Assembly: GCF_003334385.1 (NCBI RefSeq) | Contig: NZ_QOWN01000011.1 | Length of the DNA: 64,000 bases | Reading direction: 5' to 3' (one strand) | Origin: Escherichia coli | GTDB taxonomy: Bacteria > Pseudomonadota > Gammaproteobacteria > Enterobacterales > Enterobacteriaceae | Shown here: positions 1 through 64,000 of the stretch, one piece after another | How the letters are laid out: each line of letters opens with the position of its first letter | How positions within the stretch are numbered: position 1 is the first letter of the stretch | Notes under the pieces: generated by a model | Database searches by the model: none | The model's input: only the letters and a program-made list of their open reading frames with translations | What the model was told of the DNA's origin: nothing | Made by a program: the position numbers and the translations under genes

Positions 1-384
1 CAGGTCGTCCACCACCAGAACTTTGTCGCCCGGTTTGATGGCATCAACGTGGATCTCCAGCTGATCGGTGCCGTATTCCAGGTCGTAAGTTTCACTGATG
101 GTTTCACGCGGCAGTTTGCCCGGTTTACGGACCGGTACAAAGCCAACGCCCAGACCCAGAGCTACCGGAGCGCCAAACAAGAAGCCACGCGCTTCGGTGC
201 CGACAACTTTGGTAATGCCCGCATTTTTGTAACGCTCAACCAGCAAGTCGATGCTGAGAGCGTAAGCTTTCGGGTCTTCCAGTAAGCTGGTGACATCGCG
301 GAAAAGAATGCCGGGTTTTGGGTAGTCCTGAATGCTTTTGATGCTATTTTTGAGATACTCAAGCTGCTGTGCAGTCGCGGTCAT
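1..384 (-). CDS. apt: adenine phosphoribosyltransferase (first 128 codons; 3' end lies beyond window start)
   Basis: Reverse-strand translation from ATG at 382-384 reads [41 protein letters not shown]..., matching E. coli Apt; frame stays open to position 1, which is why it is absent from the ORF track. Confidence 0.9.
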
Positions 385-536
385 AAGTGTATGCCTGCTT
401 GTTACGGTGGTACTCACGGCGCGTTTTAAACGTATCAAAAGTAACAGTTGTTTAACCTTTGACCGCCTGCGCCTGTGCTCGAAAACGCCAGAATGTACTG
501 GCTGTACGCAATAATTGCAACTGCGATTGTTGTGCT

Positions 537-914
537 TCAGTGCTTTTCTTGCTTTTCATCAATCACCGGAATTCGCCACATATAGAAAAGCAAACAGGCG
601 AGAATTACCAGCAACATGATGCGCACCCATGGCATCTGGACGAACCACAGAGAAATGGCAAACGTGAGCAAAATAAGCAAAATCGCCCGCGGTTTGACGC
701 CGCGCGGCATCGCATGATGTTTCTGCCAGAAACGTAGATAGCTGCCAAACCATGAGCGGTACAGCAACCAGGCGTGAAAGCGCGGGGAAGAACGGGCAAA
801 GCACCAGGCCGCCAGCAGGATAAACGGCGTCGTCGGTAATACCGGTAATACCACGCCCAGCGTACCCAGCACTACCGCCAGCCAGCCAATGATGATTAAA
901 ATGATTCGTTGCAT
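537..914 (-). CDS. ybaN: inner-membrane protein YbaN (DUF454)
   Basis: 125-aa [23 protein letters not shown]...; full-length match to E. coli YbaN; hydrophobic helices. Confidence 0.92.
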
Positions 915-983
915 ATTGAGTGTTGTCAGCTTACAGAGTGGCTACTTTAGCATAACAATTATCATTTTCATTGAGGTCTTATC

Positions 984-1511
984 GTGAAAACCGCCCTGCT
1001 GCTGGAAAAACTGGAAGGACAGCTCGCTACGCTGCGTCAGCGTTGTGCCCCGGTGTCACAGTTCGCCACGCTAAGTGCTCGTTTCGACAGGCATCTTTTT
1101 CAGACTCGTGCGACAACACTACAGGCTTGTCTCGACGAGGCGGGCGATAATCTGGCTGCGCTTCGTCATGCAGTTGAGCAGCAACAGCTGCCGCAAGTGG
1201 CCTGGCTGGCGGAACATCTGGCGGCACAACTGGAAGCCATCGCGCGTGAAGCCTCCGCCTGGTCATTGCGCGAGTGGGACAGTGCACCACCGAAAATTGC
1301 CCGCTGGCAGCGTAAACGTATTCAGCATCAGGATTTTGAGCGGCGGCTACGTGAGATGGTTGCCGAACGCAGAGCCCGTCTGGCGCGGGTGACCGATCTC
1401 GTGGAACAGCAAACGCTGCATCGTGAAGTGGAAGCCTATGAAGCGCGCCTGGCACGCTGCCGCCATGCGCTGGAAAAAATCGAAAACAGGTTAGCGCGTT
1501 TAACCCGCTAG
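984..1511 (+). CDS. priC: primosomal replication protein N'' (PriC)
   Basis: 175-aa [30 protein letters not shown]... with GTG start at 984; matches E. coli PriC. Confidence 0.93.
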
Positions 1512-1524
1512 CAATGGAGAGAAT

Positions 1525-1686
1525 ATGTCACTGGAAAATGCCCCTGACGATGTCAAACTGGCTGTCGATTTGATTGTGCTGCTGGAGGAAAATCAGATCC
1601 CTGCCAGTACCGTGCTGCGCGCGCTGGATATTGTAAAGCGTGATTATGAAAAGAAATTAACGCGCGATGATGAGGCGGAAAAGTGA
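1525..1686 (+). CDS. ybaM: small protein YbaM (DUF2496), 53 aa
   Basis: ATG at 1525, TGA at 1684-1686; hand translation [53 protein letters not shown]; below the 60-aa cutoff of the ORF track; sits 14 nt after the priC stop as in E. coli. Confidence 0.85.
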
Positions 1687-1739
1687 GAAATAAATGGGGT
1701 CGCTAAATGTCCCCTAAGGTTGCGGGCAAACGCAAAACT

Positions 1740-1848
1740 GCCTGATGCGCTACGCTTATCAGGCCTACACCGCTCCTGCAATATATTGAATTCTTGCGGT
1801 TTCGTAGGCCGGATAAGGCGGTCACGCCGCATCCGGCATGAACAACGC
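1740..1848. repeat. BIME: two inverted REP palindromic units
   Basis: gcctgatgcgctacgcttatcaggcctac (1740-1768) and gtaggccggataaggcggtcacgccgcatccggca (1804-1848) between convergent ybaM and mscK; classic REP consensus. Confidence 0.85.
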
Positions 1849-1867
1849 GCACTTTGTTAGCAATCTC

Positions 1868-1899
1868 GGGGCAACTAAATGTTGCCCCCTTTCGTTTTT
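1868..1899 (+). terminator. putative intrinsic terminator for priC-ybaM
   Basis: hairpin ggggcaac-taaat-gttgcccc followed by ctttcgttttt; T-run overlaps the mscK stop codon on the other strand. Confidence 0.5.
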
Positions 1900-4800
1900 A
1901 CCCTACCGCTGGCGTCGGGTCATCGCCTTTGTAGTCGCGTTTTACTTCCGTCACCTCATCGCCCTTCTCGTTGTGCAGATGCACTTCAAGCTGGTTAAAG
2001 GCAATGTTGATGTCGTTTTCACGGCACAGCTGATCGATAGTACGGTTCAGCTCATCGACAGTACGACTACGGTCACGCAGTTCACGCACATACAGACGCA
2101 GCTCATGATCCAACGTGCTGGCACCAAATGCCGTAAAGAAGACTTCCGGCATTGGTTCGTGCATCACCCTTGGGTGCTCAGTCGCCGCCTTCAGTAACAC
2201 TTTACGCACTTTTTCCAGATCGGAGCCATAGGCCACGCCGAGACGGATCACCAGACGCGTAGTAGTGTCAGTCAACGACCAGTTGATCAGACGCTCGGTA
2301 ACAAACGCTTTGTTCGGGATGATCACTTCTTTGCGATCGAAATCGGTAATCGTTGTCGCACGAATACGGATCTTACTTACCGTCCCCGAGAAGCTACCAA
2401 TGGTTACCGTATCGCCAATACGCACCGGACGTTCGAATAGAATGATCAAACCGGAGACGAAGTTACCGAAAATTTCTTGTAAACCAAAACCAAGACCTAC
2501 GGATAATGCTGCGGCCAGCCACTGGAGTTTATCCCAAGAGACGCCCAGCGATCCGAACACCGTCATCGCACCAACAGCAATAATGATGTAGTTAAGGATG
2601 GTAGTAATGGCATACGACGCGCCCTGGCGCATATTCAGTCGCGAGAGCACCAGCACTTCCAGTAAACCAGGCAGGTTGCGAATCAACGCCCAGGCCACCA
2701 TTGAGGCGATAATCGCAAACAACAGACTGCCCATGGTGACGTTTTTCACCACCGCAGCGCCAGCTTCAGTGCCGTTGTAATGCCAGAGCGTGATGCTGTC
2801 GAGATAGCTGAACACGGTGATCAAATCGGACCAAATTGCCCAGAACATGACACCGAACAGCGCAAACATCAGCAACATGGTAATACGCAGCGTCTGCTGG
2901 TTAACTTGCTCCAGTGCAATGGTGGGTTCTTCCGGCGGTTCAGCACCTTCTGCGCCCTCTTTCACCAGATTCTGCCGACGCGCCAGCGCACGACGCCAGG
3001 CGATACGCCGCGCCGCTACGCTTAAGCCACGCAGTACCGTCTGGTACAGCAGGTTCCAGATGATCACCAGATAAACGGTTTCAATCCAGCGTCCTGCCAG
3101 ACGCAGCGTAGTGTAGAAGTAGCCTGTAGCAGTCAGCACCATCAGCGCAATCGGGATTATCGACAGCACGGTAATGGTGACCAGTCGCATGGTGTGCGAC
3201 TCTTTATCACGCCAGCTTTCGCGGCACATCGGCCATACCAGGAAGGCAATCAGCAGCAGGTTGAAGAAAATCATCGCTTGCCCCAGCACATCATCCATCA
3301 GATGCAGCGGGGAAAGTTCTGCCACCACAGACCAGAAATGGATAGGCAGCAATGCGAGACTGATGCGGACAATTTGCCGACGCCAGTGGCTGGTCTGCTG
3401 TTCCGGCATGCCGAAGTGACGTACGGCAACGCCGTTTTTCTCCAGTACCTTCCAGCACAGGCCAAACACCAGCCAGAATATCGCCAGTTTTTTGCTGAAC
3501 GACCATAGCAGTTCGCTGATGTTGAGCTGCATGGTCAACAGAATCAGGCCAACCGCGAGAATAATCAGGCACACCGGCAGCGCACGGATCAGGTCGATAA
3601 GGATCGCTTTTGGTGTGTTGAGCTGGCTGTCGTTACGCAGGGAACCCACAGCGGAAGCCAGTTTTTGTTGATACGCTTTCAGCCAGCCCAGACGCCAGTG
3701 GATCAGCCCGGCAATCAACAGCAGCGGCAAACCAGCGAGGAAAGCGATAAAAACGGCGGGCCAGGCTTTTTGCCAGTTCACCGTGATTTTCATCGACTTA
3801 AATTCATCTTTCAGGCTTTGCGGGAACGCTTTGATCCAGTCCCAGTCCATTGGACGGTTACTGTTCACCCAAAAGATTTGCTGAGTCAGGATGGATTTCA
3901 GGTTTTTCGACACACTCATTAACTGCTGCTGGTTGATTTGCAGGTTAATGGCCATCATCAGCTGGTTACCCAACTGTTTGTTGAGTTGATCCAGCAATTC
4001 GCGACGCATATCAACCACTTGCAATAACGCATCGTGAACTTCGCTGTTGACTTCGTTGGTGTGACCTTCTTCCAGTTTGTTGACGAACGCATCGCTCTGG
4101 AAGAGTGCATCACGCTGCTGGTTAACTTCAAACTGTTCGAGACGCAAATCCGCGATGCGGTTGGTCATGTTTTCCAGTTCATCCGCCGAGGGCAGCGTTT
4201 GTTGTTGCTGGTAAAGGATACGAGACAACAGCAGGCTGCCCTTCAGGACGGCAATCTGCTCTTTAATATTGCGTTCCGATTGCAGCGCCCGCTCCAGCCA
4301 GTTTTTGACTTTAATGTTTTGCTGCATCAACTGATTACCGTTTTCAGTCGCGGTAATCAGACGCTGACTTAACTGCTGGTTAATTTCCAGTTCCTGCTTC
4401 ACCAGCGGATTAGCCTGAATACGCGCGGCTTCATCCGGGGAGACGGCTTCCTGCGCCGTTTTTTCGGTTAAAGTCAGGCGCTTGCTGTTTACCGCTTCTT
4501 GCAACAGTTGTAACTGGTGCTCCAGACGAGCGCTGTTCGCCGTCACGTAATCACGTTGCTTTTGCAAGGTATCCTGCAAGACGGTGTTCCCTTCCAGGCT
4601 TTTACGCTGCTGGTCAATCTCCGCATTCAGCAACGCCTGCTGGGCCTGCATTAACACTTTCTGGCTGGGACGTAAGGCTGTCTCGCCGACATCAGTCCCA
4701 TCCAGACGACTGCGAATTTGTTGCAGCTGCTGCGAAGCGTTATACATCGCATTTTGCACGCGTTCGGGCTGCGTCTGTAACGAAACCAGCTGGCTGTTAT

Positions 4801-5260
4801 AAGACGCCAGATCGTTTTGTGCGTTTTGCAAATCGTCCAGCGCCTGGGCAACGCGAGTTTCCAGCTGGCGCAACGACAGCGTGCTCAGAATTTTGCGCGT
4901 TTCTTCGTCGTTATCGACATCGCTAAGTGCTGTTAACGCCGCGGTCGCCTGGCGCATTTTTTCCGGCGCTTCAGCGACTTTTTGCCGTAGCTGAACTGTC
5001 TCTTCTTTTATGCGATCGATTTTATCGAGGGTGGCTAATGTATCTGTCAGATCCTGCTGCACCAGTTTGTCCTGAGCAGAAAGATCTTTTTGTTTATTTA
5101 GTGAGTCAAGTTGCGCCTGCAGGTCCGCTTTTGTCGGCAGATCACCATTCGATGACGCCCGCGCAAACGCCGTGTTCTGGCATAACAAGACAAAAACAAA
5201 AGCAATAAATGCTGAAAAAACAAAATGCCGTGATCGTTTGTAATACTGGAACATAGTCAT
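1898..5260 (-). CDS. mscK: potassium-dependent mechanosensitive channel MscK (KefA)
   Basis: 1120-aa ORF MTMFQYYKRSRHFVFSAFIAFVFVLL...; length and sequence match E. coli MscK; N-terminal coiled-coil region and C-terminal MscS-like domain. Confidence 0.95.
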   Translation of the reverse strand: MTMFQYYKRSRHFVFSAFIAFVFVLLCQNTAFARASSNGDLPTKADLQAQLDSLNKQKDLSAQDKLVQQDLTDTLATLDKIDRIKEETVQLRQKVAEAPEKMRQATAALTALSDVDNDEETRKILSTLSLRQLETRVAQALDDLQNAQNDLASYNSQLVSLQTQPERVQNAMYNASQQLQQIRSRLDGTDVGETALRPSQKVLMQAQQALLNAEIDQQRKSLEGNTVLQDTLQKQRDYVTANSARLEHQLQLLQEAVNSKRLTLTEKTAQEAVSPDEAARIQANPLVKQELEINQQLSQRLITATENGNQLMQQNIKVKNWLERALQSERNIKEQIAVLKGSLLLSRILYQQQQTLPSADELENMTNRIADLRLEQFEVNQQRDALFQSDAFVNKLEEGHTNEVNSEVHDALLQVVDMRRELLDQLNKQLGNQLMMAINLQINQQQLMSVSKNLKSILTQQIFWVNSNRPMDWDWIKAFPQSLKDEFKSMKITVNWQKAWPAVFIAFLAGLPLLLIAGLIHWRLGWLKAYQQKLASAVGSLRNDSQLNTPKAILIDLIRALPVCLIILAVGLILLTMQLNISELLWSFSKKLAIFWLVFGLCWKVLEKNGVAVRHFGMPEQQTSHWRRQIVRISLALLPIHFWSVVAELSPLHLMDDVLGQAMIFFNLLLIAFLVWPMCRESWRDKESHTMRLVTITVLSIIPIALMVLTATGYFYTTLRLAGRWIETVYLVIIWNLLYQTVLRGLSVAARRIAWRRALARRQNLVKEGAEGAEPPEEPTIALEQVNQQTLRITMLLMFALFGVMFWAIWSDLITVFSYLDSITLWHYNGTEAGAAVVKNVTMGSLLFAIIASMVAWALIRNLPGLLEVLVLSRLNMRQGASYAITTILNYIIIAVGAMTVFGSLGVSWDKLQWLAAALSVGLGFGLQEIFGNFVSGLIILFERPVRIGDTVTIGSFSGTVSKIRIRATTITDFDRKEVIIPNKAFVTERLINWSLTDTTTRLVIRLGVAYGSDLEKVRKVLLKAATEHPRVMHEPMPEVFFTAFGASTLDHELRLYVRELRDRSRTVDELNRTIDQLCRENDINIAFNQLEVHLHNEKGDEVTEVKRDYKGDDPTPAVG

Positions 5261-5387
5261 GATGAATGAAGGTTTCTGAACCTGAAGAACGACCTGAAAA
5301 AGTCAAACCGCAAGAATATCACGACGCAGTGAACCAGAATAGCAACGACGAAAATGTCCAGGAAAAATCCTGGAGTCAGATTCAGGG

Positions 5388-6035
5388 TTATTCGTTAGTG
5401 GCAGGATTACGAAGCGTGGGGCACAGGAGATACATCTCCAGTAAGATGGCAACGTAATCGCGGGCTTCTTTTTTAAGATCAAAAGATTGCGGGGCAAAGA
5501 GCCAGTTTTCCATCAGGCCGGAAATATAGCCGCGCATAATAATTGCTGCGCGACGCGTCATTAAATCCGCAGGCAACATTTTCGCTTCAATACAATGTTT
5601 TAACGTTTGTTCTATACGGTCATAACTTTCCAGACAGAGATTACGTTGTGCCTGTTGCACAACAGCCATTTCTCCGACAAATTCGCATTTGTGGAATATA
5701 ATCTCCATCAATAATCGACGCCGTTCTTCTGTCACCGTGGATTCAAGAACATGAATTAATATCTCTCTTAATACTGAGAGTGGATCGCCAGGGAATTTTG
5801 CCTGATACTCAAGCTCTAGTTCACCAATATTGGATTCTGACAGTTCCCAGATCTCACTGAACAAATCCGACTTGTCTTTAAAATGCCAGTAGATTGCACC
5901 GCGCGTAACGCCAGCTGCTTTTGCAATCTCGCCCAGCGAGGTGGATGATACCCCCTGCTGTGAGAAAAGACGTAGAGCCACATCGAGGATGTGTTGGCGC
6001 GTTTCTTGCGCTTCTTGTTTGGTTTTTCGTGCCAT
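5388..6035 (-). CDS. acrR: TetR-family repressor of acrAB
   Basis: 215-aa [55 protein letters not shown]...; matches E. coli AcrR; divergent from acrA. Confidence 0.96.
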
Positions 6036-6063
6036 ATGTTCGTGAATTTACAGGCGTTAGATT

Positions 6064-6087
6064 TACATACATTTGTGAATGTATGTA
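6064..6087. promoter_or_regulatory. AcrR operator (24-bp inverted repeat) in the acrR-acrA divergent promoter region
   Basis: tacatacatttgtgaatgtatgta read directly at 6064-6087: 10-bp arms tacatacatt / aatgtatgta around a 4-bp centre; identical to the AcrR operator as I recall it. Confidence 0.85.
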
Positions 6088-6176
6088 CCATAGCACGACG
6101 ATAATATAAACGCAGCAATGGGTTTATTAACTTTTGACCATTGACCAATTTGAAATCGGACACTCGAGGTTTACAT

Positions 6177-7370
6177 ATGAACAAAAACAGAGGGTTTACG
6201 CCTCTGGCGGTCGTTCTGATGCTCTCAGGCAGCTTAGCCCTAACAGGATGTGACGACAAACAGGCCCAACAAGGTGGCCAGCAGATGCCCGCCGTTGGCG
6301 TAGTAACAGTCAAAACTGAACCTCTGCAGATCACAACCGAGCTTCCGGGTCGCACCAGTGCCTACCGGATCGCAGAAGTTCGTCCTCAAGTTAGCGGGAT
6401 TATCCTGAAGCGTAATTTCAAAGAAGGTAGCGACATCGAAGCAGGTGTCTCTCTCTATCAGATTGATCCTGCGACCTATCAGGCGACATACGACAGTGCG
6501 AAAGGTGATCTGGCGAAAGCCCAGGCTGCAGCCAATATCGCGCAATTGACGGTGAATCGTTATCAGAAACTGCTCGGTACTCAGTACATCAGTAAGCAAG
6601 AGTACGATCAGGCTCTGGCTGATGCGCAACAGGCGAATGCTGCGGTAACTGCGGCGAAAGCTGCCGTTGAAACTGCGCGGATCAATCTGGCTTACACCAA
6701 AGTCACCTCTCCGATTAGCGGTCGCATTGGTAAGTCGAACGTGACGGAAGGCGCATTGGTACAGAACGGTCAGGCGACTGCGCTGGCAACCGTGCAGCAA
6801 CTTGATCCGATCTACGTTGATGTGACCCAGTCCAGCAACGACTTCCTGCGCCTGAAACAGGAACTGGCGAATGGCACGCTGAAACAAGAGAACGGCAAAG
6901 CCAAAGTGTCACTGATCACCAGTGACGGCATTAAGTTCCCGCAGGACGGTACGCTGGAATTCTCTGACGTTACCGTTGATCAGACCACTGGGTCTATCAC
7001 CCTACGCGCTATCTTCCCGAACCCGGATCACACTCTGCTGCCGGGTATGTTCGTGCGCGCACGTCTGGAAGAAGGGCTTAATCCAAACGCTATTTTAGTC
7101 CCGCAACAGGGCGTAACCCGTACGCCGCGTGGCGATGCCACCGTACTGGTAGTTGGCGCGGATGACAAAGTGGAAACCCGTCCGATCGTTGCAAGCCAGG
7201 CTATTGGCGATAAGTGGCTGGTGACAGAAGGTCTGAAAGCAGGCGATCGCGTAGTAATAAGTGGGCTGCAGAAAGTGCGTCCTGGTGTCCAGGTAAAAGC
7301 ACAAGAAGTTACCGCTGATAATAACCAGCAAGCCGCAAGCGGTGCTCAGCCTGAACAGTCCAAGTCTTAA
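6177..7370 (+). CDS. acrA: multidrug efflux periplasmic adaptor subunit AcrA
   Basis: 397 aa from ATG at 6177 (MNKNRGFTPLAVVLMLSGSLALTGC lipobox); the track ORF starts 12 codons upstream, which I rejected; matches E. coli AcrA. Confidence 0.96.
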   Translation: MNKNRGFTPLAVVLMLSGSLALTGCDDKQAQQGGQQMPAVGVVTVKTEPLQITTELPGRTSAYRIAEVRPQVSGIILKRNFKEGSDIEAGVSLYQIDPATYQATYDSAKGDLAKAQAAANIAQLTVNRYQKLLGTQYISKQEYDQALADAQQANAAVTAAKAAVETARINLAYTKVTSPISGRIGKSNVTEGALVQNGQATALATVQQLDPIYVDVTQSSNDFLRLKQELANGTLKQENGKAKVSLITSDGIKFPQDGTLEFSDVTVDQTTGSITLRAIFPNPDHTLLPGMFVRARLEEGLNPNAILVPQQGVTRTPRGDATVLVVGADDKVETRPIVASQAIGDKWLVTEGLKAGDRVVISGLQKVRPGVQVKAQEVTADNNQQAASGAQPEQSKS

Positions 7371-7389
7371 CTTAAACAGGAGCCGTTAA

Positions 7390-10542
<3,153 letters not shown>

Positions 10543-10560
10543 TACAACGTGTAATCACTA

Positions 10561-10583
10561 AGGCCGCGTAAGCGGCCTTTTTT
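10561..10583 (+). terminator. intrinsic terminator of acrAB
   Basis: aggccgc-gtaa-gcggcct hairpin then T5, 19 nt after the acrB stop. Confidence 0.75.
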
Positions 10584-11087
10584 ATGCATAACCTACGAAC
10601 ATTAAGGAGTAATTGAACCACCAACTCAGGATCTCATACGAAAACCAGTATTAACCACGGATAAAATTCATAAAAAATACTGATTGTTAGTTAATTTATA
10701 TTAAGTAGCGCTAATAGATTTAATAATCCATAATCATTTAGAGGCTATTCTTAATTATTTGCGGTAATTCTTTATTCATTCCTCGGTTATTACGTCATAT
10801 TCAGAGCAATCCTGGTATTAGTGTCACCAATTTCATCTGGCGATAATCCTGAAATGTTATGAATAGTTCGAGCAAACTGCTTTTACCTGCTGCGGGTTAG
10901 TGCTAGTATGAAAAAGTGAGTCCTGTCCCGCTTCCTTCCTAATTGTAATTTTTCGTAATAATGCGATGAAAACCTGCAAAGAGTGGCTTATAGTTAAGCT
11001 AACAAACGAGAGGGCAAGTCCAGGTCAGTAAGTTTTTTCCATCCCGAAAGGTGTCCGTTAGTTCAACCGCTAAGAAGGGGACGCGTT

Positions 11088-11462
11088 ATGGATGAATACT
11101 CACCCAAAAGACATGATATCGCACAGCTTAAGTTTCTCTGTGAAACCCTGTATCATGACTGCCTTGCAAACCTTGAAGAAAGCAATCATGGCTGGGTAAA
11201 CGACCCAACCTCGGCGATCAACCTCCAGTTGAATGAACTGATTGAGCATATTGCGACCTTCGCACTTAATTACAAAATTAAGTATAATGAAGACAATAAG
11301 CTCATTGAGCAGATCGACGAATATCTGGATGACACCTTTATGTTGTTCAGTAGTTATGGTATTAATATGCAGGATCTTCAGAAATGGCGGAAGTCAGGTA
11401 ATCGACTATTCCGTTGTTTTGTCAATGCGACGAAAGAGAATCCTGCGAGTTTATCTTGTTAG
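11088..11462 (+). CDS. tomB: Hha toxicity modulator TomB (YbaJ)
   Basis: 124-aa [39 protein letters not shown]...; matches E. coli TomB; preceded by AAGAAGGGG ribosome-binding site. Confidence 0.94.
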
Positions 11463-11487
11463 AATTATTACAACCATAGGTAGAAGT

Positions 11488-11706
11488 ATGTCCGAAAAAC
11501 CTTTAACGAAAACCGATTATTTAATGCGTTTACGTCGTTGCCAGACAATTGACACGCTGGAGCGTGTTATCGAGAAAAATAAATACGAATTATCAGATAA
11601 TGAACTGGCGGTATTTTACTCAGCCGCAGATCACCGCCTCGCCGAATTGACCATGAATAAACTGTACGACAAGATCCCTTCCTCAGTATGGAAATTTATT
11701 CGCTAA
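11488..11706 (+). CDS. hha: haemolysin expression modulator Hha (H-NS co-regulator)
   Basis: 72 aa from ATG at 11488: [72 protein letters not shown]; this is the C-terminal part of the 154-aa track ORF. Confidence 0.94.
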
Positions 11707-11877
11707 TAAATAATTCGCTTTCGGAGCTATAACCGGCTGTTTATTAAGAATTTTATACTTTTTCGCCATGAAGACATACCCTATGTGATCTTTATCACAC
11801 AGATGTAATGGGAACGTTCTCTTCACTGACTTTTCGTCTTACTGTGTTGCCGCATTTTCAGCAACCGGAGGTCAGTA

Positions 11878-12429
11878 ATGAGCACAGAAAAAGAAAAGAT
11901 GATTGCTGGTGAGTTGTATCGCTCGGCAGATGAGACGTTATCTCGCGATCGCCTGCGCGCTCGTCAGCTTATTCACCGATACAATCATTCCCTGGCGGAA
12001 GAGCACACATTACGCCAGCAAATTCTCGCTGATCTATTCGGTCAGGTGACAGAGGCTTATATTGAGCCAACGTTTCGCTGTGACTATGGCTATAACATTT
12101 TTCTCGGTAATAATTTTTTCGCCAACTTCGATTGCGTGATGCTTGATGTCTGCCCTATTCGCATCGGTGATAACTGTATGTTGGCACCAGGCGTTCATAT
12201 CTACACGGCAACACATCCCATCGACCCTGTAGCACGTAATAGCGGTGCTGAACTGGGGAAACCCGTCACCATCGGTAATAACGTCTGGATTGGCGGACGC
12301 GCGGTCATTAACCCTGGTGTGACCATTGGTGATAACGTCGTGGTAGCCTCAGGTGCAGTTGTCACAAAAGATGTCCCGGACAACGTTGTCGTGGGCGGTA
12401 ATCCAGCCAGAATAATTAAAAAATTGTAA
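11878..12429 (+). CDS. maa: maltose O-acetyltransferase
   Basis: 183-aa ORF with hexapeptide-repeat left-handed beta-helix signature; matches E. coli Maa. Confidence 0.93.
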
Positions 12430-12544
12430 TCGGTTTTTCGCAACTGTTATGCAAAATTGTGGTAGATCTGTTACTTCCCCTCTACTATTCCCACGTTAAA
12501 ATAGGGTGTTCCCTGGAAAGTTGCAGATACCACGAAGGCAAACG

Positions 12545-13015
12545 ATGACCGAAATACAACGCCTGCTGACCGAAACGATTGAGTCTCTGAATACCCGCGA
12601 AAAACGCGACAACAAACCCCGCTTTAGTATCAGTTTTATCCGTAAACATCCGGGGCTGTTTATCGGTATGTACGTTGCTTTTTTTGCCACCCTGGCGGTG
12701 ATGTTGCAGTCCGAAACGCTGTCAGGCTCTGTCTGGCTACTGGTTGTATTATTTATCCTGCTTAATGGTTTCTTCTTTTTCGATGTCTACCCACGCTACC
12801 GCTATGAAGATATCGACGTGCTGGATTTCCGCGTTTGCTATAACGGCGAATGGTACAACACGCGCTTTGTACCTGCCGCGCTGGTTGAAGCCATCTTGAA
12901 CTCTCCGCGTGTCGCGGATGTTCATAAGGAACAACTGCAAAAAATGATCGTCCGTAAAGGTGAACTGTCTTTTTACGATATTTTTACCCTCGCTCGCGCC
13001 GAATCAACATCTTAA
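12545..13015 (+). CDS. ylaC: inner-membrane protein YlaC
   Basis: 156 aa from ATG at 12545 ([27 protein letters not shown]...); two predicted transmembrane helices. Confidence 0.88.
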
Positions 13016-13178
13016 GTTAGGGTTACATACCAGGCGTAAAGCTCTGCGCCTGGTCAAATGACAATGATCGTTTCCACCCATCACTTCATGAAATACCAGC
13101 TCTACCTCCTTATCTCCAGCCAGCCTTTTTCCACAATCAGATATACTTTCCCTACACTGTGTTAATAAGGATATGCTG

Positions 13179-14729
13179 GTGAGAACACGACATCTGGTCG
13201 GCCTTATTTCGGGAGTACTGATTCTTTCAGTATTGCTGCCTGTCGGCTTAAGCATCTGGCTGGCCCATCAGCAGGTAGAAACATCGTTTATTGAAGAGCT
13301 GGATACCTATTCCTCCCGCGTCGCTATTCGAGCCAATAAGGTGGCGACACAAGGGAAAGATGCGCTGCAGGAGCTGGAAAGATGGCAAGGCGCTGCCTGT
13401 AGCGAAGCCCATCTCATGGAAATGCGTCGGGTATCTTACAGTTATCGCTATATTCAGGAAGTGGCTTATATCGATAACAACGTTCCCCAGTGTTCGTCTC
13501 TGGAGCATGAAAGTCCGCCCGATACCTTCCCCGAGCCAGGTAAAATTTCGAAAGATGGTTATCGTGTCTGGTTAACATCGCATAACGATTTAGGCATTAT
13601 CCGTTACATGGTCGCCATGGGAACGGCACATTATGTCGTCATGATCGACCCCGCTTCCTTTATTGATGTCATTCCCTATAGCTCATGGCAAATTGATGCC
13701 GCCATTATTGGCAATGCCCATAACGTTGTCATAACCAGCAGCGATGAAATTGCTCAGGGAATTATTACCAGGCTACAAAAAACACCCGGTGAGCATATCG
13801 AAAATAATGGAATCATTTACGATATCCTGCCCTTACCGGAGATGAATATTTCGATCATCACATGGGCTTCAACGAAAATGTTGCAGAAAGGCTGGCATCG
13901 GCAAGTCTTTATTTGGTTACCGCTCGGGTTGGTGATTGGCCTGCTGGCAGCGATGTTTGTGCTGCGTATTTTGCGCCGTATTCAGTCACCGCATCATCGG
14001 CTGCAGGATGCTATCGAAAATCGTGATATTTGCGTGCACTATCAGCCGATTGTCTCCTTAGCCAATGGCAAAATTGTCGGTGCTGAGGCACTGGCGCGCT
14101 GGCCGCAGACAGACGGTAGTTGGTTGTCACCAGATAGTTTTATTCCGCTGGCACAGCAAACGGGCCTTTCTGAGCCATTGACGCTACTGATTATAAGAAG
14201 CGTCTTTGAAGATATGGGCGACTGGCTGCGTCAGCATCCACAGCAGCATATTTCGATCAATCTTGAATCCCCCGTGCTCACCTCGGAAAAAATCCCGCAA
14301 TTGCTGCGTGACATGATCAATCACTATCAGGTTAATCCCAGACAGATCGCGCTTGAACTCACTGAACGCGAGTTTGCCGATCCGAAAACCAGCGCCCCGA
14401 TAATTTCTCGCTACCGGGAGGCGGGCCATGAAATTTATCTTGATGATTTTGGTACGGGGTATTCAAGTTTAAGTTATTTACAGGATCTGGATGTCGACAT
14501 TCTGAAGCTCGATAAATCTTTCGTTGATGCGCTGGAATATAAAAATGTCACGCCGCATATCATCGAAATGGCAAAAACACTGAAACTGAAAATGGTAGCG
14601 GAGGGAATCGAAACCAGTAAACAAGAAGAGTGGTTACGCCAGCATGGCGTGCACTACGGTCAGGGCTGGCTCTACAGCAAGGCATTACCGAAAGAAGATT
14701 TCTTACGCTGGGCCGAGCAACATTTGTGA
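13179..14729 (+). CDS. pdeB: cyclic-di-GMP phosphodiesterase PdeB (YlaB), CSS-domain plus EAL domain
   Basis: EAL-domain C-terminus (DDFGTGYSSLSYL, KLDKSFV); start placed at GTG 13179 (516 aa, good spacing from AAGGA), though ATG at 13173 is an alternative. Confidence 0.85.
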   Translation: MRTRHLVGLISGVLILSVLLPVGLSIWLAHQQVETSFIEELDTYSSRVAIRANKVATQGKDALQELERWQGAACSEAHLMEMRRVSYSYRYIQEVAYIDNNVPQCSSLEHESPPDTFPEPGKISKDGYRVWLTSHNDLGIIRYMVAMGTAHYVVMIDPASFIDVIPYSSWQIDAAIIGNAHNVVITSSDEIAQGIITRLQKTPGEHIENNGIIYDILPLPEMNISIITWASTKMLQKGWHRQVFIWLPLGLVIGLLAAMFVLRILRRIQSPHHRLQDAIENRDICVHYQPIVSLANGKIVGAEALARWPQTDGSWLSPDSFIPLAQQTGLSEPLTLLIIRSVFEDMGDWLRQHPQQHISINLESPVLTSEKIPQLLRDMINHYQVNPRQIALELTEREFADPKTSAPIISRYREAGHEIYLDDFGTGYSSLSYLQDLDVDILKLDKSFVDALEYKNVTPHIIEMAKTLKLKMVAEGIETSKQEEWLRQHGVHYGQGWLYSKALPKEDFLRWAEQHL

Positions 14730-14770
14730 ATTTTTGGGCTGACGGCACGCCGCACAGCCCGTCACGCTAC

Positions 14771-15124
14771 CTATTCGTCGATGATTGACTCGAATCCGCC
14801 ATAGATCATTCGCTTGCCGTCAAACGGCATGGACTCGCCGAACTCTTTCATCCGTGGGTCCGACATCATCTTTTGATTAGCAGCGTCGCGGACCTCTTTT
14901 GAAGGGTATTCAATCCAGCTAAAGACAACCTCTTCATTCTCTTCCGCTTTCACCGCCATACGAAAATCGGTCACTTTGCCATCCGGTACATCGCTGGCCC
15001 AGCATTCGACAATACGAAGCGCGCCAAACTCTTTAAACAATGGCGCAGCCTTAGCGGCCATTTCCCGATAGGCATCCTTTTTATCGGCAGGAACGGCAAC
15101 CACAAAACCATCAACATACTTCAT
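14771..15124 (-). CDS. ybaA: DUF1428 family protein YbaA
   Basis: 117-aa ORF MKYVDGFVVAVPADKKDAYREMAAKAAPLFKEFGALR...; matches E. coli YbaA. Confidence 0.92.
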   Translation of the reverse strand: MKYVDGFVVAVPADKKDAYREMAAKAAPLFKEFGALRIVECWASDVPDGKVTDFRMAVKAEENEEVVFSWIEYPSKEVRDAANQKMMSDPRMKEFGESMPFDGKRMIYGGFESIIDE

Positions 15125-15234
15125 CAGACATACCTCCGAAGCGTACTGCGCAGCCAGACAATTCTTGCGACGTCAGTTGTGGTTAAAGTTTAGCCATGTT
15201 GGGATTTTTTGACGAAACGGTGGGAGGCAGAAAT

Positions 15235-15348
15235 GGGTGGGGGCCCTGCCAGCTACATCCCGGCACACGCGTCATCTGCCTTGGCTGCTTCCTTCCGGAC
15301 CTGACCTGGTAAACAGAGTAGCGTTGCGGGAGAACCAACAGAGCCCCC
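15235..15348 (-). ncRNA. ffs: 4.5S RNA, the RNA component of the signal recognition particle
   Basis: Reverse complement of 15235-15348 reads GGGGGCUCUGUUGGUUCUCCCGCAACGCUACUCUGUUUACCAGGUCAGGUCCGGAAGGAAGCAGCCAAGGCAGAUGACGCGUGUGCCGGGAUGUAGCUGGCAGGGCCCCCACCC (114 nt), identical to E. coli 4.5S RNA as I recall it. Confidence 0.93.
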
Positions 15349-15424
15349 ATTGAGAGCGTTGAGAACCAACGCGCAGGCGCATTATCACTGCTGCCCCGGC
15401 TAATTGCAACCCATCGCGTGCCAG

Positions 15425-15814
15425 ATGCTGGTTTCTTGCGCAATGCGACTTCACTCGGGCGTTTTTCCAGATTATGCTGAAAAATTACCTCAGGAAGAAA
15501 AGATGGAAAAAGAAGATTCATTTCCCCAACGCGTCTGGCAAATCGTCGCCGCTATTCCCGAAGGCTATGTCACCACTTACGGTGATGTGGCGAAACTGGC
15601 GGGATCGCCCCGCGCCGCGCGCCAGGTGGGCGGTGTGTTAAAGCGTCTCCCTGAAGGCAGCACCTTACCCTGGCACCGGGTGGTTAATCGCCACGGCACA
15701 ATTTCGCTAACCGGACCGGATTTACAGCGTCAGCGACAGGCATTACTGGCAGAAGGTGTGATGGTATCGGGAAGCGGGCAAATCGACTTGCAGCGTTATC
15801 GCTGGAACTACTAA
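15425..15814 (+). CDS. atl: alkyltransferase-like DNA-damage sensor Atl (YbaZ)
   Basis: 129 aa from ATG at 15425; contains PWHRV where true O6-alkylguanine transferases have PCHRV. Confidence 0.9.
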   Translation: MLVSCAMRLHSGVFPDYAEKLPQEEKMEKEDSFPQRVWQIVAAIPEGYVTTYGDVAKLAGSPRAARQVGGVLKRLPEGSTLPWHRVVNRHGTISLTGPDLQRQRQALLAEGVMVSGSGQIDLQRYRWNY

Positions 15815-15844
15815 CCCTCTCCGGGCGGAGAGGGTTAACGTCGC

Positions 15845-16417
15845 TTAATATTGCGTAGGAGCTGGAACTGCCGAAGACGGATTCACCTGAGTTGGTGAAG
15901 TCGAAGGTACGGTAGTCGTTGCGCCACCGCTGGCCTGAACCGGCACGGCGGTTTGCTGTACCGGCACCAATGTCAGGTCGGCTTTAGTTCCGCCCTGGTT
16001 GATCACCGGCTGAACGGTATCGGTGATAAATACCAGTTTGTCATTCACGGTAATCGCCGCACTCAACAGAATACGCGCGTTCGGCTGAACATCTGCCGGG
16101 TTAAATGGCAGAACAAAGCTGAATGGTGACTGTTTACCTTCAGTACGCACCGCTTTCTGCGCCAGCACTTTTGACGGTGCATCGGCTAACGACGCGTCAG
16201 AAAGTGTCACGGTCAGCACAGCATCAGGCGGCAGTGCGACTTTCTGACGGATCCAGACGGTACCGGAGACATTCGGTTGCTGGATAGCTGGTTGTTGTGT
16301 TGCTGAAATAGACGTATTTGCAGCCGGTGCTGGCGTCTGAATATCCGCGCTTTTATCTGCGCAAGCCGCCAACGCAATCGCAACCGCTAAACCACTGGCC
16401 ATGTGCACGAGTTTCAT
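15845..16417 (-). CDS. ybaY: outer-membrane lipoprotein YbaY
   Basis: 190-aa ORF MKLVHMASGLAVAIALAAC (lipobox) ...; matches E. coli YbaY. Confidence 0.92.
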   Translation of the reverse strand: MKLVHMASGLAVAIALAACADKSADIQTPAPAANTSISATQQPAIQQPNVSGTVWIRQKVALPPDAVLTVTLSDASLADAPSKVLAQKAVRTEGKQSPFSFVLPFNPADVQPNARILLSAAITVNDKLVFITDTVQPVINQGGTKADLTLVPVQQTAVPVQASGGATTTVPSTSPTQVNPSSAVPAPTQY

Positions 16418-16634
16418 TCATTTCTCCTTATTATCAATGCACCAGCGGGCTAACTTTCCTCGCCGGAAGAGTGGTTAACAAAATAGTAACGTCAACAAGT
16501 GTGGCACACATCACGCATTTCTGCCTGTAATTAGCCCGTAATTCAGACCATTGCACCCATCGGACCAGTAGCAAATTTGCGTTATACTCAACTCACTTTG
16601 GCTTGCTGCGGCAGCTTTGTTACTGGAGAGTTAT

Positions 16635-17495
16635 ATGAGTCAGGCGCTAAAAAATTTACTGACATTGTTAAATCTGGAAAAAATTGAGGAAGGACTCTTT
16701 CGCGGCCAGAGTGAAGATTTAGGTTTACGCCAGGTGTTTGGCGGCCAGGTCGTGGGTCAGGCCTTGTATGCTGCAAAAGAGACCGTCCCTGAAGAGCGGC
16801 TGGTACATTCGTTTCACAGCTACTTTCTTCGCCCTGGCGATAGTAAGAAGCCGATTATTTATGATGTCGAAACGCTGCGTGACGGTAACAGCTTCAGCGC
16901 CCGCCGGGTTGCTGCTATTCAAAACGGCAAACCGATTTTTTATATGACTGCCTCTTTCCAGGCACCAGAAGCGGGTTTCGAACATCAAAAAACAATGCCG
17001 TCCGCGCCAGCGCCTGATGGCCTACCTTCGGAAACGCAAATCGCCCAATCGCTGGCGCACCTGCTGCCGCCAGTGCTGAAAGATAAATTCATCTGCGATC
17101 GTCCGCTGGAAGTCCGTCCGGTGGAGTTTCATAACCCACTGAAAGGTCACGTCGCAGAACCACATCGTCAGGTGTGGATCCGCGCAAATGGTAGCGTGCC
17201 GGATGACCTGCGCGTTCATCAGTATCTGCTCGGTTACGCTTCTGATCTTAACTTCCTGCCGGTAGCTCTACAGCCGCACGGCATCGGTTTTCTCGAACCG
17301 GGGATTCAGATTGCCACCATTGACCATTCCATGTGGTTCCATCGCCCGTTTAATTTGAATGAATGGCTGCTGTATAGCGTGGAGAGCACCTCGGCGTCCA
17401 GCGCACGTGGCTTTGTGCGCGGTGAGTTTTATACCCAAGACGGCGTACTGGTTGCCTCGACCGTTCAGGAAGGGGTGATGCGTAATCACAATTAA
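16635..17495 (+). CDS. tesB: acyl-CoA thioesterase II
   Basis: 286 aa from ATG at 16635 ([30 protein letters not shown]...); matches E. coli TesB. Confidence 0.95.
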
Positions 17496-17533
17496 AAAAA
17501 TAGCCGGAGGTGAAAACCGTCCGGCTGTTTTTT
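17494..17533. terminator. bidirectional intrinsic terminator between convergent tesB and amtB
   Basis: A-run, hairpin gccgga-N11-tccggc, then T-run (aaaaaaatagccggaggtgaaaaccgtccggctgtttttt). Confidence 0.65.
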
Positions 17534-17543
17534 GCAGTGCTTG

Positions 17544-18830
17544 TTACGCGTTATAGGCATTCTCGCCGTGGCTGTTGACATCCAGCCCTTCTCGCTCCTG
17601 CTCTTCCGGTACACGCAGACCAACCGTCAGATCCGCCAATTTGTAGCCGATAAATGCCACAACACCGGACCAGACGATCGTAATGGCGATGCTTTCCAGC
17701 TGTACCAGCAACTGATGGCCCATCGTCACACCTTCAGCGAAGCCCACGCCGCCCAGCGAGCTGGCGGCAAAAATCCCGGTCATGATACAGCCGACAATGC
17801 CACAAACGCCGTGCACACCGAAGACATCGCAGGGATCATCCACCCGCAGCAAGCGTTTGAGCATGGTAACGCCCCACAAGCCCGCCAGACCAGCTACCAC
17901 GCCGATAATCAACGCGCCGCCAACCCCAATGTAGCCGCAGGCTGGCGTCACGCCGACCAGACCGGCAATCGCGCCAGAACACGCCCCCAGCAGTGAAGGC
18001 TTACCACGCAGCGCCCATTCACCGAAGATCCAGCCAAGAATTGCCGCCGCCGTTGCGACCACAGTATTCACAAATGCCAGTGCCGCGATTTCATTCGCCG
18101 TGCCCGCTGACCCGGCGTTAAAGCCAAACCAACCGATATAGAGAATGGCAGTCCCGGTGAAGACCATCGGCAGGTTGTGCGGTTTAAACGCCTCTTTACC
18201 GAAGCCCACGCGTTTTCCTATCAGATACGCGCCCACCAGACCGGCGATTGCGGCGTTAATGTGCACCACGGTGCCACCCGCGAAATCCAGCGCACCGTGA
18301 GAAGCCAGCAAACCACCGCCCCACACCATATGCGCAATCGGAATGTAAGAGAGCGTCAGCCATACCACCACGAAAATCAACACAGCTGAGAAGCGGATTC
18401 GTTCCGCCAGCGCCCCAACTATCAAGCCGACGGTAATGCAGGCAAACGATCCCTGAAACGCCACGTGGATATACTGATAAATGCTGCCCATCACCGCCGT
18501 CAGTTCGATGTTTTTCAGCATCAACCAGTTAATGTTGCCGAAGAAGTTGTTGCCCTCACCAAACGCCAGCGAGTAACCGTAAACCACCCAGAGAATACAG
18601 ACCAGTGCAAATGTCACCGTCACCTGCGTCAGCATCGACAGCACGTTTTTGCCGCGAATCAACCCACCGTAAAACAGGGCAATCCCCGGAATAGTCATAA
18701 ACAGCACCAGCGCAGTACAAATCATCATAAACGCATTGTCGGCTTTATCGGCCACCGCAGGTGCAGCCATTACCAGTCCCGGAAGCATCGCCAGTGAAGC
18801 AAGCCCAGTTTTTATCGTCGCTATCTTCAT
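17544..18830 (-). CDS. amtB: ammonium transporter AmtB
   Basis: 428-aa ORF MKIATIKTGLASLAMLPGLVMAAPAVADKADNAFMMICTALVLFMT...; matches E. coli AmtB. Confidence 0.96.
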   Translation of the reverse strand: MKIATIKTGLASLAMLPGLVMAAPAVADKADNAFMMICTALVLFMTIPGIALFYGGLIRGKNVLSMLTQVTVTFALVCILWVVYGYSLAFGEGNNFFGNINWLMLKNIELTAVMGSIYQYIHVAFQGSFACITVGLIVGALAERIRFSAVLIFVVVWLTLSYIPIAHMVWGGGLLASHGALDFAGGTVVHINAAIAGLVGAYLIGKRVGFGKEAFKPHNLPMVFTGTAILYIGWFGFNAGSAGTANEIAALAFVNTVVATAAAILGWIFGEWALRGKPSLLGACSGAIAGLVGVTPACGYIGVGGALIIGVVAGLAGLWGVTMLKRLLRVDDPCDVFGVHGVCGIVGCIMTGIFAASSLGGVGFAEGVTMGHQLLVQLESIAITIVWSGVVAFIGYKLADLTVGLRVPEEQEREGLDVNSHGENAYNA

Positions 18831-18859
18831 TTTTCGTTCCTGTTGCTGTGTGCCAGAGA

Positions 18860-19198
18860 TTACAGCGCCGCTTCGTCGGCTTCGCCGGTACGAATACGAA
18901 TGACGCGTTGCAATTCAGCGACGAAGATTTTGCCGTCGCCAATTTTTCCGGTGTAAGCCGCCTTACTGACGATATCGATCACTTCATCGAGTTGGTCATC
19001 AGCAATCGCCACATCAATTTTTACTTTTGGCAGGAAATTGACGCTGTATTCCGCCCCCCGGTACAGCTCGGCATGCCCTTTCTGACGCCCGAAACCTTTC
19101 ACTTCGGTGACGGTCAGGCCCTGAATACCAATGGAAGATAACGCTTCACGAACGTCTTCCAGCTTGAATGGTTTGATTATCACGGTCACCAGCTTCAT
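18860..19198 (-). CDS. glnK: nitrogen regulatory protein PII-2 (GlnK)
   Basis: 112 aa from ATG at 19196-19198 (MKLVTVIIKPFKLEDVREALSSIGIQGLTVTEVKGFGRQKGH...); GGAGG ribosome-binding site; the longer track ORF extension was rejected. Confidence 0.95.
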   Translation of the reverse strand: MKLVTVIIKPFKLEDVREALSSIGIQGLTVTEVKGFGRQKGHAELYRGAEYSVNFLPKVKIDVAIADDQLDEVIDIVSKAAYTGKIGDGKIFVAELQRVIRIRTGEADEAAL

Positions 19199-19250
19199 AG
19201 ATCCCCTCCGGTCAGAATTCGGTAATGGTTCTGCTACACGAAGAAGGTAT

Positions 19251-19266
19251 TGCAAGCGGTGTGCCA
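19251..19266 (-). promoter_or_regulatory. sigma54 (-24/-12) promoter of glnK-amtB
   Basis: Minus strand reads TGGCAC-ACCGC-TTGCA, an exact match to the TGGCAC-N5-TTGCA consensus, about 55 nt upstream of the glnK start; an NtrC-like dyad gcactatgacagtgc lies at 19321-19335. Confidence 0.8.
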
Positions 19267-19378
19267 GAAATGAAAAACGAGAAAGAGAGCAGGAAGTTAA
19301 GAAGTTTGAAAATGAAAACGCACTATGACAGTGCACAGTGCGTTACATTTTTGCACCAACGATGAAATATTGCGCTAT

Positions 19379-22925
<3,547 letters not shown>

Positions 22926-22954
22926 GCGTTGTGTCCTGACCTGATTCTGGATAT

Positions 22955-23413
22955 TTATTCGATGGGTAAAGAAGTGGTGTATTTAATCTGTTCCATCGCG
23001 AAGCTGGAAGTGACGTCCGACAGCCCCGGCACGCTGTTTACCAGACGCTTATAAAACTCGTCGTAGCGTTTCATGTCGGCAACCTGGACGCGCATCAGAT
23101 AATCGTATTCACCAGCCATGCGCCAGAACCCCAGCACTTCTGGCATTTCGGTAACCACCGTGACAAAGCGGCAATACCATTCGCTGCTGTGATGTTGCGT
23201 TTTTATCAGCACAAAAGCGGTCAGGCCGAGGCCTATTTTTTCCGGATCCAGCAGGGCGACTTTGCCGATAAGGATACCGTCGTCCTCCAGCCGTTTCAGG
23301 CGCTTCCAGCAAGGGGTGGTTGTCAGATTAACGGCTTCAGCCAGTGCCTGCAAAGAGAGGGTGCAATCCTGCTGCAGTAAGGCCAGCAGCTTACGGTCAA
23401 TTTTATCTAACAT
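22955..23413 (-). CDS. decR: Lrp/AsnC-family transcriptional regulator DecR (YbaO)
   Basis: 152 aa from ATG at 23411-23413 ([46 protein letters not shown]...); the 228-aa track ORF has a 76-codon spurious extension. Confidence 0.9.
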
Positions 23414-23565
23414 AGCCCTTCCACAGAGAATTTTTTTCTCTTTTAATTTTATTTTAAAGGTGAAATCACGACAATTTATTCTGTGCGGTTTAAACACCAC
23501 GGCACAAAATGACAAATTCAACGCAAAAAAAACCGGGCAATTGCCCGGTGCTGGAAGGGATCTCG

Positions 23566-24384
23566 TTATTCGGGGGAATAAGGTAGATGTGGATAGTCCA
23601 GCCAGTGCGTCAAATAGTGAGAGACAGCCTGATTTCGGCAATGTCCAATCACCGGTAAATGCGGGAGCTCCGCGCGCAGTTGCGGCATCGCATTGCCCAT
23701 AATAAATCCGCTACCGACGCTGACTAACATTTCGCGATCGTTCATCGCATCACCAAAGGCCATGCAATCGCGCAACGATAAACCTAAATGTTGGGTCAGC
23801 ACCGTCAATGCAGCGCCTTTATTGCAGCCCACCGGCAGCACTTCGAGGCAATCCGTGGCGGAAAAACACAAATGTGCACGCTCGCCTAATGCTTCGTATA
23901 GCTGGATCTGCAAGCGTGTAAGATCGTCGTGATCGCCACAGAAGCAGATCTTGGTGACGCTGCCGAGTGGCATTTTTTTGACATCGATTATCTGATAACG
24001 AAAACCGCTATAGACAAATGCCTGCAACAACGCAGGGATCTCTTTCCCGGTAAACCAACCGTCGTCATTGAAGATATGCATGCTGGCTCGGGTATCCCAT
24101 TGCTGATACAGCACCAGCTCCGCGACATCCGCAGGTAAATCATCACGATGTAAAAGTTCACCTTCCAGAGAATGCACGCGCGTTCCGTTGCCGGTAATCA
24201 AATACGCATCCAGCGATAGCGCCCCGAGAATATGCTGCATCTCCAGCGCATGACGCCCCGTGGCAAAAGTGAGGGTAATGTCGCGTTCACGCAGTCGCGC
24301 CAAAGTAGAGAGGGTTTTCTCACCTAAATGATGGTCAGGCATCAATAAAGTGCCATCCATATCAAATGCTGCCAGACGAGCCAT
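23566..24384 (-). CDS. cof: HAD-family HMP-PP phosphatase Cof
   Basis: 272 aa from ATG at 24382-24384 ([17 protein letters not shown] motif I). Confidence 0.92.
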
Positions 24385-24483
24385 TTCTTTCTCCACTCTG
24401 TGACACGGTTAATGGTGATTGAGTATCACCTGATATATACGGAAGTAATAGTGAATAGTTAAATAATATTGTTCCGGGTTTAT

Positions 24484-26184
24484 ATGCGATTGCTCAACCG
24501 TCTTAACCAGTATCAACGTCTGTGGCAACCTTCCGCCGGAAAGCCGCAAACCGTCACCGTCAGCGAACTGGCCGAACGCTGTTTTTGCAGCGAACGCCAT
24601 GTTCGTACGCTGTTGCGTCAGGCACAGGAGGCGGGATGGCTGGAGTGGCAGGCGCAGTCAGGACGCGGAAAGCGCGGACAATTACGCTTTCTGGTCACGC
24701 CGGAATCGCTACGCAATGCGATGATGGAACAGGCACTGGAAACCGGAAAGCAGCAAGATGTGCTGGAGCTGGCGCAACTGGCCCCAGGTGAGCTGCGCAC
24801 TCTGTTACAGCCGTTTATGGGCGGACAATGGCAAAACGATACACCCACGTTGCGTATTCCCTACTATCGCCCGCTCGAACCGCTACAACCAGGCTTTTTG
24901 CCCGGCCGTGCCGAGCAGCATCTCGCCGGGCAGATATTTTCCGGCCTGACCCGCTTCGATAATAATACTCAGCGCCCGATTGGCGATTTAGCGCATCACT
25001 GGGAAACCTCTACTGACGGGTTACGCTGGGACTTTTATCTTCGTTCAACCCTACACTGGCATAACGGCGATGCAGTAAAAGCCTCACACTTACACCAGCG
25101 ATTATTGATGCTGTTACAACTGCCAGCACTGGATCAATTATTTATTAGCGTGAAGCGTATTGAAGTCACCCATCCGCAGTGTCTGACCTTCTTTTTACAT
25201 CGCCCTGATTACTGGCTTGCGCACCGGCTGGCGAGCTATTGCAGCCATCTGGCGCATCCGCAATTCCCACTGATCGGCACGGGTCCTTTTCGCTTAACAC
25301 AATTCACAGCAGAGCTGGTGCGCCTGGAAAGCCATGATTATTACCATTTACGTCATCCGCTGCTTAAAGCGGTTGAGTACTGGATAACTCCGCCGCTTTT
25401 CGAAAAAGATTTGGGAACCAGTTGTCGGCATCCCGTGCAAATCACCATCGGCAAACCGGAGGAGCTGCAACGGGTCAGCCAGGTCAGTAGCGGCATCAGT
25501 TTAGGTTTTTGCTATTTGACGTTGCGCAAAAGTCCCCGACTCTCCCTCTGGCAGGCGCGAAAAGTGATCTCCATTATTCATCAATCCGGTTTATTACAAA
25601 CGTTAGAAGTCGGAGAAAACCTGATCACCGCCAGTCATGCATTACTGCCAGGCTGGACTATTCCGCATTGGCAGGTACCGGATGAAGTCAAACTACCGAA
25701 AACCTTGACGCTGGTTTATCACCTACCGATAGAACTTCATACCATGGCAGAACGCCTACAGGCGACACTGGCAGCGGAAGGCTGTGAACTCACAATTATT
25801 TTTCATAACGCAAAAAACTGGGACGACACGACCCTACAGGCACACGCAGACCTCATGATGGGCGACAGATTAATTGGCGAAGCACCGGAATATACTCTGG
25901 AGCAATGGCTGCGCTGCGATCCGCTGTGGCCACATGTTTTCGACGCTCCAGCATACGCACATCTACAATCGACACTGGATGCCGTGCAAATAATGCCTGA
26001 TGAAGAAAACCGATTTAATGCCCTGAAAGCGGTTTTTAGCCAGTTAATGACAGATGCGACGCTGACGCCGCTGTTCAACTATCACTATCGCATTAGTGCC
26101 CCTCCCGGCGTGAACGGTGTGCGACTGACACCGCGCGGCTGGTTTGAATTTACCGAAGCCTGGCTTCCCGCGCCATCGCAATGA
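24484..26184 (+). CDS. ybaE: SgrR-like protein YbaE (N-terminal HTH fused to a periplasmic-type solute-binding domain)
   Basis: 566 aa from ATG at 24484 (MRLLNRLNQYQRLWQPSAGKPQTVTVSELAERCFCSERHVRTLLRQAQEAGWLEW...); matches E. coli YbaE. Confidence 0.9.
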   Translation: MRLLNRLNQYQRLWQPSAGKPQTVTVSELAERCFCSERHVRTLLRQAQEAGWLEWQAQSGRGKRGQLRFLVTPESLRNAMMEQALETGKQQDVLELAQLAPGELRTLLQPFMGGQWQNDTPTLRIPYYRPLEPLQPGFLPGRAEQHLAGQIFSGLTRFDNNTQRPIGDLAHHWETSTDGLRWDFYLRSTLHWHNGDAVKASHLHQRLLMLLQLPALDQLFISVKRIEVTHPQCLTFFLHRPDYWLAHRLASYCSHLAHPQFPLIGTGPFRLTQFTAELVRLESHDYYHLRHPLLKAVEYWITPPLFEKDLGTSCRHPVQITIGKPEELQRVSQVSSGISLGFCYLTLRKSPRLSLWQARKVISIIHQSGLLQTLEVGENLITASHALLPGWTIPHWQVPDEVKLPKTLTLVYHLPIELHTMAERLQATLAAEGCELTIIFHNAKNWDDTTLQAHADLMMGDRLIGEAPEYTLEQWLRCDPLWPHVFDAPAYAHLQSTLDAVQIMPDEENRFNALKAVFSQLMTDATLTPLFNYHYRISAPPGVNGVRLTPRGWFEFTEAWLPAPSQ

Positions 26185-26248
26185 ATAGCTGGTCCGGGTT
26201 AATCGCAGGCGTTACCATAACGCTTTTATTGTTCAAGCAGGATTATCT

Positions 26249-26944
26249 ATGAAACGTGCTGTCGTTGTGTTCAGTGGAGGTCAGGATTCCACCACCTGTC
26301 TGGTGCAGGCATTACAACAATATGATGAAGTCCATTGCGTGACGTTCGATTACGGTCAGCGGCATCGCGCAGAAATCGACGTGGCACGCGAACTGGCGCT
26401 GAAACTGGGGGCACGCGCGCATAAGGTGCTGGATGTCACCCTGCTCAACGAGCTGGCGGTCAGTAGCCTGACGCGTGACAGCATTCCGGTGCCTGATTAT
26501 GAACCTGAAGCCGATGGTATCCCGAATACGTTTGTCCCAGGGCGTAATATTTTGTTCCTGACGCTGGCGGCAATATATGCGTATCAGGTAAAAGCAGAAG
26601 CCGTAATTACTGGCGTCTGCGAAACGGATTTCTCCGGCTACCCGGATTGCCGCGATGAGTTTGTGAAAGCACTAAACCATGCCGTCAGTTTGGGCATGGC
26701 GAAAGATATTCGTTTTGAAACGCCGCTGATGTGGATTGATAAAGCGGAAACCTGGGCGCTGGCAGATTATTACGGCAAACTGGATTTAGTCCGTAACGAA
26801 ACGTTGACCTGCTATAACGGCTTTAAAGGCGACGGTTGCGGTCATTGTGCGGCATGTAATTTACGCGCCAACGGTTTGAATCATTATCTGGCCGATAAAC
26901 CGACGGTGATGGCAGCGATGAAGCAGAAAACCGGGTTGAGGTAA
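26249..26944 (+). CDS. queC: 7-cyano-7-deazaguanine synthase (queuosine biosynthesis)
   Basis: 231-aa [21 protein letters not shown] (PP-loop SGGxDS) ...; matches E. coli QueC. Confidence 0.95.
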
Positions 26945-26953
26945 TTATTCCGG

Positions 26954-26985
26954 GTGTCGCCGGATGCGGCTTGAGCATCCGGCAC
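26954..26985. repeat. REP-like palindromic unit
   Basis: gtgtcgccggatgcggcttgagcatccggcac between convergent queC and fadM. Confidence 0.7.
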
Positions 26986-26995
26986 CACAAAACGT

Positions 26996-27394
26996 TTACT
27001 TAACCATCTGCTCCAGCTTTTCGCGCAATTCCCCTTCCAGAGCTAATGCTTTCTGCGTTTTAAGATCAATACAAACAAACGTAATAAGCGCATCCGCTAC
27101 CACCTGCCCTTCCGGCTCCAGTGTAATGACCTGGCTTAAGATGCCGCTTTTACCGTTTAATTGCTGCAACTGACTGGTAATAGTTAACAGGTCACTTAAT
27201 ACCGCTGGGCGACGATAGTTAATATTGATATTGACCACGACGAAGGCGATGTTATGGGCCGTCATCCACTGAAAACTGTCGCTATTTTCCAACCCATCCC
27301 AGCGGGCTTCTTCGAGAAATTCAAGGTAGCGGGCGTTGTTGACGTGCTGGTAAACGTCGAGATGATATCCACGAACTTTGATTTGTGTTTGCAT
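26996..27394 (-). CDS. fadM: long-chain acyl-CoA thioesterase III FadM (YbaW)
   Basis: 132-aa ORF MQTQIKVRGYHLDVYQHVNNARYLEFLEEARW...; hot-dog fold thioesterase; matches E. coli FadM. Confidence 0.93.
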   Translation of the reverse strand: MQTQIKVRGYHLDVYQHVNNARYLEFLEEARWDGLENSDSFQWMTAHNIAFVVVNININYRRPAVLSDLLTITSQLQQLNGKSGILSQVITLEPEGQVVADALITFVCIDLKTQKALALEGELREKLEQMVK

Positions 27395-27435
27395 AGCGCA
27401 ATAACCTTACGTTGTTGTTATAAGTACAGAGGTCA

Positions 27436-29881
<2,446 letters not shown>

Positions 29882-30072
29882 GGTGTAACAACACTCCGCT
29901 GTAGATGACTGTGTACCTCACGCAACGTATCGATGCGCGCAAAGGCCTATTGTGACAAGAAACGGGGGCAATTGTCAGCCCACAAGACGCAGAAAGTCAC
30001 CGAATACAAATAAAAAAGGCACATCAGTAGATGCGCCCTTGAACTTCGTCACATCCCCACTGGGGACAACGC

Positions 30073-30345
30073 TTAGTTTACCGCGTCTTTCAGTGCTTTA
30101 CCTGCACGGAAGCTCGGTACTTTAGCAGCAGCGATGGTGATCTCTTTACCGGTCTGCGGGTTGCGGCCAGTACGGGCAGCACGCTCTTTAACGGCAAAAG
30201 TACCAAAACCTACCAGTGCTACATCATCCCCTTCTTTCAGAGATTCAGTTACGGAAGCAATAATAGCATCTAACGCACGGCCAGCCGCAGCTTTAGAGAT
30301 ATCAGCCCCTGCAGCAATCTTGTCGATCAATTGAGATTTATTCAC
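30073..30345 (-). CDS. hupB: nucleoid protein HU-beta
   Basis: 90-aa [93 protein letters not shown]. Confidence 0.97.
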
Positions 30346-30484
30346 TCTTCTCTTCCTCTTTATAATTTATATCGCACTTGAATCCTTCAAGGTACGAACG
30401 CGCAGCAGTTATATCAGGCCAGCCATCCCCTTACAACACCCCTTAATAAGGGCAAGCCCGATCCGCCATCTAACTTAGCGAGAC

Positions 30485-30529
30485 AAAAAAAGGCTGGCAA
30501 GCCCGAATTAGCCTGCCAGCCCTGTTTTT
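30485..30529 (-). terminator. intrinsic terminator after lon (bidirectional architecture)
   Basis: Perfect 8-bp stem ggctggca / tgccagcc flanked by A7 and T5, 25 nt after the lon stop. Confidence 0.7.
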
Positions 30530-30553
30530 ATTAGTGCATTTTGCGCGAGGTCA

Positions 30554-32908
30554 CTATTTTGCAGTCACAACCTGCATACCAGACGGTTCATTTTGCAGCG
30601 CCAGAGTCAGAACTTCCTCAATGCGCTTCACAGGATGAATGTCCAGATCGGCAATTACGTTGTCAGGAATCTCTTCCAGATCGCGTTTATTTTCGAACGG
30701 AATTAGCACTGTTTTAATCCCGCCGCGATGCGCTGCCAGGAGTTTTTCTTTCAAACCACCGATCGGCAGTACCTGACCACGCAGAGTGATCTCACCGGTC
30801 ATTGCCACATCGGCACGAACCGGGTTACCGGTCAGGCAAGAAACCAGCGCGGTGCACATAGCAATACCGGCACTCGGACCATCTTTCGGCGTCGCACCTT
30901 CCGGTACGTGGACGTGGATGTCACGTTTTTCGTAAAAATCAGGGTTGATCCCCAGTTTTTCCGCACGCGCACGAACCACCGTTAACGCCGCCTGAATGGA
31001 CTCCTGCATCACTTCGCCGAGCGAACCGGTATAGGTCAGTTTGCCTTTACCCGGAACACATGCGGTTTCAATGGTCAGCAAGTCACCGCCCACTTCCGTC
31101 CACGCCAGACCGGTTACCTGACCGACACGGTTTTCGTTATCCGCGCGACCATAGTCGAAACGCTGAACACCGAGATAGTCATGCAGGTTATCGCCGTTAA
31201 TTTCGATATGTTTTAATGACTTATCGAGCAGTAACTGCTTAACCGCTTTGCGACACAGTTTGGAGATTTCACGCTCCAGACCACGCACGCCCGCCTCACG
31301 GGTGTAGTAACGAATAATGCCGATAATGGCGCTATCGTCGACGGTCAGCTCACCTTTTTTCAGTGCATTACGTTCAATCTGCTTCGGCAGCAGGTGACGT
31401 TTGGCGATGTTCAGTTTTTCATCTTCGGTATAACCGGAGAGGCGAATCACTTCCATACGATCCAGCAGCGGTGCCGGAATGTTCATGGAGTTCGACGTCG
31501 CGACAAACATCACGTCGCTGAGATCGTAATCCACTTCCAGGTAGTGGTCGCTGAACGCTACGTTCTGCTCTGGATCCAGCACTTCAAGCAGTGCAGAGGC
31601 CGGATCGCCACGCATGTCAGAAGACATTTTGTCGATCTCATCGAGCAGGAACAGCGGGTTTTTCACGCCCACTTTCGCCATTTTCTGGATCAGTTTACCC
31701 GGCATAGAACCGATGTAAGTACGGCGGTGACCACGGATTTCCGCTTCATCACGCACGCCGCCCAGCGCCATACGGACATATTTACGCCCGGTGGCTTTGG
31801 CAATGGACTGACCAAGAGAGGTTTTACCTACCCCCGGCGGCCCTACCAGGCAGAGGATCGGTCCCTTGATTTTGTTGACACGGCTTTGAACCGCAAGATA
31901 CTCAAGGATTCGATCTTTCACGCGCTCCAGACCATAATGGTCGGTATCAAGGATTTCCTGCGCCTGACGCAGGTCTTTTTTGACCTTGCTACGCGCATTC
32001 CACGGCACCTGTACCATCCAGTCGATATAACCACGCACTACGGTCGCTTCTGCCGACATCGGAGACATCATTTTCAGCTTCTGCAACTCTGCTTCCGCTT
32101 TCTCTTTTGCCTCTTTCGGCATCTTCGCCGCGTCGATTTTGCGCTTCAGGGCTTCGTTTTCGTCCGGCGCGTCGTCCATTTCACCGAGTTCTTTCTGAAT
32201 AGCTTTCATTTGCTCGTTCAGATAGTACTCACGCTGGGATTTCTCCATCTGCTTTTTAACGCGGTTGCGAATGCGTTTCTCAACCTGCAGCAGATCGATT
32301 TCCGATTCCATCATTGCCATCAGATATTCCAGACGTTCGTTAACGTCGGACATCTCCAGAACAGACTGTTTGTCAGCCAGTTTCAGCGGCATATGTGCAG
32401 CAATGGTATCCGCCAGACGCGCCGGATCGTCGATGCTATTCAGCGACGTCAGCACTTCTGGTGGGATTTTTTTGTTCAGCTTGATGTAGCCTTCGAACTG
32501 GCTGATTGCAGTACGCACCAGCACTTCCTGTTCCCGCTCATCAATGGTCGGCGACTCCAGATACTCCGCCTTCGCAGAAAAGTGTTCGCCATTGTCAGAG
32601 AGCGCAGAAATACGCGCGCGCTGTAACCCCTCGACCAGCACTTTGACGGTGCCGTCAGGCAGTTTCAGCATCTGCAATATAGAGGCCACGGTCCCGACGG
32701 TGAAAAGATCGTTTACACCCGGCTCATCCGTTGAAGCTTCTTTCTGCGCGACCAGCATAATTTTTTTATCATGGTCCATCGCCGCTTCCAGACAACGGAT
32801 AGATTTTTCCCGCCCGACAAATAAGGGGATGACCATGTGCGGATAAACCACCACATCGCGCAGCGGCAATACGGGGATTTCAATGCGTTCAGAACGCTCA
32901 GGATTCAT
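30554..32908 (-). CDS. lon: ATP-dependent Lon protease
   Basis: 784 aa from ATG at 32906-32908 ([38 protein letters not shown]...); Walker [10 protein letters not shown]; the 799-aa track ORF has a 15-codon extension that I rejected. Confidence 0.96.
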
Positions 32909-32990
32909 AGAGCTCTCTCTTAGTTTAATTTCCGCCAGGTAATCAGATGACACGACTGTGCTTCACGCCATCTATTAACATGTACGTCAG

Positions 32991-33018
32991 TATATGGGGA
33001 TGTTTCCCCCACATTCAA
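32991..33018 (-). promoter_or_regulatory. sigma32-type heat-shock promoter of lon
   Basis: Minus strand reads TTGAAT-13nt-CCCCATAT, matching the sigma32 consensus (CTTGAA ... CCCCATNT), about 80 nt upstream of the lon ATG. Confidence 0.65.
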
Positions 33019-33095
33019 CGCCGAGAATAGAGGAAAAATTAAAGGGGAGATAAAATCCCCCCTTTTTGGTTAACTAATTGTATGGGAATGGTTAA

Positions 33096-34370
33096 TTATT
33101 CACCAGATGCCTGTTGCGCTTCCGGCTTGCCATAAATCAGCAACGGTTTGCTTTGACCATCAATTACCGACTCGTCGATAACCACTTTTTCGACGTCTTC
33201 CATGGACGGCAGATCGTACATGGTATCGAGCAGTGCGGCTTCTACGATGGAACGCAGGCCACGGGCACCGGTTTTACGCGCCATCGCTTTCTTAGCGATA
33301 GCATCCAGCGCCTCGTCACGGAATTCCAGATCCACGCCTTCCAGATTAAACAGCGCCTGATACTGCTTGGTCAGGGCGTTTTTCGGCTCTTTGAGGATCT
33401 GAATCAGAGCTTCTTCGCTCAGTTCATTCAACGTTGCGACAACCGGCAGACGACCAATAAACTCAGGGATAAGACCAAACTTGATCAGATCTTCCGGTTC
33501 AACCTGCGCCAGCAGCTCGCCTTCGCTTGCTTTGTCGGACTTCGCTTTTACCGTCGCGCCAAAACCAATGCCGGAGCCGGTTTCTACACGGTGGGAAATC
33601 ACTTTATCCAGACCGGCAAACGCACCGCCACAAATAAACAGGATCTTAGAGGTATCAACCTGCAAGAATTCCTGCTGCGGATGTTTACGCCCACCTTGCG
33701 GTGGAACAGCAGCTACCGTACCTTCGATCAGTTTCAACAGTGCCTGCTGTACGCCTTCACCGGAAACGTCTCGGGTAATGGACGGGTTGTCTGACTTACG
33801 AGAAATCTTGTCGATTTCATCGATGTAGACAATACCACGCTGTGCTTTCTGGACATCGTAGTCGCATTTCTGCAACAGCTTCTGAATGATGTTTTCAACG
33901 TCTTCACCCACATAACCGGCTTCGGTCAGTGTAGTCGCGTCGGCCATGGTGAACGGAACATCCAGCAGGCGCGCCAGCGTTTCAGCCAGCAGCGTTTTAC
34001 CGGAACCGGTCGGACCGATCAGCAGAATGTTACTTTTGCCCAACTCGACGCCATTGCTGGTATCGCCGTTGCGCAGACGTTTGTAATGGTTGTATACCGC
34101 GACCGCCAGCACTTTTTTCGCCTGTTCCTGGCCGATAACGTAATCGTCCAGGTGGTTGCGAATTTCATGCGGCGTCGGTAGCGCACTGCGTTCACGATGC
34201 GGTGCAACTTCTTTAATCTCTTCGCGAATGATGTCGTTACATAAATCAACACATTCGTCGCAGATATACACGGATGGACCGGCAATCAGCTTGCGCACTT
34301 CATGCTGGCTTTTGCCGCAAAAAGAGCAATACAGCAATTTGCCTGAGCCATCTTTGCGTTTATCTGTCAT
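33096..34370 (-). CDS. clpX: ATP-dependent Clp protease ATP-binding subunit ClpX
   Basis: 424-aa [47 protein letters not shown] (zinc-binding domain) ...; Walker A GPTGSGKT. Confidence 0.97.
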
Positions 34371-34495
34371 GGGTCAAAACCTCTTCTTTGTTCTTTGTGC
34401 CGCACACGACGACGCAAATGCCATTCTCAGGCGCAAGCCGCTTACAGCGTTGTGCCGCCCTGGATAAGTATAGCGGCACAGTTGCGCCTCTGGCA

Positions 34496-35119
34496 TCAAT
34501 TACGATGGGTCAGAATCGAATCGACCAGACCGTATTCCACCGCTTCAGGGGCGGAAAGGAAGCGATCGCGCTCGGTATCACGTTCAATCTGTTCTAATGA
34601 TTGACCCGTATGAAGCGCCATAAGTTCATTCATGCGCCCTTTAACTTTCAGAATTTCACGGGCATGAATTTCGATATCGGTCGCCTGGCCCTGGTAGCCG
34701 CCCAACGGTTGGTGAATCATCACGCGCGAATTCGGCAGGCAAAAACGTTTACCTTTTGCCCCTGCGGTCAGCAAGAAAGCGCCCATCGAGGCCGCCTGGC
34801 CCATACAGATGGTGCTGACATCAGGCTTGATAAACTGCATGGTGTCATAGATAGACATCCCGGCAGTGATCACCCCGCCTGGGGAGTTAATGTACAGATA
34901 GATATCTTTTTCTGGGTTTTCCGCTTCCAGGAACAGCATCTGCGCCACAATCAGGTTAGCCATGTGGTCTTCAACCTGGCCAGTCAGAAAAATGACGCGT
35001 TCCTTAAGTAGACGAGAATAGATATCAAAAGAGCGCTCACCGCGTGAGGTCTGTTCAATGACCATCGGCACCAGCGCCATATGGGGTGCAAAGTTATCTC
35101 GTTCGCCGCTGTATGACAT
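34496..35119 (-). CDS. clpP: ATP-dependent Clp protease proteolytic subunit ClpP
   Basis: 207-aa [48 protein letters not shown]...; matches E. coli ClpP precursor. Confidence 0.97.
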
Positions 35120-35364
35120 TTCCGTCTCCTGGATAAAATTGAAAAAACCTGCTGTACCGATTGTAACCTTATGGACGGATTATCAGCTAGTCCCTGTGTT
35201 ATGGGTACGGCATCACCATATTTCAAGCATAACAATCTTTTGTTGTTACGCTAACACCGAAAGAGGCTTTTCGCACGGTTCCATGCAAAATTCATGACAA
35301 AAAAAAGCCCACCACCTGGCGGTGACGGGCCTTTGTGCGAATTTAGCGCGTTATGCTGCGTAAA

Positions 35365-36672
<1,308 letters not shown>

Positions 36673-36930
36673 TCAAAAAATCACAGTGCTCGGTCAACTC
36701 TTACCCCGCAAGCACAGGTTGTTGGCTTCGCGGAACCGGGATGTTCTTATAATCAATCACATTCCCTGTTACCAGAATCATCCCGAAAGCATTCAAATAG
36801 GACGCGGCATTATAGCGGCATCACTTTTATGAGTCGAGAACGGTTATTGCGCGCTGTCGCGTATTTTTTCACAATTCCCGGGCAATTTTCGTCTGAATGC
36901 TGGGCAAAAAGCGCAAAATCCAGACAAAAC

Positions 36931-36953
36931 AAAACGGCCCGCAGGCCGTTTTT
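36931..36953 (-). terminator. intrinsic terminator after bolA
   Basis: aaaacggcc-cgca-ggccgtttt hairpin with T-runs on both sides, about 55 nt after the bolA stop. Confidence 0.65.
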
Positions 36954-37006
36954 CATAAAATCTTTAGCAACATACTGGAAAAGCGCCGACAGTTGCAAAT
37001 GCGTTT

Positions 37007-37324
37007 TTACGCGATGCTTCCTGCTCCACGACAGGGAGGAGAGGCAAAGACGGTGTCCTGCAACCCTTCCCACTCCTTAATAGTGTAAGTATGCAGAGCC
37101 AGCGCATGAACGGTAGTAGAGAGTTCCTCCGCTAAAGTACTGTAAATCATTCGATGACGATTCAGAAAACGTTCACCCGTAAAACGATCGCTGACCAGCA
37201 CAACTTTAAAATGGCTTTCAGAGCCGGCTGGGACATTGTGACGATAGCTTTCATCCACTACTTCGAGGAATACGGGTTGGAACGCCGCCCTTAATTTTTC
37301 TTCTATCCGCTCACGTATCATCAT
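37007..37324 (-). CDS. bolA: stress-induced morphogene / transcriptional regulator BolA
   Basis: 105 aa from ATG at 37322-37324 ([48 protein letters not shown]...). Confidence 0.93.
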
Positions 37325-37628
37325 GAAATATCTCCTCCGACAACGCTGAGATGTCATCCATCCCTTTAAATACTAGCCGCTTTTACCGTTTCCATTGCAG
37401 CTTAACAACAAATATTTAGGTTTCGTCCTGGTTTTTCCGTCAAGCGTATGAAGTTTACTGATTTAAAGATTGAAACACAGGCCTCGCATCAGTGTTTCTT
37501 TTACCAGGGGCGATTATTTCGTCAACATGATGAATTTACATGCCTTACCCACTTCCCCTCGCCGTTGGCAATGTTATGATGGCGGGAATTTTTACCAAAC
37601 ACGCTTAAGAGTCTCTGAGAGCCCGAAC

Positions 37629-38207
37629 ATGTTCAAAAAAATCCTCTTCCCGTTAGTTGCTCTGTTTATGCTTGCAGGATGCGCAAAACCGCCAACAACT
37701 ATTGAAGTTTCCCCGACGATTACACTGCCACAGCAGGATCCAAGCCTGATGGGCGTCACCGTAAGCATTAATGGTGCCGATCAGCGTACCGATCAGGCGC
37801 TGGCAAAAGTCACCCGCGATAATCAAATCGTTACCCTGACCGCCTCCCGCGATCTGCGTTTCCTGCTGCAAGAAGTGCTGGAAAAACAGATGACCGCGCG
37901 TGGTTACATGGTTGGTCCGAATGGCCCGGTTAATCTGCAAATCATCGTTAGCCAACTGTATGCTGACGTGTCCCAGGGCAACGTGCGCTACAACATCGCG
38001 ACCAAAGCGGATATCGCCATCATCGCTACCGCGCAGAATGGCAACAAAATGACCAAAAACTATCGTGCCAGCTACAACGTTGAAGGTGCGTTCCAGGCCT
38101 CCAACAAAAATATCGCCGATGCGGTTAACAGTGTGCTGACCGATACCATCGCTGATATGTCTCAGGACACCAGCATCCACGAATTCATCAAGCAGAACGC
38201 GCGTTAA
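37629..38207 (+). CDS. yajG: lipoprotein YajG
   Basis: 192 aa from ATG at 37629 (MFKKILFPLVALFMLAGC lipobox); the 245-aa track ORF has a 53-codon extension. Confidence 0.92.
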   Translation: MFKKILFPLVALFMLAGCAKPPTTIEVSPTITLPQQDPSLMGVTVSINGADQRTDQALAKVTRDNQIVTLTASRDLRFLLQEVLEKQMTARGYMVGPNGPVNLQIIVSQLYADVSQGNVRYNIATKADIAIIATAQNGNKMTKNYRASYNVEGAFQASNKNIADAVNSVLTDTIADMSQDTSIHEFIKQNAR

Positions 38208-38250
38208 TTTCTGCCCTCTGGCCCGGTGCAAGCCGGGCCTGTAGACGCCC

Positions 38251-39726
38251 ATGTCCAGTCAATATTTACGTATTTTTCAACAGCCGCGTTCAGCCATATT
38301 GCTGATCCTGGGTTTTGCTTCCGGGCTACCGCTCGCCCTGACATCCGGTACCTTACAGGCCTGGATGACGGTCGAGAATATTGATCTCAAAACCATTGGT
38401 TTCTTCTCTCTGGTAGGCCAGGCTTACGTTTTTAAATTCCTCTGGTCACCGCTGATGGACCGCTACACGCCTCCATTTTTTGGGCGGCGACGCGGTTGGC
38501 TGCTCGCCACGCAAATCCTGTTATTAGTCGCCATTGCGGCGATGGGTTTTCTCGAACCAGGCACCCAACTCCGCTGGATGGCGGCGCTGGCGGTGGTGAT
38601 CGCTTTTTGCTCTGCCTCCCAGGATATTGTCTTCGATGCGTGGAAAACCGATGTGCTCCCGGCAGAAGAACGTGGTGCGGGCGCGGCAATCAGCGTTCTG
38701 GGTTACCGTTTAGGGATGCTGGTTTCCGGCGGCCTAGCCCTGTGGCTGGCAGATAAATGGCTGGGCTGGCAGGGCATGTACTGGTTGATGGCGGCGCTGT
38801 TGATCCCCTGTATTATCGCGACGTTGCTTGCACCAGAACCGACCGACACCATTCCTGTGCCAAAAACGCTGGAACAAGCGGTTGTTGCACCTCTGCGAGA
38901 TTTCTTTGGTCGCAATAATGCCTGGCTTATTTTGCTTCTTATCGTGCTGTATAAGCTGGGCGACGCATTCGCCATGAGCCTGACAACCACGTTTTTGATT
39001 CGCGGCGTCGGGTTTGATGCGGGTGAAGTAGGCGTGGTTAACAAAACGCTTGGCTTACTAGCGACCATTGTTGGCGCATTGTACGGTGGGATTTTGATGC
39101 AGCGCCTGTCACTGTTCCGGGCACTGCTGATTTTCGGCATTTTACAAGGTGCGTCTAACGCCGGTTACTGGCTGCTGTCGATTACTGATAAGCATCTCTA
39201 CAGCATGGGCGCAGCCGTCTTTTTCGAAAACCTCTGTGGCGGGATGGGCACATCAGCCTTTGTCGCGCTGTTAATGACGCTATGTAATAAGTCATTTTCC
39301 GCTACTCAATTTGCCCTGCTCTCAGCGCTTTCTGCTGTAGGGCGAGTTTATGTCGGCCCCGTGGCGGGTTGGTTTGTTGAAGCACACGGCTGGTCGACAT
39401 TCTATCTATTCTCCGTCGCCGCTGCCGTACCAGGGCTTATTTTGCTGCTGGTTTGCCGCCAGACGCTTGAATATACACGAGTAAATGACAACTTTATCTC
39501 CCGTACCGCATATCCGGCAGGTTATGCCTTTGCCATGTGGACACTGGCGGCGGGCGTCAGCCTGTTGGCCGTGTGGTTACTGCTATTGACGATGGACGCG
39601 CTGGATTTGACGCACTTCTCTTTCCTGCCTGCTCTGCTGGAAGTCGGGGTTTTAGTCGCCCTTTCTGGCGTCGTGCTTGGTGGTTTGCTGGATTATCTGG
39701 CGCTACGAAAAACGCATCTGACGTAA
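38251..39726 (+). CDS. ampG: muropeptide (anhydromuropeptide) permease AmpG, MFS
   Basis: 491-aa ORF MSSQYLRIFQQPRSAILLILGFASGLPLALTSGTLQAWMTVENIDLKTIGFF...; matches E. coli AmpG. Confidence 0.95.
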   Translation: MSSQYLRIFQQPRSAILLILGFASGLPLALTSGTLQAWMTVENIDLKTIGFFSLVGQAYVFKFLWSPLMDRYTPPFFGRRRGWLLATQILLLVAIAAMGFLEPGTQLRWMAALAVVIAFCSASQDIVFDAWKTDVLPAEERGAGAAISVLGYRLGMLVSGGLALWLADKWLGWQGMYWLMAALLIPCIIATLLAPEPTDTIPVPKTLEQAVVAPLRDFFGRNNAWLILLLIVLYKLGDAFAMSLTTTFLIRGVGFDAGEVGVVNKTLGLLATIVGALYGGILMQRLSLFRALLIFGILQGASNAGYWLLSITDKHLYSMGAAVFFENLCGGMGTSAFVALLMTLCNKSFSATQFALLSALSAVGRVYVGPVAGWFVEAHGWSTFYLFSVAAAVPGLILLLVCRQTLEYTRVNDNFISRTAYPAGYAFAMWTLAAGVSLLAVWLLLLTMDALDLTHFSFLPALLEVGVLVALSGVVLGGLLDYLALRKTHLT

Positions 39727-40185
39727 TCTGTAAATATTATTTAGCTGTAGTAATCACTCGCCGTAATTATTACGGCTAAATAAACATCAGTATCGCTTAT
39801 TAATATTTGTTCTTTTGTGCGGCTTAGCGTTTGGAAATTATTGGCGCCATTTATAAATTCTATTTTTCTTACACGATTCAGCTAATGAGTCTTTATTTTC
39901 TCATCACCCAGTTGTCACTCTAATGATAATTATTTGTTAAATAATTGTTTTATTTCACATTGATTATACCAATTGCCCGCCCAGACTCCTTCAGCACTCC
40001 CCTTTTGTTATAACGCCCTTTTGCAACAGCTTCTTAAAATCAACCTGATATGTTTTGCAACATATGTGACCTGGCAGCCAAATCCAAGTAACAGGAATTT
40101 AATCATGTTTACAGTAATGTAACCTTCCCGTAAAATGCCCACACACTTTAAACGCCACCAGATCCCGTGGAATTGAGGTCGTTAA

Positions 40186-41133
<948 letters not shown>

Positions 41134-41142
41134 AGGGGTTGA

Positions 41143-44079
<2,937 letters not shown>

Positions 44080-44090
44080 GAGCGGCGGTT

Positions 44091-44981
44091 ATGATGTTTA
44101 AGCAATACCTGCAAGTAACGAAACCAGGCATCATCTTTGGCAACCTGATCTCGGTGATTGGGGGATTCCTGCTGGCCTCAAAGGGCAGCATTGATTATCC
44201 CCTGTTTATCTACACGCTGGTTGGGGTGTCACTGGTTGTGGCGTCGGGTTGTGTGTTTAACAACTACATCGACAGGGATATCGACAGAAAGATGGAAAGG
44301 ACGAAGAATCGGGTGCTGGTGAAAGGCCTGATCTCTCCTGCTGTCTCGCTGGTGTACGCCACGTTGCTGGGTATTGCTGGCTTTATGCTGCTGTGGTTTG
44401 GCGCGAATCCGCTGGCCTGCTGGCTGGGGGTGATGGGCTTTGTGGTTTATGTCGGCGTTTATAGCCTGTACATGAAACGCCACTCTGTCTACGGCACGTT
44501 GATTGGTTCGCTCTCCGGCGCTGCGCCGCCGGTGATCGGCTACTGTGCGGTAACCGGTGAGTTCGATAGCGGCGCAGCGATCCTGCTGGCTATCTTCAGC
44601 CTGTGGCAGATGCCTCACTCCTATGCCATCGCCATTTTCCGCTTTAAGGATTACCAGGCGGCAAACATTCCGGTATTGCCAGTGGTAAAAGGCATTTCGG
44701 TGGCGAAGAATCACATCACGCTGTATATCATCGCCTTTGCCGTTGCCACGCTGATGCTCTCTCTTGGCGGTTACGCTGGGTATAAATATCTGGTGGTCGC
44801 CGCGGCGGTTAGCGTCTGGTGGTTAGGTATGGCTCTGCGCGGTTATAAAGTTGCTGATGACAGAATCTGGGCGCGCAAGCTGTTCGGCTTCTCTATCATC
44901 GCCATCACTGCCCTCTCGGTGATGATGTCCGTTGATTTTATGGTACCGGACTCGCATACGCTGCTGGCTGCTGTGTGGTAA
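44091..44981 (+). CDS. cyoE: protohaem IX farnesyltransferase (haem O synthase)
   Basis: 296 aa from ATG at 44091 ([32 protein letters not shown]...). Confidence 0.94.
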
Positions 44982-44995
44982 CAAAACCTCTCTAT

Positions 44996-45022
44996 TAAAA
45001 AGGTGCTACGGCACCTTTTTTC
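44996..45022 (+). terminator. intrinsic terminator of the cyo operon
   Basis: aaaaa-aggtgc-tacg-gcacct-tttttt, 15 nt after the cyoE stop. Confidence 0.8.
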
Positions 45023-45129
45023 TTAGCATTAGAAACATATCCCTCTCGAAATATTTACTAAAAAATCCGCATGTTTACCCCATTCGTTTGCCGATTTACA
45101 CTAGTCGCGAATTTAAAACAGAGGTGGTA

Positions 45130-59484: not shown

Positions 59485-59782
59485 ACGTATTTCGGGACGA
59501 TTTTGTGCGTCCCGCAACATCTTTCCCCGTCATTTTGTTACTCTGCTTACATCACCTGGATTGATAGTAAAAGTTTGCAACAAGGGCGAAAGTCAGTACA
59601 ATCCCCGCCCGAATGTGTGTAAACGTGAACGCAATCGATTACGTAAATGATAGAACTGTGAAACGAAACATATTTTTGTGAGCAATGATTTTTATAATAG
59701 GCTCCTCTGTATACGAAATATTTAGAAACGCAATTTGCGCCTTTTTCACTCCCGCAAGGGATTTTCAAACAGTGGCATACAT

Positions 59783-60667
59783 ATGAAAAAAACATTACTG
59801 GCAGCCGGTGCGGTACTGGCGCTCTCTTCGTCTTTTACTGTTAACGCAGCTGAAAACGACAAACCGCAGTATCTTTCCGACTGGTGGCACCAGAGCGTTA
59901 ACGTTGTCGGAAGCTATCACACCCGTTTCGGACCGCAGATCCGCAACGATACCTACCTTGAGTACGAAGCATTCGCTAAAAAAGACTGGTTCGACTTCTA
60001 TGGTTATGCGGATGCGCCGGTATTCTTCGGCGGTAACTCCGATGCTAAAGGTATCTGGAACCACGGTTCTCCGCTGTTTATGGAAATCGAACCACGTTTC
60101 TCCATCGACAAGCTGACCAATACTGACCTTAGCTTCGGTCCGTTCAAAGAGTGGTACTTCGCGAACAACTACATTTACGACATGGGTCGTAATAAAGATG
60201 GTCGCCAGAGCACCTGGTACATGGGTCTGGGTACCGATATCGACACTGGCCTGCCGATGAGCCTGTCCATGAACGTCTATGCGAAATACCAGTGGCAGAA
60301 CTATGGCGCAGCGAACGAAAACGAGTGGGACGGTTACCGTTTCAAAATTAAATACTTTGTGCCGATTACCGATCTGTGGGGCGGTCAGCTGAGCTACATC
60401 GGCTTCACCAACTTCGACTGGGGTTCCGATTTAGGGGATGACAGCGGTAACGCAATCAACGGTATTAAGACCCGTACTAATAACTCTATCGCTTCCAGCC
60501 ATATTCTGGCTCTGAACTACGATCACTGGCACTACTCTGTCGTAGCTCGTTACTGGCACGACGGTGGTCAGTGGAACGACGATGCAGAACTGAACTTCGG
60601 CAACGGCAACTTCAACGTTCGCTCTACCGGCTGGGGTGGTTACCTGGTAGTAGGTTACAACTTCTGA
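59783..60667 (+). CDS. tsx: nucleoside-specific outer-membrane channel Tsx (phage T6/colicin K receptor)
   Basis: 294 aa from ATG at 59783 ([50 protein letters not shown]...); C-terminal aromatic residue typical of beta-barrels. Confidence 0.96.
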
Positions 60668-60673
60668 TTATGA

Positions 60674-60705
60674 AAATGCCGGGATTTATTCCCGGCATTT
60701 CTGAT
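60674..60705 (+). terminator. intrinsic terminator of tsx
   Basis: atgccggg-atttat-tcccggcat hairpin followed by ttctgatt, 7 nt after the tsx stop. Confidence 0.7.
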
Positions 60706-60730
60706 TGTTAACAACGTGTGCTTTGTTCAT

Positions 60731-60829
60731 GCCGGATGCGGCGTAAACGCTTTGTCCGGCCAACAAAAGCACGTAAATTCAATATATTGCTGAAATAACG
60801 TAGGCCTGATAAGCGTAGCGCATCAGGCA
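60731..60829. repeat. BIME: two REP units
   Basis: gccggatgcggcgtaaacgctttgtccggcc (60731-60761) and gtaggcctgataagcgtagcgcatcaggca (60800-60829) between convergent tsx and yajD. Confidence 0.85.
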
Positions 60830-60843
60830 ATTTTACGTTTTAA

Positions 60844-61191
60844 TCACTTCTTCTTGTTCATCATCGCTTTCAGGTCAGCGAATGGGTTGTACTTCGCTTC
60901 ACCGACATCTTTCTGCGCATCTTCCCCTGCGATAACGGTCGTACCATACTGATCCGCTTCGGTATATTTCGAATGCTCATGATCGTGGCAATAGAGACAC
61001 AACAATTCCCAGTTACTGCCATCTTCCGGGTTATTGGTATGGTCGTGATCAATGTGGTGAACGGTAAGTTCACGCAGGTTGGAATAAACAAACTCGCGGG
61101 AACAGCGACCGCAGACCCACGGATAGATTTTTAATGCTTTTTCGCGATAGCCGCTTTCTAACCGCGCATAGTTTTTTGGGATGATAGCCAT
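60844..61191 (-). CDS. yajD: HNH-endonuclease-family protein YajD
   Basis: 115-aa ORF MAIIPKNYARLESGYREKALKIYPWVCGRCSREFVYSNLRELTVHHIDHDHTNNPEDGSNWELLCLYCHDHEH; Cys/His-rich HNH-like motif. Confidence 0.92.
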   Translation of the reverse strand: MAIIPKNYARLESGYREKALKIYPWVCGRCSREFVYSNLRELTVHHIDHDHTNNPEDGSNWELLCLYCHDHEHSKYTEADQYGTTVIAGEDAQKDVGEAKYNPFADLKAMMNKKK

Positions 61192-61266
61192 GAAAAGTTA
61201 CCTGGATGAAATGTAGGGTTACGCGCAGTTTCCCAAGATGCGGGGATTTTCGCAATCTCCATACAT

Positions 61267-61299
61267 CAAAAAAAATCCCGATCTTCTGACCGGGATTTT
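61267..61299 (-). terminator. intrinsic terminator after secF
   Basis: On the minus strand, stem atcccg/cgggat followed by T8, about 20 nt after the secF stop. Confidence 0.6.
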
Positions 61300-61319
61300 C
61301 AACATCAACGGGAACTTGA

Positions 61320-62291
61320 TTACGGCAGAATTGACGGCTGATCCGCCCCTTCTTTTTCCACTTTCTGCTGCAACATGTGTTCGCGCTTCATACCCAGTTT
61401 CAGAGCCAACGCAGATGCCACATAGATGGAAGATGCAGTACCGATGGAAACACCGATAAGCATGGTCAGCGAGAAGCCTTCCAGTACCGGACCACCGAAG
61501 AGGTACAGCATCAGGATAACCATCAAGGTAGTACCGGATGTGATCAAGGTACGGTGCAGCGTCTGGGTCAAGGACACGTTAAAGATTTCGTAAGGCGTAC
61601 CGCGACGGATCTTGCGGAAGTTTTCACGAATACGGTCCGATACCACGATACTGTCGTTAAGCGAGTAACCGATAACCGACATCAACGATGCCACAATGGT
61701 CAGGTCAATCTCGATATGGAATAACGACAAAATACCCAGCGTAATGATAACGTCGTGCGCCAGCGCAATAACCACCCCTGCCGCCAGTCGCCACTCAAAG
61801 CGGAAACCTACGTACACGAGGATAGACAGCAGCGCTGCCATCAACGCCATCGCACCGGTTTGCGCAAGGTCTGCCCCCACGCTCGGACCGACGAACTCAA
61901 TACGCTTCACTGCTGCATTCTGATTGGTGGATTCGTTAATCACCTTCAGAACCTGGCTGCCCAACACCTGACCGCCGGTTTCGCCTTCAGCAGGCGGCAT
62001 ACGGACCATGATGTCATGGCTGCTACCAAAGTTTTGCAGCATCGGCTCTTCAAAACCGGCTTTTTGCAATGCATCACGCATTACGTCAATTTCAGCCGGT
62101 TTTTCGAGCGTAATTTCAATAACCGTACCACCGGTGAAATCCAGCCCCCAGTTAAAGCCGCGCACGCCCATAATAACGATAGCAGCGATTAACAGCAGAC
62201 CAGAGATGCCGAAAGCCCAGTAGTCCCAGCGCATAAAGTCATAGACTTTACGGCCGTGGTTTAGTTGTTCAACAGTATATTCCTGTGCCAC
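61320..62291 (-). CDS. secF: protein translocase subunit SecF
   Basis: 323 aa from GTG at 62289-62291 ([42 protein letters not shown]...); the track ORF is extended 15 codons upstream. Confidence 0.95.
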
Positions 62292-62301
62292 ATCGCACTC
62301 C

Positions 62302-64000
62302 TCAGATTGACAGCTTCTTGACGCGCTTGCCGCCATATAGCAGGTTTACGATGGCACGCGTACCGACAATCGCGGTAAACATCGACGTCGCCACACCGAT
62401 ACCGGTAGTAATCGCGAACCCTTTAATTGCCCCGGTACCCACTGCGTACAGGATGATGACTTTAATCAGCGTGGTGATGTTCGCATCGAAGATAGAACTG
62501 AATGCGCCACGATAACCTTCATCAATTGCCTGTTGAACAGTACGTCCGTTGCTCAACTCTTCTTTAATACGTTCGTTGATCAGTACGTTCGCATCGACCG
62601 CCACCGCAAGGGTTAAGACGATACCCGCGATACCTGGCATACTCAGCGTTGCGCCTGGCAACAGCGACATAATGCCGACGATTAAGATCAAGTTGGCAAT
62701 CAGAGCACTGGTCGCAATCAGACCAAACTTCTTATAGAAGATGATCATGAACAGAATAGAAACCAGCAGACCGGCAAGGCAAGCCTCCAGCCCCTGTTCA
62801 ATGTTCTGCATACCCAGGGTTGGGCCAATGGTACGTTCTTCAACAATCTGAATCGGCGCGATCAACGCACCGGCACGCAGCAGCAGTGACAGCTGACGGG
62901 CTTCGTTCGGGTTGTTGATGCCGGTGATACGGAAGCTGTTACCCAGACGAGACTGGATGTTGGCGATGTTAATCACCTCTTCCTGTTTCACCAGAACCGC
63001 ACGACCATTTGCATCTTTCTTACCGCTGTCTTTGTACTCCACAAACAGGGTTGCCATCGGTTTGCCGATGTTGTCCTTAGTGAAGTTAGACATGATGTTA
63101 CCACCAGCGCTATCGAGCGAGATGTTAACCTGCGGTTGGTTGTATTCGTCCTGGCTGGAAGTGGAGTCGGTGATATGGTCACCGGTCAGAATTACGCGTT
63201 TGTACAGCACAACTGGCTGACCTTCGCGGGTCTGTTTCACTTCAGAGTCGCCCGGTACGCGACCGGATGCCGCAGCGGCCTGGTCAACGTTGGTGTTTAC
63301 CAGACGGAATTCCAGCGTTGCCGTCGCACCCAGAATCTCTTTCGCACGCGCAGTGTCCTGAATACCTGGCAGTTCAACAACGATACGGTCAGCACCCTGA
63401 CGCTGAACCACCGGCTCCGCCACGCCAAGTTGGTTTACACGGTTACGCAGGATATTAATGTTCTGCTGCACCGCATATTCACGCGCTTCACTCAGACGAG
63501 CATCGCTCATTACCGCACGCAGCTGGTTGCTGCCCTGGCTGCTAATCACCAGGTCCGGATGGCGCTTGCTCAGATACGCAATGGCTTCATCACGAGCTTT
63601 AGCATCGCGGAAAGTGATGCTCAGGCCGTAGTTGTTTTCTTTACGAACAGTGGTATACGGGATGCCCTTTTCGCGCAGGTCACTGCGTAGGCTATCGATA
63701 TTTTGTTCCTGGAGTTTGCCAAGCGCGGTGTCCATATCCACTTCCATCAGGAAGTGAACGCCGCCACGCAGGTCAAGGCCGAGCTTCATCGGCTCAGCGT
63801 GAATAGCTGCCAGCCAGCGCGGCGTTGCCGGGGCAAGGTTAAGCGCCACGACGTATTTGTCACCCATAACGCCCATTAATGCTTCACGAGCGCGCAACTG
63901 GGTGTCAGTGGAGTCGAAGCGCGCAAGAATAGCGCCCTCTTCCAGTGCCACAGACTTAGCAGTTATTTTTTCTTCTTGTAACGTTTTCTGGACCTGGATC
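62302..64000 (-). CDS. secD: protein translocase subunit SecD (C-terminal ~566 codons; 5' end beyond window end)
   Basis: Frame remains open to position 64000, reading ...[14 protein letters not shown]?? no; correct frame reads ...[54 protein letters not shown]..., matching the SecD interior; the track ORF start at 63951 is an internal GTG. Confidence 0.93.

Follow-up and report, generated by a model that had tools for sequence, protein, structure and literature searches.

rsmS (ybaM), a short gene downstream of priC in Escherichia coli: coding evidence, operon context and a proposed connection to CsrA

Directly past priC in Escherichia coli, a standard list of open reading frames passes over a frame of 53 sense codons, which raises the question of whether it is a gene and, if it is, what its product does. 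We have analyzed the frame in the context of the window, i.e. the whole 64-kb stretch of DNA under study. The frame runs from an ATG at 1525-1527 to a TGA at 1684-1686, as read from the sequence and from a list of ORFs of at least 30 aa, and its translation equals the peptide that had been given in the initial annotation. The distance to priC, reported there as 14 nt, is in fact 13 nt; it is the A of the ATG that forms the 14th base past priC. The plausible ribosome-binding site that had been pointed out is present (Table 1), and the frame was indeed hidden, since the default threshold of the ORF list is 60 aa.

Taken alone, an open frame of this length is unremarkable. Stop codons make up 3.7% of the six-frame codons in the window, so that a run of 53 codons stays open with a probability of about 0.14, and ORFs of 50-59 aa number 81 in the window. 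What lifts rsmS above chance is its codon usage, a Shine-Dalgarno sequence that is conserved in position, and purifying selection across genera. It is virtually certain that 1525..1686 is a real and conserved protein-coding gene, rsmS.

A conserved gene below the length threshold

The window is collinear with positions 427,796-491,795 of the MG1655 chromosome (NC_000913.3), in reverse complement and with 24 mismatches, and the segment 900-1950 has 100% matches in many complete E. coli genomes. The DNA is of the K-12 type, but it is not MG1655 itself. Eleven of the 24 mismatches cluster within about 480 bp of ampG (window 38382-38862), which points to either a strain-specific allele or a small patch of recombination. 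In NC_000913.3 exactly the frame under study is annotated as ybaM (b0466, NP_414999.1, 'DUF2496 domain-containing protein YbaM'). The name ybaM used in the initial annotation was therefore right; missing from it were the renaming to rsmS ('pleiotropic regulatory protein RsmS' in the present RefSeq/PGAP nomenclature) and the published regulatory role. The product matches the NCBIfam equivalog NF008266 with 93.2 bits at a cut-off of 76 (residues 1-45 of 46 model positions) and the Pfam family PF10689, DUF2496, with an E-value of 8.5e-24 (residues 2-44). With its 53 aa it lies within the size range of the family (about 50-70 aa), and it carries the family motif AP..(V/I)(K/Q)LAVDLI.LLE ... AL.IV..D. 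The gene had been known and annotated before, and the observation that started this analysis was correct but ordinary.

The gene is well conserved. It is present once in 5425 of the 5426 complete E. coli genomes, annotated as rsmS every time, and no break in the frame is seen in Salmonella, Citrobacter, Klebsiella or a metagenomic contig of the Moritella type. The initial annotation had named loss of the frame in related genomes as what would speak against a gene; the frame proved to be kept, with dN/dS ratios of 0.04-0.28 (Nei-Gojobori method, codons 1-46, each genus against the window). More specifically, the ratio was 0.09 for Salmonella, with 2, 4 and 23 differences at the three codon positions, 0.04 for Citrobacter (5, 2 and 24) and 0.28 for Klebsiella (6, 5 and 20). 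The frame is under strong purifying selection across genera and third-position changes dominate. Moreover, the two shifted sense frames contain 2-6 stops in every species compared. In codon usage, rsmS with 0.51-0.52 bits per codon ranks first among all window ORFs of 40-59 aa, of which there are 189; read in any of its five remaining frames, this DNA gives between -0.36 and +0.27 bits per codon and contains stops.

A HMMER search of 1.84 billion cluster representatives (E up to 1e-3) yielded 181 RsmS clusters at 50% identity, and the family can be recognised down to an identity of about 36-45% with the invariant residues kept. In all 150 matches listed the similarity stops near residue 46. 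An alignment of 78 diverse homologues has five invariant residues, A13, L20, E21, A33 and D40, all of which are present in the E. coli protein, and a further set that is near-invariant (at least 90%): L3, A6, L12, V14, D15, L16, I17, L34 and V37. Residue 28 is variable family-wide. It is Ser in the K-12-type protein of the window (AGT, 1606-1608), Arg in the five other E. coli alleles sampled as well as in Salmonella and Citrobacter, and Gln in Klebsiella.

The initial annotation had also warned that other genes of fewer than 60 codons could be hidden in the window in the same way, and had proposed a rescan with a lower length limit. The rescan covered ORFs of 15-59 aa, taking the longest start per ORF, and was directed at intergenic ORFs, with conservation assessed for rsmS alone. 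It yielded 91 ORFs outside annotated genes, seven of them preceded by a Shine-Dalgarno-like 4-mer, and among these seven a strong coding signal was found in rsmS only: its codon-usage log-likelihood was 29.9 bits versus 4.4 bits for the runner-up. The latter, at 50273..50365 on the minus strand, has 30 aa, a GTG start and AAGG upstream, and is probably a chance ORF. The warning did not come true, as in the K-12 reference rsmS is the sole annotated CDS of fewer than 60 aa over the 64 kb; the 60-aa threshold concealed exactly one gene. The locus can thus serve as a calibration case, a true gene under the threshold that was picked out by eye, and one in which codon usage, a conserved Shine-Dalgarno sequence, dN/dS and synteny cleanly separate the gene from some 80 chance ORFs of the same size.

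Operon context and the variable 3' end

Table 1. Coordinates of the features at the priC-rsmS-mscK locus (window numbering)
Feature	Position	Strand	Basis
priC (primosomal replication protein N''), GTG start, TAG at 1509-1511	984..1511	+	ORF list, RefSeq
Shine-Dalgarno region GGAGAGAA in the 13-nt priC-rsmS spacer	1516..1523	+	sequence
rsmS (ybaM, b0466) CDS	1525..1686	+	sequence, ORF list, RefSeq, NF008266, PF10689, dN/dS
Conserved core, codons 1-46	1525..1662	+	alignment, AlphaFold2, extent of family matches
Variable acidic C-terminal tail RDDEAEK, residues 47-53	1663..1683	+	outside family models
Weak hairpin GGGGTCGCTAAATGTCCCC	1696-1714		sequence
Two REP-like palindromic units, BIME-like	1740-1769 and 1804-1839 (span 1740..1839)	.	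sequence
Terminator-like hairpin GGGGCAACTAAATGTTGCCCC (1868-1888) followed by CTTTCGTTTT	1868..1897	+	consensus scan, pattern match
mscK, convergent neighbour outside the operon	1898..5260	-	ORF list, RefSeq

The position of rsmS next to priC is also conserved. In Salmonella, Citrobacter, Klebsiella and Moritella, as in the window, priC lies directly upstream on the same strand, and for a homologue of only 36% identity priC is found two genes upstream in the same direction. One 2-kb metagenomic contig carries an rsmS homologue (locus L014, 161-340) that overlaps by 4 nt with the start of hemC, the gene for porphobilinogen deaminase, and a 49-aa fragment upstream of it does not resemble the Moritella-type PriC; the linkage to priC may be absent in this case. 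When E. coli is compared with the Moritella-type contig (locus L013, 1818-2665), the identity is about 57-62% for RsmS and only 29% over 59 residues for PriC; RsmS is far more constrained than its operon partner. Over the seven loci compared, the linkage agrees with a published survey.

The two genes have been described as an operon by Monson et al. (2019, PMC6418279), and priC-ybaM is listed as such in a review on replication restart (PMC5778457). In Pectobacterium a polar transposon in priC was complemented by rsmS, plasmid-borne priC being ineffective, and no promoter was seen within 250 bp of rsmS; complementation of an E. coli ybaM mutant required the priC promoter (all PMC6418279). According to these reports rsmS, the second gene of the operon, is transcribed from the promoter upstream of priC. 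A simple promoter scan of the plus strand between 500 and 2000 found no promoter, that of priC itself included, so that the scan is silent on an internal rsmS promoter and the ends of the transcript are placed by inference.

The product would be translated from its own Shine-Dalgarno sequence just past the priC stop. The GGAG core of this element (1516-1519) lies 5 nt ahead of the ATG, and GGAG is found at equal spacing in the O157-type E. coli, Salmonella and Citrobacter; the corresponding element reads GAGGAAG in Klebsiella and AAGGA at the Moritella-type locus. The 13-nt spacer and the position of the Shine-Dalgarno sequence directly past the stop make translational coupling plausible, and translation of rsmS is probably coupled to that of priC. 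Where the priC stop meets the rsmS start, the predicted RNA fold does not exceed shuffled sequences in stability (z = 0.39) and leaves the Shine-Dalgarno sequence unpaired, and we therefore propose no structured regulatory element at this site. A terminator-like hairpin with a T run was also seen on the minus strand within the 3' end of priC (1485-1509); as the region gave two terminator-like matches versus 2.4 in shuffled sequence, this hairpin is likely due to chance.

Downstream of rsmS the sequence is far from constant. In the window, a spacer of 211 nt separates the stop codons of rsmS and mscK, and the terminator-like hairpin that abuts the mscK stop codon is, as a pattern match, the likely 3' end of the priC-rsmS transcript. 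The spacer contains the two REP-like units: a 1051-nt query that spans them had a median of 19 matching places per E. coli genome, and Rfam gave a sub-threshold match to the REP-derived naRNA4 at 1807-1843. Within the rsmS CDS no Rfam family was found, the only hits being such sub-threshold REP-related matches downstream. An antisense ORF of 62 aa (1644..1832, minus strand) was dismissed by inspection, as it consists largely of the REP units.

Within E. coli the 3' end of rsmS is dimorphic (window 1660-1897; locus L003, 846-925). The K-12-type allele, found in 4056 of the 5426 genomes, encodes 53 aa ending in ...TRDDEAEK and is followed by the REP-bearing spacer. The O157-type allele (1365 genomes) encodes 54 aa ending in ...QSDEASQSE (...KKLQSDEASQSE), lacks the REP-like units and has a spacer of 38 nt to mscK with a single, bidirectional terminator-like hairpin. 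The two diverge right past codon 45, at the limit of the family models. In its tail the O157 type resembles Salmonella and Citrobacter, ...SQ(S/T)(E/D), with E. albertii in between, and the K-12 tail therefore appears to be the derived state. We considered whether the K-12 tail could be the product of the REP-bearing insertion, and rejected this after aligning the DNA and comparing the tail of E. albertii, TRDDEAQSENKWGR, which is intermediate: the tails of the K-12 and O157 types are diverged homologues that differ by a 3-nt indel.

Two similar hairpins, GGGGTCGCTAAATGTCCCC and GGGGCAACTAAATGTTGCCCC, stand on either side of the REP pair, as though the origin of the REP-bearing segment had duplicated or split an ancestral bidirectional terminator. 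Citrobacter has an insert of about 1 kb between rsmS and mscK (locus L011, 2738-3661), which encodes a protein of the Rpn/Transposase_31 family, and in Salmonella the spacer is of similar size (about 1 kb; locus L010, 2669-3702) with no gene called. The rsmS-mscK spacer thus appears to be an insertion hotspot, filled by REPs in E. coli and by a gene in Citrobacter.

The protein and its probable place in the Csr/Rsm network

RsmS is a protein of 6.0 kDa with a net charge of -5. That the peptide would be acidic and rich in helix had been anticipated, and this agrees with its composition (13 D+E versus 8 K+R, pI 4.46) and with the predicted structure. AlphaFold2, run on the 78-sequence alignment, gave a two-helix hairpin (helices 8-22 and 27-52) with a mean pLDDT of 93.2. 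The first helix bears the motif KLAVDLIxLLE and is followed by a turn and by a second helix with the motif vLxALxIVxxD. The C-terminal tail varies in sequence and length among genera and even inside E. coli. RsmS is thus predicted to be an acidic cytoplasmic protein with a hairpin fold and an acidic tail that is disordered and evolves fast. The core of the hairpin would consist of the conserved hydrophobic residues, which leaves the conserved D15, E21 and D40 as a candidate functional surface. A search of the PDB sequences with RsmS (E up to 1) and a Foldseek search of the predicted structure against the PDB gave no match, and neither did Pfam besides DUF2496. No PADLOC or PHROGs family matched RsmS, and nothing points to an origin in defence systems or phages.

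A relation between RsmS and the Csr/Rsm pathway has been established by genetics in Pectobacterium and Serratia. In P. atrosepticum and P. carotovorum, rsmS mutations partly suppress the loss of the decoy RNA RsmB, and rsmS single mutants, which are hypervirulent, make an excess of the RsmA-repressed exoenzymes and of the quorum-sensing signal; over-expression of rsmS acts in the same direction as its loss, again raising the RsmA-repressed outputs (PMC6418279). In Serratia, RsmA targets, among them three CRISPR-Cas systems, are de-repressed in rsmS mutants, rsmA is epistatic to rsmS, and rsmS is independent of rsmB and pigX (PMC8450108). The E. coli side, as far as it is relayed in PMC6418279, is limited to a fitness defect of a ybaM mutant under cell-envelope stress as the sole phenotype. 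The same report relays that the half-life of the ybaM mRNA is altered in a csrA mutant, that the priC-ybaM mRNA is halved in a csrD mutant, and that a putative contact between YbaM and CsrA came from a single E. coli yeast two-hybrid hit, which PMC6418279 describes as unvalidated. The searchable literature contains no biochemical demonstration of an RsmS-CsrA complex.

The core of E. coli YbaM is 73% identical to that of RsmS from Pectobacterium fontis (residues 1-45), which makes it reasonable to carry the function over to E. coli. On basis of the Pectobacterium and Serratia genetics and the E. coli yeast two-hybrid hit, we propose that RsmS would act on the post-transcriptional regulator CsrA (RsmA) independently of the decoy RNA CsrB/RsmB. 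It would do so through a direct and dose-sensitive protein-protein contact that tunes the engagement of CsrA with its mRNA targets, improving it relative to the decoy RNA. Both the helper direction of the effect and its validity in E. coli are what we infer from these data. It is likely that in E. coli, as in the other genera, RsmS works by way of the Csr/Rsm pathway; that it does so by binding CsrA directly is about as probable as not. The account as a whole (gene identity, operon and CsrA-related mode of action), when weighted towards identity and pathway, is in our view highly probable. Two observations sit less easily with it: the over-production result in Pectobacterium is covered by a simple helper model only with an added argument on stoichiometry, and the strict and ancient linkage to priC finds no explanation in a Csr function.

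Three other readings have to be weighed against this proposal. The idea that the frame arose by chance, or that the region functions at the RNA level (for example as a 3' UTR or a CsrA-binding RNA) instead of through a protein, draws on the length statistics given earlier and on the GGA of the Shine-Dalgarno sequence, which in principle could be bound by CsrA. The substitutions are concentrated at third codon positions, however, a pattern that for practical purposes excludes a non-coding role of 1525..1686, and neither a significant RNA structure around the start nor an Rfam family in the CDS was found. A chance frame would also have to account for a protein family with invariant residues, for the best codon-usage score of its size class and for the stops in all alternative frames, and we see next to no room for either variant. 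RsmS could also work mainly with PriC in replication restart, or otherwise outside Csr, the Rsm phenotypes being indirect effects of stress. The priC-rsmS adjacency kept from Enterobacterales to Moritella would suit such a role, as would the strong constraint on RsmS relative to PriC, and the authors of PMC6418279 allow for 'an undiscovered pathway'. Yet rsmS alone complements where plasmid-borne priC does not (PMC6418279), and the synthetic lethality of priC with dnaA-ts is complemented by priC alone (PMC539235). Considering in addition the epistasis of rsmA over rsmS in Serratia (PMC8450108), the CsrA yeast two-hybrid hit as relayed in PMC6418279 and the metagenomic homologue beside hemC that has no recognisable priC fragment upstream, a role centred on PriC is very improbable.

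The last reading keeps RsmS within the pathway and reverses its sign, making it a net antagonist or destabiliser of CsrA that occludes the basic RNA-binding surface in the manner of FliW or CesT, or targets CsrA for turnover. The acidic nature of the protein and the conserved acidic residues D15, E21 and D40 in its core would suit binding to a basic surface; over-expression of rsmS raises the RsmA-repressed enzymes even in an rsmB mutant, and an effect on RsmA stability is named as an alternative by the authors themselves (PMC6418279). However, deletion of rsmS raises the same outputs and partly suppresses the loss of RsmB, which is the opposite of what an antagonist should give (PMC6418279), and the Serratia rsmS mutant resembles a state of reduced RsmA activity (PMC8450108). 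RsmS moreover lacks any resemblance to FliW or CesT in sequence or fold. We consider net antagonism unlikely and retain the proposal that RsmS supports CsrA.

If this proposal is taken one step further, RsmS might represent a new class of positive CsrA cofactor, in which the hairpin binds to the CsrA dimer and makes it more selective for mRNA leaders as opposed to CsrB/RsmB. The obligatory co-expression with PriC would then tie the output of the Csr regulon to replication restart or to the stress state of the cell, and the acidic tail alleles of the K-12 and O157 types could tune the RsmS-CsrA interaction between lineages. This extension is tentative, and we lean towards doubting it. What can be said plainly is that rsmS/ybaM has already been assigned to the Csr/Rsm network, that the way it works there is poorly understood, and that on how it modulates CsrA and why it is tied to priC the window adds nothing beyond the published record.

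Comparison with known systems

The closest counterpart is RsmS (ECA1172) of P. atrosepticum and P. carotovorum (Monson et al. 2019, PMC6418279), which belongs to the same families (PF10689, NF008266) and the same size class, and for which E. coli ybaM was named as the homologue in that study. In both cases priC is the immediate upstream neighbour, with the same orientation, and the gene has its own Shine-Dalgarno sequence. They differ in the priC-rsmS spacer, which is 13 nt in the window versus 37 bp in P. atrosepticum, in their C-terminal tails, which are unrelated, and in the region downstream, where the REP elements and the convergent mscK are specific to Escherichia. Campa et al. (2021, PMC8450108) likewise regarded the RsmS of Serratia sp. 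ATCC 39006 as homologous to E. coli YbaM, and on genetic grounds it acts upstream of RsmA and does not depend on RsmB or PigX (CsrD). The 'direct protein interaction' mentioned in that report goes back, via Monson et al., to the E. coli yeast two-hybrid hit.

Protein partners of CsrA are known from other bacteria. FliW of Bacillus, Campylobacter and Helicobacter and CesT of EPEC/EHEC are such partners (PMC5864733, PMC7829508 and PMC7652899). By analogy, RsmS may modulate CsrA in the same general way, through protein contact instead of through a decoy RNA, although neither its sequence nor its fold is related to FliW or to T3SS chaperones of the CesT type. The direction of the effect would differ as well: FliW and CesT are antagonists of CsrA, whereas the genetics of RsmS suggest that, at normal dose, it supports CsrA/RsmA.

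Follow-up and report, generated by a model that had tools for sequence, protein, structure and literature searches.

TtgR, MtrR, NalD and SmeT are examples of repressors that act locally on an efflux pump by binding to a palindrome in its promoter. The closest described system to the locus studied here is the AcrR operator of acrAB in Escherichia coli K-12, a 24-bp site consisting of two 10-bp inverted repeats with 4 bp between them, located where acrR and acrA lie 141 bp apart (PMC10597343, PMC9769551); both papers credit the site to Su et al. 2007. Purified AcrR shifts an acrAB promoter fragment in EMSA, and its binding is prevented by ethidium, putrescine, cadaverine and spermidine (PMC10597343, PMC9769551), while deletion of acrR strongly increases acrAB promoter activity (PMC9769551). 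The same region carries a binding site for global activators, the marbox (consensus of Martin et al. 1999; PMC11642870), which lies within acrR's first 21 nt and is required for MarA, SoxS or Rob to act as activators (Worley et al. 2024, PMC11642870); binding of MarA, SoxS or Rob to the K-12 marbox sequence, which is identical in the genome analysed here, was observed by EMSA (PMC11633057). Full resistance needs the loss of AcrR together with a retained marbox and MarA, SoxS or Rob (PMC11642870).

We compared this system with the acrAB locus found in a 64,000-nucleotide stretch of E. coli DNA (hereafter the window). This locus shares with K-12 all 24 bases of the operator, its 10+4+10 layout, the 141-bp gap and the genes on either side. 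There is no difference at the locus, but the host genome differs, carrying 22 SNPs relative to K-12 in the first 50 kb of the window, which rules out that the window is K-12 itself. In this genome the main multidrug efflux pump thus retains an intact, reference-identical local switch in AcrR, a result of small practical value.

The AcrR operator and its divergent genes

The gene acrR occupies positions 5388-6035 on the minus strand and is an intact open reading frame, whose translation gives a TetR-family local repressor of 215 codons plus stop, confirming the full-length acrR described in the initial annotation. Its DNA is identical to that of K-12 acrR (WP_000101737.1). The deduced AcrR scored 419.3 bits over residues 1-214 against the NCBIfam AcrR equivalog NF007949 (cutoff 271) and matched the solved AcrR structures PDB 2qop/3bcg over residues 1-215 (E=1.6e-141), the next-best relatives with solved structures being TtgR, MtrR and NalD (E=2e-44, 2e-32 and 2e-29, respectively). 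On the plus strand, acrA (6177-7370, with coordinates matching the K-12 annotation) encodes the periplasmic adaptor of the pump and acrB (7393-10542) the RND transporter.

The start codons of the divergent acrR and acrA are separated by a 141-bp interval (6036-6176), the same distance as published. Within this interval, positions 6064-6087 read TACATACATTTGTGAATGTATGTA, the AcrR operator or AcrR-binding site of the acrAB promoter, and acrR starts 28 bp to the left of it and is transcribed divergently. The left 10-bp arm TACATACATT (6064-6073) and the right 10-bp arm AATGTATGTA (6078-6087) are 100% complementary to each other and flank a 4-bp spacer, TGTG (6074-6077). The initial annotation had called the whole element a palindrome free of substitutions; the exact 24 bp is indeed present and equal to that of K-12, whereas the symmetry belongs to the 10-nt arms only, the TGTG spacer being non-palindromic and the whole 24 bp not a full palindrome.

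TACATACATTTGTGAATGTATGTA occurs once in the 64-kb window, even with up to 3 mismatches allowed, and none of 100 dinucleotide-preserving shuffles yielded a match; a chance origin of the match was ruled out by these shuffles and by the exact identity to the published site. The 24-bp element is almost certainly the operator for AcrR, the TetR-family repressor encoded beside it, and no observation spoke against this explanation. It is a textbook site of regulation, already known and here in its reference form.

Putative promoter elements, the marbox and the predicted control of acrAB

A consensus scan for promoter elements on the plus strand found a -35-like hexamer, TTTACA (6062-6067), overlapping the left arm of the operator, and a -10-like hexamer, TACCAT (6086-6091), overlapping the right arm. 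This pair, the putative acrAB promoter, has an 18-nt spacer and 9 of 12 consensus matches. The operator fills the gap between the two predicted hexamers and overlaps both, from which it is predicted that AcrR, once bound, denies RNA polymerase access to the promoter. Such promoter occlusion would be the classic arrangement, as the placement of the consensus hexamers suggests.

The proposed mechanism follows from this geometry. Each 10-bp arm would serve as one AcrR half-site, and AcrR seated on the operator would, through promoter occlusion, restrict acrAB to modest basal expression, probably limiting the expression of acrR itself at the same time. Ligands such as ethidium, putrescine or cadaverine, on binding to the C-terminal domain of AcrR, would release the repressor from DNA and induce acrAB. 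The marbox at the start of acrR would give MarA, SoxS or Rob an independent route to activation of the acrAB promoter. AcrR binding, promoter occlusion, ligand release and the exact transcription start are inferred here or taken from the literature, binding and release having been published for identical K-12 DNA.

The mar/sox/rob box ATGGCACGAAAAACCAAACA is located at 6016-6035 on the minus strand, 26 bp upstream of the -35-like hexamer, where it covers the start codon and the first codons of acrR. It fits every defined position of the marbox consensus AYnGCACnnWnnRYYAAAYn, so that both the consensus fit and the placement within acrR are those of the described acrAB marbox. The only match to the marbox consensus (AYNGCACNNWNNRYYAAAYN) in the window is ATGGCACGAAAAACCAAAC (core 6017-6035, minus strand), where 0.06 matches are expected by chance. 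The marbox, whose state the initial annotation had left to be looked at, is therefore present and intact. In contrast to the AcrR operator, from which it is separated by 28 bp, the marbox is an activator site. Both control layers are intact at the locus, one being the local repressor and its operator, the other the site for global activators.

Identity to K-12 and variation among E. coli genomes

The window was compared base by base and without gaps with the K-12 reference MG1655 (NZ_CP032667.1). No difference was found in positions 1-12200, and the stretch free of differences extends through position 14507, taking in mscK, acrR and acrA with the region between these two, acrB and tomB/hha. 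The first 50 kb is colinear with K-12 and differs from it at 22 positions, the earliest at 14508. acrR, acrA, acrB, mscK and lon each show 0 nucleotide differences from K-12, and hence no amino-acid changes. L34 and R45 of AcrR, the sites of reported derepressing substitutions, are unchanged relative to K-12; L34Q is described in PMC11642870, and a substitution at R45 is named in the title of Webber et al. 2005. The segment 5380-6200 (821 bp) is 100% identical in K-12 MG1655, C600, J53 and many other strains.

The initial annotation had proposed that this copy of the efflux locus is wild-type and repressible, a proposal that missense changes in AcrR or base changes in the operator would have contradicted. 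Aligned with K-12, acrR, the operator and the region upstream of acrA contained 0 nucleotide differences and AcrR 0 amino-acid differences. The reading as wild-type holds at the level of sequence, from which the locus would also be predicted to be repressible.

The output of acrAB is influenced as well by marR, soxR and rob, three genes located outside the window. With the local AcrR switch intact, efflux-based resistance would have to stem from regulators outside the window. The AcrR-operator circuit could thus be intact and the pump still overexpressed, through lesions in marR, soxR or rob or in the turnover of MarA and SoxS, in which case the description as wild-type and repressible would mislead on phenotype. 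In favour of this, the intact marbox leaves the promoter open to MarA, SoxS or Rob, the effects of activation and de-repression are additive (PMC11642870), and marR, soxR and rob are not among the genes of the 64-kb window. However, lon, whose product is a protease reported to degrade MarA (review PMC7355843), is in the window and K-12-identical, just 22 differences from K-12 over the first 50 kb suggest a close relative of commensal or laboratory-like type, and no positive evidence was found for a lesion in any unlinked regulator. We consider overexpression by this route quite improbable for this genome, and retain the reading of an intact, AcrR-repressible locus.

To describe variation within the species, a 30-mer query consisting of the operator and 3 bases on each side was searched against complete E. 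coli genomes, a query that scores only through an exact 28-base word spanning the whole operator. The 30-mer was found exactly in 5383 of 5426 complete genomes (99.2%), so that an intact operator is the overwhelming norm in E. coli; 20 further complete genomes have TATG as the spacer between unchanged arms. Of the 5424 E. coli genomes that possess the 141-bp intergenic region, 5420 match it at 99% identity or more. IS1 insertions split acrR in at least 9 complete E. coli genomes, several of them among the best acrR matches, and in one E. coli genome an element of the IS481 family at the edge of the intergenic region removes the 21 bp nearest to acrR.

Operator lesions are rare, and the common lesions are in acrR itself, IS1 insertions being an example. 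The statement in the initial annotation that acrR or operator lesions are often seen in multidrug-resistant isolates needs dividing accordingly: lesions of acrR do occur, through IS1, whereas the near-universal exact operator speaks against frequent operator lesions. The 99.2% figure is a useful baseline for the screening of isolates. Since the operator is nearly invariant, attention in such screening belongs to acrR coding lesions and IS insertions and not to the operator.

Several further features of the window were recorded during the comparison. The first 25 kb is 100% identical in several non-K-12 strains, e.g. O157:H16 98-3133, A14 and NCTC9041. Of the 22 positions at which the first 50 kb departs from K-12, 11 cluster within 480 bp of ampG (38382-38862); all 11 are synonymous, and the cluster resembles a short recombination patch. 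Single amino-acid differences from K-12 are present in PdeB (I444L, position 14508), YbaY (S104P, 16108), MdlA (L352Q, 21871), CyoA (P200A, 40783) and YajR (V280L, 45967). The K-12-identical lon lies at 30554-32908, and Rfam placed the sRNA sraA at 32980-33075 on the plus strand, just upstream of lon. The 4.5S (small SRP) RNA gene ffs was located at 15244-15340 on the minus strand by Rfam and by the K-12 annotation.

Operator arms and flanking sequence in other species

A scan for TACATACATT-N4-AATGTATGTA with one genome per species returned at least 120 loci; chosen for exact arms, these loci show the context of the site and the freedom of the spacer, and do not give an unbiased rate of arm conservation. 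Among the 120 loci listed, 114 have a divergent AcrR homologue that begins no more than 150 nt from the site, and in 62 of them its start is exactly 29 nt away. In the loci listed, an AcrA homologue is found on the opposite side of the site, usually about 90 nt off, and the AcrR homologues beside the exact arms are 35-99% identical to AcrR. Among those below 50% identity, the N-terminal 60 residues, which form the DNA-binding head, are about 66% identical and the remainder 27%. The spacer takes at least 20 different tetranucleotides among the loci listed, including TGTG (36 loci), TATG (28) and CGCG (14). This variety of 20 sequences fits arms that are the recognised half-sites and a spacer that is a mere ruler.

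Six of the 120 loci listed, Thomasclavelia and Clostridium included, have no adjacent AcrR N-terminus; chance occurrence in an A/T-rich genome, or a sequence cut short of the neighbouring gene, may account for them. Outside Enterobacterales, exact arms beside AcrR and AcrA homologues were observed in Aeromonas and in several Betaproteobacteria, for example Acidovorax, Comamonas, Ottowia, Polaromonas and Silvimonas, the AcrR homologues there being 35-45% identical.

The inverted repeat, with its perfect 10-bp arms, could also form a hairpin, and given minus-strand promoter-like sites upstream, at 6130-6101, the acrR mRNA might include the operator. On these grounds the main role of the palindrome might be that of a hairpin in the leader transcript of acrR, with a 10-bp stem and a 4-nt loop, that alters the stability or translation of the acrR mRNA. 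Against this, binding of AcrR to operator DNA in vitro is published (PMC10597343, PMC9769551). The arms, moreover, keep the same letters in the loci found across species, where a pure RNA stem could vary by compensatory change, an argument that carries little weight alone because exact arms were the basis on which these loci were chosen. The stem is rich in A/T, and no T-run follows it on either strand. A role mainly as a hairpin is very unlikely in light of these points, and recognition of the arms as DNA by AcrR remains the preferred reading.

EnvR (AcrS), the regulator of acrEF, is a TetR-family paralogue and a reported repressor of acrAB. That the operator is chiefly the target of such a paralogue, with AcrR secondary, is hardly credible: the score of AcrR against the acrEF/envCD regulator model (179 bits) indicates that the DNA-binding heads of the paralogues are related, but the cognate neighbour is acrR in nearly all of the species loci listed, at a fixed distance, and acrAB promoter activity rises strongly on deletion of acrR (PMC9769551).

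Conservation to the right of the AcrR operator was assessed among 71 Enterobacterales species listed. CCATAGCACG (6088-6097) is mostly at least 90% conserved in these species, with position 6096 (50 of 71) as the exception. The 71 loci were chosen by the presence of CCAT at 6088-6091, which makes its invariance (71 of 71) uninformative. AAACGCAGCAATGGGTTT (6109-6125) is at least 86% conserved throughout in the 71 species listed, and at least 90% conserved except at 6125 (61 of 71). Rfam gave no family at the conserved block 6088-6127 at the gathering threshold, and the searchable literature yielded neither a match to the sequence of the block nor a described element that would account for it. 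A structured RNA in the acrA leader was rejected as the explanation for 6106-6127, the fold of 6098-6185 being no stabler than that of shuffled sequences (z = -0.54). The block may simply be sequence of the acrR promoter or the acrA leader. It is a tentative and rather unlikely suggestion that the block could represent an undescribed regulatory site of the acrA leader or acrR promoter. Equally tentative is the suggestion, drawn from the exact arms in Aeromonas and Betaproteobacteria, of one operator-repressor pair unusually frozen across two proteobacterial classes. The AAACGCAGCAATGGGTTT block belongs to an imperfect palindrome, ATAAACGCA/TGGGTTTAT.

Follow-up and report, generated by a model that had tools for sequence, protein, structure and literature searches.

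The closest described counterpart of the region analysed here is the catalogued promoter of the tomB (ybaJ)-hha operon of Escherichia coli K-12. A single tomB transcription start site (TSS) is listed at position 480019 on the minus strand of NC_000913.2, with 53 reads and an 87-nt 5′UTR, and zero further TSS are listed between it and acrA (Kim et al. 2012; PMC3415461, supplementary file 2). The orthologous promoter of Klebsiella pneumoniae ybaJ is represented in the same dataset by a TSS with 151 reads and a 97-nt UTR. Shimada et al. (2014; PMC3946193) observed an RpoD-holoenzyme SELEX peak in the tomB-acrB spacer and assigned the hexamers ATGAAA and TATAGT, separated by 17 bp, to tomB-hha; this hexamer assignment was made in silico, the experimental part being the binding of the holoenzyme to the spacer only. 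The locus analysed here is identical to that of K-12, with matching hexamers, 17-bp spacing, TSS and 87-nt UTR, and nothing material is different.

A second counterpart is the orthologous ymoB-ymoA operon of Yersinia, compared here by its published geometry. In Y. pseudotuberculosis, EMSA shows a shift of the ymoBA promoter fragment by phosphorylated CpxR (CpxR~P); the CpxR motif precedes TSS2 by 56 bp, and promoter activity increases with constitutive CpxR. Both operons share a CpxR-type box that starts about 56 bp ahead of the TSS and a UTR of about 90-106 nt (106 nt in Yersinia), whereas an upstream start site, TSS1 (188 nt from the ATG), is found in Yersinia and none is listed for E. coli or Klebsiella by Kim et al. 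(2012; PMC3415461). The upstream region likewise resembles the H-NS-bound regions preceding stress and virulence promoters of the Enterobacteriaceae, which are long, low in GC content (0.28 here) and have reported H-NS sites.

The stretch of E. coli DNA analysed, referred to as the window, is 64 kb in length, and the gene order in the part considered is acrB, tomB, hha and maa. A window position w corresponds to position 491796 - w on the minus strand of MG1655 (NC_000913.3). The genes and the distal elements of the spacer between acrB and tomB are as follows:

7393-10542, + strand: acrB
10560-10585, + strand: acrB intrinsic terminator, a GC-rich stem of 8 bp, AAGGCCGC GTAA GCGGCCTT, with a T-run after it (terminator scan, match at 10560-10579; sequence)
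10581-10780, no strand: AT-rich distal spacer, GC 0.28, poorly conserved in sequence with its low GC content kept across genera; published H-NS sites lie in the spacer
11088-11462, + strand: tomB, Hha toxicity modulator, 124 aa (ORF listing, curated MG1655 record)
11488-11706, + strand: hha, 72 aa (sequence, curated MG1655 record)

Between the end of acrB (10542) and the start of tomB (11088) lie 545 bp, which the initial annotation had described as unusually long and AT-rich. This description is borne out, as the spacer is one of the longest gaps between large ORFs in the window, the GC content at 10581-10780 is the minimum 200-nt value of the whole 64 kb (window mean: 0.515), and the AT-rich run quoted in that annotation is found in the spacer sequence. 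The spacer is present in 5424/5426 complete E. coli genomes, with a coverage of at least 80% in 5409 of the 5426, and is 100% identical to that of several other E. coli genomes. PGAP annotation of the spacer in the complete E. coli genomes is empty except for occasional IS1 insertions, while the curated MG1655 record, which includes small proteins and sRNAs, has zero features in it. An Rfam scan of positions 10400-11900 (E ≤ 1) likewise gave no match and hence no known riboswitch, leader or sRNA.

In the 76 species compared, the spacer has a median length of 509 bp and a median GC content of 0.375, versus 0.55 in acrB, while its sequence drifts. In all fetched loci with enough flank, acrB is located upstream of tomB and the spacer measures 435-559 bp. 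A long, low-GC and sequence-drifting spacer is consistent with a compositional rather than sequence-specific role, which may be H-NS nucleation or DNA curvature. The initial annotation had expected DNA of this kind to be bound by H-NS, and this is supported by the published data, in which the tomB-acrB spacer is flagged 'HNS' for H-NS sites determined by in vitro genomic SELEX (Shimada et al. 2014; PMC3946193). A literature search for in vivo ChIP results for H-NS on the spacer found none. We infer that H-NS represses the tomB-hha promoter, and a feedback loop on tomB-hha via Hha may also operate.

A scan for promoter consensus sequences identified one promoter-like site only on the + strand of the spacer, and the core promoter and start site can be mapped as follows:

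10966-10971, + strand: -35 hexamer ATGAAA, GTGAAA or AGGAAA in other genera (promoter scan, alignment, Shimada 2014)
10989-10994, + strand: -10 hexamer TATAGT, separated from the -35 hexamer by a 17-bp spacer and invariant in 78/78 sequences (scan, alignment, Shimada 2014)
11001, + strand: mapped tomB-hha TSS, an A, corresponding to NC_000913.2 480019, minus strand (Kim et al. 2012)
11001-11087, + strand: tomB 5′UTR, 87 nt, with no significant global structure

Nine of the twelve hexamer positions match the sigma-70 consensus. The published 50-mer upstream of the tomB TSS, which ends in GATGAAAACCTGCAAAGAGTGGCTTATAGTTAAGCTA, places the start site at 11001, 7 nt past TATAGT. The stretch 10966-11001 thus combines all the elements expected of a sigma-70 promoter, namely the two hexamers, a spacer of 16-18 bp and a start site 5-9 nt past the -10 hexamer. 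A sigma-S ChIP-seq peak annotated as tomB (479920-480115 in v2 coordinates) corresponds to approximately 10905-11100 of the window, and an RpoS SELEX peak is also located within the spacer. The tomB-hha promoter is of the sigma-70 type and is also recognised by sigma-S. In Salmonella, only the tomB-nearest fragment, p922, is active among the fragments tested within 1000 bp upstream, p201 and p622 being inactive, and deletion of p922 results in a phenotype as in the hha and tomB deletion mutants.

With the TSS at 11001, only 87 of the 545 bp (11001-11087) constitute a transcribed leader. The 'long AT-rich leader' of the initial annotation is as such retained in part, in that the AT-rich spacer exists, while the leader is short.

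Two further candidates for regulatory elements were considered and set aside. A -10-like element, TAGTAT, at 10903-10908 aligns in several genera and could be the analogue of Yersinia TSS1; there is, however, no E. coli or Klebsiella TSS at this position and the distal Salmonella fragments are inactive, and an upstream tomB promoter in E. coli was not adopted, although one may act under special conditions. A PdhR SELEX peak attributed to tomB was considered irrelevant to the spacer because it is located within acrB and its motif is poor (8/14).

To determine the conservation of the region, one orthologous tomB locus was taken from each of 80 species, distributed over Escherichia, Salmonella, Citrobacter, Enterobacter, Klebsiella, Raoultella, Kosakonia, Kluyvera and other genera. 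The 330 nt upstream of tomB were aligned for 78 Enterobacteriaceae sequences, comprising 77 fetched loci of other species and the window. Two stretches stand out in these 78 sequences: the block TAATTGTAATTTTTCGTAATAA (10940-10962), with 81-100% identity per position, and TTATAGTTA (10988-10996), with a per-position identity of at least 95%. The GGGGA of the Shine-Dalgarno sequence is furthermore invariant in the alignment. Conversely, positions between and beyond these elements are poorly kept, identity falling to about 6-30% at 10976-10979 and 10998-10999 and to 9-19% at 11005-11007. The pattern of upstream conservation, as read from the alignment, is characteristic of a promoter rather than a gene.

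These poorly kept positions lie in the interior of a short open reading frame which the initial annotation had put forward as a candidate leader peptide:

10966-11031, + strand: 21-codon open frame spanning the core promoter (-35 to +31), judged non-coding

The frame exists as originally described, from the ATG at 10966 to the TAA ending at 11031, encodes MKTCKEWLIVKLTNERASPGQ, and ends 56 nt upstream of tomB. No Shine-Dalgarno-like sequence was found in TTTTTCGTAATAATGCG upstream of its ATG, which also agrees with the initial annotation. A 21-codon open frame is unremarkable in AT-rich DNA, with 51 ORFs of at least 20 aa being listed within 3 kb around it. As a separate observation, a 40-aa ORF is located on the minus strand at 10857-10979; conservation in this region tracks the promoter anatomy and not any frame.

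The opening ATG of the -35 hexamer doubles as the 'start codon' of the frame. The mapped TSS follows this ATG (10966) at a distance of 35 nt (PMC3415461), and the start codon is therefore outside the main tomB mRNA. A genuine leader peptide or uORF regulating tomB-hha would accordingly have to be carried on a long leader starting upstream of 10966, but the scan gave no second + strand promoter-like site in the spacer from which such a transcript might start. The classical leader peptides encoded by thrL, hisL, pheL and mgtL have only their size (about 14-30 codons) and a position upstream of an operon in common with the candidate. Real leader ORFs are located downstream of the TSS, have a ribosome-binding site and translation initiation site (TIS) peaks, are associated with alternative terminator and antiterminator hairpins, and are conserved, whereas the candidate is without all of these. 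In particular, a terminator scan found no terminator-like hairpin or attenuator between 11031 and 11088.

Published ribosome profiling data bear on the frame directly. The exact ORF is catalogued in the 'Cryptic Bacterial Microproteome' preprint (PMC11188072, Table S4) at 480767-480830 on the minus strand, where it is classed as 'Intergenic' and falls outside the selected 'Entero67K' set. In the reanalysis of retapamulin and Onc112 data reported there, the TIScounts and TISfraction cells are empty for this ORF, while thrL and hisL have TIS counts. Its peptide appears once in the text of the preprint and is therefore outside the retapamulin/Onc112-supported set. Conventional ribosome-protected fragment (RPF) reads do cover the ORF (107 reads; coverage: 100%), the RPF-only sheet being permissive, with dozens of overlapping intergenic frames per 80 kb. 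The small-ORF supplement of Stringer et al. was checked by coordinates, gene names and peptide, and the ORF is absent from it, as it is from the curated K-12 annotation.

The frame was further evaluated by translating each of the 78 sequences from the position aligned with its start. All 21 codons are kept in only 3/78, all of them Escherichia (the window, E. albertii and one other Escherichia species), while the frame stops after 3-6 codons in 64 of the 78, as in MKSFLE* of Salmonella and Citrobacter and MKS* of Enterobacter. In three other Escherichia species the change of codon 7 from TGG to TAG cuts the frame. The start position itself reads GTG in 27 and AGG in 3 of the sequences instead of ATG. 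Where the frame is intact in both, E. albertii and E. coli differ at 6/21 residues, and the published substitution rates (dN: 0.115; dS: 0.087; dN/dS: 1.33; PMC11188072) show no sign of a conserved frame. Within E. coli, the frame is intact in 7/7 divergent genomes, with the sole substitution being non-synonymous (C4Y). This must be read against the polymorphism of the spacer as a whole, where two variable sites occur in the 148 bp at 10940-11087 versus 28 in the 397 bp of the distal part (10543-10939), making the former about 5-fold less polymorphic. As the low polymorphism extends over the whole of 10940-11087, preservation of the frame in E. coli reflects constraint on the promoter and UTR and not selection on a peptide.

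A leader peptide can thus claim an open frame beginning with ATG, its integrity in the seven divergent E. coli genomes, E. albertii and one further Escherichia species, and RPF reads across its entire length. Set against the upstream position of the ATG, the missing initiation signals, the truncations in related species and the dN/dS value, these leave the proposal with almost no credence. Each of the tests envisaged in the initial annotation, namely initiation-site mapping, determination of the 5′ end and frame conservation, gave a result contrary to translation from 10966, and the candidate leader peptide is largely refuted.

The full RPF coverage does indicate that some RNA crosses the promoter, which is probably read-through from acrB. 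The ORF may on this basis be viewed as an Escherichia-restricted 'proto-gene', showing trace translation from such read-through and having no selected function. The 107 reads at a coverage fraction of 1, the limitation of the frame to three Escherichia species (E. coli, E. albertii and a third), and the enrichment for Ribo-seq signal reported for intergenic ORFs downstream of and co-directional with genes (PMC11188072) would all fit. However, the absence of TIS signal and of a Shine-Dalgarno sequence and the dN/dS above unity apply here equally, the RPF-only sheet is permissive, and ribosome-profiling libraries also hold non-ribosomal fragments, which together make a proto-gene highly unlikely, if slightly less so than a regulatory leader peptide. 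The 21-codon frame is a chance ORF across the core promoter and not a gene.

Immediately upstream of the -35 hexamer, the conserved block contains a further element:

10945-10959, + strand: CpxR-type direct repeat GTAAT-N5-GTAAT (GTAATtttttcGTAAT), -56 to -42 from the TSS

The CpxR consensus is reportedly a tandem box, GTAAA-N5-GTAAA, and GTAATTTTTCGTAAT (10945-10959) fits it at 8/10 positions. Per-position identity within the box is 83-100% in the 78 sequences. GTAAW-N5-GTAAW has a single match in the 64-kb window, and at least one match in 22% of shuffles; the case for the box is therefore made by its conservation, position and the literature and not by the match count. RegulonDB lists both tomB and hha as CpxR targets, and tomB belongs to the CpxR iModulon, while a ChIP-exo study did not, under its conditions, include tomB among the direct CpxR targets. 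Inhibitors of LolCDE activate envelope-stress responses. Expression of tomB is induced 5.9-11.2-fold by a LolCDE inhibitor. On this evidence, GTAAT-N5-GTAAT is the likely CpxR site of E. coli.

The conserved sequence at 10940-11000 could also be interpreted as an AT-rich enhancer of the UP-element type serving a constitutive promoter, or as an operator for TomB autoregulation, neither being CpxR-dependent. The block is A+T-rich and its position (-61 to -39) is that of UP elements, and the promoter was classed as 'constitutive' by Shimada et al. (2014; PMC3946193), the holoenzyme alone binding to it. Furthermore, binding of TomB to the p922 fragment is reported in Salmonella, and ChIP-exo did not identify tomB as a direct CpxR target. 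The exact GTAAT-N5-GTAAT is, however, kept beyond mere AT-richness and into the Erwiniaceae, RegulonDB and the iModulon assign CpxR, and CpxR~P shifts the Yersinia fragment, whose motif is equally distant from the TSS. The palindromes proposed for TomB binding in Salmonella are, moreover, located between the -10 hexamer and the start site and not in this block. We consider a CpxR-independent role unlikely, while noting that UP-element, TomB operator and CpxR functions are not mutually exclusive.

The putative CpxR site persists in Erwinia, Pantoea and Apirhabdus, as does a -10 element located about 100 nt upstream of tomB. In the first two genera, tomB does not adjoin acrB and the spacer is only 143-146 bp in length. 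As the box and -10 hexamer are kept in Erwiniaceae that lack the acrB neighbour, the core promoter is older than the long spacer.

Downstream of the TSS, two elements can be recognised in the 5′UTR:

11039-11045, + strand: conserved CCATCCC
11074-11081, + strand: strong Shine-Dalgarno sequence of tomB, GAAGGGGA

The global fold of the UTR was not different from that of shuffles (z = -0.15). RNAalifold on 25 UTRs yielded only a 7-pair interaction, which joins the invariant CCAUCCC (11039-11045) to the Shine-Dalgarno sequence and start codon and lacks covariation. We therefore do not propose a structured RNA element; pairing of CCAUCCC with the Shine-Dalgarno sequence and start codon as a translational switch is a smaller possibility.

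In the distal spacer, a further motif is recognisable in other genera and is represented in the window by a remnant only:

10801-10814, + strand: degenerate RcsAB-box-like remnant, TCAGAGCAATCCTG, 5 mismatches

The RcsAB box consensus is TaAGaatatTCcta (PMC4325325), and no RcsAB box with three or fewer mismatches occurs anywhere in the 64-kb window. A similar motif, TAAGAATATTCCTG/A, is present with at most two mismatches in 53/76 species. In most of these it precedes tomB by 312-335 bp (about -225 relative to the TSS), and in one genus by 237 bp. A literature search for Rcs control of tomB found no link, its results being mostly 'RCSB PDB' noise. It is possible, if doubtful, that the distal spacer carries an unreported RcsAB/RcsB-box-like operator, held at a fixed distance from tomB in most Enterobacteriaceae genera and decayed in Escherichia, a suggestion derived from motif matches and their spacing.

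The 545-bp spacer is very probably a composite, non-coding regulatory region of tomB-hha in which the 21-codon frame arose by chance. From 5′ to 3′ it would comprise the acrB terminator, approximately 350 bp of H-NS-binding AT-rich DNA with distal operator-like motifs, the CpxR-type repeat, the promoter, the TSS and the 87-nt 5′UTR. Under envelope stress, CpxR~P bound just upstream of the -35 hexamer would raise tomB-hha transcription, which begins at 11001, while H-NS on the AT-rich upstream DNA would be expected to damp it. Published data provide the TSS, the in vitro SELEX evidence for binding of RNA polymerase and H-NS to the spacer, the assignment to the CpxR regulon and the sigma-S ChIP peak, while the promoter anatomy and conservation pattern were observed in this analysis.

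The region is the already-known regulatory region and promoter of tomB-hha and is ordinary, and its importance beyond housekeeping is little. What is added here is a family-wide conservation map and the overlap of the candidate ORF with the core promoter. The useful result is a coordinate-level map of the tomB-hha control region, covering the terminator, AT-rich DNA, CpxR-type box, promoter, TSS and UTR. It also illustrates a common trap, in that ATGAAA-like -35 hexamers in AT-rich promoters supply a 'start codon' and mimic leader peptides when only the sequence is read. The promoter architecture is ancient, being common to the Erwiniaceae, while only the acrB-tomB junction of the Enterobacteriaceae has the long AT-rich distal part. 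The RcsAB-like box represents one modest new lead. If it is functional, the Rcs phosphorelay would control tomB-hha, and via Hha also H-NS silencing, in Salmonella, Citrobacter, Klebsiella and Enterobacter, with E. coli having lost the Rcs input, and a second envelope-stress pathway would be tied to Hha/H-NS silencing.

Within the 87-nt 5′ untranslated region of tomB (11001-11087), the heptamer CCAUCCC at 11039-11045 is invariant. It is complementary to the GGGA of the Shine-Dalgarno sequence (11078-11081) together with the UGG overlapping the start codon (11089-11091), and this pairing, comprising seven base pairs with an energy of -3.8 kcal/mol and showing no covariation, is the sole consensus pairing predicted by RNAalifold. 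The heptamer could serve to sequester the Shine-Dalgarno sequence, or could alternatively represent a binding site for a protein or sRNA.

Further conserved elements can be observed in the distal, AT-rich acrB-side part of the acrB-tomB spacer. A motif resembling the RcsAB box, TAAGAATATTCCTG/A, occupies a constant place in this region and is present with at most two mismatches in 53/76 species; most of the tomB loci retrieved from other species (L006-L081) carry it 312-335 bp upstream of the gene. The Enterobacter and Lelliottia form is TTAGGAATATTCCTAA, while the Escherichia counterpart (TCAGAGCAATCCTG; 10801-10814) is degenerate, with five mismatches. No connection between Rcs and tomB was found in the published literature. 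Another conserved patch, at 10851-10870, approximates CTAAC-N3/4-ATGAAT-N3-AAGG in most genera and reads GAAATGTTATGAATAGTTCG in E. coli; it matched no nameable promoter hexamer pair or factor site.

In a few E. coli genomes, an IS1 element is inserted within the acrB-tomB spacer (10543-11087), including NZ_CP017220.1 and NZ_CP128912.1 (the spacer matches H1 and H20, respectively). The match in the former is split into two pieces over 1322 bp, with an IS1B transposase in between. A second trough of very low GC content (0.285), comparable to this spacer, occurs elsewhere in the window at 39775-39974, within a 459-bp gap (39727-40185).

In the Erwiniaceae loci of Erwinia amylovora (L089) and Pantoea sp. 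(L090), acrB does not neighbour tomB-hha. An ORF of 117 amino acids without a Pfam match is instead located upstream, its stop codon falling at or within the CpxR-like box (a GTAAT-N5-GTAAT direct repeat), while two genes found downstream belong to PF01035 (DNA_binding_1) and the YscW family, respectively.

Several database proteins of ~185-205 amino acids bear the YbaJ/TomB and HHA Pfam domains together, and other TomB calls are N-terminally extended (135-177 amino acids). These two-domain and extended entries, which include P0005, P0008, P0010 and P0026 among others, probably arose as artefacts, either of a frameshift or of gene calling, over the 25 nt that separate tomB from hha. Two further transcription start sites, preceding the hha ATG by 115 and 16 nt, have been reported for this gene (Kim et al. 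2012); they map to ~11373, inside tomB, and ~11472, just past it. A promoter scan furthermore identified a strong promoter-like sequence inside tomB (TTCGCA-18-TATAAT; 11259-11288; 10/12 matches). Given the two additional start sites, transcription of hha is therefore possible independently of tomB.

Follow-up and report, generated by a model that had tools for sequence, protein, structure and literature searches.

The 4.5S RNA of Escherichia coli, encoded by ffs, is a textbook essential RNA (it is essential in K-12). Together with the protein Ffh, which binds near the tetraloop end of the RNA, it makes up the bacterial signal recognition particle (SRP), and this particle captures hydrophobic signal sequences at the ribosomal exit (PMC9099147, PMC5454536, PMC6059433). 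The tetraloop is the first docking point of FtsY (PMC6059433, PMC5454536); after this, the NG dimer of Ffh and FtsY moves to a distal site on the RNA, which activates GTP hydrolysis (PMC5454536, PMC9099147), and the nascent chain is passed to SecYEG (PMC9099147, PMC5454536, PMC6059433). The K-12 RNA, to which the RNA described here is identical, is a discrete and stable molecule that binds Ffh and supports co-translational targeting (PMC9099147, PMC5454536, PMC5499578), and its mature length is 114 nt (PMC9099147). As to its maturation, RNase P generates the 5' end and RNases T and PH trim the 3' end (PMC7049720, PMC1935012), the product at which RNase T stops being a "4-nt 3'-overhang of ACCC" (PMC3439924). 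RNA-Seq has placed the 5' ends of ffs transcripts "primarily at -26", with minor ends at about -127 and about -153, in a study that included a size marker for the classical 24-nt leader (PMC5499578).

Here we describe the ffs locus in a window of E. coli DNA, by which we mean the whole stretch of 64,000 nt that was analysed. An earlier note had claimed that the reverse complement of positions 15235-15348 is the 114-nt SRP RNA, and that a 112-aa open reading frame (ORF) lying over it on the same strand is spurious. The features it described are all present in the sequence, exact to the base. We consider it practically certain that 15235-15348, on the minus strand, is ffs, the 4.5S RNA of the SRP, and that the overlying ORF is a chance frame without coding function.

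Results

A complete ffs gene in its usual surroundings

Read on the minus strand, positions 15235-15348 give a sequence of 114 nt that begins with GGGGGCUCUG and ends with GGCCCCCACCC, and which in full is GGGGGCUCUGUUGGUUCUCCCGCAACGCUACUCUGUUUACCAGGUCAGGUCCGGAAGGAAGCAGCCAAGGCAGAUGACGCGUGUGCCGGGAUGUAGCUGGCAGGGCCCCCACCC. The features of the RNA are as follows.

15235-15348, minus strand: mature 4.5S (SRP) RNA, gene ffs; 114 nt, read directly, one hairpin
15244-15340, minus strand: match to Rfam family RF00169, coinciding with the RefSeq SRP_RNA feature; 97 nt, model positions 1-97 of 97
15282-15306, minus strand: domain IV core, RNA positions 43-67, holding the symmetric-loop nucleotides and the tetraloop
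15293-15296, minus strand: GGAA tetraloop, RNA positions 53-56; a loop in both the minimum free energy (MFE) and the RNAalifold structures
15261-15266, minus strand: GUGCCG in the distal part of the hairpin, RNA positions 83-88; invariant in 13 of 13 aligned sequences
15235-15238, minus strand: 3' overhang ACCC, the last four bases, unpaired in the fold

A scan of the whole window with Rfam 15 at gathering thresholds gave two matches in total, and the covariance-model search with the bacterial small SRP family, which had been suggested as a check, was positive: Bacteria_small_SRP (RF00169) matches 15244-15340 on the minus strand at 68.1 bits (E = 5.5e-13; gathering score 40), untruncated over the full model. 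Within Rfam clan CL00003 it is the small-type model that wins the competition, and the RNA has the properties of this type (about 100-115 nt, no Alu domain), with 114 nt between the RNase P site and the ACCC end. It agrees exactly with the Rfam consensus GGUCAGGxCCGGAAGGxAGCAGCC. A permissive Rfam scan of 15000-15700 on both strands returned RF00169 alone and no other RNA family. The motif that had been quoted for the conserved GGAA tetraloop region, CAGGTCCGGAAGGAAGCAG, is indeed present, occurring once in the window (15285-15303, minus strand) with GGAA closing the hairpin, and it was matched in none of 100 dinucleotide-preserving shuffles, even with up to two mismatches permitted.

The 1.2-kb region around ffs recurs with 100% identity in many E. 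coli chromosomes, that of K-12 MG1655 among them, and is matched in 5425 of 5426 complete E. coli genomes. Over the same set the 114-nt gene occurs in exactly one place per genome in 5425 of 5426 (minimum, median and maximum all 1), with at least 99% identity in 5421 genomes, and the gene order ybaA-ffs-MGMT gene-ybaY is conserved in 5358. Transferred to window coordinates, the K-12 RefSeq record has ybaA at 14771-15124 (minus strand), the SRP_RNA feature ffs at 15244-15340 (minus strand), an MGMT-family gene at 15503-15814 (plus strand) and ybaY at 15845-16417 (minus strand), with no CDS annotated over ffs; the label at the locus is "ffs: signal recognition particle sRNA small type". The earlier description of the gene as "hidden" under an ORF is misplaced in its emphasis, as the present RefSeq annotation already calls ffs rightly. 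This feature is shorter than the mature RNA by 8 nt at the 5' end and by 9 nt at the 3' end, and the coordinates of the earlier note are the ends of the mature RNA as known from the literature. A comparison of the first 50 kb of the window with the K-12 record gives 22 differences in 50,000 positions, all outside ffs; the source strain is therefore a close relative of K-12, and not necessarily K-12 itself.

A few genomes in the complete set depart from this uniformity. E. coli EC77 (NZ_CP196708.1, 401-517) carries an ffs of 117 nt, lengthened by a 3-nt duplication (CTC) that follows RNA position ~29-32, in an internal-loop region; it is among only four genomes with ffs below 99% identity, and represents either a true allele or an assembly error. 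Two ffs copies are found in records that bear the label of a plasmid, and a single genome of the 5426 classed as "complete" lacks any match to ffs, an oddity where the gene is essential. The likely causes are replicons with the wrong label, or an assembly that is incomplete or misassigned.

Fold, covariation and conservation of the RNA

The MFE structure of the 114-nt RNA is a single hairpin of -57 kcal/mol, with a z-score of -3.15 against shuffles, which is modest taken alone, given the high G+C content of the sequence. The centroid structure is the same as the MFE structure, with GGAA as the apical loop and internal loops on both sides of it, so that folding into the conserved domain IV helix, on which the earlier claim had been staked, is what we find. 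The RNA reads ACCA at 39-42, AGG at 47-49 and GCAG at 61-64, and these bases are unpaired in both the MFE and the RNAalifold folds; we take the numbering of the symmetric loop (A47-G49 / G61-G64) and of the asymmetric loop (A39-A42) to be that of the structures of the Ffh M domain with 4.5S RNA. The domain IV core at 15282-15306 is the region bound by the Ffh M domain, and the GUGCCG bases at 83-88 are, we assume, the distal site for the Ffh-FtsY NG dimer.

We aligned 12 gammaproteobacterial homologues to the 114 nt without gaps, at 71-98% identity: Citrobacter, Lelliottia, two Providencia, Pseudoalteromonas, two Pseudomonas, Arsukibacterium, Rheinheimera and three Marinomonas. For the 13 sequences together, RNAalifold gave 39 consensus pairs (compensatory changes in 16) and a covariation contribution of -7.6 kcal/mol, in the same architecture as the MFE fold (a single hairpin with GGAA at its apex). 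For the MFE structure of the window RNA, standard pairs persist in 95.8% of helix cells, against 37-53% after displacement of the 3' partners by 1-3 columns, a comparison that is inflated by the derivation of the tested structure from the window sequence. The compensatory-change counts and the independent RNAalifold consensus are free of this bias: 17 of 42 pairs, or 66 cells, have changes on both sides, which was reached by 0 of 500 shuffles. The full-length covariance-model match, the identity to K-12 ffs and this compensatory covariation in the helix together uphold the claim that the locus is an RNA gene.

An exact scan for the 25-nt core GGTCAGGTCCGGAAGGAAGCAGCCA, with one genome per species, returned at least 120 loci. 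The matches listed include Proteobacteria, Actinobacteria (Collinsella), Firmicutes, Chloroflexi and Planctomycetes, amongst them Bacillus and Paenibacillus, Erysipelotrichaceae, Dehalococcoidia/Tepidiforma and Planctomycetales, and such a depth of conservation fits a universal RNA. The invariance of RNA positions 43-67 in our alignment is circular, as the relatives were picked by an exact match to this core; the compensatory changes in the outer helix are unaffected by this caveat or by that concerning the origin of the structure. GUGCCG at 83-88 is invariant in all 13 sequences though it formed no part of the selection criterion, and its constancy is in keeping with a functional distal region.

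Promoter, leader and ends

Two further features precede the RNA.

15381-15409, minus strand: sigma-70-type promoter TTGCAA-17 nt-GATAAT; 9 of 12 consensus matches
15349-15374, minus strand: 5' leader of the precursor, placed by RNA-Seq 5' ends; removed by RNase P

The promoter is the sole promoter-like site in 14700-15900, and its -10 hexamer ends 7 nt ahead of 15374, the position of the published -26 end. When E. coli, Citrobacter, Lelliottia and the two Providencia are aligned, the invariant blocks are the TTGC of the -35, the ATAATG of the -10, a TCAAT before +1 and the RNA, and similarity collapses right after ...CACCCA; this pattern is the footprint of a promoter and an RNA, and not of a 339-nt coding region. 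In a fold of 15125-15372 the leader is predicted to form a 6-bp hairpin, GCGUUG-GUUCU-CAACGC. At the other end of the gene, the published ACCC overhang coincides exactly with the unpaired tail at 15238-15235. Neither a terminator scan nor the same fold, which has weak structures only, revealed a canonical intrinsic terminator 3' of ffs, so that the sequence offers no explanation of how the primary 3' end forms. One terminator-like match, at 15357-15343 on the minus strand, was rejected: it lies inside the leader and the 5' end of the RNA, and one such match was found where 1.4 are expected by chance.

On the same strand, ybaA starts (15124) 110 nt downstream of the 3' end of the 4.5S RNA, and 15125-15234 holds no recognisable intrinsic terminator. 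In E. coli O121 201805972 and in VL7S7, ybaA (DUF1428) is split by IS1A. Upstream of the -35 of ffs, at about 15426-15446 on the minus strand, lies a block TTG(C/T)G(C/T)AA(G/T)AAA(C/A)CAGCA, which is kept in E. coli, Citrobacter, Lelliottia and both Providencia in a spacer that is otherwise not conserved. It stands about 52-72 nt upstream of the -26 start, and could be an UP-element, an activator site or part of the minor upstream starts (PMC5499578).

The ORFs over ffs

Two ORFs lie over the gene.

15183-15521, minus strand: 112-aa ORF; ATG start; spans the promoter, the leader and the whole RNA, and covers the first 19 nt of the MGMT-family gene on the opposite strand
15272-15454, minus strand: a second chance ORF of 60 aa; GTG start; covers the 5' two-thirds of the RNA

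Could the longer ORF be a genuine protein-coding gene, or the locus a dual-function one that yields both an RNA and a small protein? We hold this to be highly improbable. In its favour, the frame described by the earlier note is present in the mechanical ORF list, with 112 open codons and an ATG start, and its product has been deposited as a "hypothetical protein" from four E. coli or Shigella genomes in GenBank: AFG39350.1 (E. coli P12b) is the exact 112-aa translation of 15186-15521 on the minus strand, and the same 90%-identity cluster holds the near-identical CAR01799.1 (S88), ANK05803.1 (O25b:H4) and ESU77918.1 (Shigella dysenteriae WRSd3), also of 112 aa. The RNA segment of the frame is open in Citrobacter and Lelliottia too; however, this is to be expected of the two closest relatives, whose RNA is 96-98% identical, and beyond them it is open in one Pseudomonas only, with in-frame stops within the RNA segment in 9 of 12 relatives. 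Upstream of the RNA, Citrobacter has no ATG at the equivalent position, whereas Lelliottia and that Pseudomonas have stops. Variable columns are spread 18/19/19 over codon positions 1/2/3, without third-position bias, and the observed substitutions are instead paired across the helix.

The composition of the frame argues against coding as well. On a log-odds scale of codon usage, for which the window's 44 annotated genes served as the training set and were themselves scored by leave-one-out, the ORF scores -0.167 bits/codon, below all 44 of them (+0.081 to +0.642), and the 60-aa ORF scores -0.176 bits/codon; G+C by codon position is a flat 0.55/0.50/0.51, against 0.59/0.39/0.59 in genes. The 112-aa product has no Pfam family even at E <= 10 and no NCBIfam family at E <= 1, a weak negative in the latter case, as the genuine neighbour ybaA is likewise without one, and the product of the 60-aa ORF is absent from the protein collection searched. 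RefSeq/PGAP does not annotate the 112-aa ORF. Its ATG, at -173, is upstream of every reported 5' end of ffs (PMC5499578) and is preceded only by a directly adjoining GGGGAA. The sole other in-frame Met codon falls at the RNase P cleavage site. One might still imagine that translation of rare long precursors yields a small protein encoded by part of the 112-aa frame, but such a dual function is very unlikely, since the frame is broken in most relatives, its codon usage is non-coding, its ATG lies upstream of all 5' ends and its only other Met codon sits where RNase P cuts. To judge by its sequence, the 112-aa ORF looks non-coding; with the product on deposit as a hypothetical protein and the ORF failing the coding tests, the prediction that any protein call here would be an annotation artefact has come true.

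The other conceivable reading retains the RNA and denies that it works: the locus would be a pseudogene, or a duplicated fragment at a mobile-element or phage att site, with the working gene elsewhere. Phage integration into ffs has been described in Enterococcus (PMC12540744), and IS1 insertions do occur nearby, in ybaA, in some strains. Against this, we have seen that the RF00169 match runs the full length of its model and that no second locus accompanies the single copy in 5425 complete genomes; the synteny from ybaA to ybaY is conserved and the promoter is both intact and conserved, and the annotation of the window shows no mobile-element genes in the vicinity. We reject a pseudogene or att-site remnant on the full-length match, the single copy and the conserved synteny, and regard it as vanishingly improbable. 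The reading we retain is that of a single functional ffs overlain by a chance frame.

Fragments of the ORF are also on record under other names. Those filed under Staphylococcus aureus (MDG6737645.1, from a 551-bp contig) and Klebsiella pneumoniae (WP_238933333.1, from a 373-bp contig) are most likely contaminating E. coli DNA. In a 217-aa ENA "protein" the ORF follows an unrelated N-terminus, a fusion suggestive of a chimeric metagenome contig; this N-terminus, in our estimation, resembles an aminoacyl-tRNA synthetase.

Other observations in the window

A full-model match to sraA (RF02029), with 106.7 bits against a gathering score of 56, lies at 32980-33075 (+). It falls between lon (30554-32908) and clpX (33096-34370), on the strand that neither of them uses, and the K-12 RefSeq record consulted has no annotation for it. 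For the MGMT-family gene (atl/ybaZ), which ends at 15814 on the plus strand, the start is ambiguous: the longest ORF opens with a TTG at 15404 (136 aa), the RefSeq gene with an ATG at 15503 (103 aa). In the long form, similarity to methyltransferase families begins only at residue 31-39, and longer forms would overlap the promoter region of ffs on the opposite strand. Finally, of the 22 differences from K-12 MG1655 over 50 kb, 11 are clustered within 480 bp of ampG (38382-38862). This looks like a small recombination patch, and the cluster shows that the window does not come from K-12 MG1655 itself.

Discussion

What is established here is the identity of the sequence, its family membership, its fold and covariation, the match to a promoter and the fact that the ORF is non-coding in character; the processing steps and targeting mechanism are those of the literature on the identical K-12 sequence. 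Put together, they would give the following course of events. Transcription from the sigma-70 promoter (15409-15381) would start at about 15374, RNase P would cut off a leader of ~24-26 nt to leave the 5' end at 15348, and 3' exonucleases, mainly RNase T, would trim the transcript to its ACCC overhang, ending at 15235. The resulting 114-nt RNA would fold into one long hairpin, the tip of which (domain IV, with its two internal loops and GGAA) would bind the M domain of Ffh and recruit the receptor FtsY. The GTPase dimer of Ffh and FtsY would then move to the distal part of the hairpin, leading to GTP hydrolysis and to the handing over of the ribosome-nascent chain complex to SecYEG.

For the biology of the SRP this adds nothing new: the identity of ffs was already known, RefSeq already places it here, and nothing at the locus is novel. 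Its interest is rather one of annotation hygiene, as a documented case in which a 112-aa ORF on a structured, G+C-rich RNA gene was called as a protein, the product of which persists as a "hypothetical protein" in several GenBank and UniRef entries. These spurious entries are database records and do not represent a biological family, and the call has been dropped from present RefSeq. The locus could be used as a positive control in pipelines where RNA genes are masked ahead of ORF calling.

The closest known system is ffs of E. coli K-12 itself. The gene in the window is identical to it over the 114 nt and the 1.2-kb surroundings, and its neighbours, promoter geometry and mature ends agree with published accounts (PMC5499578, PMC3439924, PMC9099147). 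A more distant functional homologue is the scRNA of Bacillus subtilis, a large SRP RNA of about 271 nt with an Alu domain (PMC1935012). The domain IV core is common to the two types, and the exact 25-mer recurs in Bacillus and Paenibacillus loci. Unlike the scRNA, the RNA in the window is of the short type, a single hairpin without the Alu domain, and it is processed by RNase P and RNase T, whereas the scRNA of B. subtilis undergoes cleavage of the RNase III type (PMC1935012).

Follow-up and report, generated by a model that had tools for sequence, protein, structure and literature searches.

Escherichia coli Atl (YbaZ), an alkyltransferase-like protein with tryptophan in place of the acceptor cysteine and a probable start codon 26 codons inside its curated gene model

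The closest described system is E. coli Atl itself (YbaZ, b0454; eATL in the literature), whose gene was recovered here without a sequence difference, including the PWHRV motif, R66, and Y52. The gene and this motif, in which tryptophan occupies the position of the alkyl-accepting cysteine of O6-alkylguanine alkyltransferases (AGTs), are textbook material, and the tryptophan in itself is nothing new. The description of E. coli Atl and PWHRV dates from 2005, and a role in enhancing nucleotide excision repair (NER) was reported in 2009; the primary work on this alkyltransferase-like (ATL) protein, as cited in a 2023 review (PMC10779285), is that of Pearson (2005), Mazon (2009), and Tubbs (2009). 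The same review reports that E. coli ATL lacks alkyltransferase, glycosylase, and endonuclease activity and that a W-to-C replacement in PWHRV yields no activity. The affinity of ATLs for O6-alkylguanine in DNA is nanomolar or better, and the E. coli protein directly contacts both UvrA (KD about 100 nM) and UvrC and travels along DNA jointly with UvrA (PMC10779285).

Two other ATLs with solved structures bracket the E. coli protein. Atl of Vibrio parahaemolyticus (2kif and 2kim), which aligned over E. coli residues 31 to 128 in the numbering of the curated 129-amino-acid protein, has the same single-domain architecture and shares the pocket tryptophan, the arginine finger, and an LPEGS-x-LPW loop. 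It differs in carrying PWFRV, with Phe for His, a variant also present in some enterobacterial relatives, such as that of Kluyvera. Atl1 of Schizosaccharomyces pombe (3gva, 3gx4, and 3gyh) has PWHRV, as E. coli Atl does, and its Tyr25, Arg39, and Trp56 correspond to Y52, R66, and W83 of E. coli Atl, or to Y26, R40, and W57 in a 103-amino-acid numbering, an offset of one. Atl1 is eukaryotic and has small C-terminal insertions, unlike E. coli Atl, and according to the literature works by the same mechanism, in which the lesion is bound, the base is flipped, and excision repair takes over (PMC10779285).

The other comparison is with proteins that do transfer alkyl groups. The DNA-binding domain of E. 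coli Ogt, of the C-terminal part of Ada, and of human AGT/MGMT is homologous to Atl, with 34% identity where aligned, and these proteins share with Atl the helix-turn-helix, the arginine finger, the tyrosine, and the P-x-HRV pocket. Atl departs from them in having Trp for the acceptor Cys, in having Leu75 where the NPISIVVPCHRV segment of Ogt has Asn, and in lacking the AGT N-terminal domain. Whereas Ogt, Ada, and MGMT are suicide repair proteins, Atl is a damage sensor.

Identity of the gene and its surroundings

The window analyzed was a stretch of 64,000 nucleotides from contig NZ_QOWN01000011.1 of E. coli assembly GCF_003334385.1. Translation of 15425 to 15814 on the plus strand revealed 129 sense codons and a stop, in an open reading frame that mechanically reaches upstream to a TTG at 15404. 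This segment is base-for-base the K-12 ybaZ/atl coding sequence (b0454; NC_000913.3, 475982 to 476371), with the curated product name "DNA base-flipping protein," which bears out the initial annotation in naming the gene atl. Over the 1,001 bases from 15100 to 16100, identity with E. coli K-12 MG1655 and many other strains was 100%, and a match to this stretch was present in 5425 of 5426 complete E. coli genomes. The region almost certainly encodes E. coli Atl, an ATL consisting of a stand-alone AGT C-terminal DNA-binding domain and serving as a lesion sensor for NER; no observation made here spoke against this reading. In a comparison with MG1655 extended to 13796 to 17296, three single-base differences were found, at 14508 (pdeB), 16108 (ybaY), and 17024 (tesB). 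These differences, all outside atl, mark the strain in the window as K-12-like but not MG1655 itself.

Profile and structure searches agreed on a single domain. Residues 33 to 112 matched Pfam PF01035 (6-O-methylguanine DNA methyltransferase, DNA-binding domain) at an E value of 5e-27, covering model positions 2 to 81 of 81. The NCBIfam model TIGR00589 ("ogt") was passed with 53.2 bits against a cutoff of 46.4; the equivalog models for Ogt (NF007626, 44.3 bits against a cutoff of 192) and Ada (NF011964, 37.1 bits against a cutoff of 345) were failed, both matches being confined to the C-terminal part of the profile. The best solved relatives were V. parahaemolyticus Atl (2kif, E = 2e-28) and S. 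pombe Atl1 (3gva, E = 2e-17), and matches to true AGT structures were weaker, at E = 6e-10 or worse. At the level of sequence comparison, the two ATL matches settle the fold as that of an ATL. Alignments to solved structures start at Atl residue 30 or 31, and homology to AGTs begins at Atl residues 28 to 31, opposite AGT residues ~74 to 95, so that the AGT N-terminal domain is absent. Coordinates of the features discussed here and below are collected in Table 1.

Table 1. Features of the ffs-atl-ybaY interval (window coordinates; residue numbers refer to the 129-amino-acid model, with 103-amino-acid numbers in parentheses)
Feature	Position	Strand	Basis
ffs, 4.5S SRP RNA	15244-15340	-	Rfam RF00169, 68 bits
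ffs promoter: -35 TTGCAA (15409-15404), 17-nt spacer, -10 GATAAT (15386-15381)	15381-15409	-	Consensus scan
N-terminal extension of curated b0454 (26 codons), probably promoter DNA plus 5' untranslated leader	15425-15502	+	dN/dS, comparison of loci
TTCACT, candidate atl -35	15450-15455	+	Putative; paired with TATGCT
TATGCT, candidate atl -10 hexamer	15473-15478	+	Putative; conserved positions in 8 loci
AGGAAG, Shine-Dalgarno-like, ending 5 nt before ATG 15503	15492-15497	+	Read from sequence
Most probable atl (ybaZ) CDS, 103 aa plus stop, single AGT-C-terminal-like domain	15503-15814	+	PGAP, comparative evidence
TAC codon, Tyr52 (Tyr26), base-flipping tyrosine (TTYGDVA)	15578-15580	+	Invariant in Atl/Ogt/Ada; opposite Atl1 Tyr25
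CGC codon, Arg66 (Arg40), arginine finger of helix-turn-helix (PRAARQVG)	15620-15622	+	Invariant in Atl/Ogt/Ada; opposite Atl1 Arg39
TGG codon, Trp83 (Trp57), replacing the PCHRV acceptor Cys	15671-15673	+	Alignments to Ogt, Ada, M. tuberculosis OGT, and Atl1
Perfect GC-rich hairpin AACCCTCTCC-GGGC-GGAGAGGGTT	15814-15838	both	Folding, -23.2 kcal/mol on either strand

Upstream of atl lies ffs, transcribed divergently; downstream lies ybaY, in convergent orientation, followed by tesB and amtB. The order ffs-atl-ybaY-tesB-amtB is kept at seven other enterobacterial loci, from Salmonella, Citrobacter, Enterobacter, Raoultella, Klebsiella, and Kluyvera. On the side of ffs away from atl, gene content varies: ybaA and pdeB lie there in E. 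coli; in Salmonella, pdeB comes directly next, and ybaA is not called; Citrobacter, Raoultella, Kluyvera, Enterobacter, and Klebsiella carry a GntR/aminotransferase gene plus two small open reading frames that are unannotated. The atl-ybaY-tesB-amtB block remains constant in these six genera despite this variation.

The stop codons of atl and ybaY are 30 nt apart, and the gap holds the hairpin listed in Table 1, which is probably a bidirectional terminator shared by the two genes. The pair ybaY-ybaZ has been listed as a convergent transcript overlap ("excludon") in MG1655 (PMC12288877). Stop-codon variants of atl in some strains (P0003 and P0027) read through the hairpin, adding ...(Y/S)PSPGGEG.

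Start codon and the ffs-atl intergenic DNA

Two models of the protein are in circulation. NC_000913.3 annotates a 390-nt coding sequence (129 amino acids), and PGAP records of the same strain give 103 amino acids. In K-12 and other genomes, PGAP calls exactly the shorter coding sequence of Table 1 ("MGMT family protein," WP_000409911.1), and a probable N-terminal overextension of the curated model by 26 codons is already reflected in that annotation. The commonest annotated length among the 120 nearest relatives was 103 amino acids (47/120), with 129 amino acids in 22/120.

Comparative evidence makes it quite probable that the protein made in the cell is the 103-amino-acid form starting at ATG 15503. 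This ATG is invariant in eight enterobacterial loci, and all eight have AGGA or GGAG 5 to 11 nt upstream of its equivalent; in the 20 nt before 15425, no Shine-Dalgarno sequence was found. Pairwise comparisons of E. coli, Salmonella enterica, Salmonella bongori, and Citrobacter gave dN/dS values of 0.3 to 1.5 for the extension codons, versus 0.02 to 0.06 for the core, where third codon positions account for ~75% of the differences. For example, substitutions between E. coli and S. enterica at codon positions 1, 2, and 3 numbered 11/6/7 in the extension and 11/6/53 in the core. To judge from these ratios, the extension codons evolve neutrally, and the core is under strong purifying selection. 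No homologous in-frame start for the extension was found in Enterobacter, Raoultella, Klebsiella, or Kluyvera. Enterobacter hormaechei has a homologous ATG followed by a stop after seven codons, Kluyvera has CTG at the position of ATG 15425, the Raoultella locus carries an extra ~100 nt inserted in this region, and in Klebsiella quasipneumoniae the upstream sequence is unalignable and offers no in-frame start. The solved homologs, of 108 and 116 amino acids, begin at the equivalent of residue 30.

A physiological product of 129 amino acids initiated at ATG 15425, or production of both forms, is unlikely on this evidence, even though E. coli, S. enterica, S. bongori, and Citrobacter all keep the frame open from 15425 (and even from TTG 15404) to the core, with an ATG at the same place, and the longer model is used by NC_000913.3 and many database entries. 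In addition to the missing ribosome-binding sequence, the lack of third-position bias, the interrupted frames of other genera, the start of the solved homologs, and the PGAP call, the extension adjoins the divergent ffs promoter, and its first bases are conserved in a way that does not follow the code. The conserved sequence ATGCTGnnTTnTTGCGCA at 15425 to 15442, which precedes the ffs -35 element by about 15 nt, is variable at what would be the first and second positions of codons but constant at the third, a pattern that fits a DNA element and not coding sequence. The frame at 15425 to 15814 reported in the initial annotation equals the curated K-12 coding sequence, and the true start of the protein probably lies 78 nt further in, the one correction to that annotation.

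Apparent natural variants with a broken extension were not reliable enough to bear on the start codon. In one genome (GCA_013422875.1), the T5 run equivalent to 15462 to 15466 is short by 1 nt, which puts ATG 15425 out of frame and leaves 15503 intact; this variant was disregarded as a probable homopolymer error of the assembly, as the neighboring ybaA and ybaY calls are also of the wrong length. Paired frameshifts in A-runs at ~15480 to 15515 in the single-member metagenome clusters P0009, P0010, and P0018 likewise look like homopolymer errors. Within the accessible portions of the supplements to PMC4909307 (TetRP) and PMC5576327 (ribosome-signature starts), there was no entry for ybaZ, b0454, or atl.

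The DNA between ffs and the core of atl has features of its own. The ffs promoter was the only sigma-70-like site in a consensus scan of 15200 to 15900, with 9/12 matches where 0.3 such sites are expected by chance, and it is conserved across genera in the eight-locus alignment. The scan did not report TATGCT, the candidate atl -10 element, of which T1, A2, C5, and T6 are invariant in the same alignment. If the candidate -35 and -10 hexamers are used, atl transcription would start near 15485, inside the annotated extension. On the ffs side, position 475646 of U00096.2, which we take, on an assumed offset between genome versions, to be about window position 15372 to 15374, lies ~24 to 26 nt upstream of the mature ffs 5' end, and a transcription start there is consistent with a processed leader. 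In the part of the Cappable-seq data set drawn on here, a strong start site is given at this position on the (+) strand (PMC4782308), in agreement with the ffs promoter.

The ATGCTGnnTTnTTGCGCA sequence is part of a longer conserved stretch. A 22-nt element, AGATGCTGGTTTCTTGCGCAAT (15423 to 15446), with the palindrome TTGCGCAA inside it, shows conservation at the DNA level in 7 of the 8 aligned loci regardless of frame, and it remains beside ffs despite the Raoultella insertion. The element may be a regulatory site for ffs, atl, or both. Two more specific possibilities, of which one or the other is rated improbable but worth naming, are that a lineage-specific 129-amino-acid isoform with a fast-evolving tail is made alongside the 103-amino-acid core in E. 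coli, Salmonella, and Citrobacter or that 15423 to 15446 is an undescribed regulatory site common to the divergent ffs and atl promoters.

A published candidate for regulation of atl was rejected. ChIP-seq in Salmonella yielded a MarA/SoxS/RamA peak labeled "ybaZ," with the predicted motif GCCCTGCCAGCTACA (PMC10268841). This motif lies within the 3' part of ffs (15236 to 15262) and not in the atl promoter, and heavy transcription of ffs may account for the peak.

Tryptophan at the alkyl-acceptor position

Residues 78 to 91 read GSTLPWHRVVNRHG, and the presence of PWHR instead of PCHR, which had been claimed as legible directly from the sequence, is as described. In an alignment with Ogt and Ada (ogt and ada taken from NC_000913.3), W83 occupied the column of the PCHRV cysteine, and P82, H84, R85, V86, and E110 were invariant in all three proteins. 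HMMER alignments to solved structures placed W83 opposite the cysteine of Mycobacterium tuberculosis OGT (vpChrv versus lpWhrv) and opposite the tryptophans of S. pombe Atl1 (vpWhrv) and V. parahaemolyticus Atl (lpWfrv). The refuting outcome named in the initial annotation, an alignment that puts a cysteine of Atl at the active site, was looked for and did not occur, and conservation of the arginine finger, R66, was confirmed against both Ada/Ogt and ATL members.

The pattern extends to the 120 nearest relatives, taken as representatives of clusters at 90% identity. P-W-[H/Y/F]-R-V was present in 117/120, PRHRV was present in 2/120, and the motif was missing in 1/120; a cysteine at the motif position was sought in the same set and found in 0/120. 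The arginine-finger motif PRAARQV was present in 112 and the tyrosine motif T-Y-G-[DE]-[VI]-A in 116 of these representatives. ATLs are recognized by replacement of the PCHRV acceptor cysteine, usually by Trp and sometimes by Ala, and E. coli Atl combines this replacement with PF01035 homology, a single domain, and retention of the arginine finger and tyrosine. Features of AGTs (Ogt, Ada-C, and MGMT) that it lacks are the nucleophilic PCHRV cysteine, the two-domain architecture, and an equivalog-level score.

An active AGT with its acceptor cysteine elsewhere in the protein is therefore hardly conceivable. Atl is genuinely homologous to the C-terminal domains of AGTs and keeps His84, Arg85, and Glu110 from the catalytic neighborhood, but residues 27 to 129 contain no cysteine. 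The sole cysteine of the 129-amino-acid translation, C5, lies inside the doubtful N-terminal extension, which is nonconserved and probably untranslated. The absence of a motif cysteine from all 120 relatives and the published finding that the protein has no transferase activity and gains none upon W-to-C replacement (PMC10779285) point the same way.

A pseudogene, in which the Cys-to-Trp change inactivated a decaying ogt or ada duplicate and no function is left, would account for the loss of the catalytic residue and the entire AGT N-terminal domain and has a vanishingly small probability, given the third-position bias and low dN/dS of the core, the presence of the gene in all complete E. coli genomes but one, the same neighbors across at least seven other enterobacterial loci, and a tryptophan that is conserved in 117/120 relatives and recurs in fission yeast and Vibrio. 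The atl core showed neither neutral evolution nor frequent frameshifts and stops among natural isolates. Strong purifying selection together with constant neighbors rules out a decaying ogt paralog.

Lesion sensing and the numbering of residues

The view of Atl as a protein that performs no catalysis, binds lesions, and couples them to excision repair is that of the literature on this same protein, which also supports the proposal of the initial annotation that it is noncatalytic and flags lesions for NER (PMC10779285). Atl retains the helix-turn-helix and the residues R66 and Y52, by which the damaged base is flipped out of the DNA. With Trp83 instead of the acceptor cysteine and Leu75 where AGTs have the Asn of the "Asn hinge," it cannot transfer the alkyl group. 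Published experiments show it to bind O6-alkylguanine tightly, bend the DNA, and recruit UvrA and UvrC, so that NER removes the lesion, a function that is most important when the alkyl group is too bulky for Ogt and Ada. The binding loops of E. coli Atl and Atl1 may differ in detail, since Arg69 of Atl1, which contacts the flipped base, fell opposite Thr96 of E. coli Atl in an alignment that is uncertain in this loop.

The curated 129-amino-acid K-12 model probably carries 26 untranslated residues, and residue numbers (W83 and R66, for example) change with the model used. The choice of start codon matters for the design of expression constructs, for the numbering of mutants, and for how the ffs-atl intergenic region is read.

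Follow-up and report, generated by a model that had tools for sequence, protein, structure and literature searches.

The promoter of the Escherichia coli glnK-amtB operon, glnKp, was reportedly described by van Heeswijk et al. 1996 and by Atkinson et al. 2002, and in the latter work its enhancer is said to be weaker than that of glnAp2. At glnAp2 the NtrC sites are centred at -108 and -140 (PMC1865078; PMC3870243). The two promoters have in common a sigma-54 core of the -24/-12 type and two upstream NtrC dimer sites (the second one at glnKp being a probable site) on the same face of the DNA, activation by phosphorylated NtrC (NtrC~P) through looping, and inactivity without the activator. They differ in that the glnKp sites are spaced more tightly, by 20 bp instead of 32 bp, lie at a shorter distance from the start, at about -87 and -107, and match the consensus less well, and in that glnKp has neither the overlapping sigma-70 promoter (glnAp1) nor the downstream 'governor' sites of glnAp2. 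Transcription from the glnK promoter is stated to depend exclusively on NtrC phosphorylation, the NtrC-specific activity (transcript per NtrC molecule) of ammonium-starved cells was found to exceed that of ammonium-rich cells 400-fold, and according to a proposal relayed in the same source glnK and nac are activated only once NtrC exceeds a threshold (all PMC3870243). In Salmonella Typhimurium the glnK-amtB promoter (STM0462) has an orthologous sigma-54 site, TGGCACATCCTTTGCAAT, which differs from that of E. coli in the spacer bases within the core and is bound in ChIP-chip; the promoter is sigma-54-, NtrC- and nitrogen-dependent, no sigma-70 promoter is predicted for it, and its lacZ fusion yielded 1.1 Miller units in nitrogen-replete medium versus 1778 under nitrogen limitation (PMC3844500). 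The nearest relative of Salmonella among the spacers compared below is Citrobacter, in which the enhancer and the core are 78 bp apart.

We have hardly any doubt that the feature analysed here is glnKp itself, the promoter of the E. coli glnK-amtB operon that depends on sigma-54 and is activated by NtrC. The window, by which we mean the whole 64-kb stretch of E. coli DNA under study, is 100% identical to E. coli K-12 MG1655 between positions 18800 and 19700, across mdlB-glnK-amtB, and the same segment is found in 5424 of 5426 complete E. coli genomes. A window coordinate w corresponds to MG1655 position 471822 + (19198 - w), a conversion obtained from numbers in PMC4591121. The identities of glnK, amtB and mdlB were taken from the RefSeq annotation of the identical MG1655 sequence, and they bear out the initial annotation, which had named the glnK-amtB operon and placed the end of mdlB at 19379 from sequence alone. 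The minus strand of the window also carries mdlA, upstream of mdlB (RefSeq annotation), and mdlB lies upstream of glnK in the same orientation in 15 of 15 Enterobacterales. The landmarks of the locus are the following:

17544-18830, minus strand: amtB coding sequence, co-transcribed with glnK (RefSeq annotation and ORF list)
18860-19198, minus strand: glnK coding sequence, PII-family protein of 112 aa, with the ATG at 19198 (RefSeq annotation and ORF list)
19202-19208, minus strand: Shine-Dalgarno (SD) sequence of glnK, GGAGGGG, conserved in the alignment of 15 Enterobacterales
19379-19381, minus strand: stop codon of mdlB, TGA (read 19381-19379), the upstream edge of the mdlB-glnK spacer

The mdlB-glnK spacer is 180 bp long, and it contains the core of the promoter and its predicted start:

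19251-19267, minus strand: sigma-54 core of glnKp, CTGGCAC-ACCGC-TTGCA, exact consensus; this 17-mer is the motif of sigma-54 ChIP-seq peak OS03
19238-19240, minus strand: predicted transcription start, deduced from the position of the -12 GC, with +1 at about 19240

The core carries the GG and GC elements of sigma-54 promoters at their fixed spacing (TGGCAC-N5-TTGCW), with GG -25/-24 at 19265-19264 and GC -13/-12 at 19253-19252 relative to the predicted +1. The initial annotation had reported TGGCAC-ACCGC-TTGCA on the minus strand at 19266-19251, which proved exact, and had proposed scans for RpoN and NtrC sites as a check. The RpoN scan returned this site as the sole exact match to TGGCACN5TTGCW in the 64-kb window, where 0.12 are expected and where 11 of 100 shuffled sequences contain at least one; with one mismatch allowed, the three motifs observed compare with 3.56 expected, i.e. 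the chance level. By itself the sigma-54 string is therefore only modestly unusual in the window. What makes it compelling is its place: it lies on the sense strand, within a 180-bp spacer and 52 nt upstream of the glnK ATG, a location at which the chance expectation for an exact core is about 2e-4 (by arithmetic). The one-mismatch sigma-54-like motifs at 52335 and 59229 were discarded, as their count is that expected by chance and they are missing from the ChIP-seq tables.

A promoter scan of positions 18700-19700 revealed no sigma-70-like promoter, and an alternative housekeeping promoter for glnK was accordingly rejected; the locus thus combines the absence of a sigma-70 promoter (our scan) with the requirement for rpoN (published data). 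No Rfam family was detected in 19100-19500 on either strand at E <= 1. The start at 19238-19240 that had been predicted by the initial annotation agrees with the position 19240 implied by the rule that places the start at +19 from the motif centre (PMC4591121), both being predictions, and a start at about 19240 would give glnK a 5'UTR of 42 nt. As cited in 2015, EcoCyc flagged glnKp as 'Predicted', and we found no mapped 5' end for this promoter in the accessible literature.

Published binding data place both sigma-54 and NtrC at this spacer. Peak OS03 of the sigma-54 ChIP-seq study has the motif CTGGCACACCGCTTGCA and a predicted start 42 bp before glnK (PMC4591121), the glnKp sequence is listed among 18 known sigma-54 promoters in PMC2831329, glnK-amtB is peak 1 of the NtrC ChIP-seq data, enriched 39.7-fold in nitrogen starvation (PMC4066584), and in gSELEX both the RpoN holoenzyme and NtrC bind the mdlB>glnK spacer (PMC8743547). 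The initial annotation had read the locus as being under nitrogen-limitation control, a reading at odds with unaffected glnK expression in rpoN or ntrC mutants. The ChIP-seq, gSELEX and mutant expression data all agree with this reading: deletion of rpoN lowers glnK expression 18.8-fold (PMC2831329), and in a glnG deletion strain glnK mRNA is not readily detected, while complementation restores it (PMC4066584). The promoter was thus already known, and both the sequence observation and its interpretation hold. What we add to the known glnKp is a two-site reading of the enhancer, a comparative series of enhancer spacings and a terminator-like fold. The published NtrC ChIP-seq and gSELEX peaks are too low in resolution for the assignment of individual sites. 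The NtrC ChIP-seq bin, MG1655 471741-471821, corresponds to window positions 19279-19199 and lies over the core promoter and the leader rather than over the inverted repeat described below, so that the sequence contacted by NtrC is not resolved by this peak; a nucleotide-resolution NtrC footprint at glnKp was not found in the accessible literature.

Upstream of the core, the inverted repeat GCACTATGACAGTGC (GCAC-N7-GTGC on the plus strand) occupies 19320-19334, as the initial annotation had it. It forms the central part of the stronger of two sites that we assign to the enhancer:

19319-19335, minus strand: NtrC site 1, TGCACTGTCATAGTGCG, centred at about -87 (conservation, enrichment, ChIP-seq and gSELEX peaks in the spacer)
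19339-19355, minus strand: probable NtrC site 2, weaker, TGCAAAAATGTAACGCA, centred at about -107

Site 1 matches the published NtrC consensus TGCACCAnnnTGGTGCA at 10 of 14 specified positions, and a 17-mer scan revealed no better match within the 180-bp spacer. The distance of about 65 bp given for the dyad by the initial annotation is acceptable, the gap to the -24 element being 53 bp and the centre-to-centre distance 68 bp. The statement that the enhancer abuts the mdlB stop codon does not apply to the dyad, which lies 44 nt away, and becomes roughly correct if site 2, at about 23 nt, is included. The proposed NtrC scan did find the dyad, but at a frequency of such strings in the window that equals the chance level: GCAC-N7-GTGC occurs twice, compared with 2.1 expected, and the NtrC 17-mer with up to three mismatches has 31 matches, compared with 35 expected. 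Taken alone, the dyad is indistinguishable from chance in this window; it is convincing because of its position and conservation, and not because of its frequency.

We therefore rely for the dyad on a comparison of 79 orthologous glnK loci, which range from Escherichia albertii to Pseudomonas and Betaproteobacteria and most of whose spacers are not alignable to one another. In 36 of these 79 loci a sigma-54 core with at most one mismatch precedes glnK on the sense strand by no more than 250 nt, where 0.007 per locus are expected as predicted from the rest of the same loci. In the 63 loci with a recognisable core, NtrC-type dyads centred 55-140 bp upstream of it number 78 at up to three mismatches (3.6 expected) and 35 at up to two (0.6 expected); the Poisson P-values attached to these comparisons are inflated because the loci are related. 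Among the 15 Enterobacterales whose spacers were aligned (9 Enterobacteriaceae and 6 genomes of other families), only GCAC...T.GTGCG, TGGCA...TTGC and the SD/ATG region form invariant blocks. Phylogenetic footprinting thus independently recovers the same two elements, the sigma-54 core and the dyad. In the divergent E. coli alleles that we sampled there are few substitutions, all of them outside the sigma-54 core and the dyad. The spacing, measured from the centre of site 1 to the centre of the core motif, varies among genera as follows:

Escherichia: 68 bp
Citrobacter: 78 bp
Superficieibacter: 99 bp
A Klebsiella sp. and Photorhabdus: 111-112 bp
Enterobacter, Yersinia, Rahnella and Acerihabitans: 121-123 bp

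These values change in steps of about one helical turn (resultant length R = 0.90 at a period of 11 bp, versus 0.46 at 10 bp), and such helically phased spacing is what short-range looping on one face of the DNA predicts.

The block TGGTGCAAAAATGTAACGCA, directly upstream of the dyad, is conserved in Enterobacteriaceae and reaches position 19357 (TGGTGCA...). It contains the weaker dyad TGCAAAAATGTAACGCA, our site 2, whose centre is 20 bp, i.e. two helical turns, upstream of that of site 1 and which matches the consensus at 9 of 14 specified positions; like site 1, it is not significant on its own in the window. Because the block is conserved, because Yersinia shares the same 17+3+17 layout (CGCACTTTTGTGACGCA-TAT-CGCACTCTTTTGGTGCG), and because the block carries the GCAnnA half-motif named in the gSELEX study (PMC8743547), we conclude that the enhancer probably holds two NtrC dimer sites side by side, with centres at about -87 and -107. 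The sequence thereby shows the arrangement typical of NtrC enhancers, in which dyads resembling TGCACCAnnnTGGTGCA, usually two or more, lie upstream on one face of the DNA. Regulators of the NtrC family require oligomerisation, and two adjacent sites fit this requirement. Another candidate for the second site was the 17-mer that ends in GGTGCA and has its centre at 19360. It is separated from site 1 by 33 bp in the upstream direction, a distance also seen in Citrobacter; TGCAAAAATGTAACGCA was preferred since it alone has both halves conserved and recurs in Yersinia.

These elements can be combined in the following mechanism. Bound to the -24/-12 element (19267-19251), sigma-54 RNA polymerase would form a closed complex unable to open alone. 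Upon exhaustion of nitrogen NtrB would phosphorylate NtrC, and NtrC~P dimers would bind 19335-19319 and 19355-19339, whose centres precede the start by about 87 and 107 bp. The resulting NtrC~P oligomer would reach the polymerase through a loop of the short stretch of DNA in between and drive promoter opening with ATP, and transcription would begin near 19240, giving a glnK-amtB mRNA with a 42-nt leader. What the literature shows is the occupancy by sigma-54 and NtrC and the dependence on rpoN, glnG and nitrogen status; the start at about 19240, NtrC at site 2 and looping without a bending protein are steps that we infer.

The enhancer may have a second use at the level of RNA. On the mdlB/glnK-sense strand a terminator scan flags the enhancer region itself, and the two NtrC sites, when transcribed, yield a hairpin and a U-tract located 35-62 nt after the mdlB stop codon:

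19317-19344, minus (mdlB/glnK-sense) strand: RNA hairpin AACGCACUGUG-CACUGU-CAUAGUGCGUU, with an 11-bp stem and a 6-nt loop (terminator scan and folding)
19307-19318, minus strand: U/T-tract TTTTCATTTTC, directly after the hairpin and together with it a candidate intrinsic terminator

The hairpin arises from the linker between NtrC sites 2 and 1 together with the right half of each site. Its stability alone is -14.6 kcal/mol, and a 63-nt segment, in which an upstream A-tract pairs with the U-tract, folds at -20.5 kcal/mol (z = -4.3). The segment has what intrinsic terminators are recognised by at the sequence level, i.e. a stable, G+C-containing stem-loop directly followed by a U-tract, past a stop codon. 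With canonical terminators it shares a stem of 9-11 bp, a 6-nt loop, a U-rich tract, an upstream A-tract and the nearby stop codon; it is unlike them in that only about half of the stem pairs are G-C, the U-tract is interrupted (UUUUCAUUUUC) and the stem is made of two transcription-factor half-sites.

We suggest that the enhancer DNA binds NtrC and, as RNA, could end transcription of the upstream mdlAB operon in the manner of an intrinsic terminator, a proposal for which we see the scales as nearly balanced, tipping slightly to the negative side. Read-through from mdlB would transcribe the hairpin (19344-19317) and then UUUUCAUUUUC, and would lead to release at about 19316-19307 (about 471,703-471,713 (+) in MG1655), upstream of the poised closed complex. 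Apart from the scan, the fold and the beginning of the hairpin only 35 nt after the mdlB stop, such a dual use is favoured by the phylogenetic distribution. All 9 Enterobacteriaceae have an extended stem of 9-13 bp (-11.8 to -17.8 kcal/mol) and 7-9 T among the 10 nt after the dyad, whereas the 6 genomes of other families (Yersinia, Rahnella, Acerihabitans and Photorhabdus) all keep the dyad but have only 6-8 bp of self-pairing (-6.4 to -9.8 kcal/mol) and 1-3 T, so that the extended hairpin with T-run is present in 9/9 versus 0/6. Since these other families keep the dyad without either feature, NtrC binding demands neither the T-run nor the longer stem. In the alignment of the hairpin from the 9 Enterobacteriaceae 92% of the cells are paired, and a single pair varies in a compensatory manner, being C-G in 5 sequences and U-A in 4; its 5' base belongs to the linker that separates the NtrC 17-mers. 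Photorhabdus, in turn, has a separate terminator-like hairpin instead. On the other side of the balance, the compensatory switch is probably a single evolutionary event and its shuffle control (3/500) is only suggestive; the NtrC half-sites impose part of the pairing, and adjacent palindromic protein sites give hairpin potential for free; the T-run could serve DNA bending for looping instead. Enterobacter sp. Bisph1 has, besides this hairpin, a stronger canonical terminator downstream. A simple scan detected no alternative mdlB terminator in Yersinia and Rahnella, so that this place may need no terminator whatsoever; the expectation that separate mdlB terminators occur wherever the T-run is missing was accordingly dropped, as the correlation is only partial (Photorhabdus yes, Yersinia and Rahnella no). 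The searchable Term-seq supplements contain no entry for RNA 3' ends of mdlB or glnK, and a search for literature linking mdlB, glnK and a terminator returned nothing relevant. The embedded terminator is the sole mildly new idea in this analysis; the promoter itself is known.

A different, exclusive reading is that the inverted repeat is an mdlB terminator only, with NtrC acting elsewhere or without a specific site at 19320-19334. In agreement with it, the dyad occurs at chance frequency in the window, its region is terminator-like in the scan and in the fold, and the NtrC ChIP-seq bin is not exactly on the dyad. We nevertheless regard this reading as very improbable: TGCAC-N7-GTGCG is invariant also in the families that have neither the T-run nor the extended stem, the distance from the dyad to the sigma-54 core stays in helical phase, a strong enrichment of NtrC-consensus dyads at this relative position upstream of glnK extends as far as Pseudomonas and Betaproteobacteria, and the 180-bp spacer offers no better NtrC match. 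That the motif pair is a functionless chance occurrence hardly deserves any credence, even though an exact sigma-54 consensus turns up somewhere in 11% of the shuffled windows and the dyad is no more frequent than expected, for published ChIP-seq results and the expression data from mutants have refuted it, and the conservation also speaks against it. The feature is thus best explained as glnKp, on top of which the literature suggests a further, accessory layer that is not an alternative to the promoter. It concerns one short segment:

19240-19247, minus strand: CT-rich segment CCTTCTTC, just upstream of +1, corresponding to the published anti-Shine-Dalgarno 'insulator' of glnKp

The first example of such insulators in sigma-54 promoters came from glnKp: a 50-bp glnKp fragment silences a downstream gene in synthetic read-through constructs independently of rpoN and by means of CT-rich anti-Shine-Dalgarno segments, the effect depends on orientation, and the analysis of 123-134 glnKp mutants identified a critical CT-rich region of 7 nt centred at -4 (bioRxiv 10.1101/086108), which corresponds to window positions 19247-19241. 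In the native context CCTTCTTC might act as a translational insulator that pairs with the SD of glnK in mdlB read-through RNA and blocks its translation, while being absent from the mRNA initiated by sigma-54; we lean against this tentative proposal, and more clearly so than in the case of the embedded terminator. Besides the published reporter and mutant data, it is backed by our folding of the native sequence, which predicts a mean probability of the SD being unpaired of 0.01-0.12 in read-through RNA versus 0.33-0.44 in glnKp mRNA (from 19240). However, composition-matched shuffles of the upstream 70 nt already give an SD accessibility of about 0.15, the E. coli value falls below the shuffles in only 95% of cases, and the published work used synthetic read-through circuits with a synthetic ribosome-binding site and not the native glnK leader, for which the effect is a folding prediction. 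Folding of the corresponding regions in Citrobacter, Superficieibacter, Enterobacter Bisph1 and Yersinia did not reproduce the effect, so its conservation beyond Escherichia is not supported, and the insulator would be at best a lineage-specific extra.

The value of these results lies mainly in quality control, in that a textbook regulatory element was recovered from sequence alone at single-base accuracy; the understanding of nitrogen control is unchanged by them. They also have some bearing on practice, given that glnKp is a standard reporter of NtrC activity and a widely used part of synthetic circuits. For the cloning of a 'glnK promoter' it may matter that the enhancer probably has two sites, that the fragment may carry the terminator of the upstream operon, and that in read-through RNA a ribosome-binding site further downstream can be masked by the sequence surrounding +1. 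If the dual use is real, the E. coli version is the most compacted one, with a candidate terminator, an enhancer and a promoter within 130 bp, and mdlAB transcription and NtrC occupancy could influence each other. The series of spacings, which runs from 68 to 122 bp by about 11 bp per step, is an illustration of the face-of-helix constraint on short-range enhancer looping. Its most compact dyad-to-core version is that of E. coli, where a third upstream NtrC-like site retained by the other genera, GCACCAnAATCAGGCA, has been lost as well.

Upstream of the two-site NtrC enhancer of glnK-amtB, alignment of the Enterobacterales mdlB-glnK spacers (alignment A1) revealed a third NtrC-like site, which is conserved in Enterobacter, Yersinia, Rahnella and Acerihabitans, and which is absent from the aligned spacers of E. 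coli, E. albertii and Citrobacter. In some Enterobacter this third site overlaps an inverted repeat that extends across the stop codon of mdlB.

A1 columns 60-80, ~180-195 bp upstream of the sigma-54 core, glnK loci L004-L006 and L009-L012: third NtrC-like site, GCACCAnAATCAGGCA

Within E. coli itself, the glnK 5'UTR of isolate 30859_5#287 is interrupted by an IS1 element, with the Shine-Dalgarno sequence on one side and the sigma-54 promoter on the other (the break corresponds approximately to window position 19213). With this insertion, NtrC should no longer control glnK-amtB, or the operon should come under transcription derived from IS1.

L085 (NZ_OZ040756.1) 1767-2556: IS1 element, annotated as IS1 family transposase

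Mechanical ORF calling extended glnK upstream across the enhancer and promoter (18860-19336, minus strand, 158 aa), with a GTG start at 19336. We rejected this start as an ORF-calling artefact; in the annotation, glnK begins with the ATG at 19198, and GGAGGGG lies just ahead of it.

Elsewhere in the window, two sigma-54-like motifs with one mismatch each were found, a number at chance level for 64 kb, and neither is present in the sigma-54 ChIP-seq tables.

52335-52350, plus strand: one-mismatch sigma-54-like motif, TGGCACGTTGTTTGAA
59229-59244, plus strand: one-mismatch sigma-54-like motif, TGGCACCACCCTTACA

To our knowledge, no activator is known for OS02, a sigma-54 site upstream of clpP with a non-canonical -24 element (TTGTCA). 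The window also contains this site, for which in vivo occupancy by sigma-54 has been reported (ChIP-seq, PMC4591121).

35284-35300, minus strand: OS02, TTGTCATGAATTTTGCA, same site as in PMC4591121

Besides the dyad in the glnK enhancer, the window holds a single exact GCAC-N7-GTGC match; the total of two equals the chance prediction.

32638-32652, plus strand: exact dyad, GCACTTTGACGGTGC

Follow-up and report, generated by a model that had tools for sequence, protein, structure and literature searches.

The window analysed here, a 64-kb stretch of DNA, carries the gene ybaE on its plus strand (24484–26184). Its open reading frame starts with an ATG at 24484 and ends with a TGA at 26184, thus encoding 566 amino acids plus the stop codon. 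The DNA is 100% identical to RefSeq ybaE (WP_001238234.1), for which RefSeq gives the product name "SgrR family transcriptional regulator". The gene order around it is mdlB-mdlA-decR-cof on the minus strand, followed by ybaE-queC on the plus strand. The complete identity together with this gene order shows that the window belongs to the E. coli chromosome and that the feature is a known, named gene. An alternative in-frame TTG start at 24469, which would make ybaE longer, was rejected, since the frame upstream of the ATG varies across species. Of 5426 complete E. coli genomes, 5425 contain the region of a 2.1 kb query with ybaE and its flanks (window positions 24200–26300); in 5375 genomes the coverage of this query reaches 80% or more. 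Occasional E. coli strains have an IS insertion in ybaE or an N-terminally truncated form of the gene.

The placement of ybaE in the SgrR family is not new. It is found in RefSeq as well as in the work of Horler and Vanderpool (2009; PMC2760817), where YbaE makes up "Clade 2" of the SgrR homologues, a clade with unknown function. Otherwise, ybaE appears in the literature in incidental entries in mutation lists. The Keio ybaE deletion mutant was found to be resistant to a lacritin peptide, ybaE was reported to be induced upon carbon limitation, and its expression changes 3.7-fold between the biofilm regimes compared. A full-text search on ybaE found no definition of a ligand or a regulon, in agreement with the preliminary description of this locus, which had called both undefined.

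Pfam searches assign residues 7–119 of YbaE to the SgrR_N domain (PF12793, 5.3e-39) and residues 165–303 to the SBP_bac_5 domain (1.3e-16). An AlphaFold model built on a family alignment of 95 sequences reached a pLDDT of 91.4 and a pTM of 0.88. Residues 1–70 of this model (24484–24693) have the order helix-strand-helix-helix-strand-strand, as in a winged helix, with the recognition helix at approximately residues 37–49. Both results support the preliminary description, which had recognised a winged-helix DNA-binding domain in the N-terminal peptide TVSELAERCFCSERHVRTLLRQAQEAGWLEW (residues 24–54). It had also named the absence of a DNA-binding fold at the N-terminus as the result that would speak against it; the domain search found this fold to be present. 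The winged helix is followed by a three-helix linker (residues 73–111, 24700–24816), which still lies within the SgrR_N match. Past the linker the model shows a two-lobed alpha/beta domain, and a fold search revealed that a family-5 (cluster C) solute-binding-protein fold spans the C-terminal approximately 450 residues (residues ~113–566, 24820–26181). This part is the presumed ligand sensor. The solute-binding nature that had been suggested for the remainder of the protein is thus confirmed, while the size given for it, approximately 480 residues, was too large. Neither PDB sequence searches nor the fold-search matches listed contained a solved structure of an SgrR-family protein.

YbaE has no signal peptide and no lipobox. 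The N-terminus, MRLLNRLNQYQRLWQPSAGKPQ..., is polar, the highest hydropathy of any 11-residue window beginning in the first 40 residues is 0.57, and a hydropathy scan of the protein detected no hydrophobic N-terminal or transmembrane-like segment. Judged by its sequence, YbaE is therefore a cytoplasmic protein, in which a DNA-binding domain is fused to a ligand-binding domain of the transporter type. The periplasmic cluster C proteins of family 5 (NikA, DppA, OppA, CntA, GsiB and MppA) are only approximately 15% identical to YbaE. They differ from it in several respects: YbaE lacks a signal peptide, is fused to a DNA-binding domain, has no adjoining transporter genes and does not keep the residues by which DppA anchors its ligand. 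When the DppA ligand residues were mapped on YbaE, R383 fell into a family-wide deletion and D436 was found opposite a glycine. That YbaE does not keep these peptide-anchoring residues argues only against an ordinary peptide, which is probably not the ligand of YbaE. Regulators of the LacI/GalR and LysR types follow the same design principle as YbaE: a helix-turn-helix is combined with a binding-protein fold, and this fold closes around a small molecule. Their folds are the smaller types I and II, whereas the SgrR family has the large family-5 fold and a long helical linker.

SgrR of E. coli (b0069) has the same two-domain plan as YbaE, an SgrR_N winged helix followed by the family-5 binding fold. 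BLASTP aligned residues 9–565 of YbaE with residues 9–550 of E. coli SgrR at 27% identity (E 9e-55), so that the SgrR architecture proposed in the preliminary description holds from end to end. In the helix-turn-helix and wing 25 of 45 residues are identical (56%), and the recognition helix reads SERHVRTLL in YbaE and SRRHMRTLL in SgrR. Against the NCBIfam SgrR equivalog model (NF010149) YbaE scores 231.9 bits, which is below the cut-off of 476. Divergent sgrS/sgrT genes are absent beside ybaE and cof is found there in every locus; true sgrR loci do show SgrT. Because its score is below the equivalog cut-off and its divergent neighbour is cof and not sgrS/sgrT, YbaE is not the SgrR orthologue, and it was rightly described as a paralogue. 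Both genes are located head to head with a divergent gene, the target of SgrR and the proposed target of YbaE, over a short spacer. The gene divergent from ybaE is protein-coding, unlike sgrS/sgrT of sgrR, and ybaE is, unlike sgrR, not followed by a setA-like gene. Over the same genera SgrR is 79–86% conserved, compared with 70–80% for YbaE.

The divergent gene cof (23566–24384, minus strand) encodes the HMP-PP phosphatase, a Cof-type HAD-IIB hydrolase, and is the proposed regulatory target. Its product scores 554 bits with the NCBIfam HMP-PP phosphatase family; the second-best family is YigL (222 bits), and by this comparison YigL is the closest paralogue of Cof. As had been described, cof and ybaE are divergent; they lie head to head across a spacer of 99 bp. 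To follow this arrangement across species, we surveyed orthologues in one genome per species, which yielded 80 Enterobacteriaceae ybaE loci with 59–95% identity. The most distant cof-paired orthologue, with 46% identity, is that of Edwardsiella tarda. Enough upstream sequence was available for 79 loci (approximately 78 Enterobacteriaceae species and Edwardsiella tarda); cof is divergent from ybaE in all of them, and queC is located 3′ of ybaE in each. The neighbours in the approximately 80 species are cof, decR, mdlAB, queC and fadM. Importer permease or ATPase genes were found beside ybaE neither in this locus nor in the approximately 80 species; mdlAB, two genes away from ybaE, encode fused ABC proteins of the exporter type. 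Homologues with 31–39% identity are located in other contexts, next to oxidoreductase genes, a PTS permease gene, fimbrial clusters or a TetR gene, and the pairing with cof thus defines the YbaE clade.

The preliminary description had placed decR next to ybaE and had named it, together with cof, as a gene to look at first in a ybaE deletion. However, decR is neither adjacent to ybaE nor a likely partner of it. The decR gene sits beyond cof, and outside Escherichia the two are separated by a gene for a 348-residue cysteine-synthase-like protein, which diverges from decR and converges with cof. This intervening gene indicates that decR has a partner of its own and that cof is, outside Escherichia, a single-gene unit facing ybaE. 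As a partner of ybaE, decR was therefore rejected. Few proteins of the neighbourhood change as fast as YbaE and Cof: in Entomohabitans, for example, YbaE is 63% and Cof 68% identical, compared with 83–88% for MdlA, DecR, QueC and FadM.

The cof-ybaE intergenic region (24385–24483, 99 bp) is the proposed shared control region. Its length is 93–106 bp in 60 of the 79 measurable loci and 110–374 bp in the other 19. We aligned the 60 spacers of 93–106 bp, which are all distinct sequences and come from approximately 60 species. Altogether, 39% of the columns are at least 95% identical. In the ybaE-queC spacer, aligned from the same genomes, 2% of the columns reach this level, and at the third positions of the codons in ybaE, cof and queC 5–8% do so. 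The spacer is thus under strong constraint, and its layout is parallel to that of sgrR (see below).

Two blocks of the spacer are near-invariant. Block A, ATATACGGAAGTAATAGTGAAT (24435–24456), is the proposed distal half-site for YbaE and contains a CGGAA core at 24440–24444; it occurs only once in the window, where 0.01 matches are expected. Block B, TTGTTCCGGGTTT (24469–24481), is the proposed proximal half-site, through which autorepression might take place, and contains a TTCCG core at 24472–24476. [quoted passage not shown] The CGGAA and TTCCG cores are inverted with respect to each other and lie 27 bp apart. Further conserved elements are AGTAT (24422–24426), which is invariant, and CTG (24430–24432). 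Searching the 64-kb window, and all complete E. coli genomes with BLAST, which is blind to short half-sites, returned only the site itself or chance-level matches of the blocks. E. coli genomes contain the candidate composite operator region only once.

A consensus scan revealed no canonical sigma-70 promoter on either strand of the spacer, and the placement of both promoters is therefore a reading of conserved hexamers. The hexamer GATACT on the minus strand (24422–24427), which includes the invariant AGTAT, is -10-like, with the key A2 and T6, and is the predicted -10 element of cof. Transcription of cof would then start near 24414, resulting in a leader of 30 nucleotides with a GGAG ribosome-binding site. 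For ybaE, a transcription start within about 24440–24450 is predicted. Block A is proposed to overlap the -35 region of the predicted weak cof promoter.

For comparison, the footprint upstream of sgrR was rebuilt from five genera. Directly 5′ of the sgrR ATG the sequence GGAGTTCCCCTTTT is invariant in all five, at the same place as block B and with the same GTTCC core. The annotated sgrS start is located 68 nucleotides from the sgrR ATG and the sgrS -10 element at 55–60 nucleotides; the -10-like hexamer of cof is found 57–62 nucleotides from the ybaE ATG. Vanderpool and Gottesman reportedly defined, in 2007, the region bound by SgrR at roughly -70 to -35 of sgrS. Paralogues of ybaE show related sequences: in Enterobacter, ATTTCCGGTTTTAT, which is nearly block B, lies 5′ of the paralogous gene, and the Entomohabitans paralogue is preceded by a perfect 12-nucleotide inverted repeat of the TAACAGGAACA type (TAAACAGGAACA/TGTTCCTGTTTA). 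With respect to the ybaE ATG, the pattern GGAA-N27-TTCC is found at -43/-12, and the corresponding GGAA/TTCC pairs are located at -42/-10 in E. coli sgrR and at -43/-10 in Aeromonas sgrR. Four of nine distinct family members have GGAA-N26-29-TTCC upstream, compared with a mean of 0.16 in shuffled sequences and none of 5000 shuffles reaching four, for a pattern that was chosen after inspection of the data and has a core of only 4–5 bp. The other five family members are without it, and the distal arm of sgrR in Citrobacter, Salmonella, Kosakonia and Enterobacter is GGGAT, not GGAA.

SgrR activates sgrS, which encodes the sRNA of sugar-phosphate stress, and has alaC as a distant target, and the phosphatase YigL is induced through SgrR/SgrS (PMC4021124); a Cof-type phosphatase is thus part of the SgrR response, as one is located beside YbaE. 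Glutamate has been reported as a compound that SgrR binds (PMC6775132). Autoregulation of SgrR at sgrR is cited in a preprint (bioRxiv 10.64898/2026.04.01.715812). The same preprint presents DsvR (Vca0578) of Vibrio cholerae, like YbaE an SgrR-family member without an sgrS partner, as an SgrR-like activator of zapC with many other targets and with an 11-bp box immediately upstream of its own start codon. DsvR belongs to a different clade and organism than YbaE, and its regulon comprises cell division and sugar uptake.

Together, the sequence comparisons and the analogy to SgrR at sgrR/sgrS suggest that YbaE might be a ligand-responsive activator of cof and an autorepressor, acting through the two half-sites in the spacer; we assign this reading a probability of about 0.55. 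YbaE would be a one-component cytoplasmic transcription factor, the winged helix of which binds DNA while the family-5 fold senses a small intracellular metabolite. It would bind the two inverted half-sites with their CGGAA and TTCCG cores in the 99-bp spacer. YbaE bound to the proximal half-site, directly before the ybaE start codon, would repress its own expression, and liganded YbaE at the distal half-site, over the -35 region of the weak cof promoter, would activate cof. Since the closest paralogue of the phosphatase Cof is YigL, which belongs to the SgrR/SgrS regulon, the module might respond locally to a phosphorylated metabolite that accumulates, by dephosphorylating it. Candidate ligands are hydroxymethylpyrimidine phosphate, a toxic analogue of it or another Cof substrate, all suggested by the identity of the neighbouring gene only.

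The invariant blocks of the spacer could equally serve other regulators. In the serious rival to the proposed activation of cof, which we consider unlikely but well worth weighing, YbaE is a DNA-binding regulator with its main target elsewhere. The gene order cof-ybaE would then have been inherited, the blocks would consist of promoter elements and of binding sites for CRP or other factors, and the targets of YbaE would be genes far away or queC, downstream of it. Distant targets are indeed known for the relatives (alaC for SgrR, zapC and many others for DsvR), and a conserved TGTGA at 24399–24403 as well as the reported induction upon carbon limitation would fit such a role of CRP. Moreover, synteny in these species extends over all genes from mdlA to ppiD, which makes the adjacency of cof and ybaE alone weak evidence. 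The block before the ybaE ATG, however, resembles those of sgrR and of the Enterobacter paralogue, which is hard to explain by unrelated regulators. In Edwardsiella, the length of the cof-ybaE spacer and its blocks are still kept, though the mdlAB neighbourhood has changed there. Two further findings speak against this rival: the ybaE-queC spacer has conserved promoter-like blocks of its own as well as a hairpin resembling a terminator, and the candidate composite operator is present in a single copy in E. coli genomes.

The conserved blocks might also act at the RNA level and not as protein-binding DNA, as a leader element (riboswitch or attenuator) in the 5′ UTR of ybaE or cof. Block B is located where the ybaE leader and its ribosome-binding site are expected, a transcript could fold back through pairing of CGGAA with UUCCG, and riboswitches for metabolites of the thiamine pathway exist in other bacteria. 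We nevertheless regard such an element as improbable. The spacer matched no Rfam family, even at E values up to 1, and RNAalifold predicted only the 5-bp pairing of CGGAA with TTCCG (-3.7 kcal/mol), without compensatory change; the sole change in it, found in Edwardsiella, disrupts one of the pairs. These results give no support to an RNA element, and an aptamer would hardly fit into a spacer of 99 bp that two genes share.

Still less probable is a reading of YbaE as an SgrR paralogue that is decaying or has no function. No phenotype is established for ybaE, the IS insertions and truncations occur in occasional strains, and YbaE is among the fastest-evolving proteins of the neighbourhood, with 60–80% identity compared with 83–96% for DecR and QueC. 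Its conservation excludes decay, however: the open reading frames are full-length (565–570 amino acids) in approximately 80 species, the 2.1 kb query is covered as described above in nearly all complete E. coli genomes, and approximately 190 residues, including the DNA-binding motif, are invariant across six genera. Conservation by codon position is 0.89 for the first, 0.91 for the second and 0.63 for the third position. The older annotation of YbaE as the periplasmic substrate-binding protein of an ABC transporter, which agrees with the family-5 fold of the C-terminal 450 residues, persists in the name "peptide ABC transporter substrate-binding protein" that some database entries give to homologues, and recurs in a 2025 description of YbaE as periplasmic (PMC12147183), is effectively refuted by the missing signal peptide and lipobox, the winged helix at the N-terminus, the absence of importer genes beside ybaE and the deletion at DppA R383.

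Beyond the activation of cof, a more far-reaching idea is possible, and we advance it tentatively, as one that may well prove wrong. YbaE and Cof might be a second circuit of the kind formed by SgrR, SgrS and YigL in sugar-phosphate stress, but made up of proteins only. YbaE would sense the accumulation of a phosphorylated metabolite (for example pyridoxal phosphate, a sugar phosphate, a hydroxymethylpyrimidine phosphate or a toxic analogue of the latter) and induce Cof from the divergent promoter. The operator would be family-wide and consist of inverted GGAA/TTCC half-sites approximately three helical turns apart, the proximal one lying over the regulator's own translation start. What the analysis adds to the known family placement is a specific, testable model, in which cof is the target, the two half-sites are named, the start sites are predicted and the operator is local and single-copy, with a layout that is possibly family-wide. 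ybaE is among the remaining E. coli K-12 regulators without a known ligand or target, and cof encodes a phosphatase that has in vitro activities and no established physiological role. If YbaE controls cof, a function would be found for two orphan genes together, and if the family-wide arrangement is true, the SgrR family would gain a common, testable operator rule.

Thiamine-related genes adjoin both SgrR-family genes of E. coli, sgrR and ybaE. In E. coli K-12, the order is thiQ-thiP-thiB-sroA-sgrR (comparison locus L002, positions 230-5300); the thiamine importer thiBPQ lies directly downstream of sgrR. The thiamine-related neighbour of ybaE is the HMP-PP phosphatase gene cof (window 23566-24384), which faces it. 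This might be a coincidence, or it could reflect a common connection to thiamine or pyrimidine metabolism. Comparison of window 21153-29881 with the ybaE-locus relatives of other species (L007-L086) showed that YbaE, Cof and YbaV are the fastest-evolving proteins of the neighbourhood, the rest of which is well conserved. The rates of change of YbaE and Cof across genera are similar to each other.

Near the cof start, a conserved TGTGA is followed six bases on by TTAAC/TAATG (window 24399-24414). Judged by its sequence, this resembles a CRP site of medium quality, and the centre of this putative site would be approximately 40 bp upstream of the ybaE transcription start, if transcription starts near 24445. 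Induction of ybaE upon carbon limitation has been reported (PMC6390033).

Comparison of the loci also revealed that outside Escherichia a gene for a cysteine-synthase-like PLP enzyme (348 amino acids) is located between decR and cof, convergent with cof and divergent from decR. It is found at L025:3993-5039 in Enterobacter and occupies the same gap in most of the loci L010-L086. The gene resembles the Salmonella gene for cysteine desulfhydrase, which is under the control of the DecR/CutR homologue. It is missing from Escherichia, where decR is thus without that partner.

SgrR-family genes are also found in a different setting: the metagenome contig Ga0376656_0000391 carries two in tandem (L093:3001-6795 / L095:871-4665), encoding proteins of 558 and 554 amino acids with 34% and 31% identity to YbaE, respectively. 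The pair is flanked by a fimbrial usher/adhesin cluster on one side and by a GerE-type regulator and more fimbrial genes on the other, a gene context unrelated to sugars and phosphatases.

In one E. coli genome (NZ_OW968288.1), ybaE is interrupted by an IS4-like ISVsa5 element, and in a cluster of 305 protein sequences (P0023) a 444 amino acid form without the DNA-binding domain is called; loss of ybaE function is evidently tolerated in some strains. An 818 amino acid predicted protein that joins QueC, SgrR_N and SBP_bac_5 domains (P0002) probably stems from an error in assembly or gene calling, since its cluster has only one member. Ten knockouts, one of them the Keio ybaE deletion, showed resistance to the lacritin peptide N-104 (PMC12147183). 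The authors of that study assign YbaE to the periplasm or regard it as associated with the outer membrane, a placement that its sequence contradicts.

The spacer between ybaE and queC (window 26185-26248), which contains a terminator-like hairpin (window 26207-26225), is largely variable, and two short blocks are kept across genera: GCTGGTC directly 3′ of the ybaE stop codon, and GCGTTACCAT. These may be the -35 and -10 elements of a putative promoter of queC; in that case, queC would not depend on ybaE.

Follow-up and report, generated by a model that had tools for sequence, protein, structure and literature searches.

Gme HNH (Gmet_0936, PDB 4h9d) of Geobacter metallireducens is a stand-alone HNH enzyme that nicks DNA weakly, non-specifically and in a Mn-dependent manner, with a preference for damaged DNA. 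Its probed active site comprises D53–H54 at the end of strand 1, N68, and N77 directly after the second CxxC (C73, C76) (PMC3765158). B. subtilis HlpB resembles Escherichia coli YajD in being a small, conserved chromosomal orphan HNH protein without a partner gene. As PMC3765158 summarises it, HlpB keeps the HNH motif and bound DNA in vitro but did not cleave it; cells can do without HlpB only when addAB is deleted, and a role in DNA repair or on recombination intermediates has been proposed. The substrates of T4 endonuclease VII (PF02945), a structure-specific nuclease, are junctions and mismatches. In human ZRANB3, an HNH domain with 19% identity to YajD forms part of a large helicase-like protein.

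The gene studied here lies in a 64,000-nucleotide stretch of E. coli contig NZ_QOWN01000011.1 (the window). An ATG-start open reading frame on the minus strand (60844–61191) encodes 115 amino acids (MAIIPKNYARLESGYREKALKIYPWVCGRCSREFVYSNLRELTVHHIDHDHTNNPEDGSNWELLCLYCHDHEHSKYTEADQYGTTVIAGEDAQKDVGEAKYNPFADLKAMMNKKK) and ends in TGA; the raw letters read CAT at 61189–61191 and TCA at 60844–60846, which are ATG and TGA on the minus strand. The open reading frame listing and the raw letters thus bear out both the position and the Cys/His motifs quoted in a first-pass annotation of the sequence, namely CGRC (C27–C30), HHIDHDH (H45–H51) and CLYCHDHEH (C65–H73). RefSeq names the product ‘HNH nuclease YajD’. 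The window is 100% identical to E. coli K-12 MG1655, where the same CDS is annotated as yajD in RefSeq and is flanked by tsx (convergent) and secF (same strand, upstream). The NCBIfam model NF008448, ‘YajD family HNH nuclease’ (PRK11295), matches the full length of the protein (residues 2–113, 113 model positions) with 210.3 bits against a cut-off of 87, and the Pfam HNH model PF01844 covers residues 27–75 (E = 1.5e-12), so the resemblance lies well beyond chance. The gene is therefore the known E. coli yajD; its family is already named and annotated, and its HNH domain is ordinary. YajD is not a new kind of system.

The literature that we searched contained no biochemical or genetic study of YajD function and no nuclease assay of any family member, in agreement with the earlier description of the gene as uncharacterised in E. 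coli. In Salmonella, deletion of yajD gave no growth, stress or mouse-virulence phenotype, and cbpA/yajD and ychN/yajD double mutants were sensitive to H2O2 (PMC3878590). The sensitivity of the double mutants is a weak genetic hint towards a role on DNA.

yajD is among the most strongly conserved E. coli genes still without a tested function. It is a core-genome gene, as had been supposed, and occurs as one copy in 5425 of 5426 complete E. coli genomes. Comparison with E. albertii gives a dN of 0.007 and a dS of 0.53 (ratio 0.014), and against other Enterobacterales dN is 0.02–0.06 with synonymous sites saturated. The gene is thus under very strong purifying selection (dN/dS about 0.01–0.03). 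An exhaustive search of 1.84 billion cluster representatives returned 640 clusters with an E value of 1e-3 or lower, of which 291 reached 1e-10 or lower. Family members whose core is 50–65% identical are present in Desulfobacterales, delta-proteobacterial metagenome-assembled genomes (MAGs), Metallibacterium, Pseudomonas, Thiothrix, Magnetococcus and Nitrospira.

Transcription and genomic context of yajD

yajD has its own promoter and a short 5′ untranslated region (61192–61262, minus strand; ribosome-binding site (RBS) region CCAGGTAAC). The strongest yajD transcription start site, at 429800 (U00096.2), is assigned to σ70 and to a separate transcription unit (Cho et al. 2014, PMC3923258). This main start precedes the ATG by about 29 nt and falls near window position 61220 by a coordinate conversion that we infer to within plus or minus 2 nt. 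A consensus promoter scan returned no strong σ70 match upstream of yajD. A resemblance of CTTGGGAAA...CCCTACATTT to a σ32 (heat-shock) promoter was also considered; because the main start site falls inside the supposed −10 element and is assigned to σ70, this idea was dropped. An element upstream of yajD is also conserved in genera where the neighbouring genes differ, and a subset of loci shares about 100 nt upstream of the gene, including a −10-like GGGATATATTGG and an RBS region TAACAGGTAACA.

On the upstream side, an intrinsic terminator hairpin of secF (61271–61300, minus strand; 13 pairs followed by a T-run) is the boundary between yajD and the yajC–secDF operon; yajC, secD and secF form a transcription unit apart from yajD (Cho et al. 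2014, PMC3923258). On the downstream side, a hairpin at 60674–60700 between the convergent tsx and yajD was found by a plus-strand scan and has no strand assigned. Read on the minus strand it is followed by TTTT, and it is probably a bidirectional terminator; in vitro work has confirmed that an intrinsic terminator follows yajD (PMC12207403). The segment from the hairpin to the yajD stop codon (60714–60840) contains REP repeats, matches each E. coli genome at a median of 17 places, and gives weak REP-derived Rfam matches; no structured RNA family was found near yajD. In stationary phase, yajD mRNA is approximately fourfold higher in an rpoS mutant (PMC3923258), and a NusG-suppressed transcription pause has been mapped within the gene (PMC10268239).

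The neighbours of yajD in the window are all housekeeping genes (thiL, nusB, ribE, ribD, nrdR, yajI, tsx, secF and secD). We found no methylase, immunity gene, integrase, transposase or mobile element among them, as the first-pass annotation had stated, and both the open reading frame listing and the RefSeq annotation agree with it that yajD adjoins secDF. To place this arrangement, we surveyed the loci of 80 gammaproteobacterial species and clustered all neighbours. The order secD–secF–yajD–tsx occurs only in Escherichia, Pseudocitrobacter, Phytobacter and Kluyvera, and likewise in Salmonella with an Ldr toxin gene before tsx. Klebsiella and Citrobacter have the order chitinase–yajD–yeaC–msrB–gapA; Pectobacterium, Serratia, Rahnella, Yersinia, Budvicia, Edwardsiella, Photobacterium, Shewanella and Colwellia each have a context of their own; and Vibrio species differ among themselves. 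Lenient single-linkage grouping, by any shared neighbour within three genes, still left at least 36 context groups in the 80 species.

Across these groups there was no recurrent neighbour family, and no small open reading frame (25–90 amino acids, within 600 bp) recurred beyond single genera. Twenty sampled neighbours were unrelated housekeeping genes, and the contexts surveyed showed no link of yajD to DNA repair. Three contexts from Desulfobacterales and other delta-proteobacteria and one from an unclassified metagenome were all different. A functional link between yajD and secDF was rejected, as no partner or theme recurs in the 80 loci or in the delta-proteobacterial contexts; because the adjacency is limited to a few genera, it has no functional meaning. 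There is likewise no adjacent methyltransferase, immunity or antitoxin gene of the kind that would mark a restriction–modification or toxin–immunity system. DNA similarity between yajD loci stops at the ends of the CDS, save for the promoter and 5′ untranslated region (about 100 nt) in the subset mentioned above, and neither repeats nor integrases were found at these loci. Because synonymous divergence is saturated and DNA similarity is confined in this way, the comparison indicates old relocations of a self-contained promoter-plus-CDS unit rather than recent transfer.

Fold and active site of YajD

A first AlphaFold2 model, built from 25 close homologues, had a pLDDT of 56 and was too poor for use. 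A second model, based on 62 diverse family members, reached 76.6 overall and 80–90 across residues 11–80. It contains a helix at residues 8–22, strands at 42–46 and 61–65, and a long helix at 66–82, the arrangement of a beta-beta-alpha-metal fold. The N-terminal helix (codons 8–22, 61126–61170, minus strand; pLDDT about 80–89) carries the motif Y15-R16-E-x-A-L-K, in which R16 is at least 90% conserved in the family-wide alignment, and T4 endonuclease VII aligns here through its own N-terminal helix. The HNH core follows (codons 24–75, 60967–61122, minus strand). Foldseek with this model returned the stand-alone Gme HNH nicking enzyme as the best match (E = 0.046), the predicted structure matches HNH nucleases only, and every structural neighbour in AFDB is a ‘Putative HNH nuclease YajD’ entry, the sources being many Gammaproteobacteria as well as Magnetococcus. 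Together with the two family models, this search upholds the earlier description of yajD as a stand-alone HNH-family gene, and we are nearly certain that the fold is HNH.

The core is laid out around four cysteines (C27, C30, C65 and C68), with H45–H46 ending strand 1, the loop D48-H49-x-H51-x-N-N-P-x-D-G-S-N60-W-E, and H69, E72 and H73 on the helix. From Enterobacterales to Desulfobacterales and Nitrospira, twelve positions (C27, C30, H45, H46, D48, H51, N60, C65, C68, H69, E72 and H73) are either invariant or conserved in 90% or more of the sequences. All four cysteines are invariant in alignment A3, which holds distant members; in A1, C30, C65 and C68 are invariant and C27 is at least 90% conserved, a level that each of the four reaches in A2. 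The Cys4 arrangement is therefore a predicted structural zinc site. H46, N60 and H69 are invariant in A1 and A3, and in A2 N60 is invariant and H46 and H69 are at least 90% conserved; these residues supply, by alignment, the putative general-base histidine, structural asparagine and metal ligand after the second CxxC. H49 is Gly in many family members and so is not essential. The inter-strand loop DHxH-NNPxDGSNWE is almost invariant in YajD, although such loops are variable as a rule in HNH domains.

The first-pass annotation had suggested a structure prediction and a search against HNH nucleases, and had named loss of the catalytic histidine or metal site as the sign of a non-nuclease zinc-binding protein. 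No such loss is seen in the family, whose catalytic and metal ligands are invariant or nearly so. On the evidence available, the active site of YajD thus appears intact. An intact motif is no proof of activity, as B. subtilis HlpB, which has the motif and showed no cleavage in vitro (PMC3765158), illustrates by analogy.

Identity between YajD and Gme HNH is only 17–19%, and sequence search missed this relative. In the Gme HNH register, which gives active-site geometry from alignment and secondary structure alone, strand 1 of YajD ends in H45–H46, N60 precedes C65 by five residues, and C68 is immediately followed by H69. The spacing of H54, N68 and N77 in Gme HNH equals that of H46, N60 and H69 in YajD, whereas the active sites read D-H...N...N and H-H...N...H, respectively. 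Gme HNH lacks both the DHxH-NNPxDGSNWE loop and the C-terminal peptide of YajD. The HlpB model NF058586 gave YajD 13.4 bits against a cut-off of 130, and the two proteins fall into different His-Me finger groups (group 15 versus the large PF01844/COG1403 group; PMC5714182). They also differ genetically, as the conditional essentiality of HlpB contrasts with a viable Salmonella yajD deletion that has no single-mutant phenotype (PMC3878590). YajD belongs to neither the Gme HNH nor the HlpB family.

T4 endonuclease VII is the best PDB match to YajD by sequence outside zinc fingers (E = 0.008 over 59 residues). C2H2 zinc fingers are the top PDB sequence matches, which we judged to be a fold-level resemblance. 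T4 endonuclease VII and YajD share the N-terminal helix, CxxC, H-[LI]-D-H-D-H, LLCxxC-[NH]-x-x-E and the Cys4 zinc site. We take D48, H49, H51, H69 and E72 of YajD to be the counterparts of the Asp/His/His/Asn/Glu cluster of the phage enzyme. YajD lies outside the endonuclease VII family, however: its Pfam E value is 3, it ends 42 residues earlier, and it has a disordered linker where T4 endonuclease VII has its C-terminal junction-binding domain.

The acidic linker and the C-terminal peptide

Beyond the core, YajD continues into a variable, acidic, low-complexity linker (codons 76–98, 60898–60966, minus strand; pLDDT 55–68). Across the family this linker is 20–29 residues long, has a mean net charge of −3, is rich in A, E, D, G and S, and varies more than any other segment of alignments A1 and A2. 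It leads to the C-terminal peptide A-K-Y-N-P-F-A-D-L-K-A-M-M-N-K-K-K (codons 99–115, 60847–60897, minus strand), given for E. coli YajD as EAKYNPFADLKAMMNKKK. The family motif is [TI]-[YH]-x-P-F-A-[DNG]-L-x-x-[LM]-[LM]-[KN]-x-K and stops 4–10 residues short of the C terminus. N102, P103, F104, A105 and L107 are invariant among gammaproteobacterial YajD proteins. More widely, 235 of the 342 distinct family members whose core is intact carry the peptide; its P, F and L are conserved in 100% of them and its A in 95%. Many of the tail-less remainder are frameshifted or truncated metagenomic calls, and a genuine tail-less subfamily, ending in ...HSRGxLGDYL, occurs in Nitrospira. The peptide is absent from the phage relatives of YajD.

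A membrane-targeting amphipathic helix was considered for the tail but is the less favoured reading. With a hydrophobic moment of 0.30, the E. coli tail does not stand out from shuffled sequences, and protein docking is preferred because a generic membrane-binding helix needs no invariant Pro-Phe-Ala. An architecture in which a disordered linker joins a domain to a short invariant peptide commonly marks a docking motif, and the YajD tail looks like one. The HNH-plus-PCNA-peptide layout of ZRANB3 provides a model for such core-plus-tail docking. By analogy, the tail may be an undescribed docking motif through which a housekeeping HNH nuclease, near-universal in Proteobacteria, is tethered to a conserved machine, such as the replisome or its sliding clamp, although we regard this more specific proposal as something of a long shot. 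The tail presumably matches neither APIM nor the bacterial clamp-binding consensus QL[SD]LF.

Candidate functions of YajD

We hypothesize that YajD is a small cytoplasmic stand-alone HNH (beta-beta-alpha-metal) protein that acts as a metal-dependent DNA nuclease. C27, C30, C65 and C68 would hold a structural zinc, and His46, at the end of the first strand, would be the general base. His45 and/or Asp48 together with His69, aided by Glu72 and His73, would hold the catalytic divalent metal, and Asn60 would brace the hairpin. Because YajD has no sequence-recognition domain, it would most likely nick or cut DNA without sequence specificity, probably DNA that is damaged, single-stranded or branched. 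Such an action would resemble that of the Gme HNH nicking enzyme, T4 endonuclease VII and ZRANB3. With no inhibitor gene, the remainder of the protein would probably keep the activity safe and direct it, so that the acidic disordered linker and the invariant peptide may restrain YajD and dock it to a conserved cellular partner.

YajD is somewhat more probably catalytic than inert. The whole package, a metal-dependent nuclease without sequence specificity that is recruited or restrained through its tail in a housekeeping role in genome maintenance, is a tentative proposal to which we give slightly less than even credence. The protein is slightly acidic (net charge −4), which is unusual for a non-specific DNA binder and counts against the proposal, as do the weak activity of Gme HNH, the binding without cleavage seen for HlpB, the Salmonella single deletion without a phenotype, gene neighbourhoods that show no tie to DNA repair, and the missing tail of the Nitrospira-type subfamily.

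YajD could instead be a non-catalytic nucleic-acid binder in the manner of HlpB/YisB, which would bind single- or double-stranded DNA and shield or remodel recombination or replication intermediates. Every catalytic and metal ligand of YajD is under very strong selection, however, which binding alone does not require, and the acidic net charge and low HlpB score given above speak against such a binder as well. We consider this reading unlikely.

Alternatively, YajD could act on RNA or on a ribonucleoprotein machine (stalled ribosomes, for instance, or transcription complexes), with the Lys-rich C-terminal peptide as an anchor. A core identity of 50–65% between Gammaproteobacteria and Desulfobacterales is very high for so small a protein (115 residues) and is typical of proteins that touch universal machines, and the conserved, basic, C-terminal tail would suit this role. 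Some His-Me finger nucleases cut RNA (PMC5714182), and the growth-phase, σ70-like expression of yajD, with its increase in the rpoS mutant (PMC3923258), is consistent with such a function. Even so, we hold an RNA target to be improbable.

Some features of YajD are those of a selfish or conflict element, that is, a domesticated or mobile homing endonuclease, a toxin or an anti-phage effector. Its closest phage relatives are 150-amino-acid HNH homing endonucleases of rV5-like phages, encoded between fragments of DNA polymerase genes; no full-length YajD was found in phage records. Av-05 gp135 and phiTE gp009 share 47–51% identity with YajD over residues 27–85, including CxRC, VHHxDHD-TNN and ELLCxxCHxxEH. 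They differ in having an extra N-terminal domain, in their insertion between the polymerase fragments, in the replacement of H51 by R, and in lacking the PxDGS insert, the acidic linker and the tail. As these homing endonucleases share the core, the YajD type of core is employed by working nucleases, and the similarity hints at a common origin. The position of yajD varies by genus, as the many contexts in the 80 species show, and the promoter and CDS apparently moved as a unit. In E. coli, by contrast, the gene is universal, single copy and at one locus, and its dN/dS together with saturated synonymous divergence indicates old relocations and host-like constraint. YajD is thus unlike a free-standing homing endonuclease, having no extra domain, a universal single copy and a dN/dS of about 0.01–0.03. 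A mobile unit was rejected on the same grounds of where DNA similarity ends, and neither a DNA-recognition domain, an integrase, a transposase or repeats, nor a recurrent partner, small open reading frame or defence partner accompanies the gene.

A Vibrio-type yajD lies between two ISCR1 copies on IncC resistance plasmids, where it is a passenger beside qnr. Plasmid-borne spread was rejected: the Salmonella and Klebsiella ‘plasmid’ records inspected are mislabelled chromosome pieces, E. coli ‘plasmid’ records with yajD measure 1.2–4.9 Mb, and most of the other records are Pantoea plasmids of 130–930 kb, of which the inspected pPag1 megaplasmid carries ordinary chromosomal-type genes. PADLOC returned only a weak, 55-residue, domain-level match to the HNH part of ZorE (E = 4e-7); as this is not full-length and the window has no ZorABCD-like neighbours, a Zorya anti-phage system was rejected. 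On the model NF040563 for IscB, an RNA-guided HNH nuclease, YajD scored 20.3 bits, far below the cut-off of 175, and matched through its HNH segment alone; yajD does not have the location of phage terminase-associated HNH genes (HK97 gp74/GVE2 type). We judge a selfish or conflict role to be very improbable.

A mainly metal-binding YajD, whether it buffers or senses zinc or nickel or regulates in the manner of a C2H2-like zinc finger, would use its His-rich segments to bind metal and not for catalysis, and is the most improbable of these possibilities: seven His and four Cys in 115 residues, clustered in HHIDHDH and CHDHEH, and the resemblance of residues 24–51 to the eukaryotic C2H2 consensus (profile match to SALL4 fingers, E = 3e-4) would fit it, but the C2H2 likeness needs a two-residue gap and is expected from the common beta-beta-alpha shape, solved HNH enzymes have this same Cys4 arrangement and spacing, H49 is often Gly while H46, N60 and H69 are not replaced, and the sampled neighbours show no metal-regulon context.

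The DNA nuclease reading remains the one that we favour. It places an apparently complete nuclease active site in a cell that tolerates it without any inhibitor gene. The catalytic residues, the tail motif and the absence of a genomic partner now provide sharper handles on YajD. If the docking proposal is true, YajD would be an unrecognised bacterial fork-processing or damage-processing nuclease. If the protein is active and directed by a partner, it would be an added component of bacterial genome maintenance or, less likely, of RNA quality control, and its tail would define a new recruitment peptide.

Protein features of the YajD family

YajD is a 115-residue protein of the HNH nuclease family (window 60844–61191, minus strand). 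Residues 24–51 (window 61039–61122), which follow the pattern P-W-V-C-G-R-C-x-R-E-F...L..L.V-H-H..H, are similar to the eukaryotic C2H2 zinc-finger consensus, and a search of PDB sequences with the family profile ranked SALL4 fingers (E = 3e-4) above every nuclease. This likeness probably reflects a shared beta-beta-alpha shape. About two thirds of family members have a C-terminal tail, P-F-A-x-L-x-x-[LM]-[LM]-K-x-K; the Nitrospira-type relatives P0217, P0229, P0241, P0246 and P0262 form a tail-less subfamily and carry HHKDGNH where YajD has HHIDHDH. These proteins have a different, conserved C terminus, H-S-R-G-x-L-G-D-Y-L, which may instead serve in interaction or dimerisation.

Sequences flanking yajD and its expression

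A single GC-rich hairpin (window 60674–60700) with T-runs on both strands lies in the interval where tsx and yajD converge, and is probably a bidirectional terminator common to both genes. A terminator of yajD, which may be this hairpin, has been validated in vitro (PMC12207403). Repeat matches and weak Rfam matches place REP-type repeats at window 60714–60840, between the yajD stop codon and the tsx terminator. The Rfam matches, to the REP-derived small RNA families naRNA4 and ES036, are below threshold, and a 631-bp query that includes this stretch has a median of 17 matching places per E. coli genome. Whereas REP repeats occupy the interval in E. coli K-12, an Ldr-family type I toxin gene separates yajD from tsx in Salmonella (positions 9786–9893 of the Salmonella Bredeney locus from CP082688, a record labelled 'plasmid' that represents a linear chromosome fragment of 238 kb).

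Several weaker TSSs of yajD lie in the interior of secF, and yajD mRNA in stationary-phase cells lacking rpoS is about fourfold above the wild-type level (PMC3923258, supplement 8). A transcription pause within yajD is suppressed by NusG and influenced by a hairpin (PMC10268239).

An element upstream of yajD (approximately positions 7890–8000) is conserved in loci L007, L009, L016, L017, L019, L024, L025 and L031, with the layout TTTCTCCTT...CCATT..GGGATATATTGG...TAACAGGTAACA. Its carriers are a subset of Enterobacterales, with proteins that begin MALIPKNY and with unrelated neighbouring genes. The palindrome GCAGGCTAGCCTGC replaces it at the same place in Rouxiella, Ca. Pantoea persica and Enterobacter sp. 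Bisph1. This site may be regulatory.

Plasmid and chromosomal contexts of yajD

The IncC plasmid pNDM_FZP3105 of Proteus mirabilis carries a Vibrio-type yajD region (positions 7042–9433 of locus L092) in which a Qnr pentapeptide-repeat gene lies directly upstream of yajD, an alcohol dehydrogenase gene adjoins and two ISCR1 copies flank the segment, which is probably a captured fragment of a Vibrio chromosome. The gene context was read from this plasmid; tblastn also matched Providencia, Morganella and Vibrio furnissii plasmids, with identical statistics (74.5% identity, residues 8–113).

Across loci from 80 gammaproteobacterial species (yajD at approximately 8001–8345 in most), the sequence of yajD is very strongly conserved and its chromosomal position is variable, with at least 36 gene contexts. 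Similarity between loci stops at the coding sequence or about 100 nt upstream. yajD is a solitary, core-like gene that has been relocated often.
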